Source: the human T2T-CHM13v2.0 reference genome, Homo sapiens. From it: DNA of 64,000 bases. Below are positions 1 to 64,000 of the stretch, in pieces. The notes under the pieces are model-generated. The model was given only the letters and a program-made list of their open reading frames with translations, was not told the DNA's origin and ran no database searches. The position numbers and the translations under genes were made by a program. The stretch's first letter is position 1. Each line of letters begins with the position of its first letter. The stretch lies in the NCBI RefSeq assembly GCF_009914755.1, contig NC_060935.1; one strand, written 5' to 3'.

Positions 1-829
1 GCACACAGGCCCAGTGCCTGGCCCATTTGGGGTGCTTAGTACGTTTTGGAGGTCACTTCCAAGTGTTTCAGGTATAGTAAATTGTTCCTTTACAGAGAAC
101 TCCCCACTTCACACAGAAGGTAGACTAAAGTAAGGCAGAGAAATCCAAATTCCAGAATTTGAAGACTTTTAAAGTTCCATTCTAAATGAAAAGAAATTAA
201 AATGAGCCAAGAAAAGAATAGGCATAGATTTCCACAAACTATTCACCCTAGAGTTTTGGGGACACTGGACACCAGATCAGCAGGATAAGCTGGGAATAAG
301 GAACTGGTACCAGTAGATGGAGGCCAGGTACAGATCTTCTGAGCTGGGAAAATTGTTCTCTTTGGCCTCTGAGGGGTCAGGCACAGTGACCTTCTCCAAG
401 TGGTAGGCTTTGGGGAATGAAGGAGGCGGTCCACAAGGCAAGGGCAGAGGCAGGGCAAGGCCACTGAGGGAATGAGGAGACCTCTAGGCAGTCAGGGTCC
501 CATGAGGATATCTCCCCACTGTATCACTACTTACATGGTCTTCTGGGCTTCCCTGCTGCTGCTACAAATCCATCAGAGGTCTGTGATGTTGAGGCCAGGG
601 TCAGAAGTTCTGTCCTGAATGTTGAAAACATGCACCCCAATTTTCCTCAGAAAGAAACCAGACAAGGGTTTGAAAAAAGACCAGACACTCCATCATCTTT
701 ATATGATCATAAACTATAAAAAGGCAACTGTATGTCACCTAAGGGCAGTCTTGCATAGCAGAAAGAGCTCCAGCTTTGGATTTGAGGGTTTCAGTATTAG
801 CTAAATTGCTGAAAACCATCAAAGAGCAC

Positions 830-1060
830 AGCATAATAATTAAGAACAAGGCTCTGGTCTCACATTGCCTGGATTTTTGTTTCCACTTATTCATTGTGTG
901 ATGTTGGCCAAGTCACCCAGCCTACCAAATCTCAGTTCTGGGAATCTCATAGGATTGTTTTGAGGGTTAATTAAGCCATTAAGATTGAATCAAGCATTTA
1001 GCACACTGCCGAGAATGTAATAAGTACCCAATCAATTTTAGCTTTATTGCCACTATTAAC
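830..1060. mobile_element. MIR SINE
   Basis: Core-like ccacttattcattgtgtgatgttggccaagtcac…tcataggattgttttgagggttaa…tttagcacactgcc. Boundaries approximate. Confidence 0.6.
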
Positions 1061-3019
1061 AATGAGGTCTTAGACAAGTTATGTAATGCCGCTAGGCCTC
1101 AGTTTCTCCATCTGTAGAATGGGGATGGCAATCTCCAATCATCAAACCACAGTGAGGCCTGGAGCAGAAGGTTCTTGGTACATCGAAGATGCACTATAGG
1201 TGGCAATCCTCCCTTTTTGTTATGTGGGTTAATTCCTTCTGACTTTGGAATACCCCTGAGGAAATATAGTAGGAAGAACACTGTTTCATACTGCAATTTC
1301 TTGGTATGAGACTTTGCTACTCCCTTCTCCCACCCCAATTCCACCCTGGATAATTCCAGCTTAGAAAAAACTTACCTGGCCTATAACCTGGTATGTGGAG
1401 ATGATTGTAGTTGCATTTTGCTTTGTGTTTGAGTCTGCCAGACTTCAGAAAGCCCAAATTTTAGGACTTGGTCCCCTCATTCCAGATGTTCAGGACAGCC
1501 TCCATCAGAATGCAATGAACAGGGCTACTTGAGGAATAGGCAACTTCTGGGAACTGGGTAGGACTCCTGGGAGCCACGTTCACTGTCTTGGATGCCCTTC
1601 TTGCTCTCCAGGCAAGGGGACAATCTTAATAGCATCAACTTCAGATTTCAGTTCACTGTGGAGACTAAGGAAATCAAACCCAAGTCCTGGCCCCTGGCCT
1701 CTCCAGCTCCTTGGCCAGGGACCTTACAAGCTCCTGACTCTGGTGGTTTTCCACCATGAAGGGAATGTGACTCATTGCCAGTCCATCTGCCTTTACCTCA
1801 ATTTTCAATTCCCGTCCTCTGTGTGAGTAATAGGATCAGTTGTTCGTACTTGCAAAGGAAGGATTTCATGCATGGTGAGATGGCAGCTCGAAGTTTATGG
1901 CTGAGGACAATTGACCCACTGGGAGTTGGAAGGGGCAGGGGCAGCAGGCAGCCCCCACCACACAGCCAGAACTGCTCTGTGTAATCAGACTTTTCATAGT
2001 GGGGTCAAGCAGCAAATCCAGTAGGAGAGGTGGAGCCCAGAGAGTCAGCGAGCTAATGACAGAGAGTCAGGCAAGCTATGCAATTATGGGATGTTCAGCA
2101 CTAACACAGTCCAAACCTTAATGAGCCACAGTCCCTAGACTCCCAAAATTGAGAAGGGCACTTATTATGTGGCGGCACCGTGACTGTGGCTGGTATTAGA
2201 TGGGCTTGTGGTGGGGCCATGTGGGATTCACCAGGTCCAGTCTCCTTCCTGAGAAAGCTGGGGCCCCCTTCGATGGGCCCCTCTGCAAGGCCTGACCCCC
2301 ACTTCTGCTGTGGCCCTGTGCTCTCCACTTGTCAGAGGCCACACCCTGTAATCAAACCAAATGAAAACAGTTCCTCCCTGGATGTGTTTCCTATCTCAGC
2401 GAGGGCAGCAGCTTCAGGAGAAACCAGGGGAGTCAACTTCGATTCTTTCCTTTTCTTCACACTCATATCCTATCCTGTCCCTCCCAGATCTTCCTATCCC
2501 ATGCCATTGCCTTAGTTCAGGCTTCTGTCTTTCTTCTCTTTCTGTTTTATAACTATCATTTCCCAACAGGCTACTCTCCTGCCTAGGATTTAACCTGGCT
2601 GTGATTAATTTTTTACTGATTCTTTGCACAATTGTTGTCACTTCCCTGCTCTAAAATGCTTTTCGTGGCTCCAAGTTGTCTTTGGGATTAAATCTACATC
2701 CCTGATCATGGCATTCGAGATCTTTGATCAACTAGTCCCTGTTTCTCTCTTCAGACCCGTTCCTGGCCCCACCCTCAGAGGCCCCTGATGTTATAGTCTA
2801 GTGAAACTTCTTGCCATATGACTTTTTGACCATATGCCTCTGGGCCTTTGTACATGGTGTCTCCCCTATGTGGAAGTCTTTTTGCCTTTGTCATCCTGGC
2901 AACTCCTCTCCTCTAAGAACTAGGGCAAATGTCACTTCCTTTGTGTAAATATTCCCAGGCGAAGTCAGGCCCTCTGTCTTCTGTGATCGTAGTCTATCCT
3001 GCTCACATCTTCTTGGTAG

Positions 3020-3240
3020 TGTGGTGTTTAGGTGATAGAAGCTGAGACTCTGAACTCTAGAGGCCTGGGTTTGAGTAATGGCTCCATTATTTACTCACCA
3101 TGTGACCTCTCCAAACAAAAGTCTCCTCATCTGTAAACGGGGGTAATAATACTACTTCCCTCACATGGCTGTGGGCAGGCTTAAAGGAGATAATATATAG
3201 AGAGGGCTTGGACACTGCCTGACTCCTTGCTGGAACTCAA
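3020..3240. mobile_element. MIR SINE
   Basis: cctgggtttgagt…tgtgacct…ctcatctgtaaacgggggtaataatactacttccctcac MIR core. Confidence 0.7.
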
Positions 3241-3285
3241 CACTTCAACTGCTCTTATAATTATAACCAGATGAATTGTTGGTGG

Positions 3286-3306
3286 TTTTTTTTTTTTTTT
3301 TTTTTT
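3286..3306. repeat. poly(T) tract
   Basis: About 20 consecutive T. Confidence 0.9.
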
Positions 3307-4059
3307 GCCTGTTTGGGTCTTGGCTGAGCTCTATGAAGGCTGGAATTTTCTCCTGTTCAACTTTGTAGCCTCAGCTCCTAGAACAGGGCTTGTTCTGAGC
3401 AGGCCCATGGAGAACACCAGGAGACTAGGTCTCCAGGCCTGGCCCCAGTGTGCACTGGCTGTAGGACTTGAGACAGGCAACTTCTCCTGGCCTCTTGCAC
3501 CTGGGGGCCCGTTTGGAGGGCAGAGCTGCCAGTGCAGCCCCAGGTGAAGGATCTTTTGTCCCTGGGTCTGCCTACAACTGAAAATAGAGAATCCTCCTTA
3601 GGAGCCTGAGGCTTGGGAGTGGAGCCAGGGCATGGTGGAGGCAAGGTACCCAAGTGATGGCTGGAGGCTGATGGAGAGTTCTGGAGCCTTGTAGATGGTG
3701 GAGAGACTGGCTCTTGGAAACCCTCTAGTGGTGATTTCTATACCCTCACCTGCATTTCACAGAAGCATGCAGAGGTATCAGGATGGTAATGGGCACATTA
3801 CGTCTGTGAATTATCCTAAATGTCCACTTTGGCAAATGAAAATATTCTCTTTAAAGTAGGGAGAAGAACAGAATAGAAAAAACAAAGCTAAACCATTTGT
3901 AGTCTATACATCAAATCCCATGTTACTGCCATGAAAATTCATGACAAACAATGGGAATAGCTGGATGTGTGTGTAAGAATGCATTTAAAATTTTTACCTG
4001 ACAGTACTGCACATGACATTGGAACAGAGCACAGCCTAAAGCAGTTTAACATAACACTT

Positions 4060-4300
4060 AAGAACATACAGTCTAGACACTGATGAGCTGGGTTCAGAGC
4101 CAAACTTTGCCACTTGTGATCTGTGTGATCTCAGATATGTTATTTGGCCTTGCTAAGCTTCAGTTTCCTCATCTGTAAAAGTAAAATCATAAGAGTACCC
4201 TCCTCACAGGGTCATTGTGAGAATCAACTGAGATAATACATGTGAATCAATCCACATGATAATTGGCATAGGGCCCGTCCTCAATTAGTGCTATTATAAT
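4060..4300. mobile_element. MIR SINE
   Basis: gagctgggttcaga…cttcagtttcctcatctgtaaaa…cctcacagggtcattgtgagaatc MIR core. Confidence 0.75.
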
Positions 4301-5269
4301 GATTATGGATTTTATCCCCCTGACCCTCACAACCCGATGAGACAGGACAGCAGCATAGGTTATTATTATTCCCACTTGAAAAATGTTTAAATGTAATTAA
4401 GTTCCATACATATACACCAGCTGCATCATTGGTGTGTCAGGTCCATTGCCTTGCAGATACTGTAGCATGTAGCATGGTGGCTTGTAGGTAGGACAAGACA
4501 GACACAAGATCTGCCCTGCATCATCTAGGGGGTAAGGCAGACATTTAAAAGTTGTTAAACAATTGAGACCAGTATAGATCAGAGGAAAGACAGAGTGCTT
4601 ACAGACGTGTGGGGCACATGGGACATAAATTTGTTGAGGAGTCACAAAGGACTCCTTCAGAAGAGAGATTAAGGTCAAGACCTCAATGATGTGTAGAAGC
4701 CAGCAAGGTGAAGAGGAAGTGGGAGAGAGGGACCAGCATGTGCAAAGCCTGGGAGGCTGGAAGTCACAGTAGCAGGACTGAAATAACTCAGGGCTGGGAC
4801 AATGGTTGGAAATAAGGGGGCAATGACCAGATCAGGAAACTGAGGCTCAGAGATGACAAGTGTCATGTGTAGGGGCACACAGCTATCAAGAGGAGGGAGT
4901 GGGAGGAGGGCACAGGTGATGGCTCCTAATCAGGTGTTCTTGTGGCTTATATCACCATAATGACTCTCATGCTGGCAATACAGATACACACACATACCAT
5001 TTTTAGAGGTTAAAAAATAAGTCATTCATGAGTTAATGAAAGATCATAGAGTGTTAACAATGTCTTCTCTCAATCAGAGGGCATCTACAATGCTGGAGTT
5101 TGACAGTTAACAAGATGGGGCTCTGAGTCATTGAAGAGAAGGCAGCTGTCAGATGTACACATTGGCTCATAAGAGTGAAAACAGTTACCTGGAGCTAAAT
5201 TCATGTTCCTTGGCTTTCTGAAACCGAAATAACAACAAGTTCCATTAGGGTGCTGGACAAACTGCAGAG

Positions 5270-5460
5270 GTGGTGAGAGCACAGACTTTGGAGTCAGGCA
5301 CTGGACTGAAATCTGGCACTGTCAGAAACCTCTTTGAGCCTCAGTTTCTCCTCCTCTGTAAGATGAGGGTAATAAATAGCATTTTACTGAATACTAGTTA
5401 GATATTGTATGTGCAAGTTCTTGATAAGTGCCTGCTATGCAGAAGGTACTCAAGAGATAG
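5270..5460. mobile_element. MIR SINE
   Basis: gagcacagactttggagtcagg…gagcctcagtttctc…tctgtaagatgagggtaataa. Confidence 0.7.
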
Positions 5461-6589
5461 TTTCTTTCATAGTGTGCTTGGAACTATGCTACATTAAAAA
5501 TAATTTGTTAGAGTAGTCAAATCTCTTCTTTGCCCTCAAACCCTTCTACCAATTGAGAGAGGGCCACTGCCTGGAGAAATGGATGTGATAAAGTGTTGGC
5601 AGTGCCACAATCCATGCCCATGCCACAAATTACTCTCAGTATTAGCTTCAAGGTGGGTTGGTGGGTCTCATTTTGCCTCCCCCAGGACCCCTGGAGTTAT
5701 ACCATAGGATTTACTCTCTTACTATATTATACTGAACAGTTTGATTAACAAAAAATGATATAGAACACGTCAGAAAATGATATGGAACACCAAATGTTAA
5801 GTGAATAGGATGAAGAGTGAAAATGGAGATTTCTGAGTAATGTTGATCTGAAAACTTTTTCTGCTGCTACAGCTTGGAGCAAAGGACTAGTGCATGGAGA
5901 CAGGAGAGAACACAGAGAAGCTCAGAGGAAAAGGGGGCATTTCCACTATAGGTGGGCACAGGAGGCATTTTGTAGAGCCCACTGAAGGAGAAAAAAACCT
6001 TCTCAGTGTTTCTGGTATTGCACAGATGGGTCAGTGGCAAGTTAGAAACATGCCTGTTGCAACCTGCTTAGCACCAAATGCTGGGGCAGGATTTACACTT
6101 AAAATGTGAACTTGGAGTGCTTAGGGGTGGAGAGAAGAAGAATTGCCCGCCACTTACGTAAAAGCCCCCATGCACAGTAAGGCCTATGCTGATGCAGCTC
6201 AGCATGGGATTCAGAGGCAGATCAGAAGCAGAGAAATGAAGACATCGAAAAATTTGATCAAGATTAGAGTAGTCACATTTCCTTTAGTCACATTTGACTG
6301 GGGCTTCACAAGAGCCTTGGTGCAGAGGGATGGGAAGTTAATAGCCTAACCATGCTGTAAAGTATTTATAGCTTGTTACATAAATAATTATGGTTTAATT
6401 AGCTGTTTAGTAAACAGTTTATAGTTCACTGCATAGCAGAGGTTAAGTCATTCTAAAGTCATCTATGTGTTGTTTTTATAAAGCCCTCACTGAGAGAGTC
6501 TTCCTGTTGGGTTATAGAGAAGTATATGGGCTAGATGGACCCAGCTGACATCTGGTGACAAGAGTTCTTGGGGGACCTGGGAAGTATTT

Positions 6590-7152
6590 TGTTTACTCAG
6601 AATAAAACCCAAAGTGCTTACAATGGCTTCCATGGCTTTATGTGATCTGGCCTAATCCCTTCTATGAGCTCCCCTCCTACTAATATTTCTGTTGTTCTTT
6701 CTACTCTAGCCACACTTATCTCCATACTGTGTCTCAAACAAAGCAGGCATCTCCCTCTCAAGGCCTTTGCACTAGGCTCTGACCGCCTGCAATGGTCAGT
6801 ACCCATATTTCAGCTAATTCTTTCACCTCTTTGAAGTGTTTGCTCAATCTTAGCTTCTCAATGAGCCCTGCTCTGACCACTTATTTAAAATGAAAATTAC
6901 TTACCTGCTTTCCACTTGACGATTGTGGTACCCCTTATTCTACCACTACTTGTTAATAGAAATCATCTGCTTTTAACATACTGTATTCATTTTTATTTAT
7001 TGTATTTATTATTGTTGTCTGTCTTCCCCTGCTATGATGTACTCTCCACAGGGGCTGGAATGTTCGTTCGTTTTGCTTACTAATATATCCCAAGTAGCTA
7101 GAACAGTTCCTGGCACCTATTTAGCCCTAATTAAATATTGTTGAATGAATGA
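6590..7152 (+). mobile_element. L2 (L2a-like) 3' end
   Basis: actcagaataaaacccaaagtgcttacaatggc…ggcctttgcact…ctagaacagttcctggcac…aaatattgttgaatgaatga, the typical L2 terminus. Confidence 0.8.
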
Positions 7153-8002
7153 GACTTGTGAGAATATTCAGGGTGAGACTTGTGACAGTATGTTGGCCAT
7201 GCACTCTGTATGGATGCTGGGAGTGCCTGGAAGTTTTTAGAATAAAGTTCTATGAGAGGGCAGTCCAGTAAGAGGGACTGGACTTCTTGAAAAGAAGAGA
7301 TGTTAGGTCTATTAGATTCACCGTGTCACAAACTGAACCTATCATTGTGTCTTCCAAATTTATTTCTCCTATCCATTCAGCTGCTCAAGTAAAAAATCTG
7401 GTTCTCATCTCTTCACTCTCTCTCATTCATCATCTATATGAATCAGTGTCCAAGTCTTACTGATTTTGTCTTCTTAATTATTCTTGAAGGATTTTTGCCC
7501 AACATCACTCTGTCATCAGAGCTGAGAATTTCTACTCACCTTACACTTGAAAGTCATTTTGAATGAATATAAAATCACTGGCTCACACTTTATTTCCTTG
7601 AGTATTTTAAATATGTAACTCTACTTTTTCTGATATAAAGTATTGCTCTCAGAATCTGATGATAGTGGAATTTTCTGTCTCTTATGGGTAACATGCCACT
7701 TAGTTTTAGATACACAAACAATTTCTTCCCTCCCTGCCTCCCTGCCTTCCTTCTCATTCTTTTCCCTTGTGCAATAATCTTACTATCTTACTACAGTATG
7801 TCTTGCATGTTTGCTTTTATGTATGTAGTATATTCTTTCAATGTGTAGTTTTAAGTCCCCTCCCCCACCTGAAAGTTTTCTGATTTATAGTTTTAGTATT
7901 TACCCTGTTTCTGTGCTTTGAATTCCTTCCTTAGGAACTTACATTGTGTGTTTGTTGGATCTTCTTACCTAACTTTAATATTTGTTGTTTTCTCTCAAAT
8001 TC

Positions 8003-8312
8003 TTTTTATTTTACTTATGTATTTATTTTTTTGAGATGGAGTCTTGCTCTGTCGCCCAGGCTGAAGTGAGTGCAGTGGTGCGATCTTGGCTCACTGCAAC
8101 CTCCGCTTCCTGGGTTCAAGCGATTCCCCTGCCTCAGCTTCCTGAGTAGCTGGGACTACAGGTACCTGCCACCACGCTCAACTAATTTTCTGTATTTTAG
8201 TAGAGACAAGGTTTCACCATATTAGCCAGGATGGTCTCGATCTCCTGACCTCATGATTCACCTCGGCCTCCCAGAGTGCTGGGATTATAGGCGTGAGCCA
8301 CCATATCTGGCC
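8003..8312 (-). mobile_element. Alu (AluS, AluSc-like), full length
   Basis: T-rich tail then gagatggagtcttgctctgtcgcccaggctg…ttagccaggatggtctcgatctcctgacctc…gggattataggcgtgagccacc. Confidence 0.95.
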
Positions 8313-9146
8313 TCCTTTAATCTCTTTCTTCATTTTTTATTTTCAAAGTTTTCTTAATTTTTGCATTTGATTTTAAAGGCATTATCTTATGTGTTTCTTC
8401 TTGTTTAGCCTTTGTTTCTAAAATGACTTTCCCCTCTTTATTTCTAATTCCTTCCTGAGTTGGGACATTTCCTTTCTGATAATTTATGCTTCTTGTTCCT
8501 GTTTTTTATAATTTCCTTAAAATTTTAAGCTTATTTTGTTATAGTCTTATCTGTTTTAAGAGTACATTTTTTTTCTGGCATTTTCTCATTGTAGAGATAT
8601 TATTCTGCTCTTTATTCTCTTTTTAAAATAACTATATATGGGATGAGACTACAATAACTTTCTGTTGCTCACTTTTAAGTGAAATTAGTTTTCATGAACC
8701 TTTAGAAGAAGGCAGGGTTCAGGAAACCTATTCTAACTTTATAGAACTCCACCTTCTTTTGTTTTAGTATAGGGTCCAAAAATATGATGACCTGCTCTCT
8801 GAGTGTTCCTATCTCTGCTTTCTTCCCTCACATTGATCTGAACATCTCGTTCCTGTGCCTCTGTTGTCCCTGTCCCACTGAATTTGGATTCCACTCTCAG
8901 GAGTTTCTCCTTAATGTGGTGCTTTGTTGTGGTAGAGATTCCTGGTGGGTCAGTTTTGAGAGTTCATAAAACACCCTATACTCAGCTATATTGGAAAGGC
9001 AAATCTCCTTCTAGTTTCAGCCACTGTTCTCAAATTCCCATACTATGCTTTCCAGTAAATACCCAGAGGCTATTTTGGGTTCTCCTTTCTCATGTTCTTC
9101 AGATGCCACCTTATTGCTTCTTTCTTCTTCGTCTCATAAGATAATA

Positions 9147-9473
9147 TGATATGGTTTGGCTGTGTCCCCACCCAAATCTCATCTCGAATTATGGCTCCCA
9201 TAATTCCCATGTGTTGTGGGAGGGACCAGGTGGGAGGTAATTGAATCATGGGGGTGGTTTCCCCCATACTGTTCTCATGGTAGTGAATAAGTCTCACGAG
9301 ATCTGATGATTTTATAATGCCTGCCACCAGTTAAGATGTGCCTTTCGCCTTCTGCTATGATTGTGAGGGCTCCCTATCCATGTGGAACTGTAAGTCCTTT
9401 AAACCTCTTTTTCCTTATAAATTACCCAGGCTCAGATATGTCTGTATCAGCAGCATGAAAATGGTCTAATACA
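9147..9473 (+). mobile_element. THE1 (MaLR) solo LTR
   Basis: Starts TGATATGGTTTGGCTGTGTCCCCACCCAAATCTC, ends CTAATACA. 5-bp TSD taata/tgata (1 mismatch). Confidence 0.93.
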
Positions 9474-11895
9474 TGATACCGAGCAGGTCTTACAGCTGTT
9501 GGTGGTTTGTCCCCACTTGCTGGTATTTCGAAGTTTGTGGGGATAACTTATGATCTAGTTTCATTATAAATATCATCCATGGGGTAGGGGTTGTCATATA
9601 GTTACTCTGTCAGTTTTCATGTGGGGGTTTGAAGAGATTGGAAAAATATGCGCCACCACTGCCATCTTTCCAGAATTTTCTTCATGTTTTTGACTTTTAA
9701 GTAAAAAAGGTTTGATGATACACAGGCTTTATTAGAACTTCTCTAATAGAGACTAACACTTAGAGTATTACCCATCAGGCAGTATATATTATGTGTATAT
9801 ACACATAATATATATAATCACTTCACTTAATAATCACCAAAAGCCCAGAAGTTAGTTATTATTATCTTTCACCATTTGCTAGTGAGGAAACTGAAGCACT
9901 GAGTGGTTGTATAACTTGTCCAAAGTTACGTAGCTAGCCAGTGGCAGAGCTGGAATTTGAATCCAGGTAAACCAGCTATAGAGTTTCTGCTCTGGTGGGA
10001 GCAGTGGTAACCAACAGGAGTCTTCACCATGCCTAGAAGACCCAGTGGCATGCCTGGTGGTGGTACCCTGGTACCTAAGAGAGGTAGCAGTAAGAGAAGA
10101 AGTGATGAATGTAACAGTCTGAGATGTCCTGTGGAGTCCAGAGAGCATGACATTCACTGGAAGGAATGGCAGCCATGCTGGGTGGACATGGCAGGGCATG
10201 GCAGCTAGGATCATGCCCAGTGTAAGGCTGCTAAGGAAGAAAGGGTGTCAGAATCATTCAGTTCCACCTTGTAGTTGCTGAACCAGTCTTTTGGGGGGTG
10301 GTGGGGGAACATATGTTAGATGAACTCTGGGGACTCTTAGATGCACTTGAGCGAGCCTCATGACCCATCATGATGGGATGAGAGTGAAGTTGGGCTATCT
10401 TTCTTATGTCTGTCTCTTCTGCTCGACTATGTAAGCTTCCTGGGGGCAGGGATCACCAGAACAAGGCCTGGAACATTGTCAGTGTCAATAGTGTTTCATT
10501 GAATTAAGTTGACCAGGGATTGCCTGAGAGATACTGCTTAATGTTTTAAACCTTGTTGAACTGGTTGAGAATATTCTATGTTGGTTCCTGGTGTCATGTG
10601 GGGACAGACACTTCTCAAGGGCTTGAGAATATATACCCACAACTCACCAGAGCACTGTTTGCCTTTACATTCAGGCCAGGCTCTGAGAATTGGGGCAATG
10701 GTTTCTAAGGGTCTAAGCTCTACCCAACCAGAGCATTGCTTAGTGGAAGACAGGAACATTTGCAAAAATGCCTTGAATGAGAAGTTTCTCTGGTTCTAAT
10801 GACATCAGCTTCAAGTATTTCAAAATCTTTATTATCATACTTTTTGTGGGATCTAGTTACTTGCCCAACACTTAAACTTTTACCACAGGGCTGGGAACTC
10901 ACCTATATTTTGTCTGACATCCTAGCCAAAGACAAAATCCATACCTCCTAAAATTAATTCTAGAGCAGAGGATAGGGTGGGTTTGGGAGGTTCCTATGTG
11001 CCAGTCCAGGAAACTCTTGCCTGTCTTGTGTAACTCCTTGCAAGTTTGGAAAATATTTTTTTCAAATAATCTGGCTTGGCAAGGCATACTATGCATGTCT
11101 CCCAGGCAGTCTTAGGCTTATTTGATTCGATTACATATTTATTGATACCTACTGTGTGTCAGGCCTTGCGCTGAGATGAATCAAACAATGACTGCTTTTG
11201 AGGATATCTCAAAGTCTGGTGGAGGAGAGACACAGATGGGAAGATGAATAGTGTGGTCAGTAACACAGTCTCTGGAGCCAGGCTGCCTGCATGGAGTTCT
11301 GGCTCTCTCAAGTCATGTGGCCTTTCTACACCTCTATATTTTCACCTGTAACATGGAGTGAATAAGAGAGTAAACCAAGTAAGGTTGTCGTGAATAAAAT
11401 AATGCATGATAAGTGCACAGCTCTCGAGGTACTGTAAAGGTTCAATAAAAGTTATTATTACTGGTGGATTTTTTTTTATTTTTTATTTCACTGTGACTTC
11501 AGAACTGCTTTTTGTCTAATTCTGTCTATTTTTTTTTTTGCTAAACACAAAAATATTATTAACACAGTAGTTTAGTTTAAATGTGAGCAGCTTGGGTGCA
11601 AAGCATTCTGGGAGAAGTCAGGCTGGGTGGGGGTTCTCGAGCAGCCAACCCATTTTTTCCTTCAGCTGCTAATAGGCCAGAGCCTCCGAATGTCTTCCCT
11701 GCCCTGGACATAAGCGGCATGCACCTGCTTGATGGGCCTGGGGATTGGTCACTGAGTAGAGGTAGGCGGAGGCAAGGATTCCCGCACTTACTAATTTGTT
11801 CTATGTTTTCTTCTCAGTATGTCTGGTTGCTGCTTGGGGAGAAAGAGTTGCTGCTGTTTAAACAATCTCTATAAATAACAGTTATTTTAAACTCT

Positions 11896-12872
<977 letters not shown>

Positions 12873-13154
12873 TAGCATGGTGCTCAATGCATGGGATATG
12901 CTCAATAAATTCCAGTCATTATTATATTTCTAGTTATTGTGACACGTGTGAAGGTGTTTTATATGGGGAAGAGCAGCACAGAGAACTAACATTTTTGAGT
13001 GTCCCCTTTTGTGCCATGCAGTGTGCTAGGCCCTACACATTCATCACTTAATTTAATTCTTCCATCAACCCTGTGTGGAAACCTCTATTATTATCTATTT
13101 TGTGGATGAAGAAATTGAGGCTCAAATTGGTAAGAAGTTTACTCAAAACACAAA

Positions 13155-13386
13155 CTTATGTTGTTAAAAGTCAGGATACTGGTTATCCTGGTTGGGGAGT
13201 GACTAGAAGGGGCTCAAGGGAGAGTTCTGGGACAATGGTAATAGTTAGGTTTCTTTATCTGGTTGCTGAATTCATGGATGTGTTGACCTTATGAAAATGT
13301 ATTGAACTGTAGCTCAATATTATGATGTGTTCACTTCTATGTACATATGTTATATTTCGATAAAAATTTCAGAAAATGGAAAAAAG
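13155..13386 (+). mobile_element. L1ME-type 3' UTR end, inside a MIR (about 12980-13150 and 13395-13440)
   Basis: aagtcaggatactggttatcc…ggggagtgactagaagggg…ttctttatctggttgctg…tatgttatatttcgataaaaa. Confidence 0.7.
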
Positions 13387-13904
13387 AAGCAGCAGCTTGC
13401 CTAAGGTCACACAGATTATGAGAAGCAGAGCTAGCTCTTCCTACCCTTATGCCAGTGTGCAGGCCTTGTTTGCTTGTGTCTGGATACATCCCCCTTATGC
13501 TCAAACTCGTAGACAATAGGCTACTCAGTCCCAAGGAAGCTGTGGCTCAAGGCCTGTCTGTTAAGGTGGTTAAGGAAGGAGCAGGGTCATTATGAGCCAT
13601 CATGAGGGGCCTCAGAGGGAGGGTTCCCGATGTAGCTAGGCATTGAAGGCACAGGTCCACGAGGCTCACCTGGGATTCATCTGTAGGACAGATGATGAGG
13701 GCCCGACTGGAAGACAAAGCTACTGGGAGTAGCTATGTTCCTTTCCCCTGAGAGAACAACTTCCACCCATAGCCTGACTGGTGACCGCTTTTCTTTCCAC
13801 TTCCCAGTTCTTTGAGGAAGGCTCTGTTCCTGGCTCTTTAGCCAGGTTTCACCTATCATCCTGGAGCTTGGACTCTCAAGGTGTTCCCTGCATGAGGCTC
13901 ATGA

Positions 13905-14194
<290 letters not shown>

Positions 14195-15135
14195 ATAGTT
14201 ATAGATTTACAGAAAGTTACAAAGGTAGTACAGAGTGTTCCCATATACTCCACACTCAGTTTCCCTGATTGCTGACGTCTTATATTACCATGGCACATTT
14301 GTCACAACTAAGGGACCAGCATTGGTCCATTACTATGAACTAAACTCTAGACATTGCAGTTGTCCCTTGGCATCCATGAGAGATTGGTTCCAGGACTTCC
14401 CACAGTTACGAAAATGTGTGAATCCTCCAGTCCCTGATATAAAATTGCTTAATACTTGCATATAAGCTACACTTATCCTCTTGTATACTTTAAATCATCT
14501 CTAGATTACTTATAATACCTAATACAATGTAAATACTATGTAAATAGTTGTTATACTGTGTTTTTTGTGTGTGACATTTTTATTATCATATTGTTATTTT
14601 TTGTTTTTTTGAATAATTTCAATCTGCAGTTGGTTGAATCCATATATGCAAAATCTGTGGATATGGAAAGCTGACTGTATTCAGATTTCACTAGTTTTTT
14701 TTTCATGAATATCCTTTCTCTGTTTCAGGATTCCACCCAGGATATCATATTACACTTAGTCCTCATGTCTCCTTAGTCACCTCTGTTCTATGACAGTTTT
14801 TCAGTCTGCCTTTGTTTATGATGACCTTGACCACTTTGAAGAGTATTGGTCAGGTGTTTTGTAGAATGTCCCTCAGTTTGGGTTTGTCTGACGCTTCCCT
14901 CATCATGAGACTGAGGCTACGTGTCCTAGGGGAAGAATGCTACAAGATGAAGTGCACTTCTTATCATATCCTTTCAGGGGTACATGCTAGCAACATGCCT
15001 TATCCTTGGTGAGGTTAAACTTGATCACTTGGTTAAAATAGCGACTGCCAGGTTTCTCCACTGTAAAGTTTCTTTATTTCTCCCTTTTCTATACTCTTTT
15101 CTTTGGAAATGATTCACTAAGTGTACCCATGCTCA
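14195..15135 (-). mobile_element. L1MC-type 3' end, split by MER2
   Basis: tagatttacagaaagttacaaaggtagtacagagtgttcccatatac… resumes after MER2 with atgaccttgaccactttgaagagtattggtcaggtgttttgtagaatgtccctc. Confidence 0.8.
14357..14677. mobile_element. MER2 (TcMar-Tigger MITE)
   Basis: Termini cagttgtccctt…/…aaagctgactg followed by TA. Internal tatactttaaatcatctctagattacttataatacctaatacaatgtaaat matches MER2. Confidence 0.9.
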
Positions 15136-16829
15136 AGCTCCTCCACCTCCAGTTTTTAATCATCCAGTTTATATGAGGTAAGTCCTGTAAACACATATAC
15201 AGTCATCTATTTGCGCAAATAGGGATATACAGACACACAGACAGATACAGGCATCCAGATAATATAGACAGGCACCCAGATGGATTCATATCCACAAACA
15301 CAGACACTGGTAGGCACAAACACGCAGGGCTTGAAGAAATCAATAGTTCTGTCACTCCAATTCTCCTACTAGCAGAGTGCTGAATCGATTAGGAGTTTAA
15401 TTACAGCTTCTGAAATCTCACTTTCTTTTTAATTCTTACATAGCTTTAAAAACAATAACTAAGTATATACCTCCTGTGTGCATTGGGGTGGAGGGCTTGA
15501 CAAAAATGTGAGTTGTGGATCTGAGCAGGCCTCCCAGGGCCTTGTTCTCCTTTCCTACCTCTACCATGGCTGTGGGGTTGGGTTGGTTCTTTCCTTTCCA
15601 GGCCAGAGGTAAGGGGTGTGAGTGCCTCCATTCAGAGGATGCCAGAGCTCTTCCTTGGGGAGCAGTCCCAGCACACAGGTTTCCTTTGAGCCAGGTGGTG
15701 GTCCCAGGTGCTGTAATTTGGCTGTTTTCCAGTCCTAGCCATCCCTACCTCCCCTGCCCTGCCCACCCTCCAGTATCTTCTCAGGGATCTCAATGTGAAT
15801 GGCCAGCCCCTAATCTGGCACCGAAGGCTTCTCACAATCAGGGCCTTGGTGTACCTTTCTGGCTTTCCTTATCATGGTTCCCTCTCTTCCAGAATGTACA
15901 ACTCTAGAACAGGGGACTTACTTATTGTCCCTTTGACTGCCTCACCCTGGAATATGCTCTCACTGTCTTGACAAGTCCAAACCCTACCCAGGATATGACC
16001 ACCTCCTCCAGGCACCTGCCCCTGATCTCCAACGGAAAGGGGGAGTTCTCTTCTTGGAATTCCCAGCAGATCCTTACTCTAAGAAGAACACCAACTCAAC
16101 TATGTTTAGTTATCTGTGCACTTGTGTCTTAGAAAATGTTCTTTTGGTTACAAGCAATAGAAATTAACTCTTGGACTTGTCTCCCCACTCCCCAAGTGAT
16201 CCTGGAGGTTCTCATGGAACAACTGAAGTTGCCATTGTTAACATGTCCCATGTACAATAATCCCTGTCTGTATGAACCTTGGTTCTACGTTTCACAATTT
16301 GGGGCAAGGAATTGGATTAGTGCAGCTTAGTTCAGAAGCCCACCGCTGGATCAAGCACCAATTGTTTCCAGGGGCATTTTAACACAGACTAGACATGGCC
16401 ACAGATGGCCAGGGGATCACCCCTGTGTTTGGGAGGAGGGGCCTTTAGCAAAGAAGAGGGAAAAACTGCAGCCTGGGTAGCCATCCCAAGAGGTAGCTAA
16501 TGAAACTTGTCTTTATGATTGACAGAAGAGACAGAAAAAGATGCTGGAAAGATAATGTAACAGATGTCCACTGCAAAGTGCTTATGCAGTGAATGAGTCA
16601 GTGTGCAAGTGATTTGTTCATTTGTTGCCTCTTAAAAGCCCCTAGGTCAGTTTTCCTCCCATTTCTATGTCTTTAGAACACAATAATCACAGTTTTTCCA
16701 TCTTTAATAACTCCTTTTCCATCGTGTCAATCTCGGGGCACTCTCTGTGTAGCCTGTGTGATGGAGGCGTATGAAGTCTCTGCATAGGTACAGACCTATG
16801 GCAATAAATGCCTGACACTTGGCCACTCA

Positions 16830-17390
16830 ACAATGGGCATACATTTTCTGAATAACTGATATATGTCAGACACTGGCAATAAGCCAGGCACAAGAGACTG
16901 TTCCTCACAGGACTTGGGGAGTTCAGGCACACACACCAATTGCAGTAGAATGTTACTAGTGCCCCACTGAAGGATGCAGAGGCCCTGAGGGGGAACTCAT
17001 GAGCTCTGGCTGTAGTTTTTTAGAGGAGGTAATATAAGAGTCAGGTCTTGCAGGGTGAGTAGAAACTTGCCAGGTAGAGAAGAAGAAAAGAGGTTTCTAA
17101 TCTGAGGGAGAACTTCATGTTCAAGGCTGCAGAGGATTGTGAAAGAGAGTGGTATGTTCGGGAAATGGGGAGGTTGAATTTATCTGAGGTGTAGAGTGTG
17201 TTTGTGGCAGGGGCGCTAGGAGTTGGGGAAGATGGACAAGGGAGATGTGTGAGAAGGGAGGCTGGGGCCATATCACGGAAGCTCTCTCATCTTAGCCTCA
17301 GGAGTTTTGACTTATCCAGGGAACGGTGGTATGGGGGGCGCAACTGAAGGATTTAAGCAGGGGAGAAACATATTTTAATATCTATGTAGA
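16830..17390 (-). mobile_element. L2 fragment
   Basis: Purine-rich …ggagttttgacttatcc…actgaaggatttaagcaggggag… typical antisense L2. Confidence 0.6.
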
Positions 17391-17399
17391 AAGCCCTAA

Positions 17400-17860
17400 T
17401 ACATTCTTGGGGGAATGTGAAGCATTGGGGTTTTTGAAAGTCAGTGTGGCAACATCTATTGAATTACAATTCAGAACATATGAATGAGAGTGTTGAATGT
17501 TGCATTGTTTATAGAGGTCAGGAGCTGAACAAAAAGTGAATGCCCAGGAATGGGAAAATGGCTTAATAAGTTGTGGAATATACGCAATATGGAATAGTGT
17601 TCAAACATTGGAAAGAGTGTTTTAGGATTCTGCTGGAGGACTTGAAAGATTTCAAAGTTAAGTAAGAAGATCAAAATGCAGCAAGATGTGTATATACTAT
17701 GGTCATATTTACAAAAAAAGCAATAGGTCAGAAAACCTTATAAATGTATATATACTTAGATAAAAGTCTGTGTAAGAATGCATGAGTATGGAGAAAAATA
17801 TAAAATGATACTTACTAGGTTAAAGTTAGTTGGCTGAGATTGGAAGGGGTGGGCAAATAT
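17400..17860 (+). mobile_element. L1ME-type fragment
   Basis: atgttgcattgtttatag…aatgcccaggaatgggaaaatggcttaataagttgtggaatatacgcaatatggaata, an L1M ORF2 end/3'UTR pattern. Confidence 0.6.
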
Positions 17861-18429
17861 AAGGGAATGGTAATAAGATGCAGAAGATTAGAAGTTGTCT
17901 GCAATCAAACCGTACATGAGATGTGATTCTACTTAATATAAAATTAAATATGATTTCATAAGGATATATGGGCAGTAGGGTGCTGTGATTTTTGGATTTA
18001 ATGGGTTTCTCTCTCTCTCTGTGTGTCTGTATACATATACATATATGTATGTGTTCACATACATATGCATGTATATGTATATGTTCAAATTCTTTACAAA
18101 ATGTAATAGCTATTTCCATGAAGGGAGGCAGAGACAGAGAAATCATTGGTTATTTTTTAAAAACAATTTAAAAAGCAATTTCCTAAAAGAAATCATATGT
18201 TCAATTTCATAATTAAACATAAGATGTGTGGTTAAAAATTACATTTAAAAGCCTACAGTCAAATGGTTACATATTTCAGAAAGTCTTGCTCCTTCTCATT
18301 AAATAACTGTAAACATGAAGACATGATTTTTTAACCTCGATAACTGGAGTCTGCCTTATAATTTCAACCCTACTTGGTACCTTTGCTTCACCAGGCTGGC
18401 CTCATTGGTGCCCTTTATTTGCTATACTG

Positions 18430-18985
18430 ACTCAGAATAAAAGCCAAATCTCCACCTTGTCCAACACAGCCCCATAGGATCTACTCCCCTCACCCCCACC
18501 TCATTGCTCTCAACTCATCTTCCACCTTGGCTGACTATTCCCATGCTACTCTGGCCTCCTTGCTATTCCTTGCACATCTCAGGACACTTCTGCCCCCAGA
18601 GCCTTTGCACTTGCTGATCTCTCTCCTTGGAGCAATTTGCCCTCAGATAGCCACATGGCATCCTTCGTCGTGTGCTTCAAGTCTTTGCTCAAGTGTCTCT
18701 TTCTCAATGAGTCTCCTCTGATCCTCTTATTTTAAATTGTGAGGTCTACTCCCCCACCCACCCCTAGCACTCTCTAGTCTTTTTTTCTGTTCTCTTTTCC
18801 TTCCTAGCATTTGCTACTTGCAACATATTACATACATTGCTCATTTATTTTGAAAATTGACTGTTCTCTCACTTGAATGTAACATTGGCTAGAGAAGTGA
18901 TTATTTGTTTGCTGCTACAGTCTAGGTCTTAGAACAATACTTGACATGTTGTAGGTACTGATATTTGTAGATGAGTGAATGAGCT
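18430..18985 (+). mobile_element. L2a 3' end
   Basis: actcagaataaaagccaaa…actctggcctccttgctattccttgcaca…gcctttgcacttgctg…atatttgtagatgagtgaatga. Confidence 0.8.
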
Positions 18986-19802
18986 GGTGGCAGGTGAAGA
19001 ATGTTTGAGGCAGGTAAGATCAGCGGCAGAAAGACTAATCAGAATACTGTTACAAGCCAAAGACAAAGGAACTTGCACTCAGCCTTAGTCATTAGCTATG
19101 CATGTCTTCTGTTGTGAAATGATAGTGAAATTTGTTATTGTCTTTTTAGTTTAGTTTTGTTTTCAAGCTTTACTTTTAATTGACACATAACAATTGTCTT
19201 TTAACTTCTCATTAGTTTATCTTGATTCTTTAGGCAGATCAAAATCTTTTCGAGAGTGGAGGCTTAACATCTTCATATCTGCTTTTCCCACAGTGCCTGG
19301 CACTTATATGAAATATAAGGGACTCAACAAATATACAATGCTTTATCAATGATCTGATATTACTGACTTTTACTTGACTCAGTGAATTTTAGAGTGCATT
19401 TTATTTGATTAAGATCTTAGGAACTAATCTATGTTCTCATGCTGTTGTACTAAATATAGTTAATTTTGTTCCATTACAAAAGTAATATACATGCTCACTA
19501 TAGAAAATTTGGAAACTAGAGAAAAGCTGAAAAAAATGAAAAAGACTTTAGTTACATTACTCCTTAAGAGCCTTTAGCATTGTAATGTGTTTCCTTTAAA
19601 TATTTTTCCTAGATGGAGCTTTCTAACATTATTGTAATAATTGTGTGTTTACATTTCCATTTTTGCATATTAGCACACACATTTTTCTTAGCTATAAACT
19701 TTTGGAAAGCATCATTTTAAATAATTGCGTACTACATAATCATAGCTATACCATAGCTCACTTAGTGTAACCATTATTTGATATTTAGGCTATTTCCATT
19801 AA

Positions 19803-19882
19803 CTTTTTTTAAAGAGATGGGATCTTGCTATGTTGCCCAGGCTGGTCTTGAACTCCTGGCCTCAAGCAATATTCCTGCCTCA
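19803..19882 (-). mobile_element. Alu monomer fragment (FLAM/AluJ left arm)
   Basis: agagatgggatcttgctatgttgcccaggctggtcttgaactcctggcctcaagcaat. Confidence 0.85.
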
Positions 19883-20165
19883 CCCTTCCATTTCCCCCTT
19901 ATTGTAAAGATCATTGGCTACTCTGTCAGACATAATTACCTGTTGCTTGTTAGTCTGGTCATCTGCCCTTAAAACTTTATGCTTCAGACTTCTTATCCAT
20001 AAGATGAAGAGAATGAGAAATGACTGAGAATATCAAGGTGCATGAATGGGAGAAACACTGCTAAACATATAATAGGTGCTTAGTAAATATCAGATGGCCT
20101 AGAATTGAGACCTTTGGAAATCATGGGGTGTTGATAATTATCGTGGTGCTGTTTCCTGGTTGCAG

Positions 20166-20511
20166 GCTACACCTGATGCAGGTGGACTCAGTCCAGCGCT
20201 GGATGGAAGATCTGAAGCTCATGACCGAGTGCGAGTGCATGTGTGTCCTGCAGGCCAAGCCCATCAGCCTGGAAGAGGATGCACAGGGTGACCTCATCCT
20301 GGCAGGTGGCCCTGGCCCTGGAGACCCCCTGCAGCTGCTGCTCAAACGGGGTTGGGTCATTAGCACAGAGCTGCGCAGGATCGGGCAGAAGCTGGCCCAG
20401 GACCGCTGGGCACGGGTGCACAGCATGAGCGTGCGTCTGACCTGCCATGCCCGCTCCATGGTCAGCGAGTACAGTGCTGTCAGCAGGAACTCCTTGAAGG
20501 AAATGGGCGAG
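20166..20511 (+). CDS. INSC: INSC internal coding exon (probably exon 3), 346 nt, encodes the LGN/GPSM2-binding segment
   Basis: Acceptor ggttgcag|G (AG at 20164-65), donor GAG|gtcagc (20512). Translates (R)LHLMQVDSVQRWMEDLKLMTECECMCVLQAKPISLEEDAQGDL…SRNSLKEMGE, recognised as mammalian Inscuteable. Phase 2 in, phase 0 out. Confidence 0.97.
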
Positions 20512-21535
20512 GTCAGCTGCCCTGGGATAGGAGTGGGCGGGAACTGGAAGTCAGGGTGCTTTAGAGAAGAGTGGGTTTGAATCATGTGGTGTCTGAATCT
20601 TTTTTGCTCCAGAAGCCTTTCTCCCCTTCCAGTAAAGGAGGAAAGAAAGAGAGTGGAATCTTTACTGAGTGCCTACTATGTGGTGGACATTGTGCTAGGT
20701 GTTTTTTTTTTACATGTATCTCATTTAACCTGCACAACCTGTGAGGTAGGTGCCACTACTTTGAGAAGCTGTGCAGTGGTTGAATATATTGACTTTAATG
20801 CCAGACTGCTTGGGTTGAAATGTTAGCTCTGCTATGTGGACCTCAGCAAGTTACTTAACTTCTCTGTGTCCCAGTTCCTTCATCCTAAAAGGTATAATAA
20901 TATAATTTATTTTATAAATTTGTTGTGAGGACTAGATGAATTGTTATATGCAAAACACTTAAAGCAATTGATTAAAAATGTTAGGATTACCTTTATTTTA
21001 TAGATGAGGAAACAAAAGTTCTAAGAGGCCAAATAATTTATTTAAAGTTACGCAGTGAATGGTGTAATAAGTAGGGTCCAATCTAAGCTTTTCTGAGTCC
21101 ACAGCCCATGACTTTGAATCTTCTTCTCAAAGCCCAAGGTGAACCATTAAAAATCTCCCTTGTTATTAATTCTCTTTCATCATTCTCATTTCACATTAGT
21201 GCTTTGCCCTTTGCCTCGAACTTTTCCTTCCTTAGCTTTGCAGACATTAAAACTTCTCTTCATTCTTCAAAACCCAGCTCAAATGCCCCTTCTTTCCTGA
21301 AGCTTCCCAGCTTCCTCAGCATAAATAACTGCTCAGTTTCATTTTCTTATACTCCCAAAGCAGCCTACCGTGAGCTCTTTCACCACCTGTATCACACTGT
21401 GTTATATTTTAACTGCCTGTTCCCCAAGTCACATTAATTGATTCTTCATGTTTAATGTCCCCGTGTGCTCAGCACAGCAGTTGGTCCTCAGTTAATGCTT
21501 ACTGAGTTGAATAAAATGGACTTATTTTTCTACAG

Positions 21536-21588
21536 ATTGAGAAGCTGCTAATGGAGAAATGCTCGGAGCTCTCGGCAGTCACAGAGAG
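21536..21588 (+). CDS. INSC: INSC coding exon (probably exon 4), 53 nt
   Basis: Acceptor ttatttttctacag|ATT, donor AG|gtaaat. Encodes IEKLLMEKCSELSAVTE(R), continuing the frame of the previous exon. Phase 0 to 2. Confidence 0.96.
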
Positions 21589-21939
21589 GTAAATTTGGAC
21601 CATAGATCTCCCAGGGTCTGCCCACCCGACCTCTGGCAGGAGAAGGGGCTGGTATCTTCTCCCAGAGGGAGAATGGGAATGGGAGGCGTGGTGGTGGTTT
21701 CAGAGTTTCCTTTTTCTGACTTTTATCAGAAATCTTAAAATATTCTCTTGAAATTTTCTGCCCCATGTTCAGGCCCTAGGGATAGGGTAAAAGGCAGAGG
21801 AGAGGCCTGGGCATAGGAAGAAAGAGGATTTTCTAGGAGTTGGTAACAAGGAAAAGGTTTCCCACAGCTTTGGGAAGACCCACAGATCCCCAAAGTCAAG
21901 GCAAGAGTCAAGGCAAGGTGAAAGCCGACACTCACACCC

Positions 21940-22130
21940 TTACACACGCACATACACATAGACTTCAATGCCCACACTCACTTTCTCATATACAGATATA
22001 TAAACACATGCTTGGACCAGCACAGAAATACATTCACACCCTTTCCTCCATATTTCACACACATAAACCTACATATGTTTATACTCAGATATGTACACAC
22101 ACTCAGCCTCACATGTATACACACCCAGGT
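21940..22130 (+). repeat. CA-rich low-complexity tract
   Basis: Degenerate (ca/ta)n between the 53-nt and 124-nt exons. Confidence 0.7.
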
Positions 22131-22149
22131 GTGTGTTGACTTTTTCCTT

Positions 22150-22264
22150 CACCCTTCCCAGAGCCTGTGTCCTGAAGATAAAACCTGAGCTCCCTGAGGT
22201 CTTTTGCTTTCCTGGGTAGAACACTGTCAGGCCACAGGAGTAAATTGGAACCTGATCCCCCTCT
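22150..22264 (+). repeat. 115-bp direct repeat, copy 1
   Basis: cacccttcccagagcctgtgtcc…ggaacctgatccccctct, identical by eye to 23195-23309. Confidence 0.97.
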
Positions 22265-22748
22265 GTTTTTCTTGTCTGGGAAGAAAATTCTCAAGGCTCT
22301 CTGCACACTCTAGGCAGCCATTTCTTAAAGGGCCACAGGCATTGCTATCCACCTTTTCAGAGCTCACTAGCAATACCTGGCACTTGGCACCTCTCTTTGA
22401 AGCTTCTTGCCCCTTCATCTCCCACCCCAACATCACAGAGAAGATAGACCCTGGCTGCAATGATGGCAGATTCTGCAGGGAGAAGCCCAGAGGTATAGAT
22501 TTTCCACATTCTGATGGCCTTTCTTCCTGTTGATGTGGACTGGTAGTCCTCATCTCAGGCCAGCACATCTCTGCACACTAAGAGACCAGTGGGCAAGCCA
22601 GCTGTGGAATATTCCATCTCTGACTCCCAGTTGCCAATGTCTTCAGCACACACCAGGCTTGTAGCAGGTCCAGTTCTGGCCCGTGCAACATTTCTGGGCT
22701 GACCACATGCCCTTTCCAGTGGCCCACCCCATGGTTTCTTCTCTTCAG

Positions 22749-22872
22749 GTGCCTTCAGGTTGAGAATGAGCATGTCCTGAAGTCAATGAAGGCCTGCGTG
22801 AGTGAGACCCTGAGCATGCTGGGCCAGCACTTTGGTCAGCTGCTGGAGCTGGCCCTGACACGGGAGGTTCAG
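22749..22872 (+). CDS. INSC: INSC coding exon (probably exon 5), 124 nt
   Basis: Acceptor tttcttctcttcag|G, donor CAG|gtcagt. Encodes (R)CLQVENEHVLKSMKACVSETLSMLGQHFGQLLELALTREVQ. Phase 2 to 0. Confidence 0.96.
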
Positions 22873-23194
22873 GTCAGTGCAGGCTGGGCTGCAGGGAGGG
22901 GTGCTTGTGTGGACCCTTGGAGGAAAGGAGAGAAAGAGGGGCTGAGCCAGGCTTGGGGAAGCTACTGATGTGGACTTTATTGGGAAACATCTTACTCAAA
23001 CCACCAAAGTCAACTCCAGCATTTGTGAAACAAAACTGTCAGAGCTGGGCTGAGGCTTCCTGAGCACCTAACCCAACTCTGCATTTTCCAGATGTGAAAA
23101 CTGGAGCCCAGAGTGGGGAGAAACTTATCCAAGGTCACACAGCAAGATGGTGGCAGAGCCCAGCATCTCCCAATTCTACTTTCATTATTACTCC

Positions 23195-23309
23195 CACCCT
23201 TCCCAGAGCCTGTGTCCTGAAGATAAAACCTGAGCTCCCTGAGGTCTTTTGCTTTCCTGGGTAGAACACTGTCAGGCCACAGGAGTAAATTGGAACCTGA
23301 TCCCCCTCT
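23195..23309 (+). repeat. 115-bp direct repeat, copy 2
   Basis: Identical to 22150-22264 at offset 1045. It also explains the shared N-terminus of ORFs 22204 and 23249. Confidence 0.97.
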
Positions 23310-24399
23310 TCTCTGTTGAGTTAATGTTCACAGTTTACCCGATGGGTCCTTACTATCCTGAAAGAATTGAGGCACCTGCAGGGAATAAGCTAATTCTAGA
23401 AATCCTGACAACAGAGAAGAATCTAGAAAGATCATATAGTCTAGCCCCTGCCTCTAGGCAGGCTTGTGCTTGATTCCAGAAAGAGGGAGGGATTTGGAGC
23501 CTGGCCTATCTACTTTCTATCTGTGGTTCACCATGGAGCCTCAGTTAAGTTCCTGAACCTCTCTCAGCCTCGTTTTCCTCCTCTATAAATTGGTAAACCT
23601 TCTCCAGAAGAAAAGTGAGAGGACTAAGCAAAGGCATATGGAAGGTGTTTAGCACATAGTGTGGGTTAAATACATGTTATTTCCCTCCCTTACCCTTTGC
23701 TATTTTAAAAACCTCCCAGTAAAGCAGATTCCATAAGGTTTTCATTATGAAAGGTATTTATGGTTATTTATAGTTACAGAAATATTGTGTTACATATTTG
23801 CCATTCTTTTCCCACCACCAAATAAAAGCCTACCACAAATAACAAATCTCTTTCCATGTCGGCTCCTCTCCAAATTCAGCCTCTCTGCCGAGCCCAGGGT
23901 TTGCTTTCTCTCCTTCCTGAGTGTTTGGTTGGTTTGGTGCAGGCCCTTCTGGCTTGACTGACATGCTGGTCCTGCCTCACCCCCACTCCTCCCACAGGCC
24001 CCCATGTCAGTGCAGCAGGTCCTGGGTATTATCACCCCCGACCCCAACAACAGGAAGGTCCTCAAGGGCCACTCTCCATGTCTTGACAGGGACAAAGGGA
24101 AGGAAGGGCCACAGGCTGGGGTGCTGGGGCAGCACTTGGAGCTGATGAGCCAGTGCTGACAATCACATGCAGGGGCAGGTGGTGATCAACCATCAAGTCC
24201 AGAGGGACCCAAGGGACACAAGGACCAAAATGGACAAAAAAGTCGAGGGACTGATGAGCAAGAAATATTGGAGTTAGTGGTGGAGAGGGAGACCTGGAGC
24301 AACTTCTGAGCAGGGGTACAGGTGCTGGCTGTTGCTTTTTATGCCATTTTTGTGACCACTTTCCTGAAAGTGCCAGGTTCAATTAAAAGGGCTGAAAAT

Positions 24400-24781
<382 letters not shown>

Positions 24782-25109
24782 TCATCAGTGCTTTCTATGA
24801 GGCAGCAAAGAGGCAGGGTATCTTTGATGCTTTAGGTCAGAAGAGCCTGGGAAAATCTCCCTGGGCTTGCTTGGAGCCTACTTCCCTGGCCTTTGGGCTG
24901 TATAGTTGAATCCATTCTGCTATTTCTTCATTCTGATCATATTCAGGGTGAAATTCCTGATCTGGTGCTCCTACTTCCCCAGCTGTTCCCTGCTCTATTG
25001 CCAGGTCTGACCACCTGGTTCATTGATGCCTGGCCTGGAAGCTGAGTAGACCAGCTCCTGCCCTGTTAGAGTGGGTTCCTTATTGGCCTCCCTCTCATGG
25101 TAGGAGTGA

Positions 25110-25134
25110 GGGGGGGGGCGGGGGGGGGTGGTGG
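25110..25134 (+). repeat. G9-C-G9-TGGTGG G-tract
   Basis: Read directly from the sequence. Confidence 0.9.
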
Positions 25135-25852
25135 CCACAGAGTGTTGTCCTCCATTCATCTGCATATTAGTTTTCTTCCTGATAACCCCCATTCCTGGTG
25201 CTTTCCCCCTTCCCTGCCAGCAAGTCCCATGATTTCCTCCATGCCCTTTTAAGGGCTGAGCTTACCATGCTCATAATATATTTTTGGCTGATCTTTGGCT
25301 TCTTTTTATATTAGAAAGTTTCCATACAGGGCAGCAGTGACATCAGGAGATATATTGACTGAAGACAGGGTAACTTGTGTTCAGTGTTGTAAGCATGTGT
25401 TTCTTAAACTAGTGACTCAAATATTGTTCCTTAGGATGTTAGTAATTATACCAGGATCTTACATTTGTGCCGTCTTGATGTAAATGAAATCAAATCTATT
25501 TCTTTACATCAAAATTTGTCTTATGATGTGCCGGTCTGCTTTGCAAATCTTCCAAAAGGTCCTCAAGCACTTATAGTATTTCTTGTCTGACCTGCAGCTT
25601 CCATAGGCAGGGGTTTTGGTTTGTTTTGCTCGTGCATATATCTCTAGTGACTAGAACAGTATCTGGCATAGAATGTTAAGCAACATATTCCAAACTTTCA
25701 GGGTCACAGATTTAAAAATATTATTAAAGCACCTATTTACTTCTTCTGAGATGCTGGTGTTTTAGGAAATGCAATTCGAGAAACATTCTTTTAGCACTAA
25801 GAAGTCGTGTGGGCTCTTGAGCAGAGGAACAAATCTCCCCACCCCCTTCACC

Positions 25853-26125
25853 CCAGTATTAAGGGCTTTTTGGACTCCTTCAATTATGGTTGGAAAGAAT
25901 GGTACAAACTGAGAAGTCCTGAAGGAACCTCCCATTGTTGTACAGACAGCCTGGACTAAAGCTGCTGAAAGAAACCCAGCTCCCCACACACTGGAATGAG
26001 GCCTTCCTGGCTGAGATGAACAAAGTATAAAAATTGAAGTGATTGTATTAACCCAAGAATCTGGGACTTTGGATTATTCCTAGAGTAAAAGGATTTAAGT
26101 TTTTTCTTTTCCTTTATTTTTTCCC
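25853..26125 (+). repeat. Inverted duplication, left arm
   Basis: Aligns to the reverse complement of 26294-26566 (about 30 differences over the ~250-bp core by manual count). Confidence 0.95.
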
Positions 26126-26293
26126 AGGTAACTTTAAAATGGGATAGGAGCATATCAAAATTTTGGAAATCTTTATGTTTGTCATCATGCAAGTATGTTT
26201 GGATTATCTTTGTATTGCCATTTACTCTCGTTGCAGCTTCTACTTACCTATATTGGGCAACATGGCTGAGCAAAATCTGCTCAGTGGGAGAGT

Positions 26294-26566
26294 GGGAAAT
26301 ATAATAGGAAGCAAATTTCAATCTTTTTACTTTTAGGAATAATCCAAAGTCCCAAATTCTCAGGTTAGTACAATCTCTTCAATTTTCATACTCTGTTCAT
26401 CTCAGCCAGGAGGGCCTCATTCCAGTGTGTGGGGAGTTGGGTTTCCTTCAGCAGCTGTAGTCCAGGCTGTCTCTTCAATAATGGGAGGGGTTCCTTCAGG
26501 ACTTCTCAATTTGTACTAGTCTTTCCCAGCCATAATTAAAAGGGTTCAAAAAGCCCTTAATTCTGG
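26294..26566 (-). repeat. Inverted duplication, right arm
   Basis: For example ctcattccagtgtgtggggag is the reverse complement of ctccccacacactggaatgag in the left arm. Confidence 0.95.
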
Positions 26567-27490
26567 ATACATAATACTATCACAGCACTACACATATATT
26601 CTGAGAAAGTTACAATAAGCTGATCCTCAATGCCTACAGAACTCCAGGAACTTCAGGCAACCTGTTGTCCCAGGATGTCATCCTTAGGGTTGCCAAAGGC
26701 CTTAACAGATACATGCTCATCTGTAGCCAATAAAAAAAAAAGGATGTGACTGAGACTGTCTTGGTTGCAGCCTTGGTAGGATGTCAGTCAGTTTATTTCA
26801 GTTGTCTATAGTCTATAAAGATTTGTGAACATACACTCACTGGGGGAAAACATCCACCACAGGTTAATTGTGGTACTATGTTTACCATATATGGGGAAAA
26901 AAATGCCTCCTTTCTCATTGACGGGCATTTGAACTGTTTTCCTTTTCCTGCAAAGTCAGGCATTTGCAACTTCTTTACTAGGACTTGCTTGATTTGCATT
27001 CTTTCCCATTCAGCATATTCAAAACATCTTAATTTTTAGCTCCCTGAAAACACTGTGTTTCTGCCACTCCAGCATGCATTGATTTGGGCTTCTTGAAGTG
27101 ACAGACCAGTAGTCTTCAAACCATTTCAAATGCACTGCATTCCCCAGGTTCTCAAAGATTTCCCAGGAGAAATGCAAGCACATACAGTTTTAAGGAAATC
27201 TTATTTCCAGATCTTCAATTTTCATTTGTTTTCTTTCTTAAAAATGATCTTCCCAATAATTCACTGAGTTTTTTATAGGCCTTCTATTATTTTCCAAAAG
27301 GCATACTCTTCATCCATCCCAAATCTTATAGTACATTGCCTTGCCATACAAAAATCTTGGTATGGGAGTGGAGAATCAAGCAAAGGAAAAGCTTTCATTC
27401 ATGAACCATTAAGACCCTTAAGCTTCCATGAATTATTTCCATGCTTTATACATATTTATGTTGAGTATGCCATTAGAAATTGTGTATTTT

Positions 27491-27807
27491 GGCTGGGTGT
27501 GGCGACTCACGCTTGTAATCTCAGCACTTTGGGAGGCCGAGGCAGGCAGATCACCTGAGGTTGGGAGCTCGAGACCAGCCTGACCAACATAAAGAAACCC
27601 TGTCTCTACTAAAAATATAAAAAAAATTAGCCAGGCATGGTGGCACATGCTTGTAATCCCAGCTATTTGGGAGCCTGAGGCAGGAGAATTGGTTGAACTC
27701 AGGAGGCGGAGGTTGCCATGAGCCGAGATCTTGCCATTGCACTCCAGCCTGGGCAACAAGAGCAAAACTCCATCTCAAAAAAAAAAAAAAAAAAACCAGA
27801 AAAAAAT
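27491..27807 (+). mobile_element. AluSp-like, full length
   Basis: gaggttgggagctcgagaccagcctgaccaacat…gaaaccc, gggcaacaagagcaaaactcc. TSD aaattgtgtatttt (27477-90, 27808-21). Confidence 0.95.
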
Positions 27808-28782
27808 AAATTGTGTATTTTTCCAAGTGTGAGCAGCTTCTCAATTCAGATATATTGTAGTGTGTGTATGTGTGTGTGTGTGTATGTGTGTTGTTGGAGG
27901 GATGATTATAAAAGTTTTCAATTTATTTTATCCCTTCCATCCATTTATTCTCAAACAGTGTGTGGCTCTTGAGGGACATTCTCCTTAGACCAAAGCAAAG
28001 AGAGCACTGGTAGGATACATCAAGCACTAAAAATTGCTTTTTTAGGACACACATTAAAATGCAGGCAATTCCTTTCAGCTATTTTTCACACTCATCCCTA
28101 GGATGTGATATTAGCTGGGAAAAATATCTTTGAAGAGCCAAAGACTCTAAAGGTTAATGACACTGATTCTTTTAAATGTAACTGTAACATGCTTTTGAGA
28201 ACAACCAAAAATTTCAAGATATATTGGATAAAATACAGATACAGGTTTTACATTTTTAAAAAAATGTGGTGCATATTATTTAAGATAACAATTAAAGTCT
28301 ATTTTGCCAAAATATTTTCTGAAATATTTATACTACTTTTTACTGCCTGTTAACAAAAGAAAAAATTAATTGCTAGCAGTTATGCTAATTAGATTTAAGC
28401 AGTATATACCTTTCTTTTTCTTTAAATACATAGAAAAATTTGACGATGAGAGCTACTAAAATTAATTGAATTACATATGCTTTTTAAATTCTCAGTTCTT
28501 ATTTAATGATTCCCTAAAGACACCAAAGTTTAATATATATGTACCTATTTACTAAAGGAATACTGTGCTTTTTAAATCATATTCTTAGATTTTTTATTAA
28601 CTTAGAATGTTAGCTACATATTACTTTGCATTATTACAAATTTCAGTAAATTATTTTATCTTGGTTTTATAATGTATACAATTAAATCAGATTTTATTTT
28701 AGGTCTAATTTATTTTAATATTGACAGTTTTTGGATTTTTTTTTTCCCATAGAGAATGATCTTCACAATTGTTTGTCACTAG

Positions 28783-29117
<335 letters not shown>

Positions 29118-31299
29118 GAAACATTTCTTAAATAGAAATGAAGTCAGGTCTTTACTGAGAAAAAGTTAACTCTGACTTGGCTGATTGGGTTGACTGAAAG
29201 CACTGTCTTTGCCAATTAGGTTATAGAGTGAGTATTTTTCACAAATTAAGTAAGTAAAAGCTGGAGCTTCAAGCTTTCAACAAAACATATTTGAAGAATA
29301 AAAATATTTTATTAAAACTTGTATTGGCAATGAAATAAATAATATTTTGATTTTCCCAATCCTCTCTGAATAATTCGGGTGACTCAAGGTACTCTTAAGT
29401 GAAAAAGTAGTGGTTGCAATTAATGGTTATTTGATAAGTCTTGGAAAAGTACTTTTGGAATTTTTTCCAGAAATTGAGAAAGTAAATGAACACCTCTAAA
29501 GATTGGGTAACAAATGATTCTGCAAGTCAAGGCTTTTCCAATTCTTTGCTTTTGTCAATTTAGAAGAGGACCAATTTAGAGGAGTTATCAGCTGTCAGAT
29601 TATTAAAAATAGTGTTTGATGATAGATTGCTATGTGATTACATAACTTAGAAGGTGACTCAAGGGGTTAAGCAATGTAGTACACAAACTCCTCTCATTTC
29701 CCTCTATTGATTTATGGGAACAAGATTTTTCAGAGTTTACATCTAAAATATAGCATTAAGTCAATATTCAATCACGGATACATAAATGAATTATCCTAAA
29801 AATGATAAAAAGCCTCATTCATCTCATTTAGAGATATATTTATTTTAAAAATAAAATTTTTATAACTTACAATTATTTATCAAAATTTATAATGTATTTA
29901 TTTCATTTGACCAATTGGGCTGATAATAATCCTCAACCAAGAAAAGATTTTTTTTTTAACACGGAGCTTGATAGTAACAGGAAATAACATTTCAAATTTC
30001 AATGATAAGTGTGATAAGGGTGATCAATAAAACACTTTAAAACTTAAATATATTACATTAAATTCTGAAGGAAAATTGAAATGGGAATATAAATTTAATG
30101 AATGATGCAGAATGTTAAAAAAGAGATTATTCATGTATTTTTAAGTGAATGATGATGGTATTAAGTTGTTTTGGTATTTAGAATCTATTGAATACATTTG
30201 CAAGAGTGATGTAATGATTTTATTTTATGTCAACATTTGCAATTTTCTGGAAATTACATTCTTTCCAACTTTGTTTTTTAAACTTATGATAAAAAAATTT
30301 AGCTGTCAAATTAAAAATGTGCAAGGGGTCATATATTTTTCAAAATGTTTTTAGGGTGAAATGAGAAAAAAATTCTTTTGACATAAGATACTCAGGTGCT
30401 TCTAGTTCTGTATTATGAGGTCTATTGTTCCCTCTTCTTACTAGAGGGTTGCTTAAACTTTAAGATCCCTACCTGCTGGGAAGGGTTTCCATTTGGTTTC
30501 CACACTTGCTGCATTTGAACATCATCCTCAGCAGATACCTGAACTGAGGCCACTCTTGATGTTCCCGAATTCTGAGTCCACGAGGGTCAGTACCTCTGCC
30601 AGGGGCTTCTCAGAATAGCATCTTCCTATAGCTTTTGAATATACCAGTTTTTAATAGGATTTCTTTCTGCTACTTTTTTTTTTTCCAGTAATGAACTCTG
30701 CCCCCAATGTTCTCTTTCCCTCTGTTAATCCCACATTCCTTTTAGAGAGACTCATTTGAATTTCTAACGATTTACTCTTCTTCTCATGTGGGTCTCTTTC
30801 CTAACTTATAGAGTGAATGCAGCATCTGGATCTGAGCTACTTTTCTGCTTTTATTTCCCTTCGCTTTCTGACACATTCTTTTGTTTTTCCAACAAACTAA
30901 TCTAGATGTTGGGATTTCCCTGATTGAGAGAAACGAAATCAATTAAGTTTGGGGTCTGTCAAAATATTTTAGTTCTAAGAGATCTTATCCACATTTATGT
31001 TCCTAAATTGGATATTCCCACTTAGGAGGTATTTTCCCATCTGACCAGTAGCTCATCTAAACCTAGATATAATTATTATTTTGTCTGTTTTCTCTTCAGT
31101 ACATCCAATCTTTCTGTGCCTTCCCTCAGAGTCCTAATTCATGCATTTTTCCAGCATATTCTGTTAAGACAAAGGAAATACTGCATCCCCACTTCCAAAA
31201 ACTTTCACCTGAGATGGTTTATCCAGTAATCTTTCGAATAGTTCATGATGATCTCTGTGGTCTTTTCCTGTGTTCCGAACTCTACTATTAAAATACTTT

Positions 31300-31809
31300 T
31301 TAAAAAAAACCCAGCAATTGCTTTTATTATATCTCATGATTTTAAGGGTCAGTAATTTGGACAGGGCTTGGCTAAGTGATTCTTCCATTCTGTGCAGCAA
31401 CAACAGATGTGGTATTCAGCTGGCAGATGGCTTGAAGAGTGCTAGACAGTGGTATTCACTCACATGTATGGTGCCATGGAGGGGATGGCTGGAAGGATGA
31501 CCTTAGCTGAGAGTATTGATAGGGATCCTACACGTGGCTTTTCTAGCATCACATTCTCACAGTTATCAAACTTCTGATATGGAAGCTCAGGGCTCCCAAA
31601 ACAGTGTTCCAAGTTCCAAGATGCCTGGGTGGAAGCTTCAAGGCCTTTTATGACCTGGCCTTGGAAATCTTAGGACATTACTTCTGCCAAATGCTTGCTT
31701 CTATTGGTCAAGCAAGGCATTAAGACCAGATTCAAGGGAAGGGGAATTAGAACTCATCTCTCTATAAAAGAAGTAGAAAAGAATTTTTAACCATCTTTAA
31801 TCTACTGCA
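31300..31809 (-). mobile_element. MLT1 (MaLR) LTR, MLT1H-like
   Basis: ttattatatctcatgatt…gggtcagtaatttggacagggcttgg…aaggccttttatgacctggccttggaa…ccagattcaagggaagggg…ccatctttaatctac. Confidence 0.75.
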
Positions 31810-33787
31810 TCCTGTCAATGCTACCTGCATTTTATGTAACCCCTTTGCACAGATGGGCTACTCTACTATGTCTGACTTATGGACTTTCCATCCAAAACTT
31901 TAGGGAGAGGTCTCACAATATTTTCCTGGCTCCTTCTGAGGAACTCATGCCAGTTTGCTTTTTGAGAGTTTACCTCCCTTCTGATAGATTTCACTAGGTT
32001 GCAGTTACTCGTTTTCAGATTGACAGACAATGAAAAATACATTTTTTCTTTTCTAATTCCTTATCCAGAGAAGTTAAACTGCATGCGTCTCCTTAGCCCC
32101 CTTTTAATCCCTTTTCTTTGGTCTTTAAGATGTTATTTTTTTTGTTTCATATCTGCCTAGTATGCATTTTAAGAAAATGTTTGTCATTCAGCTTCAGCCT
32201 GTCTTCTTTTACTTTTTTTCAGTCTTTTACCACTCTTCTCATGATATTGAGTGAGGCATATTTTTGAAACGTCTCCAATGTCTTCTTGATTTCCTGAAAA
32301 AAATCACCTTGATTTTGTAGAGACTGTGTCAGTTTGAGGCCGATACTAAGGTAGGAGTAGATAGGCAATTCCTATGATGGATGCAGAGGAGGAAGCAGAA
32401 GCAGGCATGGAAAGCCATGTTGTAGGTCTGACATCTGAGAAAGAAAAGGAGGAAGGAAAAGACTCAGACAGGGAATCAAGCCAAAGTCCCCTGTTTGAGG
32501 AGTCCCCTGTCCCACAGTCATGCTGTGCTCAGTTATAGCTTGGAGTAGCTTAGGGGAAGTGTGGCCTTGGCAAGAATACAGGGCAGATCCAGAGGGGCAT
32601 TTGCAAGGCCCCCACTCACAAGCTCGGGTTACCAATACATAGTGTTAGATGCGAAGGGAATGGGAAGCCAGGATGGAGACCCACTCTCCTATTTGGCAAA
32701 ACTTGCTAATGAGGCTGGACAACAGCCTTGCCTTGAGGCTTCAATCTCCACTAGTCCAGGTGAGGTCCTGCCTACATTAAAGGAGATGGATTTCCTGACC
32801 TTCAAAAATGGGATGTCAAATTCAGAGGGGTCAGGGCCCGGCTCCTCCCAAGACCACATAGGTAACCTTAGTCAAGTCTGCATCTGTTTCCTCCACTATG
32901 AAATGAAGATTGGACAGATGATTTCCGAGGTCCTTTCCGGCTCTGACACATGGTGATATTTAGGGCCTTGAAGATTTCAGTGGAGCCTTTGATCTCATAT
33001 CTTTCCAGATTTACACTGTGGAAAGGATGCTTACAACTTTTCTTTGTCAGAGATCTGATTCACTGAGACATATCTGAGGTGTAATTACTGTATATATGTG
33101 TATAGACATTAACATGAAATTATTCTCAGACTTAAATTGTCTAATATTAGCAGCTGATTGCAAAAGACATTGGGTTCGAATTGTTTAATGTAATGCTAAT
33201 TTGCTTCAAGTGCAAACACTAATCAGGAACATTAGGTAATTATCATTTAGGTACAGGACCCCAATATGTGAAATCTGCATTTTCATGTGAGCATTAGTAT
33301 CACATGTGTAGCTGCTTGTGGTAATGGTGGGGAAGAATTCTAAGAAGTGTGATCTTTATAGGGATTTGTAGTGACAAATCTTGGTTATTAATTTTACCTT
33401 TTGTTGAATCTCTAACAAGAGGCATCTGTCAAAACTTAGAGCATAATTTTTATATTTAATGTAGTTTGATTAAATACACAATTAATCTTAGACTGCTATA
33501 TCTAGATTAGCATGTTGTGCGTGTGTGAGGAATTTCATAAATTTGAATAAAGAAGACAAAAGGGAGAGCCACTTACCTTGAGCCTCAAAGCTCGTAATTT
33601 TAATCATTTTACGAACAGGGAAACCAAAGTGTGGGGAGCTTAACTGTACAAGATCACAAAACTGTAACTGCTTACAATTTTATTTAGCTTCCACCTGGCA
33701 GGTACCTTTAGAAATCCTTTATATATATTGACAACCTTAAAAAATGGGCACAACCCCCTTAAAAGATAGAAATTGTTATTTACACCA

Positions 33788-33793
33788 TTTTGT

Positions 33794-33832
<39 letters not shown>

Positions 33833-33953
33833 TTTGAGATGGGAGTCTTTCTATGTTGCCCAGGCTATTTCTTGGACTCCTGGACTTGAGCAATCCCCCT
33901 GCCTCAATCTTCCAAATAGCTGGAACTCATAGGCACGTGCCACTGCAGATGGC
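33788..33953 (-). mobile_element. FLAM-type Alu monomer with (ttta)n tail, inside a MIR
   Basis: gagatgggagtctttctatgttgcccaggct…actcctggacttgagcaatcc. TSD ttatttacacca / ttatttttacacca. Confidence 0.85.
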
Positions 33954-35121
33954 TTATTTTTACACCACTGTATAGATGAGGAAACTGAGGCAAAGAAAGG
34001 CTAAGGTGCTCCAAGTGTTGCTCTTAAGTGTCTTTTCCATAATACTAGTATTTAATTAAAACTAAATTTCACTTTAATGTTTTAAAATAAACCTGGCAAC
34101 TGAAACCACATGAGTGGCTGCTCAGAGCACCCAGGTCTGGAGGTCTTACTTTCTTGCATGAGGCCCTCGAAGGTTGCTCTTCTTAGTCTCTAACTCCATT
34201 CTTTCTAGAAGAAAACTTGAGCTACTGGCATTAATTAGCAGGAAGGAATCCTTTACACTCAATGAATCACATGCTTCAAAGCAAATGGCTGATGATGAAG
34301 TGGTTTCAAGTTACATAAAAACCTTTCCCTCAGAAATTAGCTGAACTTTTCTAGAAATAATCTTTGTATCTTTTTTGTTAATGAATCTTTCATTTGCTTT
34401 CCTTCCTGAACCTCTCTTCTTGGTCTTATGTTCAGTCATTCCCAGACCCTCTCATCACTAGCCTCAGGTTCATTCTTCAGCCTTGATCAGTATAGCATTC
34501 CTCACCTAGTTTCCCACCCTTTGACGGGACTCCCAGTGTTGCTATTTCATCTTGGCCTTACCCCACAAGCAGCAAGCTATTGGGGAGAGCAAATGTCCAA
34601 GAAAAATATCCCTCAAGCAGTAAACTACTGTGGAGCACTTCTCTTGACTTAACCCTTGAACCCATCACTCAGCTGGAGTTCACCATTGGCTAATAGCCAT
34701 TCAAAATGAGCAGATTCTTTGGTCATAGCTGTAGCCACTCATTCGTTTTCAATTTGATGGTTTGCTAATTTAACTGATGGTTTCTTTTCTTATTAAGAAC
34801 CAGTAGATTCACAAAATGGTATTTGCTGAGCCCATCAATGTTGGGAGCTGATTTTCTGAGGGACTAGGGCAAGGCTAGTTATGGCCTATGTATCAAGGGT
34901 TTGATATTATCCCATATCTCTAAAATGTAGCTTAGACCTCACCCTGACTGATACCTTTCCCAAAGCTAGAACTTCATTGCACTCACAATGAGGCAGTAGC
35001 TAGGGGCAGGAGTAGATTCCATGGTTGCTGTTAGGAGCATGGGCCCACTGGTGTTCCACTAAGATGAGCAGAGGGTAGAGGTGGTGAGTAACTACTAGCT
35101 AACTTTTCTCTCTCTTCTTAG

Positions 35122-35235
35122 GCACTGGTGAGAAAAATTGATGCCTCAGACAATATCTACACCACAGAGTCCACCACAGGGAACCTGTTCAGCCTGACCC
35201 AGGAGGGGGCTCCCTTGTGCCGCATCATAGCCAAG
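35122..35235 (+). CDS. INSC: INSC coding exon (probably exon 6), 114 nt, symmetric
   Basis: Acceptor cttttctctctcttcttag|GCA, donor AAG|gtgagc. Encodes ALVRKIDASDNIYTTESTTGNLFSLTQEGAPLCRIIAK (38 codons, phase 0-0). Not in the ORF track. Confidence 0.96.
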
Positions 35236-35239
35236 GTGA

Positions 35240-35699
<460 letters not shown>

Positions 35700-37554
35700 G
35701 GTGTCTGCATTTTTAGTAGGTGGCTAGCCCCTCTGATTTCATTTCCCACTTGAGACAGAAATCTGGTGCCCCCAGAGCCTCTATCATCTTTCTTTATGGG
35801 TATATGTTATAAATATCAACCGTCTTTCTCCATCTCCACACATCCTTCCCTTCCTGGCAGCTGTGGTGTCCCTGAGGTCCATGGGATGTGGTGATGTAGT
35901 GAATAAAGAGACCATCTGGCATGTGGCATTTTGGGTGATCGATTGACCTTATATGGCTCCCTGACATCACGTTTGTAAGACATGGGATGTCTCAAACCCA
36001 GTTGAAAGAAAAGTTTTTATTTTTTTTCATATAGACTTGTGTATGGCTTAAGCTCTATCCACATCACTTAATGCTGCTGCCATAACAACCTATACCCCAT
36101 AATAATTAGCAGTAGCATTATCAGGAGAAAGAGGAGGAACAGATCTACAAACATGACCTTCACCACCAACTCGGAGGTTTGTTCTCTGGGTTCCCATCCA
36201 GTGCCCTTAGTCTCTTTTTGTGTCCGCTTAGAATCTTGTGAACCTCAGCATCTGCCTATGATCCTTGGAAAAGCAGGAGGAGAATCTGGGTCCTCTATTG
36301 TTTTTTCACCAAAGATATTGGCCAGTGTTCAGCAGGCATCAAGACAAGATGGCCTCTAAATAAACTCAGTCTCTGCCTAAGCTTTCCTATTCCTCCCAAA
36401 ACAGGAGGCTGTACAATTCTCTGAACAAAATAAAATGCAAGGATTTGCTCAAGGAATACAAGAAGGGAGAAGAATGCAGGCTAAACTGCAAAGCAGGCTT
36501 GATTTAACTAATGCTTCTCAATTATGTTGGCATATTTCTCCTTTTAAGCCTTCATATCAGTTTCTCCCTCTCCCAGGCTGAAGAGGAGCCCAGAGACAGC
36601 CTCCCTCCCTCTGGCTCCCTCTGTTGATTGGGTCCTACATTCTGGCCATGGGCTGGGGTGGTTGTGTCTGTCCCAGCTGCTTGTCTGAGGAGAAAGCAGA
36701 GAAGGCACAAGGGCATATCATGGCCTTTGCACCTTTTGTCTTTGTGTTTTGAATGTCCTCTCTTTTTGCCACTTGGAAAACTCTTACTCAGCATTCCACA
36801 CTCAATTCTGTATTCTTCTTTATTGCTTTCCAGACACGCTCCCACCTGTGGTGTCTAAAAAGAGTAGCAGGCACTGTCTCAGCACTTACCATATTCTATT
36901 TTGTTATGTGTTTTAAGCTGTGTGCTTTTTAAGGACAGAAACATCTGAGTCATCTCTGTGTCCTTAGTGCCTAGTGCAATGCCTGCACAAAGTGGGTACT
37001 CAAAGAGTTTGTTGAATGAGAAAGTTACAAATTCACAGATCCAAAATCTCTGAGAGTTGGGAGGGAACTGAAGTTCATCCGACCTTCAACTTTGGTAGGG
37101 GTTTCTGAAGGGCTGTTGAGTATCCAATGGGTCATCCTGTGTCCAGAAACAGGTTCACTGGATGTGGAGTATTTTAAATAACCTCCCTTATTCTCCATCT
37201 CTCATGTCCCCAGTTCTAATGCAAGTTCTCAGGGTACTACACTTTGAGACCTACAAAGCTAGTATGGTACTCTCTAATGACATTTATACTCAGACTAGAT
37301 TCATATATATTGGAAGAGAATTCACATATATTTGACTCTGTTATATTTCTAACACTACACCAATGGGATCTCATGTAATTCTCATGATTCTGTGAGGAGG
37401 GTGGTACTAACATTTTATACAAATGAAGACGCTGAGGAACAGAGAGATTAAATAACTTGCTGCAGGGCATATAACTATCAAGTTGAATTGCAGGTATTCA
37501 AATTGTGAGCTTTGATTCCAAAGGATTCATTGCACTTATATCATATGCCTAGGA

Positions 37555-38520
37555 GTAGGTCTAGGATTTGTGAGGCCAGAAGCTTATGGAATTATTGGGG
37601 CCTTACTTAAGTAAAAGATTATAGAATTCCAAATTCCAAATTATTTAGAAAAGTGAGTTATTTAGAACGAGAAAATAATTCAAGAATATTTCTGGAAGGC
37701 AATTTTTTTAACCACTTTTTAATTATTATTATACTTTAAGTTCTAGGGTACATGTGCACAACGTGCAGGTTTGTTACCTATGTATACATGTGCTATGTTG
37801 GTTTGCTGTACCCATTAACTCGTCATTTACTTTAGGTATTTCTCCTAATGCTATCCCTCCCCCATCCCCCCACTCCACAACAGGCCTCAGTGTGTGATGT
37901 TCCCCTTCCTGTGTCCAAGTGTTCTCATTGTTCTGTTCCCACCTATGAGTGAGAACATGCGGTGTTGGTTTTCTGTCCTTGCAATAGTTTGCTGAGAATG
38001 ATGGTTTCCAGCTTCATCCATGTCGCTACAAAGGACATGAACTCATCCTTTTTATGGCTGCATAGTATTCCATGGTGTATATGTGCCACATTTTCTTAAT
38101 CCAGTCTATCACTGATGGACATTTGGGTTGGTTCCAAGTCTTTGCTATTGTGAATAGTGCCACAATAAACATACGTGTGTATGTGTCTTTATAGTAGCAT
38201 GATTTATAATCCTTTGGGTATATACCCAGTAATGGGATGGCTGGGTCAAATGGTATTTCTAGTTCTAGATCCTTGAGGAATCGCCACACTGCTTCTGGAA
38301 GGCAATTCTGTACCAGGTTGGTCTGCAGTAGTTCACCTACATGAGAAACTGATGCCAACCACATTAACATATCCCACCAAACCAAAATGAAGCATGTCTC
38401 TCACACTCAACTTCATGGCTGGATCTGAAAAATGCCTGTAGCCACTCCAATACTACATTCAAGGAAGACTAAATCAAAAAGGATGGTGGTTTTCATTAAT
38501 TATAATGGGAGTTGTAATTA
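37555..38520. mobile_element. Possible MER115-like hAT fragment hosting the L1PA insertion
   Basis: aggtctaggatttgtgaggccagaagcttat…attggggccttacttaagtaaaaga resembles the MER115 end as I recall it. Extent uncertain. Confidence 0.4.
37705..38292 (-). mobile_element. L1PA (about PA4-PA6), 5'-truncated, ~590 bp
   Basis: attatactttaagttctagggtacatgtgcacaacgtgcagg… Includes the ORF2 C-terminus (WRFLKDLELEIPFDPAIPLLGIYPKDYK). Perfect 15-bp TSD ttctggaaggcaatt (37690-704, 38293-307). Confidence 0.96.
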
Positions 38521-38751
38521 ATTAGCTTCATGGTTAATTTGCCCCTGAATTTGGATTCAAGACACTTAGAGCAAATATAGGCAACTAATAGCCCTAGGAC
38601 CTCAGTAAGGTCTTTTGTTTCTTGTTTTTAGTCTCCTTTTTCACTTGAAATATGACATCACCATTGGAGACAGAACCAGGGATCTAATTGGTAGCAAAGT
38701 TATGTCCTTCGGTAGACTTAAGATGCTAGTCACAGGAAGATGCCCTGGCAA

Positions 38752-38928
38752 CAGTGGTTCCCAGTGCCCACTCGGTATCGCAGTCCCTCAGAGAGTTTGT
38801 GGAAAACCCAGATACTTGTGCCCTACCCAAGATTCCATGGGGTCTTTGGGTAAGACCTGAGAATCTTCATTTTAACAAGCCCTACAAGTAGTTCTGAAGC
38901 ATGGCCAGACTCTCAGAATCACTCATCT
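38752..38928. mobile_element. MER5 (hAT-Charlie MITE)
   Basis: cagtggttccca…gaatcttcattttaacaagccc…agaatcact. Confidence 0.7.
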
Positions 38929-39298
38929 AAGCCCTTAAAGCAATCTTAATATTAGAGCACGGTAAATGCTTGTCAACTCTTGTGAGTGGAGAAGTGAATT
39001 TTATGTAATAGCAATAGCTAACATTTGAGTGTTGCTGTGTTCTGTCTTTAATGCATTATATAATTCCTTTCTTTTAATTCACAAAACCATCCTATGAAGA
39101 AAGTACCATGTTGTTACCATCAACAGTTGAGGAAATGGTTTAAGGAGCTTATTCAGGATCATGCAGCTGACAAGGAGTTGAGACAGAATTGAACCCCAGC
39201 CTCTTTAAGTTTAATTCAGAGTTCATGGTCCTAAACCCCACAGTGGTGACTTCTGGTTCAATCTTTGGCCCTTCAGGTCCTTGAGCCAAAGTGTGACT

Positions 39299-39448
39299 CA
39301 GGAGTTCTCAATCCTGGATACACAATCGAACTACTAGGGAGCTTTAAAATTTTTAGGATTCTGACTTAATTGGTCTGGAGTAGGTCCTGGGATGAATATT
39401 TTAGCTTTCCAAGTGATTCTACTGTGCTGCGTGGGTTGAGGACCTCTA
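39299..39448. mobile_element. MER5A1-like MITE
   Basis: caggagttctcaatcctgg…gattctgacttaattggtctgg…ccaagtgattcta…gggttgaggacctct. Confidence 0.75.
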
Positions 39449-42400
39449 CTCTCTTTTGGGAGTCATTTAAATGTATTTAACCTGAAGAGCTTGTAGTGGT
39501 GTTGGAGCAAAGGGGATGGAGGAGATAGCATTGGATCTGTTTTCTCCAAGGATTCTGTGACTCAAACATTTAACTTGGTCAAGAGGGCTGACTGGAGATT
39601 TTTGTCTTGGTGCTGTGGGGGAACAGCCAACAGCTCCAACCTCTGAGCTGAAACTGACTTAACATTTGTTTAATGATTAATTCCAAACAGTAAGTAGCTG
39701 AACTTCTTTTGGAACAATTACCATTTTTCCCTTTCAAAATGAGTTGCAAACACATGCTGGATTTGGGCTCTCTGTGTGGATCTGAGGTCTGGGTGGGATA
39801 AGGACTTCTGAATGGCACATGGGTTCTGAAGATATTTTATGTTTTGTAAAGAATGGGCCTTAGAAATTTCCTGGGAAGGAAACTTTGCTTGGCAAGAGCT
39901 CTGAAGCTCTGGGTGTTCTGTTTCAGGACCTGAGCACTCAAGGTCTGTTTCCATGTGCCGCTTGATATAGACAGCTCCTACCACCTGCCTGCATTTGTGC
40001 TTCACATTCAGGAAAGCAGAGAGGAGACATGCATTTGGTTGTAAGCCAAGATGATGTTTGACCTCCTGCAGATTTAGTCTCCTGTCAGGACCAGGCCTTA
40101 ACTCCAGTTAAACATTAATCCCAAACATTTCCAGTGGTAGAAAGCAGGGGGAAAGGCCTGGGTTGGGACAAGAGGGCAGCTCTCATCCCAGCTCTGCCAC
40201 TAGCTCACTGGAGGAGGTTGGCCAGACCACTGGGGATTAACTCCTCCTTTGTGGCCTGAGGATGCTGGGCTGTATATTTAAGACACCTTCCAAATCTACC
40301 ATGCTGCCTGACTTTCCCAGTGTTTTCATGGGAAAAGTAAGGGTGCAATTTTACTTTCATCCTATTCCATTTTAAAACAAAAGGCTAAGGTGAACTATTT
40401 GCCACGTTTAGTCATCACTTCCTACATTTCTGTCCACAGGCTTCTCAGCTGTTCCATCACTTCCTCAGCTACTCAGGGATCTCCCATGCCCCTAACACTC
40501 CCCTGGGCTCTCAAGAGCCATGACCAGGAGTTGTTTAAAGATTTCAAATAATCCTTTGATTATTTACATGGGCCACACCCTCCAGAGCCTGCCAGGAGAA
40601 TACTTGAGTCTCACTGAATATTAACAACAACGATAATAATTACTATTTATTGGTGGCTTCCTATGTGTGCAGGCCCTGTGCAGGGACTTTCACACTGTTG
40701 TATCTTGTCCACATGACCCCTCTGAGAAGTATATCAGTGACCCTGTTTTACAGGTTAGAACGCCAGGACTCACAGTGGTTGAATACCTTGAGCAGTTGAC
40801 ACTTGAAACCAAATTTGTCCAGCTCTGGAGTAGGTGCTATTTCCATTTCACCAGCTAGTTGGTTAAAATCTAGAGTCTTTCCCTTTCCAGGCAAAACTCT
40901 GCTAACAACAAATCTGTCTCCCTCCTAATCAGTATTTCCTCTTTTTCTGCTCCTGGTCCACTGCACAGTAATCAGCTTGCTTGCTCTGGGTATGAGGCTG
41001 GTGGAGGTCAAAACTGGGAGGCATTGGCAGGAGATGGGGGCAAATGGGAGAATATGAGCTTTCTGAAGTGATCAACTCTGATGATCATGGTTGTGATGAC
41101 AGCTGCAGTAAAGTAGTAATAATAAATTTATTTTTATAGCACTCACTTTGTGCCAGATAATGTTCTAAGGGCTTTATACAAATAACATATTTTAACCTCT
41201 CAATGATCCTCTGTGGTAGGCAGGATCTACCCCCATTTTCCAGGTGAGGGAGCTAAGACAGTGAGAAAGTCCAAAGCTAGTAAGGGACTGAACTGGAATT
41301 TGAACCTGGCTGTTTGGCAGCAAAGGCTACGTGCCTGGTTACTGTTCTGAACTGCTTCTCAGCAGCCCCTCCTCTTCCTCTTCCTCCCACCTTACTTCCC
41401 ATTCTCTTCCTTTCTCTCACCAACCTTCCATGCCCATTGTTTACTCAGGCATGGTGCTATGCTTTCTAATCACCATCTCATCTGATTCTCTGATAGTCTT
41501 TTGATATGTCATAATTATAATTCCCATTTTGAAGATGAAGAGACAGAGTTTCAGAAAGAATATAAATAATTTATTCAAGGTCACACACATGAAAGCAGAG
41601 CTGGGATTTTAACCAGGTCTACAGATTCCAGAATCTTAATCTCAACCTTCTGATATTTCAGGTCCAAGGGATGGAGCAGACAGAGTGTTGAAGCAGAGAA
41701 AAGATTCAGGGAGGACTTCCATCTTTCCAGCTCATCTTTTCATCCATTTTTCCGGGCTGGAAAAGGGAGTCCTTCCTGAATCTTCTCTCTGGGAGAAGAT
41801 GGGAGACTAATTCCTCCCATAGAATTACTGTGTTTGGGTTTCCAGTTCTGACAGTGATGCAGGAGCTGGGAGTCCCTGGCATGCCCTGCACAGCATCCTC
41901 ACCTTGGATGCTCAGTAGATGTACCCAGTGTTGTAACAGTGTGGGGCAGTGATCTAGCAGCCTTCCTCATCCACCTCTTTGTGGCCTGCTGTTCTGTTTG
42001 TTTGGGTCCTTCATCTATCTTAGCTGCTTCTGGGAGAAAATGTGGGCAACCTGTCTGAGGCTTGTCCTCTCAGCTTCTTGGGTTCCTCTGAAGGCTAAAG
42101 AATAAGCCCAGACCTCTCTATGATGATGGTGACAAACTCCATCCCTTCCCCTGTGCAAGGCACAGAAAAGTCCTCTGGGCTTCATCAAAATTATCCCCCC
42201 CACCAATAACTCCTCTGTTATTCCTTCCACCACCAGCCCACACACCCCACAAGTGATCTCTTCCCACTTTATGACAGCTCATCCCAAGTCTCTCTGAATA
42301 ATTCATACTGTTATGTGGCTGGGCTCTGAGCCCGGAGCTTTCTATAAAATTAAACAAGCTTCAGCCAACAGTGTGATTCTGCTAGGTCAGGCCATTCCCA

Positions 42401-44573
42401 GCTTCACTCCAGGATGAGTGCTGCACTCGGTTCTTGAATGGGGGCTCCAGAGTGGTCCTCAAGACCAATCCATTTTATTTCCTCTGTGGCTTTCTTCCTT
42501 CTCTCTCCTCTCACATATCCTAGCCCTCGGGACCTCTTTCATGAGGATATAAGACACTCTTATAATCAGGAAGCCTCACATAGCCTGACCCTTACCCACT
42601 CTCCAGAATCAGGTACCAGGCCTTTCCACATGTACTAACTCAATTGCACCCCCAACAGCTCAGACATATAGCTATTGTAGCCCATTTTTAGCCAAACTTA
42701 ACCAGCAGCAAAGCCAGGATTTGGACCAGAATCTCTTTCTTTTGGATCCAGGAATTTCCCCCTCCCTCTCCTGGTAGCTAAAAGTGCTAAGAAGGCCATT
42801 TTTCACAGGCTTGAGAGAGATGTAATGAGAATCCAGTGCAAATGCATGCAGAGGCTTAAATATAGTTGTGCTGGGCTCAGTGCCTCCTGAGCCAAAGGAG
42901 GCTGCCACATTCATCCTGGCTCAGGCCTCATGCGTGTTCGTTGGCACTGTTTCTTCATTGTCTGCTTCAGATGTAAATGTCTCTCAATCAGTCATCTCTC
43001 TCTCTCTCATCTATCTACATATATAGAGAAATAATATTTATACAATATGTATGATTAAATATAAGCACACACATATATAAATATATATCCATATATATGT
43101 ATATATATTTACATCTGGAAGAAGGCTAGAAATGACCAGCAGGGCTGGCTGATGAGAGCTTAGGACTTCTATTTCTTTTCTTCTCATTCTAAAGAGTAAC
43201 TTGGTTTTCCTTCAGTGACTCTCTGAGTGAGGTCTGTATGTAGAACCTTCAAGCAGATGTCCCAGGAACTATGGGAAAGTAGGAAGGCAGGAGTAAAGGT
43301 TGTGGAACAAGGAATCAGAGGTGTAAGTGTCTGTCTCATGCCAGACATTTTTACTGAAGTAATTACGTGCACTTAAAATCAGAGTGGTTCTGTCTTGACC
43401 CTTCTACAACCCCCCACCCTCCGAGCATGTTAGGGCTTCTGCTCTGTGTTCTTTTAACCCTGCACCCCCAACCACATGTCATTGCCCCTCTACCCAGCTT
43501 TGTACCTGCTTTTAAAATTGTCTGCCTTCTCTATGAGACCATGAGTTTATTGTGGACGGGACTGAAGCAGTCTTGCTCAGTGTCCAGCATGACGTCTGGC
43601 CTATAATAAACCATTAACATTTTTGAATGCACGAATGAATGTACTAGCCCTAAGTTATGCCCTTTCACACCAAAAGAAATGAGGGGAATTCAACCACCCC
43701 AAAGGAAGTAGAATATATAAGTTGTGATTACTCTTAGCTGATTATAAAATGTCAGAAATTATGAACTCCTCCAGAGTTGGATATCTTCATCTTGACCCCT
43801 GAAGTGACCAGCAGCAAAACTCTTAGAATGAAAAGGGCGCATGAGCCTATCATTTTGGGGTGGAGGGTAAGGGAAGATCTGGAATTGAGCTATTTTGGTG
43901 AACCCGTGCTGGGCTTCTTCTTCCAATTGCCCATTCGTTGTTTTATCGTCATTCACTGCTGCATTCTCAGCACACATGGAACTGAGCCTGGCACATAATA
44001 GGTGCTTTTGTTGTCAGAGTTCTCAAAAACCTGACAGAGGATGGTCTTTTGCTGAACTTGCCTTCTTCCTATAACATTTTGCTTAGTTTTGGGAACCGGT
44101 ACAATGAGGTTAGTTAGACCCAGGAGTGATGAGGTTAAAGGCGAGTGCCCTGAGGGACCCAGTTCAGATCAGTTGCTCATGCATTCTTTACTGCTGCCAA
44201 CCCTAGGCACCCTGCCAGCTTTCAGGGAAGGAAAGAGGGAAAGATCTGGGCAAAGCGAGATGTGGGATATCCAATTCCTGCCACTCTAAATGCCCCAGTT
44301 AGTGCTGCCACTGGTTTGCTTGGCACCTTGGTTAGTCATTCCAGTGATCTCTTGGCTCACTTTGCTCCCAGAGCTAAGGTTGGCTCCAGCGATTATTATG
44401 AGTAAGTCTGACTAGTTAGCAGGGCACCTGGACAATGAGCTCTGCACTCCCAGATTCTTGCCTGATGGTAAACACTTTACTGGAAAGAAGTTTCCATAAA
44501 CAGCTCTCACAAAAGGAAAAGTACATGCTCACCACACTCAAGAGCTGCGATGATTGTTTTTAAAAGGGTTATA

Positions 44574-44574
<1 letters not shown>

Positions 44575-44612
<38 letters not shown>
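44575..44612 (+). repeat. (CA)19 microsatellite
   Basis: Pure CA run about 630 nt upstream of the 126-nt exon. Confidence 0.95.
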
Positions 44613-44617
<5 letters not shown>

Positions 44618-45244
44618 GAGTAAACGAGTGAAAATGATGATGTGAATTTAGGCTGAATTATTTTACCCATCCGGACTTCAGTTTTTTTGATCAAAAAATG
44701 GGAGGAAATGGTAGTACTAATATAAATGAAACATTTTTTTTGCCTGCCTCCTGCAGCAGTTGGAAGAATCTGAGGAATAGCATGGTGACTGTTGGCAGAG
44801 GGAGAACCAGCTCTGGGCATCTAGTCAGTTCCTTCCACCTGCCTCAGATTGGTTTCTAGGACCTGCTTCCTGTGACTCCAGGCCTGCTCTATGGGAGGCT
44901 GCTCCAAGGGAGTTGCCAGATGTTTGGGAACCCTGTTGAAGGGTACTGATCGCCAGCCCTAGCAAATATGCCTGCCTTGGCCCCTGGCTCCCGAGCCCCA
45001 GAAGCATTTATAGTATCCCATCTCCAGCTTGGACTATGAAGGGTGACATTATTTCTGGAGCCAGCATTTCTCTGTAGTGTACATGTGAGCATTTGAGTGT
45101 GTGTAAGTGTGTGTGGGGCGGGGGTTGCTGGAGGCAGGGAGGACCCGAAAGCATATCTGGCGAATCAGGGATGTCACTTATTCTTGAGTTAGCCCCAGAC
45201 AAGGTCACACAGTAAGATGATGTGACATTTCTTTCTCTTGGCAG

Positions 45245-45370
45245 GAGGGTGGGGTCGTAGCACTCTTCAAGGTTTGCCGGCAGGACAGTTTCCGGTGCTT
45301 GTACCCCCAGGCGCTCCGCACGCTGGCCTCCATCTGCTGCGTGGAAGAGGGTGTCCACCAGCTGGAGAAG
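45245..45370 (+). CDS. INSC: INSC coding exon (probably exon 7), 126 nt, armadillo-like repeat region
   Basis: Acceptor tttctttctcttggcag|GAG, donor AAG|gtaagg. Encodes EGGVVALFKVCRQDSFRCLYPQALRTLASICCVEEGVHQLEK (42 codons, phase 0-0). I did not find the next exon (VDGVLCL…) in the window. Confidence 0.96.
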
Positions 45371-48039
45371 GTAAGGACAGCTGGCTGGGTGGTGCCTGAG
45401 GTCCTCAAGCCAGGTAGGGGTGAGGTCCAGGCCTCATGATGGCCATCTGTTCCTTTTCATGGACCAAGTGCCTCGAGTAGTCCTTTTCCCAGGCACCATT
45501 CGGATAGGGTGGCTGGGACCTGGACTATGGGAGTCAGCAAAGAGGTGAAGGAGATGGGGACTGATGAGCCTGAGCAGGAAAGGCAGGGCTCAAAGGGACA
45601 CTCAGCACTTCCTGGGTGGGGTGACAACTGGGGAGACTCCTGTGGGTGGATCATGGTAGGAGGCAGGCAAGTCAGGTGTTGGTGCTGGGGTTCAGGGTGG
45701 TTGATTCTTCACCCACAGCAGGCCTCCTAAAGACGGAAGAGGATCCAGATCCTGGGAGCATTGACTGGGCAAGAGCAGGGCAGCACTGGGTGTCTGGGAA
45801 AGCAGGTGGGGCTCCTCTCCACTAAAGACCAGCGGGCTTGGGTGAGGGAGGTGGAAGCCCCAGTCCAAGTGCTCACTGGGCCAAGATGGCGTGGGAGTAG
45901 GGTAGGGTTAGAGGAGGAAGGTGGTGATGTGACAGGCTCTAGTGCCTCTGTTCAAGCCTGATCTATGGTGACATAACTAATTCCCGCCACCCTGACCCCT
46001 TCCCTGGTTGTGCGACTGAGGCTGCGCCTCTACTTAGACATGAGTGAGTCTGAGCTTGCGGATAGGCTCTCAGGGACTCCAGCCAGGAGAGCTGGGGAGG
46101 CAGGGGCTGAAATCTGGGGTTTCCCAACCAAGTTTCCAGGAAAGATGCTGAAAATTCTTATAGAAAAGTGGAAAGGCCTGGTACGTCCTGGTACTATGGT
46201 GGTACCTGCAGGATTTGGGGTGGGATCTGAGTCTGTTCCTGTTAGCTGGTCTAAATGGGGACAGGGGCCAGCAAACTGCTCTCTGTCCTCTGCATCCATG
46301 TCCCACAGTCTGGTCCTGGCAGCCGAAATAACTCCACCCTACCGTCAGCTTCTTCACTTTGGTCTGGACTCCTAGACAAATGGTCATCTTACTTTTTACC
46401 CTGTCTCCTTCCAAACCTACTCAGATTATTGGGACAGGGTCATAGAATCATGAACTTACAGATGCTCTTAGCTAAGGATGGAATGTGGATAGGGAATCTG
46501 CTCATTTTACAGATGACAAGGCTATGGGTCAGAATGGGGAAGTAATTTGCCTAAGGTGACAGAGCAAGATAGTAGAGGAGATAGTGCCAGCTTTTTGGAC
46601 AGAGTGCCCGCTTCCCACCGGGTTGGAAGTCTTCATATCTAGTTGCTATGAGCACTAGATTTGGAGGTGAGAAATCCATGCTTACTCCTTCATTGTGCTA
46701 CTCATTAGGTAGCGAGGCTCTGAGGAGAGAAGTGATTAACTCAGGGTCATATAGCTATTAAATGAGAGAACCAAAAGCCAAATCCAAGTCTTCTAAGGCT
46801 GAAACCAATTACAGTTATCTCTATTCCAGTGGACTGTCTGATTGTGTGAGCACAGACATGCTATGCGTGTGCTCTCTTATATGGCAAAATAGAGGAGTGG
46901 AGAGGATGGTGAGAGAGAGAGGGAGAGACAGACAGTGGACTTGATAAAGGAAATGCATTGAGCATCCTCAACTTCACGTTCTGAATAATTCCCTCCCTTC
47001 TCCTATAAAACTTGTCCTTCCTTGGATAGTGTACAAACGACCAAATGGGGTTTGTTTCTCACCTTTCCTGTCTGGTTGGCAGGGAAAATGGGAGGAGAAG
47101 ATAGAAGGAGCTTGGGATCACCAGCCCTCCAAAAGCCGATTGTATGGCTTTAGTGAGCTTGCAGTGCAGAAGGAAGTTTTCAATTCAGGGAAGAAAAACA
47201 ACAGGGCTTTTCGTTTGTTTGTTTAGAGTTGAAAACCTGTGCAGCTGGGATGGCTGGAGGCATTTTTCCTTTCACCTATCTGATGCTGCTCAAATGCCAG
47301 AGTGCTTTAATGTGTCTTTCGCAGTATAGACGGCCCAGGCCCTAGCCTGAGATTCAGACCCTGCCCAGTTGAGCAAAAGGAGAAAGAGATGCTCGTAGTC
47401 TGGGGGTTTATTTTGTGCCAGGTGCTGAGATAGTCCACTACATATGTCCTTTCATTAATGCACCAGAACCTTGTGAGGTGAGCACTATTAGTATCTCCAT
47501 CTTAAAGATAAGGAAATGGAATCTCAGACAGTTTAAGTGACTTGCCTAAATAACATAGTAAGTGTTAGAGCCAGAATTTGGACCCACATCTGCCATAGTA
47601 CAGCACCCCTGTGTCACGACCTTGCTGGTTTAATGATTACTCTGAGAGCACTGAAAAGGTCCCTGCAGCTTAATCCCAGACCACCTTGCTATTCCTGGCC
47701 ACTGTGCTAACCCCTCACATCCCCAGCTGGCATAGGGGATAGTAGCTTACCTGGACATTTCTCCTCTCCAGGCCAGATTGCTTATAATACACAGACACTC
47801 ATGAAATATTTCCTCTGTGCCAGGCACTGAAGAGGAATAAGACTTACCCTGGTAAGAGCCCCTGAGTGATCAGAAATAACAACTACATTGTGTAGCAGTT
47901 GTAGAGCTTGCAAAGTGACTCCACATGGATTCTAATTTCATTTGATGCTTGCTTCAAGTTTGAAAGTATCCCCATAGTATGGATGAAAATACTGACGTCC
48001 AGAGAGGTGAAATGACTTCTTGCATGAAATCATACATTA

Positions 48040-48163
48040 TGTAATTCATTCATTCAGCAAATATTTACTATCTGCTATTTGCTAGGCACTGTTTTAGGTG
48101 CTGGGAGTATAACAGTGAACAAAACAGACAAAACCTCTTGTCTTCATGGAGATTACATTCTAG
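48040..48163 (-). mobile_element. L2 3' end
   Basis: attcattcattcagcaaatatttact…ctaggcactgttttaggtgctggg…cagtgaacaaaacagacaaa. Confidence 0.8.
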
Positions 48164-48167
48164 TCTA

Positions 48168-48499
48168 GAAGGTAGCAAGTTATGGTCCATGGGCTAAATT
48201 CAGCCTGCTGTCTGCCTTGTATGGCCCATGAGCTAAGAATGATTTTTTTTTTCATTTTTAAATGGTCAGAAAAAAAAACAGAAGAAGAATAAAATTCTGT
48301 GTCCCATGAAAGCTTCTGTGAAATTCGAAGTTCAGCCATAGTTTTATTAGAACACAGCTACACTTGTTTGTTTGGGTGTTCTCTATGTGCTTTCATACCA
48401 AAATAGCAGAACTGAATAGTTGCAACAGAGACCATATAGCCTTCAAAGCCAAAAATATTTACTCTCTGGCCATCTATAGAAAATTCTTGCCGAGCCCGG
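48168..48499. mobile_element. MER58B (hAT-Charlie MITE)
   Basis: tatggtccatgggctaaattcagcctg…gtatggcccatgagctaagaatg…gttttattagaacacagc…gaatagttgcaacagagacc…aatatttactctctggcc. Flanked by tctag. Confidence 0.85.
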
Positions 48500-49540
48500 T
48501 TCTAGCAGGTAAGGAAGATGTCATGACCACGATGAGAGGAACAATAACTAACATATATCGAATACTTGCTTTGGGCAAGCACTTTGCTAAGCCCCTCCTT
48601 TCATCAAGTCATTTATTCCTTGCCATCCTGTTATATCTCCACTGCTTACAGAAGAAAGGGAGACTCAGAGACGCGAAGCCACTTGCTCAAGGGCGCATAG
48701 CTAAAAAGTAGCCCAGGCAGTAATGTAATTCCAGCTCTGCTGGGCCAGAGCCAGCCTGGGCTGTTAACAATTGTGCAGACCCAGGACTCAAAATCTGATA
48801 TTGTGAGGCCAGTTTCCATGCTCCTTTCCTCCATATCATATTGCTTCCAAAGTTGGGAGAAGTTCTAGAGACACCCATGAGGTCCTTAATCTCTCCCACC
48901 CTCCACCCACACCCCCTCCCTGGGTTCTGTCCATGCCTGCCACCCTCTGTGAGCTGGGCTGCTCAGCACTGCCCACAGAGGCTCTGGTGAGGTTGGCCAT
49001 TGTCAGTGTTGAGGATGGAAGATGGTGAAGACCAGGCACAGGCCGGATTGTAGAAACCACAGAGTGACAGGTGAGTGAAGGTGGAGTGGGGAAGTGTGGT
49101 TCCCTGGGGCTCTTGCCAGCCACCCACTCACCGGGCATGGTTCGTGGCCTAATTAGATCACATCAAAGTTCCAGCCTTCTCCGCCTGATTTACTGGCCTG
49201 GCCTTCTCACTGAGGTTCGCTTAATTAATTGGCAGTGGGAAACGTGCTGGATTTGGTGAAATTCGTCTCTGTTGTGCAGCTTCCCCCTCCTTTCCTTCAA
49301 CCGTGAAGAGGTTCATTAAATCCTGCACAGCCCCCAGCGGAGTTGTGGGTCTAGACAGGTCACTGCATCCATCCCAATTGCTGCTGTGTCATGCCTGAGC
49401 CTTGCTGGGTTTGGGGGACTTTTGTGGTCATAGATTCAGTCATGGTCTCATTCATTCACTCACGGGAAGTCACTTCGTCTCTGCTTCTTCATTCCTTCTG
49501 TTTGCCAGTCAGTCATTCACTTACTTTTAAACTCACTCAA

Positions 49541-49657
49541 ATTCCAGTGCTTTAAGAGGGTGAGGCAGGAGCAATGCATGAAGCCAGGGGTTCCAGGCTC
49601 GCCTAGGCAACATAGCTAGACCCTGTTTCTTAAAAGTAAAATAAAATAAAAAATAAG
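49541..49657 (+). mobile_element. Old Alu monomer (FLAM/FAM-like)
   Basis: ccagtgctttaagagggtgaggcaggag…cctaggcaacatagctagaccctgtttct plus A-rich tail. TSD taaactcactca/taaacttactca. Confidence 0.75.
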
Positions 49658-50804
49658 TAAACTTACTCACTCATTTGTTCTCTCACGAAGTCCACCACTA
49701 ATTCACTCTATGAATTCCTTCTTTTATCACTGAAGCAGCCTATTACAGTGGAGAGACTGAGAACTTGGAGAATCAGGCAATCCTGGGTTTGAACAGATTT
49801 TTCTCACTGTGAGCTTGGATATGTTATCCTGGGGGATTTGCTTAGCACAGTTCCTTGATCAGTAAAATGAGCCTATAAAATCTACCTCATGTATAGTAAT
49901 ATGATGCTTGGCACAGAGTAGACAGCGAATAAATGGTGGCTACTGTGATTGTGGCAGGTATAATGCTAATCACTTGGACTTTGAAAATGAATGGAAGGTT
50001 AGGGTCTGGTGGGGAAGGGAGGGCTGGCATGTGGGAGAGGGGCTGGCCTGGTCAAAGTTGCAGTGAAGTGCACACATGGAGAAGTTGGGTGGTCCAGGGG
50101 GGATGAGTCCTCACAGTCTTTCCCTTTAACAGACGAGGAAACTGAGACTCCGAGACAGTGTTTCCTCAGTCATGAATGTAGAGCTTGGATGCAAACCTAA
50201 GTCTGGCTGGTTCTAAACTCCTGCTCTTTCCTCTGCTACCTGGGGATAGCTGGTCCTTCTGAGGCAGGGACTGCAGAGGACTGGGAGCCAGGTTCTCTGT
50301 GTTGGCCTGGGCAAGGGACGGACACAGACACCCAACAAGCAGGGATGGAGGCAAGATGCCAACACACAGCAAAGGCCTCTCCACAAGTGTCTGACAGGCG
50401 TTTTGAGGCCTCATTCTTTCTTTTCAGAGCTGTCACGTGGAGGTCTGGTTCATCTGGGCTGCAGCCTCCCTGCATCCTAAGCTTCAGGACATCTGTCCTT
50501 CCTTCCCTGTGTCTTCATCTGACATCACTCCTCATTCCCTACCCCTATGCTGGGTTCTGGAGAAGAGACAGGCTCCCTGCTTCCCAGGATGGCTGAAGGG
50601 GGAGAGGCCCAGCAGGACAGACAGTGGTAAGGGCTGTCCCATGGCCATCAGAGGCTATAAGCAGGAGGCCCCACCTCTGGTGGGGTTGCCGGTGTAGGCA
50701 GCACCAAAGAGGCAATGAAGCTGGGCCCAGAAGGGCCAGGGAGGAGCTCCCAGGCAGACCAGAGGAAAGCAGTCTTAACAAGGGCAGGGGCAGAGGGGAC
50801 ACCA

Positions 50805-50836
50805 CAGCAGGGAGCCACCCCAGCAGGGAGCCACCC
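50805..50836 (+). repeat. 16-bp perfect tandem duplication
   Basis: (cagcagggagccaccc)x2. Confidence 0.95.
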
Positions 50837-53222
50837 AATGGGGCTCCAAGTCTCCAAGTCTTCCAGGGTCTTTGTGTTCAGTGAATTGGGGGAGCCCCAA
50901 GGAGAAGGCAGTGTTCTCTGGACCTCACTTGGGAGAAGACTAGAGGGAGAAAATGAGGGCCAAGGAGGGAGTAAGGGCCCCAGAGCCACACAGTCCAGCG
51001 AGAGCAGATGAACCCAGCCTGGTCAGGGTGGACTGCTGAGGGTGGCCTTCCTGGAGGACTGGAGCTGGCAAGGTGAACTGGCATTACCAAGGGGGAGGAC
51101 TGCAGGGTTTGGGGAAGAATGAAGAGAGGTGAGGGAGCAAGTCACTTCTCCTGTCTGAATCCCAGCTTCATCTTCTGTAAAATGGGACTCCCACCTTCTT
51201 TATAGGGCTGCTATGGTGATGCAATGAAGCAATATGGGTGGGTCTTGCAGCAATGGTGCCTGCGTGGAGAAAGCACTCTGCCTGTGTCTGTTTCCTTTTC
51301 CTCCTCCCATGCCCATTTGTCTCCACTTTTCCAGGCTGGTCTGGGGAAAACTTCACATTGCCCCCAAAGGACCTGGTTATTGGGGATTTTGCAATGACCA
51401 TGGCAGGGTGCCAGGTACTCTGAGTGGTGAAGGGGAAGGTCAGGGCACTGCTGGTTCAGGGATTGATTGTGGTTGGATGGGGCCAGGCCAGGATGGGGTT
51501 GGAGGGGGCTGGAGACTAGAGCTGGACTGCGGACTATGGTCCAGATGAGGGGCTGGAGATGTTAGGGATAGGAAGCTACAGGTCTGTGGCCAAAAGGAGT
51601 GGGGGGCACTCAAAGCCCAAGGCTCAGACAACCTTCAGGACAGTTCTGGTCATTGTCTTTTCCAGAACTGAAAGACCAGAGACGGCCTCACTTTCAAAAA
51701 GCATCCTTTTATTCTCACTCCTCCCTTTTATTTTATTTTTTCAAATAACGAGTTAGTTCACTCTGTGCTGGAGCCAAGGGGGTAGTTTAATGAAAATCAA
51801 TACAGAAATTAAATATGAGGGGAGAGCGGGGAGGACGGCTCAATTTCAAGTCCAAGAAGAAAATCACCAAGGGCAAGAGCTGGAAAACTGCTGCCTGTCT
51901 CCATGCAGCTCCTTCACGCCCCACCCTCATTTCCTGGGGCAGCTTCTTGGAATCAATAGGCCCTGACAGCTGAGGTGCTGGGCTGGAAGAGAGATGAAGA
52001 CAGGGAGGCCTATATTGAGCTCTTGAAATCCCAGAGGCCCTGGGCAGGAGGGAGTGGGCTGCAAGCGGGAATGGTGGGGAGGCTCTGTGGCCCCAGCTGC
52101 TGTTTTACAGGGGTCTGTCTCCACTGTCTGCTCCCTGTATAATTGCAGATGGTCATAAATAGTTAATTTTTGCAAAAAATAAATAAAAAATTCAAACAAG
52201 CAAAAAAACCTCACTTTAATCAGTTTTTCTCACCATTATGCCCATTTGCTTTTCACGGTCATTTTGTAAGGAAGGCAGGGAGAGATGGTCACCTCCATCT
52301 TATTTACAGAAGAGCAAGTTGAGGCTGGAAAGGATAGAGATACTGGGAGGGACAGAGGCTGGACTGAGAACCCTGCGTTTTTGCTCCTAATCCTAAGTGT
52401 GCCCCCTGGTCCCATTAGGTGAATGGTGTCATAGTGTGCAGATCCCAAAGCAAAGCTACTACTTTCTTGCTAGAGTTGGTTCTAATATATAAGCCAGGCT
52501 GGATAGAGACAGAGGGGCTGTGAATGCAAGGCAAAAAAATCTTTGCTTAATTTGTCTTGCAATCCCTTCTTACCTAGGAATAGCTTTTAGAGAGAGGGAG
52601 AGAGAATGCCTCTGAATGAAGGTCGCAGATGCCTCTTCACCTCTCTTTGGCACTCAACCCATCTAGGATTATCAGCTTCCTCCACTCCTCACACCCCCAA
52701 ACACTAGCCTTCAACTCCCATGGGAATGGGCTAAGGCTTTGCAGAGAGGCCCAGGGTCCCAGGTTAGCTGTGCTGTGACTCTGGCTGACAGGCAGAAAGG
52801 AACTGAGGCTGGCACTGTCATTGTCACTCTTCCCAGCCTTGCAAGGGGGCAGGGCCCATGATTGAGCCTTCTCAGAGGGACTGTGGCTTGTTCACTTTCG
52901 ACATACCAAGGCTCCTGTCTGTCTGTCTTGATGGCTGGGGTGGGGGCACTTAAGGAGGCCAGGATGCAAAGAGGCAGGAACTAAATTAGCCACACTGCCC
53001 CACCTGCCCTCTCCCCTTCTAACAAAGACCTAGGCTGAGATTATGGGCCAGTACTTTCCAGACTGAAGGAAGGCTCGGGGACTGCGCCTTTCCCGCCAGG
53101 TCCAACCTGAGTTTGGAGAAGGGATGGGGCTGCCAGGCAGTCCAGGTGCCTAAGTGCAGCAGTGGGTTTGCAGGAGCAGGCTCCATCCGCAGAGGCTCGG
53201 TGGGACCCCATGTGCTGTGCAA

Positions 53223-53239
53223 CAGCGACCCCTGGTGGA
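53223..53239 (-). promoter_or_regulatory. Candidate CTCF site
   Basis: Reverse strand reads TCCACCAGGGGTCGCTG, one mismatch from the CCACCAGGGGGCGC core. Confidence 0.6.
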
Positions 53240-54921
53240 TAAGAACACCAGTGGCCGCTCCATCAGGCTGCCTGGGGTAGGCTTCTCCTGGGGCTGTTGA
53301 GGCTGGTGGTCTCTGGGCTCCAGGACCAACAGTCAGGGCCAGTGTGTGGGGCGGAGTGAGTGGGGGAGTAGGGGAGGTTTACAAATTCAGGGCAGTGAGG
53401 GCTTTTTCCTACTGAGCCAGCCTCCGATGATGTAGGCAAATCTTTCATTCCAACATGTATCTAACTTCCAGATTTCCCCAGAGAGTCTGTCCTGTGTGTT
53501 CTTGGAGTGGAAATCTTCCTAGGCCTCCTAGTTCCCACTGGACAAAATCCAAACCCCTCAGCCTGGCACTGAAGGTGCCCTCTGAGCAAGCTGCCTCCAG
53601 CACATTGCCCCTTTGGTAAACAAGCCTGGGTTTGGTGCCCAGCTCTACCACTTATTCACTGTGTGTGTGACCTTGCACCCCTCTGAGCCCCATTTCATCA
53701 CAGGTGAAAGTGAAGTGTCAATCCCTGCCTTGCAGGTTGTGAAGATGATACAAGTCAATGCTCCATAGATGTGAGTTATTTTCCCCTTCCCACCAAATTT
53801 CTCCACCAAAGGTCTTTGGGGCCTCCTTGCCTTGGAGCCTCTGCCTGTGCTGGGTGTCCCAATGAGAGTTTCACCTCCACTGTTGACATCTCGCTCTAAG
53901 GCCTCCTCTGGACCTCCTTCCCGACTGTGATCCTCCCTCCTTGGTGCTCACACAGTATGTGGTACTGCTCTGGAAGCGTATCCCACACTGCCTGACCTCA
54001 AACCTCTGCCTTGGCTTCCCCACCAAGAGACACTATCTCACCCACTTCTTTAGTCCATCAGGGAAGTGGTTTGCACACACAGGTGAATAATGTTTGCTAT
54101 GAAACCAAATAAATACCAATTGAAGATTTCTGGTTCGTTCTTCCTCATTGCAGATGAGAAAATAGAGGCCCAGAGAGGTGAAATGATGTGCACACCCACA
54201 TTCCCGAGATCAACCACAGGGCTGAGACCAGAATGCAGAATGTCTGACTTCACTTGAAACAGCATGGCAGGATGCTGTGATCAGTTTCAGACCCTGATGA
54301 GGGGTGGGAGTTGGGGGAGTATAAACATCATAGGGTCCCTCAATAAGGACAGAATGGAATTTGCCCTGAGCCCCTGTTTGCACCACTTAGCCCTGGCAAT
54401 TTGCACCGGCTTTGCCCGTCTCCTAATTCTAATGGCCCTAAGCCCAAGTTCTTAGGTCTCAAAGAGACTTAGGGAGGTTGGTGGGCCAAGATGAGCTCTG
54501 CAAGTCAGCCTGAGATAAGTCAGATGAGTAGAAGCCCTTTGAGGCTGGCTATGTTTCCTGGGTAAAGTTCAGCAGGCTTGATGTTAGTGAAGAGATCCTG
54601 GGACAAGTTCTTCATTTGCCACTGATTTGCTAAGTGACCACAGGGAAGTTTTCTAATCCCTATGAGCCTCAATTTTCTCATTTGATGGGATTCCTAGTTC
54701 TGCTGGTATCCTGTGGCATATGAAGTAATTTTGTGAGATGTAATGTGATGAACAAAAGTTAGATGTTTAGCTGGCAGGGCTAGGAATTCTAGCCTGTTCT
54801 GTGGGCTACAGACATGCCTGTTCTGTGGGTTTGGGTTGTGTTGAGTGGGTGGTGTTCTTCCAGGAGTTGTTAGAAGAGAGCTGGGTGCCTGTGAATTCTT
54901 AGATGGAGCTCTGCATTTGAG

Positions 54922-54926
<5 letters not shown>

Positions 54927-54972
<46 letters not shown>
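54927..54972 (+). repeat. (GT)23 microsatellite
   Basis: Pure GT run. Confidence 0.95.
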
Positions 54973-54974
<2 letters not shown>

Positions 54975-55684
54975 TGGAGTGGGATGCAGCAGGCTTAGCA
55001 GGGTAAAGTTGTTGTGTATCTCCTAGCTGGTCCCAAAGAATCTGGTGAGAGCAGAAAATAAATGAGAAGTCTGATGAAAACACAGTGCTGTTGCTGGGGA
55101 GAAGGGAGGCCGTGCTCACAGGGAAGCAAAGATTGCCTAGGACATGGGACAAGGTACAGAGGTGGCACTCTCAGCCACCCCTGAGTGCTTCTGGAGTGGG
55201 GCAAGTGCTAGTTTGGAGGGGAGCAGGGTAAAGGAGGTTGCTTGGGCTGGTGGGGTGGAGGGAGGATTGAAAGGATGATACACTGTGAAGGTTTAGGGTA
55301 GAATTTGGTAGGCAGGATCCACTTCTGGGAACAGTCTGGCACTGACAGTGCAGCATGGACAGTAGGCCAGCCCTCAAAGCCCAGAACTAGAACCATCACC
55401 CACAACCTGCTGCCGGCAAGTGGTGGGTCCTCTGGTCACCCACAGAGATAAAGAGAGACAGGGAGAAGGAAGGAGGATAAGAAAAGGGGAAGAGACTTAC
55501 TGGAGGAAGAGAAAGGGAGAAGAGCTGGAAAGACACAAGCCCAGCTAATGGACAATCAATTTCCAAAGGAGTGTTTCGTTCTCTCTTTGGGCTACTTCAA
55601 AAATACAAACCAAGTTATTTGGAGATTTGTAATAGCTGGACATACAGTGCTCTGCTTGTGACCAACTTGAGTGTACCGTCCTCT

Positions 55685-57380
<1,696 letters not shown>

Positions 57381-57522
57381 TGATACCATTATTATTTTAA
57401 GGATTAAAAATGAGGCTCATAGAAGGTGGATAACTTGCTCATTTCACCAAGTCAGCAAGGAGCCCAGGCTTTTCTCGCTGTGAAGGTTGTGCAACTTCCT
57501 TGTATTACAGATATCTCTAGAA

Positions 57523-57839
57523 CAGTGCTGCTCAACTCAGGATGTCCATGAGAGTTACTTGAGGAGTTTTTTTTTTTTAATTATACTTTAAGTTTTACAA
57601 ACTAATGATACCCCCAGCACTTTAGGAGGCCGAGGCGGGCAGATCACTGCACTCCAACCTGGGCGACAGAGTGAGACCTTGTCTCAAAAAAACAAAAACA
57701 AAAATAAAACCCTAATGATACCAAGACTCCACCACAGACCAATTAAATTCAAATTTCTGGTGGTAAAGTCTGGATATCTGTGTCTTTAAGACTGTCCTAG
57801 ATGATTCGAATCATCTAAGAACCAGGCTGAGGACCACTG
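57523..57839. mobile_element. MER5-type MITE with nested L1 stub and mini-Alu
   Basis: tctagaa-cagtgctgctcaa … ccacagaccaattaaattcaaatttctgg … ctgaggaccactg-atctaga. Confidence 0.75.
57613..57710 (+). mobile_element. Internally deleted mini-Alu
   Basis: cccagcactttaggaggccgaggcgggcagatcac fused to tgcactccaacctgggcgacagagtgagacc plus A tail. TSD ctaatgatacc. Confidence 0.9.
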
Positions 57840-59077
57840 ATCTAGAAGCAGGTTGGGTACAATTCAGATCCCAGCTGTGCCCAGTAGTGCTTTGCTGAAA
57901 ACTTGATATTTTCTTATCAGCACATGCCTAGTAACCCTAGCCCAAAGGGAAATCCACCCCCAAAGCACCTTCAGAGCATCTGTTTGAAAATCAGCTATAA
58001 GGAAAATCATCTGCCTAACAGGGAAATTATTTACTCTATATACTCTTAAGTTACTCAATCCATAATTGCTTTCCACCTTAATTACTCATCCCTGCTTTCT
58101 CTGCCTATATGTCTCTCTCTCTCTCTACCTCACTGACTTGCCTGCCAAACTGGTTGTATAATCCCTTTCATTCATTGTTTCATTCCATATTACATATGAA
58201 TATTTGTATTTTTCCATTTAACTTTTAACTAAAGATTCTTGTTTGACGTAGCAAAAGAAGTTGAGTGCTGGGATATATTAGTTTGGAGGAGGATAATATT
58301 ATCATCCTGAAGGCCTGTTTTAGCTTCTGCAGCTTTCTATGGAGCTCTCAGCTCTATCACCACGCCATAAAACAAACACCTCATTGTATAAAGGGAGCCT
58401 TTAATTAACCTCTTAGACTGTTGCAGACGTCATCCTGAACCTTGTCCCTATCTGGTGTACAGTCCACATTAGCATTCTGCCTCTGACCCATGGGTTTATT
58501 TATTCCATGAAATGCTTTGCCCTTTCCCTTGGTCTGTCACTTGTCTTTGCTTCCTTGGATGTGACCCTTGCTCCCCTTTCTGATTATAATTGAATTTGCC
58601 CTCTAACTATACCCTGGATGAACAGGTCCATCCTGCCTAGATCAATGAGCAGGATGCCAGTCACTTTGTGATTCCCACTCATCATGTATTTTCCTGCAGC
58701 CTTTAGATGTCTGGAAGGACAGAAAGAAAGAGAAAATTTGAGCATCTCTAGGTCACTCTCCTGCTCCTATGGCTGCGTTTTCAGTGCATTCCCGTGATTC
58801 TGTTTAATTGTTACAATCCAGAAACCAACTCTACCTCCTTTTCCTTAAAATTAGACACATAAAACAAAAACAAAAACAACCTCCCTAAAAAACAAAACTA
58901 AGAAGAGCAGACTAGCACCAGTGATATATCATGGGCCTTTGTATATTAGCCTGTGTCCTTTAGATATTTGCATAAAAACCACCACTGGTGCTTTTCCAAT
59001 AATCAGTAGGAGAATGTTGCCCATAAATCTGATATGATGTTTGCTGTACACTTTGGGTTCTTTAACTGCAAAAGTTC

Positions 59078-59461
59078 TGCTATGGTTTGATTGTGTCCTC
59101 CAAGGTTCATATGCTGGAAACATAATCCCCAGTGCAACTTTGTTGAGAGCTGGGACCTTTAAGAAGTGATTAGGTCATGAGGGCTCTGCACCCATGAATA
59201 GGTTAACACTGTTATTTTGGGAGTGGGTTAGATATCTTGGGTGTGGGCTCTTGATAAAAAGATGAGTTCAGCTTTATGCCCCCCACCAATCCTTTTATGC
59301 AAGATCTCTTGCCCTTCTGCCTTCCACTACAGAATGACGCAGCAAGTGGGCTCCTCAAACTTGGACTTCATAGCCTCCAAAACTGTAAGAAGTAAATCGA
59401 TTCTTTATAAATCACCCAGTCTCAGGTATTTCATTATAGCAGCATAAAATAGACTAAGACA
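59078..59461 (+). mobile_element. MST (MSTC/MSTD-like) solo LTR
   Basis: TGCTATGGTTTGA…gattaggtcatgagggctctgc…ctttataaatcacccagtctcaggtatttcattatagcagca…GACTAAGACA. TSD agttc/atttc. Confidence 0.9.
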
Positions 59462-60039
59462 ATTTCCATGCTGTTCCTCCCACTCCCTGGGAAGAATCTC
59501 AGCATTCGCCAGCCCCTTCTGTATCCAGACTCCAGGTGCATCAGCTCTGCTGCCCAGATGATGACCAAGCCAGGCCATCCTCATCACCACTTGCATGCCC
59601 GCCCATGAGGAAAGTCTGGCTTCAGGCCCAGGCCCATTCCATTCCATGTAAAATCTAATTATCTATAAGTGCTTCCAGCAGCAATTTCTTTAGGGATGTG
59701 AAAGTGCTTTGATTAGATTGTTCTCTTGGCATCATTAAGTTTACAACAAGGGATGGGAAGTGGGTGATTTGGGGATGCAGACTTTCCTAAAATGGGACTT
59801 GTGTTTGGGGCAGCTGGCCTCAGGGTGGGCTACTCCTGGGCCCATCATGGGAACTAAGCTGAGCATCCCCTGCTCACCTGGCCCTTTCACCAGCTTTTCC
59901 TCTTCTCCCCAGAGGCCCCAATGAGGGAGGCATGGGACAACAAGTGAGGAGGCCAGAACTGGAGTCCTGGCCCTGGCATTAACTTGCCATGTGGCCTAGG
60001 TAATCTCATCTCCTCCCTGGGCCTCCATTTCCTCATCAT

Positions 60040-60760
60040 TCAGCCCATACTTCATCAGTAAACTGCTGTGTGTTAGGCCTCAGCTGGATGCTGAGGATCT
60101 AGAGAAAATTTGGTATAAGAACTGCCCTGAGTGGCTCAAATCTGCTTGGGGAATGTGCATGTTACCAGAAGAGACCATCTAACTTGATAGGTGTTCTAGC
60201 TGAGGTCAGACCACAGTGATGTGGCAATGGGGAGAACAGAGATGACCTCTTCTGGGTGAGGGAGGTGCATGCATGTTCACAGAGGAAGTGACATCTGACC
60301 AGCTCTGAGAGGGGAGTAAGGAGGGAAAACAGGGAAAATGACCACTTCAGCTTTAAGTGAATTGGGGTTGAGGTGCCCGTGGAATATCCAGGCAAATTAT
60401 GTTTGGAATTATATATAAAATGATAAGATAGCAGTTTGGAATGTAGACGTGGATCTCAGAAAAGAGGGCTAGGTTTAGGGGTCATTGTAGCGAGTCACTG
60501 AGGCAACTTGGGTTTGGGTGCCTTTGTCTGATATGGAGTAAAGCGGGCTGGCAGCAAAACCTGGTATATGCCAGTTGAGATGAATGCAAAGGAGGAGAGG
60601 CCAACAGAGCAAATGGTAAAAAGTGGTGAGCTAGGGAGGAGCCTAAAAGTGTGGTGTCATAAAGTCTCAGCAGGAGATCAGGGCAAGATGGAGAGAACTG
60701 AATTCTCAGGAGCAGTGGAGCTTACAGGGAGGCCAAGTGAGAGAGGAATTGATTGACTGA
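60040..60760 (-). mobile_element. L2 fragments
   Basis: cacagaggaagtgacatctga…; ttgaggtgcccgtggaatatccagg…ggatctcagaaaagagggctagg. Confidence 0.6.
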
Positions 60761-61474
60761 GATTTGCATCAGACAATTTCTCAAATCCTTTGTAAGCATA
60801 TGATTTCTCTCTCCCCTCTCTATCTCACTTTCTCTCTGTCTCACTCTCCATTTTCGTGTTGCTGTGCGTCTTTGTGTCTTCATCTCTCTTATTTATTTCT
60901 GCTTCATCTCTGTGTCACTGCCCAGGTCAGCACCTATCACAATGTAGGTGCTCAGGAAATGTTTATTGAACTATAGAAATGCAGGGATAGTACTGATTTT
61001 CTCTTTCTTCCCTTCTGAGGAGTTGCAATTATTCATTGCATTGTTCCTAGTTAGGAATCAAAACAGAAATCACTCCCATTTTAAAAGTCCTGGTTCTGGG
61101 CTGCATGACTGATGGATGTCTAAACAAGTGGTTAAACTTTGGGCCCCAGTGCAAAGAGCTGAGGTTCCTGGTGAGGTCTCAGTTCCAAAAAGAGTGTGCA
61201 GAAAGGACTTCTGGAGAGAAGCCCAGTGAGGAGGCTGGGACAGGCAGAAGTGGGGTGAACCTAGGATTCAGGGCCCCAAGTCTAGGAGCCACCAGGTGGG
61301 GAGGGGAGGGAATGATGGTGCCACCATGTGGCAGGCACTATACATGCAGTCTCTCATTTAATAATTCCAATGGTCCTCTGAAGTTGTTACTTTTAGGCCT
61401 ATTTTATAAGAAGGAAAAAAACAACCTATGAGATTGGTATTATTCCTGTTTTATAGATAAAAGCTCAAAGTAGG

Positions 61475-61831
61475 TGTATTAGTCTTTTTTCACATTGCTG
61501 TAAGGACATATCCAAGACTGGGTAATTTATAAAGGAAAGAGGTTTAATTGGCTCACAGTTCCACAGGACTGGGGAGGTCTCAGGAAACTTAACAATCATG
61601 GTGGAAGGGGAAGCAAATACATCCTTGTTCACATGGCAGCAGCAAGGAGAAGTGCAGAGCAAAGCGGAGGGGAAGCCCCTTATAAAATCATCAGATCTCA
61701 CGAGAAATCACTCACTATCACAAGAACAGCATGACTCAATTACCTCCCACCAGGTCCCTCTCATGACATGGGGATTATGGGAACTACAGTTCAAGGTGAG
61801 ATTTGGGTGGGGACACAGCCAAACCATATCA
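61475..61831 (-). mobile_element. THE1 (C/D-like) solo LTR inserted in a MIR
   Basis: tgtattagtc…gagatttgggtggggacacagccaaaccatatca. Perfect 5-bp TSD gtagg (61470-74, 61832-36). Confidence 0.95.
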
Positions 61832-62119
61832 GTAGGTAAGAAAATTGTTCAGCTAGTAAAGGATAGAGGCAGGATTCAGACGTAGGTAGGCCTAAATCTA
61901 ATGTCTGTGCATGTTCTGATGCTACAGGAATTGCCTCAGGTGCTGGGAAGCCCAGAACCCAGTGGTGTGGGGCGCTTGAGTGGCCTCATACTATGGTGAG
62001 CTGGGCTGTGCAAGAGCTGCTGAGATGGTAATGAATATGAAGATCAACTTGCTGGCAGCAGACCAAGTGGCTGGTCAGCTGCATCAGAACGAAACGCTAG
62101 GAAAATTTGGCCCCTATGA

Positions 62120-62960
62120 AAAGATGCTAAACAGGCAATTTATAGTAGAGGAGATCCAACTTGCAAAAAACAAAAGCCAAAACAAACCAAATCAAAGCAA
62201 AATAATGATATTAAAAGTCTTTCAACCTCATTAAGAAGTGGAGACATGCAGGTTAAAATACAATTTTTGTAGCCATAAAATTGGCAAAAAATTTAAAAAT
62301 CTGCCAATAGCAAGTATTGGCAAGAATCTGGTTTTTAGTGTGATTATGTATTGCTGGTGGGAATAAAAGTTACTACTATCATGTCGCAAAACAATTGGCA
62401 ATACCAATAAACCTAAAGATGCGGAAACACTTTGCCCTAGGAATTCCACTCCTAGATTGGGATCTCTGAAGAAACTGGCAGATGTTCACCAGAAGACATT
62501 TAGAAGAATATTTATAGCAGCACTGTCCATTATAGCAAAAGCTGGGAAGCCACTCAGACACCCATCGACGGGAGAATGCATAAATGAATTGAAATTGATT
62601 TATATAATGAAATACCATACAACAGTGAAAATAAATGGATCATAGCCACATGCAACAACAAGAAGAGGTTTCATAAACAAATACTGACTGGAGAGAAAAA
62701 TAAATTGCCATATTCAGCATTATACCATTTATGTCAAGTACAAATCTTGTAAAACTAACAGTGGATACCTTCAATAAACCTCTGAGGAAAACAAGGGAAT
62801 AATATGCATAAAACTCAGAGTAATGGCCCATCCAGCAGGAGAAATCAGAGGTATGAGATCATGAAAGGTGTGCTGGGGATTTTCTTGATTTTATTTCTAG
62901 AACTAGAATTTTTGGATATTAGGCATATACATCTAAACATACAGGTGTTCATTTTATTAT
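62120..62960 (+). mobile_element. L1ME-type ORF2 end/3' UTR
   Basis: aaacaggcaatttatagtagaggagatccaa…ttcaacctcatta…aaattggcaaaaatttaaaa…gaattccactcctag…gaatatttatagcagcactgt. Confidence 0.8.
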
Positions 62961-63499
62961 TTGTTAAAACTTATTCTCTCTCTCTCTCTATATATATATA
63001 TGTACATATATATATTTCCCTTTTGAAGGGATAATTAATGAGTTACCAAAAGAGATCTGAAGCATATAAAACAAACTACAAGGGAAGCAAGACGATGGGC
63101 AATTGGCAATTGTATAAGCAACTCCACACATCCTCTGGAAACCAAAGGACAGTGAAGAAATTGGGGTCTACATCAGGATGGGGTCACTTTCCTGGGGTCA
63201 AGAATCAATTTAAGTTCTCATGTTGGCTGTTTCTCCAATGCTATCTTTTCCTATAATTGCCTTTGCTCACAATAGCTCCTCCATCTACGACGCCATTCCT
63301 TTAGCTTTGCTTGTCTAAAGTGTGTCCTTAAGTGTTAGGTCAAATTTTACTTTATTGTACTTATTTCCCACTTACTAAAAGCCTACTACATGCCAGACCT
63401 TGAGCAGCCAAGAGTTAACAAGCTGTGGTCCCCAGGCTTGCAGAGATGGCAGGGGGACAGGGGAGCAGACAGACAAAGGAGCAGAGAATCACACTGTAT

Positions 63500-63680
63500 T
63501 AGTGCTTCTCTGAATTGCTGGCACATGAAAGTCAGCTGTGGAGCTGTTAAAAAGCAGATTCTCAAGCCTCTCTGGCAATTCTGGTGGAATAGGTCTGGGT
63601 GGGATACAGGAACTTGCTCTTAGGAAACTCTCACTGAATTTGATGCAGCTGGTCCACAGACCTCACTTGGAGAAACAGGG
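63500..63680. mobile_element. MER5A-like MITE
   Basis: ggagctgttaaaaagcagattctcaagcc…aggtctgggtggg…tgatgcagctggtccacagacctcacttggagaaaca. Confidence 0.75.
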
Positions 63681-64000
63681 CCTGTTGGTGTGACAAATGT
63701 GACAATGATAGCAAAGGTACTTGGGCATGGGAGACCCAAAGAAGGCCACGTCTCCCAACTGAGGCGTGTTCATTAAGTCAGGGTAGCCTCCAGGAGGCCC
63801 CTCTGTAGAGCATCTTCATTTGTAATTTGTAGATGTGAATCACCTCCCCAACTGCAGTGGACACTGTTCCCAGCACAAGGCTTGGCATGCAGTATATGTC
63901 AGGGATGTTTTATTCAATGGGGTTTCAGAGCAGCAGTCTGGACTAGGGAGCAGGCCTGGCAGCCAGGCCTTGGGTGGCAGCAGACCCTGGGGACCATCAA

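What the first reader, a model, noticed from the sequence alone, without database searches (positions are those of the whole stretch)
25853..26566. Non-Alu ~270-bp inverted duplication forming a long intronic hairpin
Seen: 25853-26125 matches the reverse complement of 26294-26566, at about 88% over the ~250-bp core by manual alignment and more loosely at the inner ends, with a ~170-nt spacer. Differences are mostly transitions, which in the INSC pre-mRNA give G-U wobbles and A-C mismatches. The arms do not resemble a transposon I recognise and I see no TSD. Known: long duplexes with A-C mismatches are preferred ADAR substrates and potential endo-siRNA/Drosha substrates, and DNA inverted repeats promote spacer inversion. 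Inference: an old fold-back duplication that survives as a stable RNA stem.
Basis: partly seen in the sequence, partly recalled or inferred. Interest (0 to 1): 0.75.

Follow-up and report, generated by a model that had tools for sequence, protein, structure and literature searches.

The report
Single-copy inverted duplication in INSC intron
A stretch of about 250-270 bases in an intron of the human INSC gene was once copied backwards next to itself, so the pre-mRNA can fold into a long hairpin, but the two copies look like they have simply drifted apart, so this is an ordinary, probably functionless relic.

Summary
Window 25853-26102 matches the reverse complement of 26313-26566 at 223/254 (87.8%, E 4e-89). 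There is a weak further match to about 26126/26293 and a sharp stop at the outer ends.

As RNA the 714 nt fold into one long stem on either strand: -429.6 kcal/mol on the INSC sense strand and -410.2 on the antisense strand, z about -33 for both.

The arms are not copies of a repeat family that these tools can see. Three whole-genome DNA searches and three short-pattern searches of the T2T genome found only the two arms (follow-ups 12, 23, 36). I found no target-site duplication, Rfam, tRNA or Pfam signal.

The arm-to-arm differences look neutral:
- 19 transitions and 8 transversions.
- 10 G·U versus 9 A·C on the sense strand.
- Differences evenly spread along the arms.
- K2P distance 0.118.

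Best reading: a local fold-back (template-switch) inverted duplication of unique intronic DNA, roughly 40-60 Myr old, decaying neutrally. It is a plausible but untested ADAR substrate. It is too imperfect and too short for the MDA5-type class, and its spacer is too wide to be a labile palindrome.

This is a new member of a known kind (non-repetitive intronic long inverted repeats). Interest is low. Dfam, cross-species and RNA-seq checks could not be run.

The parts
25853..26102 (+). Left arm, firm core (250 nt). Its outer end is sharp.
   Evidence: BLAST 223/254 to the reverse complement of 26313-26566, E 4e-89. The outer flanks show no complementarity. GC 0.41, no CpG.
26103..26126 (+). Left inner extension: T-rich, only loosely matched.
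   Evidence: Local alignment of 26109-26126 with 26293-26310, score 11 against a shuffle mean of 6.9; 2.2% of 2000 shuffles reach it. Paired in the MFE fold.
26127..26292 (+). Unique spacer, the loop of the hairpin (about 166 nt; 210 nt if only the firm cores count as arms).
   Evidence: No match elsewhere in the window or genome. Only small local hairpins in the fold.
26293..26312 (+). Right inner extension, loosely matched.
26313..26566 (+). Right arm, firm core (254 nt), the reverse complement of the left arm.

Best explanation
This is a one-off local inverted duplication. About 250-270 bp of unique INSC intron sequence was copied in reverse orientation about 170-210 bp from its template. 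The most likely route is a fold-back or template switch of a nascent strand during replication or break repair. The two copies began identical and have since drifted apart neutrally to 88% identity. The K2P distance of 0.118 gives roughly 40-60 Myr at 1.0-1.5e-9 substitutions per site per year; those rates are recalled, so the date is an inference.

Both arms lie in one intron (22873-35121 of NM_001042536.3), so the INSC pre-mRNA can fold into an imperfect duplex of about 250 bp. That duplex should be deaminated promiscuously by ADARs wherever INSC is transcribed, and then degraded with the intron.

Shown: the repeat, its uniqueness in the genome, its predicted stability, and the neutral-looking pattern of differences. 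Inferred: the mechanism of origin, the age, and the editing. No selected function is indicated.
For: (1) Exactly two copies in the 3.1-Gb genome.
- DNA searches with 273, 1001 and 2651 nt returned only the locus itself and arm-against-arm matches. The one exception was a 65-nt 80% hit that maps outside the repeat, to window 27184-27248.
- The partner arm, at 88% identity, was recovered each time. That shows the search is sensitive at this level of divergence.

(2) Short-pattern searches found no family.
- 24-mer, up to 3 mismatches: 4 hits, of which 2 are the arms. The other 2 show no similarity beyond about 24-26 nt.
- 19-mer, up to 2 mismatches: 92 hits (control 57). I inspected 18 of the 90 non-self hits and none extends. 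Ten of those 18 belong to an unrelated interspersed family whose copies are 84-94% identical to each other over up to 1 kb.
- 21-mer, up to 3 mismatches: 98 hits (control 65). I inspected 10 of the 96 non-self hits and none extends.

(3) The outer ends are sharp and there is no target-site duplication.

(4) The differences look neutral.
- 19 transitions, 8 transversions, 3 small indel events.
- 10 G·U against 9 A·C on the sense strand (binomial p = 1.0).
- Even spacing along the arms.
- One adjacent CA/TG double difference at 26054-26055, as expected from independent decay of an ancestral CpG.

(5) Predicted stem.
- 249 arm-to-arm pairs over 273 nt (91%), 11 of them G·U.
- Longest helix 52 bp; longest Watson-Crick-only run 24 bp.
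- -429.6 kcal/mol, z = -33; 0 of 20 shuffles fold as well.

(6) These values are at or above the medians reported for edited human dsRNAs. The overall medians are 297 bp, 31 contiguous bp, 84.7% paired and -410 kcal/mol. The medians for non-repetitive edited dsRNAs are 144 bp and 87.5% paired (PMC11838218, passages and Table 1 read).

(7) Template switching is known to create hairpins de novo in primate introns (PMC10710096, abstract read).
Against: - No outgroup genome could be examined. There is therefore no empty site, no direction (which arm is the copy), and no independent age.
- No Dfam or RepeatMasker library was available. A very old or very low-copy repeat family cannot be formally excluded.
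- The genome tool states that it skips very common words and scores only the best candidates.
- Known template-switch events in the papers found are mostly tens of bases long, not about 260.
- Breakpoint microhomology can no longer be read.
- Editing is a prediction. No RNA data were seen, and INSC did not occur in the supplements searched.
Confidence: 0.7

Rival explanations
1. The unit is a transposon relic: a non-autonomous DNA transposon (MITE-like) with about 260-bp terminal inverted repeats, or two opposed insertions of one interspersed repeat or retro-copied sequence.
For: The layout of long terminal inverted repeats around a short unique core is what such elements look like. A TTAA lies 6 nt inside each end (TTAA|GGGC...GCCC|TTAA), like a piggyBac-type target duplication. 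No repeat library could be consulted.
Against: - Arms that differ by 12% imply relatives of similar age, and those would be at least about 85% identical to the arm. None exists in the genome beyond the two arms, although the 88% partner arm was always found.
- The complementarity runs 6 nt beyond the TTAA (5 of 6 paired), and TTAA is itself a palindrome, so it is simply part of the repeat.
- As I recall, piggyBac ends read TTAA-CCC...GGG-TTAA, not GGG...CCC.
- There is no other flanking direct repeat of 2-10 nt, no source locus elsewhere for a retro-copy, no tRNA-like head, and no Pfam match in the open frames.
Confidence: 0.07
2. The hairpin is a selected structured RNA. It could be a primate-specific long hairpin RNA kept as an ADAR target, as a source of small RNAs, or as a cis regulator of INSC splicing.
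For: The predicted stem is extremely stable and has a short loop, so it should fold before competing Alu pairs do. It lies 2,277 nt upstream of an alternative Alu exon (hub table). PMC5414712 (passage read) says that earlier work reported primate-specific long inverted repeats in long introns of nervous-system development genes.
Against: - No strand preference: the antisense strand folds nearly as well (-410 against -430 kcal/mol).
- G·U-making and A·C-making transitions are equal (10 against 9), and 8 transversions and 3 indels also break pairs.
- No conserved core: the longest identical run is shorter than the random expectation.
- No Rfam family matches; the only hit in the region is a chance-level miRNA match outside the repeat, E 0.48.
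- The hairpin does not bracket an exon.
- Literature searches for INSC with A-to-I/intron and with dsRNA returned nothing relevant.
Confidence: 0.08
3. The duplication is much older than the 12% difference suggests, and the arms have been partly homogenised by gene conversion (concerted evolution) rather than by selection on RNA.
For: Closely spaced inverted repeats can convert each other. The age estimate rests only on the arm-to-arm distance.
Against: The differences are evenly spread, with no long identical tract of the kind a recent conversion would leave. The longest identical run is 24 nt against a permutation mean of 30, and 80% of permutations reach 24. With only 24 bp of uninterrupted identity, the substrate for homologous exchange is now poor.
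Confidence: 0.1

Closest known systems
Non-repetitive intramolecular long dsRNAs of the human genome (dsRNAscan catalogue, Andrews & Bass 2025, PMC11838218; passages, section 10 and Table 1 read)
   Same: Both arms lie in one transcript, in an intron, and do not overlap the repeats that could be tested here. At about 250-270 bp, 91% paired and with a loop under 250 nt, it lies at the long, well-paired end of that class, near the values reported for edited dsRNAs.
   Different: Whether this locus is in that catalogue, or is edited, could not be checked. INSC is not named in the text or in the one held supplement. That paper classes dsRNAs with RepeatMasker-type annotation, which I did not have.
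Primate-specific intronic long inverted repeats (Wang & Leung 2009, FEBS J; known to me only through its citation in PMC5414712, because the paper is not held)
   Same: A long inverted repeat with over 85% identity in a long intron of a gene involved in nervous-system development.
   Different: I could not see their list, and primate specificity is only predicted here from the arm distance.
Template-switch mutations that create hairpins de novo (Monttinen et al. 2023, PMC10710096, abstract read; Loytynoja & Goldman 2017, PMC5453318, search listing only), and larger fold-back or ODIRA-type inverted duplications (PMC10766183, search listing only)
   Same: One event writes an inverted copy of nearby sequence and yields a stem that is perfect at birth. 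Such events are enriched in, or tolerated in, introns.
   Different: The arms here are about 260 bp. That is far longer than the miRNA-sized stems in those studies and far shorter than the kilobase-to-megabase fold-back duplications. The mechanism was not shown for this locus.
Inverted Alu pairs, the usual ADAR substrates
   Same: Similar arm length and intronic location. The same window holds three such pairs.
   Different: This repeat is not Alu and is single-copy in the genome. It is better paired (88-91% against 74-82%), and its arms are much closer together (about 0.2 kb against 1-4.5 kb).
Long, nearly perfect dsRNAs regarded as MDA5 ligands (over 300 bp and over 96% paired; PMC7006430 and PMC11838218, passages read)
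   Same: A long intramolecular duplex in a pre-mRNA.
   Different: It fails both thresholds (about 250-270 bp; 88% identity, 91% paired) and is intronic.

Membership tests
DNA transposon / MITE with terminal inverted repeats | Other copies of the element or its ends elsewhere in the genome | tested here: not met
   Only the two arms were found: DNA searches and pattern searches. Of the non-self pattern hits I inspected 2 of 2, 18 of 90 and 10 of 96; none extends beyond the seed.
DNA transposon / MITE with terminal inverted repeats | Target-site duplication directly outside the terminal repeats | tested here: not met
   A scan of symmetric boundaries (-6 to +13 nt, k = 2-10) found only matches inside the palindromic TTAA of the repeat itself. 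Complementarity continues 6 nt beyond it.
DNA transposon / MITE with terminal inverted repeats | Match to a curated repeat consensus (Dfam/Repbase) | not testable with these tools
   No repeat library is offered. NCBI's masking (hub table) leaves 25853-26566 unmasked, but it names no families.
Inverted Alu pair | Arms are Alu sequence | tested here: not met
   A 25-nt Alu motif (recalled), with up to 3 mismatches, hits 7 sites in the window and none in 25853-26566. The arms are single-copy in the genome.
Local inverted (fold-back / template-switch) duplication | Exactly two copies, adjacent, in opposite orientation, around unique sequence | tested here: met
Local inverted (fold-back / template-switch) duplication | An ancestral state with one arm only in an outgroup | not testable with these tools
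   No primate or mammalian genomes are held. The genome tool says G000 has no relatives here.
Local inverted (fold-back / template-switch) duplication | Microhomology at the switch points | tested here: inconclusive
   The inner ends fade through a T-rich stretch with marginal similarity (2.2% of shuffles reach the score). The outer ends are sharp, with nothing recognisable. After about 12% divergence this cannot be read.
Edited intramolecular dsRNA (ADAR substrate / editing-enriched region) | Both arms in one transcript and a stable duplex of 30 bp or more | tested here: met
   Both arms lie in the INSC intron 22873-35121 (hub table). There are 249 arm-to-arm pairs and the longest helix is 52 bp.
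Edited intramolecular dsRNA (ADAR substrate / editing-enriched region) | A-to-I sites on both arms in RNA-seq | not testable with these tools
   No expression or editing data were available. Literature and supplement look-ups for INSC were empty.
Known structured RNA family (miRNA, snoRNA and others) | Match to an Rfam covariance model | tested here: not met
   Scan of 25000-27500 at E up to 1: a single hit, mir-1781 at 25475-25512, 22 bits against a gathering score of 68, E 0.48, outside the repeat.
MDA5-type long near-perfect dsRNA | Over 300 bp and over 96% paired or identical | tested here: not met
   254-273 bp, 88% identity, 91% paired. The thresholds are from PMC11838218 section 10 and PMC7006430.
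Labile / recombinogenic palindrome (Lobachev criteria as quoted in PMC5414712) | Identity over 85%, spacer under 20 bp, arm-to-spacer ratio over 16 | tested here: not met
   The identity criterion is met (88%). The spacer is 166-210 bp and the ratio about 1.2-1.6.

The most novel reading that the evidence does not exclude
The hairpin is a primate-born long hairpin RNA gene riding in the INSC intron. It would fold co-transcriptionally ahead of the neighbouring Alu pairs and be heavily edited or diced. It would then act in cis on use of the downstream Alu exon (28843-28947) or on intron turnover, or in trans as a source of endogenous siRNAs. That would make it a rare non-transposon hpRNA locus in humans.
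Probability: 0.04. Interest if true: 0.6.

Novelty: new member of a known kind. Interest (0 to 1): 0.22.

Why it matters
If the best reading holds, it matters little. It is one more non-repetitive intronic inverted repeat of a kind already catalogued genome-wide.

It has two modest uses:
- It is a clean, single-copy, mappable long duplex. Unlike Alu pairs, it could serve as an unambiguous reporter of promiscuous ADAR editing in cells that express INSC.
- It is a datable example of an inverted duplication of a size between the short template-switch hairpins and the kilobase-scale fold-back duplications.

Only evidence of conservation of pairing, of small RNAs, or of an effect on INSC splicing would raise its importance.

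Tried and rejected
- Transposon or repeat origin: searched the whole genome with DNA queries and three short patterns and followed up the hits. Only chance seeds and an unrelated interspersed family turned up.
- piggyBac-like TTAA reading: rejected, because the TTAA is part of the palindrome and the pairing continues beyond it.
- Coding remnant: stop-to-stop frames of 103 aa (25762-26073, minus strand) and 58 aa (26343-26519, plus strand) exist. They have no Pfam match at E up to 1. By my reading of the two translations, about 11 of about 49 aligned residues differ and a 2-nt indel shifts the frame, so there is no coding constraint.
- Known RNA family or tRNA-derived SINE head: none.
- Strand-specific RNA selection: rejected.
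- Recent gene-conversion tract: no sign.
- Assembly artefact: a fold-back chimera would be nearly 100% identical, whereas the arms differ by 12% (inference).
- Wang & Leung 2009: not held.
- INSC in the supplements of PMC11838218 (1 file) and PMC7006430 (3 files): 0 occurrences. The large dsRNA tables of the former are on a web resource that I could not see.
- Literature searches for INSC with 'A-to-I' and 'intron' (1 paper, on Drosophila) and with 'dsRNA' and 'human' (42 papers; the 12 listed are irrelevant) gave nothing on this locus.

Full report
**The observation**

The window holds a clear inverted repeat at the stated place. The repeat finder reports three collinear, gap-free blocks:
- 25853-25896 with 26523-26566 (44 nt, 84%)
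- 25892-25929 with 26489-26526 (38 nt, 92%)
- 25928-26082 with 26334-26488 (155 nt, 91%)

BLAST joins them into one plus/minus alignment, 25853-26102 with 26313-26566. It has 223 of 254 columns identical (88%), 4 gap columns and E 4e-89. Against the whole 64-kb window this is the only significant match of the element apart from itself (E 3e-86).

Beyond the core there is marginal similarity, 26109-26126 with 26293-26310 (score 11 against a shuffle mean of 6.9; 2.2% of 2000 shuffles reach it). Outside 25853 and 26566 complementarity stops at once: the flank score is 4, and 96.6% of shuffles do as well. The spacer is about 166 nt with the loose inner ends, or 210 nt between the firm cores.

**Predicted structure**

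- The 714 nt fold as RNA into one long stem on the INSC sense strand: -429.6 kcal/mol, shuffles -187 ± 7, z -33.4, 0 of 20 shuffles as good.
- The antisense strand folds almost as well: -410.2 kcal/mol, z -33.3.
- In the sense fold there are 249 arm-to-arm pairs across 273 nt per arm (91%), 11 of them G·U. The longest uninterrupted helix is 52 bp, and the longest run of Watson-Crick pairs only is 24 bp.
- As single-stranded DNA the fold is -241 kcal/mol.

**Is it a repeat family or a transposon?**

No Dfam or RepeatMasker library was available, so I asked instead whether the arm exists anywhere else in the window's own genome (3.1 Gb, 24 contigs).

DNA searches:
- With the left arm (273 nt): 2 matches, itself and the partner arm.
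- With 1001 nt at E up to 10: 3 matches, all at this locus.
- With 2651 nt: the same matches plus one 65-nt, 80% hit on contig 7, which maps to window 27184-27248, outside the repeat.
- The tool warns that it skips very common words and scores only the best candidates. It did recover the 88% partner arm each time, which serves as an internal control at that divergence.

Pattern searches, which do not depend on that first look:
- A 24-mer with up to 3 mismatches gave 4 hits (reversed-pattern control 0). Two are the arms. The other two share nothing beyond about 24-26 nt.
- A 19-mer with up to 2 mismatches gave 92 hits (control 57). I inspected 18 of the 90 non-self hits and none extends. Ten that carry recurrent variants are copies of an unrelated interspersed repeat, 84-94% identical to each other over 0.2-1 kb.
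- A 21-mer with up to 3 mismatches gave 98 hits (control 65). I inspected 10 of the 96 non-self hits and none extends.

The logic runs as follows. Arms that differ by only 12% would, if they were the ends of a mobile element or two insertions of one family, have relatives of similar age, at least about 85% identical. No such relative exists. An ancient family at 25-30% divergence might escape these searches, but it could not give two arms that are 88% alike. If old repeat fragments lie inside the arm, they were duplicated along with it.

Other checks:
- A scan for target-site duplications at symmetric boundaries found only the palindromic TTAA, which lies 6 nt inside each end and is part of the repeat.
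- There is no Alu motif in the element; the 7 hits in the window are all elsewhere.
- There is no tRNA-like sequence.
- No Rfam family matches. One chance-level hit, E 0.48, lies outside the repeat.
- The open frames have no Pfam match.

**How the arms differ**

In the 250-nt core there are 19 transitions, 8 transversions and 3 small indel events covering 4 columns.
- On the sense RNA the transitions give 10 G·U wobbles and 9 A·C mismatches (binomial p = 1.0). On the antisense strand the numbers simply swap.
- The longest identical run is 24 nt. Random placement of the same number of differences gives 30 on average, and 80% of permutations reach 24.
- The arms hold no CpG. One adjacent CA/TG double difference at 26054-26055 is what independent decay of an ancestral CpG in each arm would leave.

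None of this points to selection for pairing, to a conserved core, or to a recent conversion tract.

The K2P distance is 0.118. At 1.0-1.5e-9 substitutions per site per year (recalled primate rates) that is about 40-60 Myr. This date is an inference. It would be too young if gene conversion has acted.

**Most likely origin and behaviour**

Two adjacent, inverted, otherwise unique copies around a unique spacer, with sharp outer ends, are best explained by a single inverted duplication. The likely route is a fold-back or template switch of a nascent strand during replication or repair. Template switching is documented as a source of new hairpins in primate introns (PMC10710096, abstract read; PMC5453318 and PMC10766183, search listing only). 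Those events are either much shorter or much longer than this one. The mechanism is not shown for this locus.

By the hub's table, both arms lie in the 12.2-kb intron between exons 22749-22872 and 35122-35235. The left arm starts 2,981 nt after the 5' splice site. The pre-mRNA should therefore form the stem quickly, given the short loop. Its length, pairing, contiguous helix and energy equal or exceed the medians reported for edited human dsRNAs. It far exceeds those reported for non-repetitive edited dsRNAs: 144 bp, 30 contiguous bp, 87.5% paired, -185 kcal/mol (PMC11838218, Table 1). Energies from different programs are only roughly comparable. I therefore expect promiscuous A-to-I editing wherever INSC and ADAR are expressed, with the nine A·C positions as likely strong sites. 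That preference is recalled, not tested.

The repeat does not meet two other classes:
- The 'long and highly paired' class proposed as MDA5 ligands needs over 300 bp and over 96% pairing, and this repeat is also intronic.
- At the DNA level, the criteria for labile inverted repeats quoted in PMC5414712 are identity over 85%, spacer under 20 bp and arm-to-spacer ratio over 16. Only the identity criterion is met.

With at most 24 bp of uninterrupted identity, inversion of the spacer by homologous exchange should be rare (inference).

**Comparison with what is known**

Genome-wide catalogues of this kind of object already exist. dsRNAscan predicts about 0.5 million non-repetitive dsRNAs, of which 4,597 are edited. 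Earlier work, cited in PMC5414712 but not held, reported primate-specific long inverted repeats in long introns of nervous-system genes. The INSC repeat is a long, well-paired example of that class.

Within this window it is the best duplex. The three other inverted pairs of at least 80 nt within 5 kb are Alu-Alu pairs at 74-82% complementarity, 1-4.5 kb apart.

I could not check whether this locus is listed or edited anywhere. INSC does not occur in the text or held supplements of the two dsRNA papers. Two literature searches on INSC with editing or dsRNA terms found nothing relevant.

**Verdict**

The 'old fold-back duplication' reading is supported by inference. The 'survives as a stable stem' reading is supported only in the thermodynamic sense. 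This is a new member of a known kind, of low interest unless cross-species or RNA data show constraint or processing.

Noticed in passing
window 28780-29135 (exon 28843-28947): The alternative INSC exon listed by the hub (28843-28947) lies wholly inside an antisense Alu. Its acceptor AG follows the T-run that is the antisense poly-A tail (…tttttttttgag|GTGGAG), and its donor is CCCAG|gtagct. This is the classic pattern of Alu exonisation. The Alu has inverted partners at 24397-24731 and 27484-27819 (74-82% complementary).
   Followed up: partly
window 27184-27248: A 65-nt stretch is 80% identical to one place on contig 7 of the genome (C7:18129393-18129456, E 9e-5). It is probably a fragment of an old interspersed repeat and is unrelated to the inverted repeat.
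   Followed up: no
window about 25640-25700: By eye, the sequence just upstream of the left arm (…ctagaacagtatctggcatagaatgttaagca…) resembles the 3' part of a MIR element as I recall it. The whole-genome DNA search did not flag it, which shows that the search misses very old repeats.
   Followed up: no
window 25475-25512: A weak Rfam match to mir-1781 (22 bits against a gathering score of 68, E 0.48). I take it as chance.
   Followed up: no
L019-L028 (e.g. G000:C3:96531063-96532081): The 19-mer probe picked up an interspersed repeat family whose copies are 84-94% identical over up to 1 kb. It is probably LINE-derived. It shares only a chance match of about 20 nt with the arm.
   Followed up: partly
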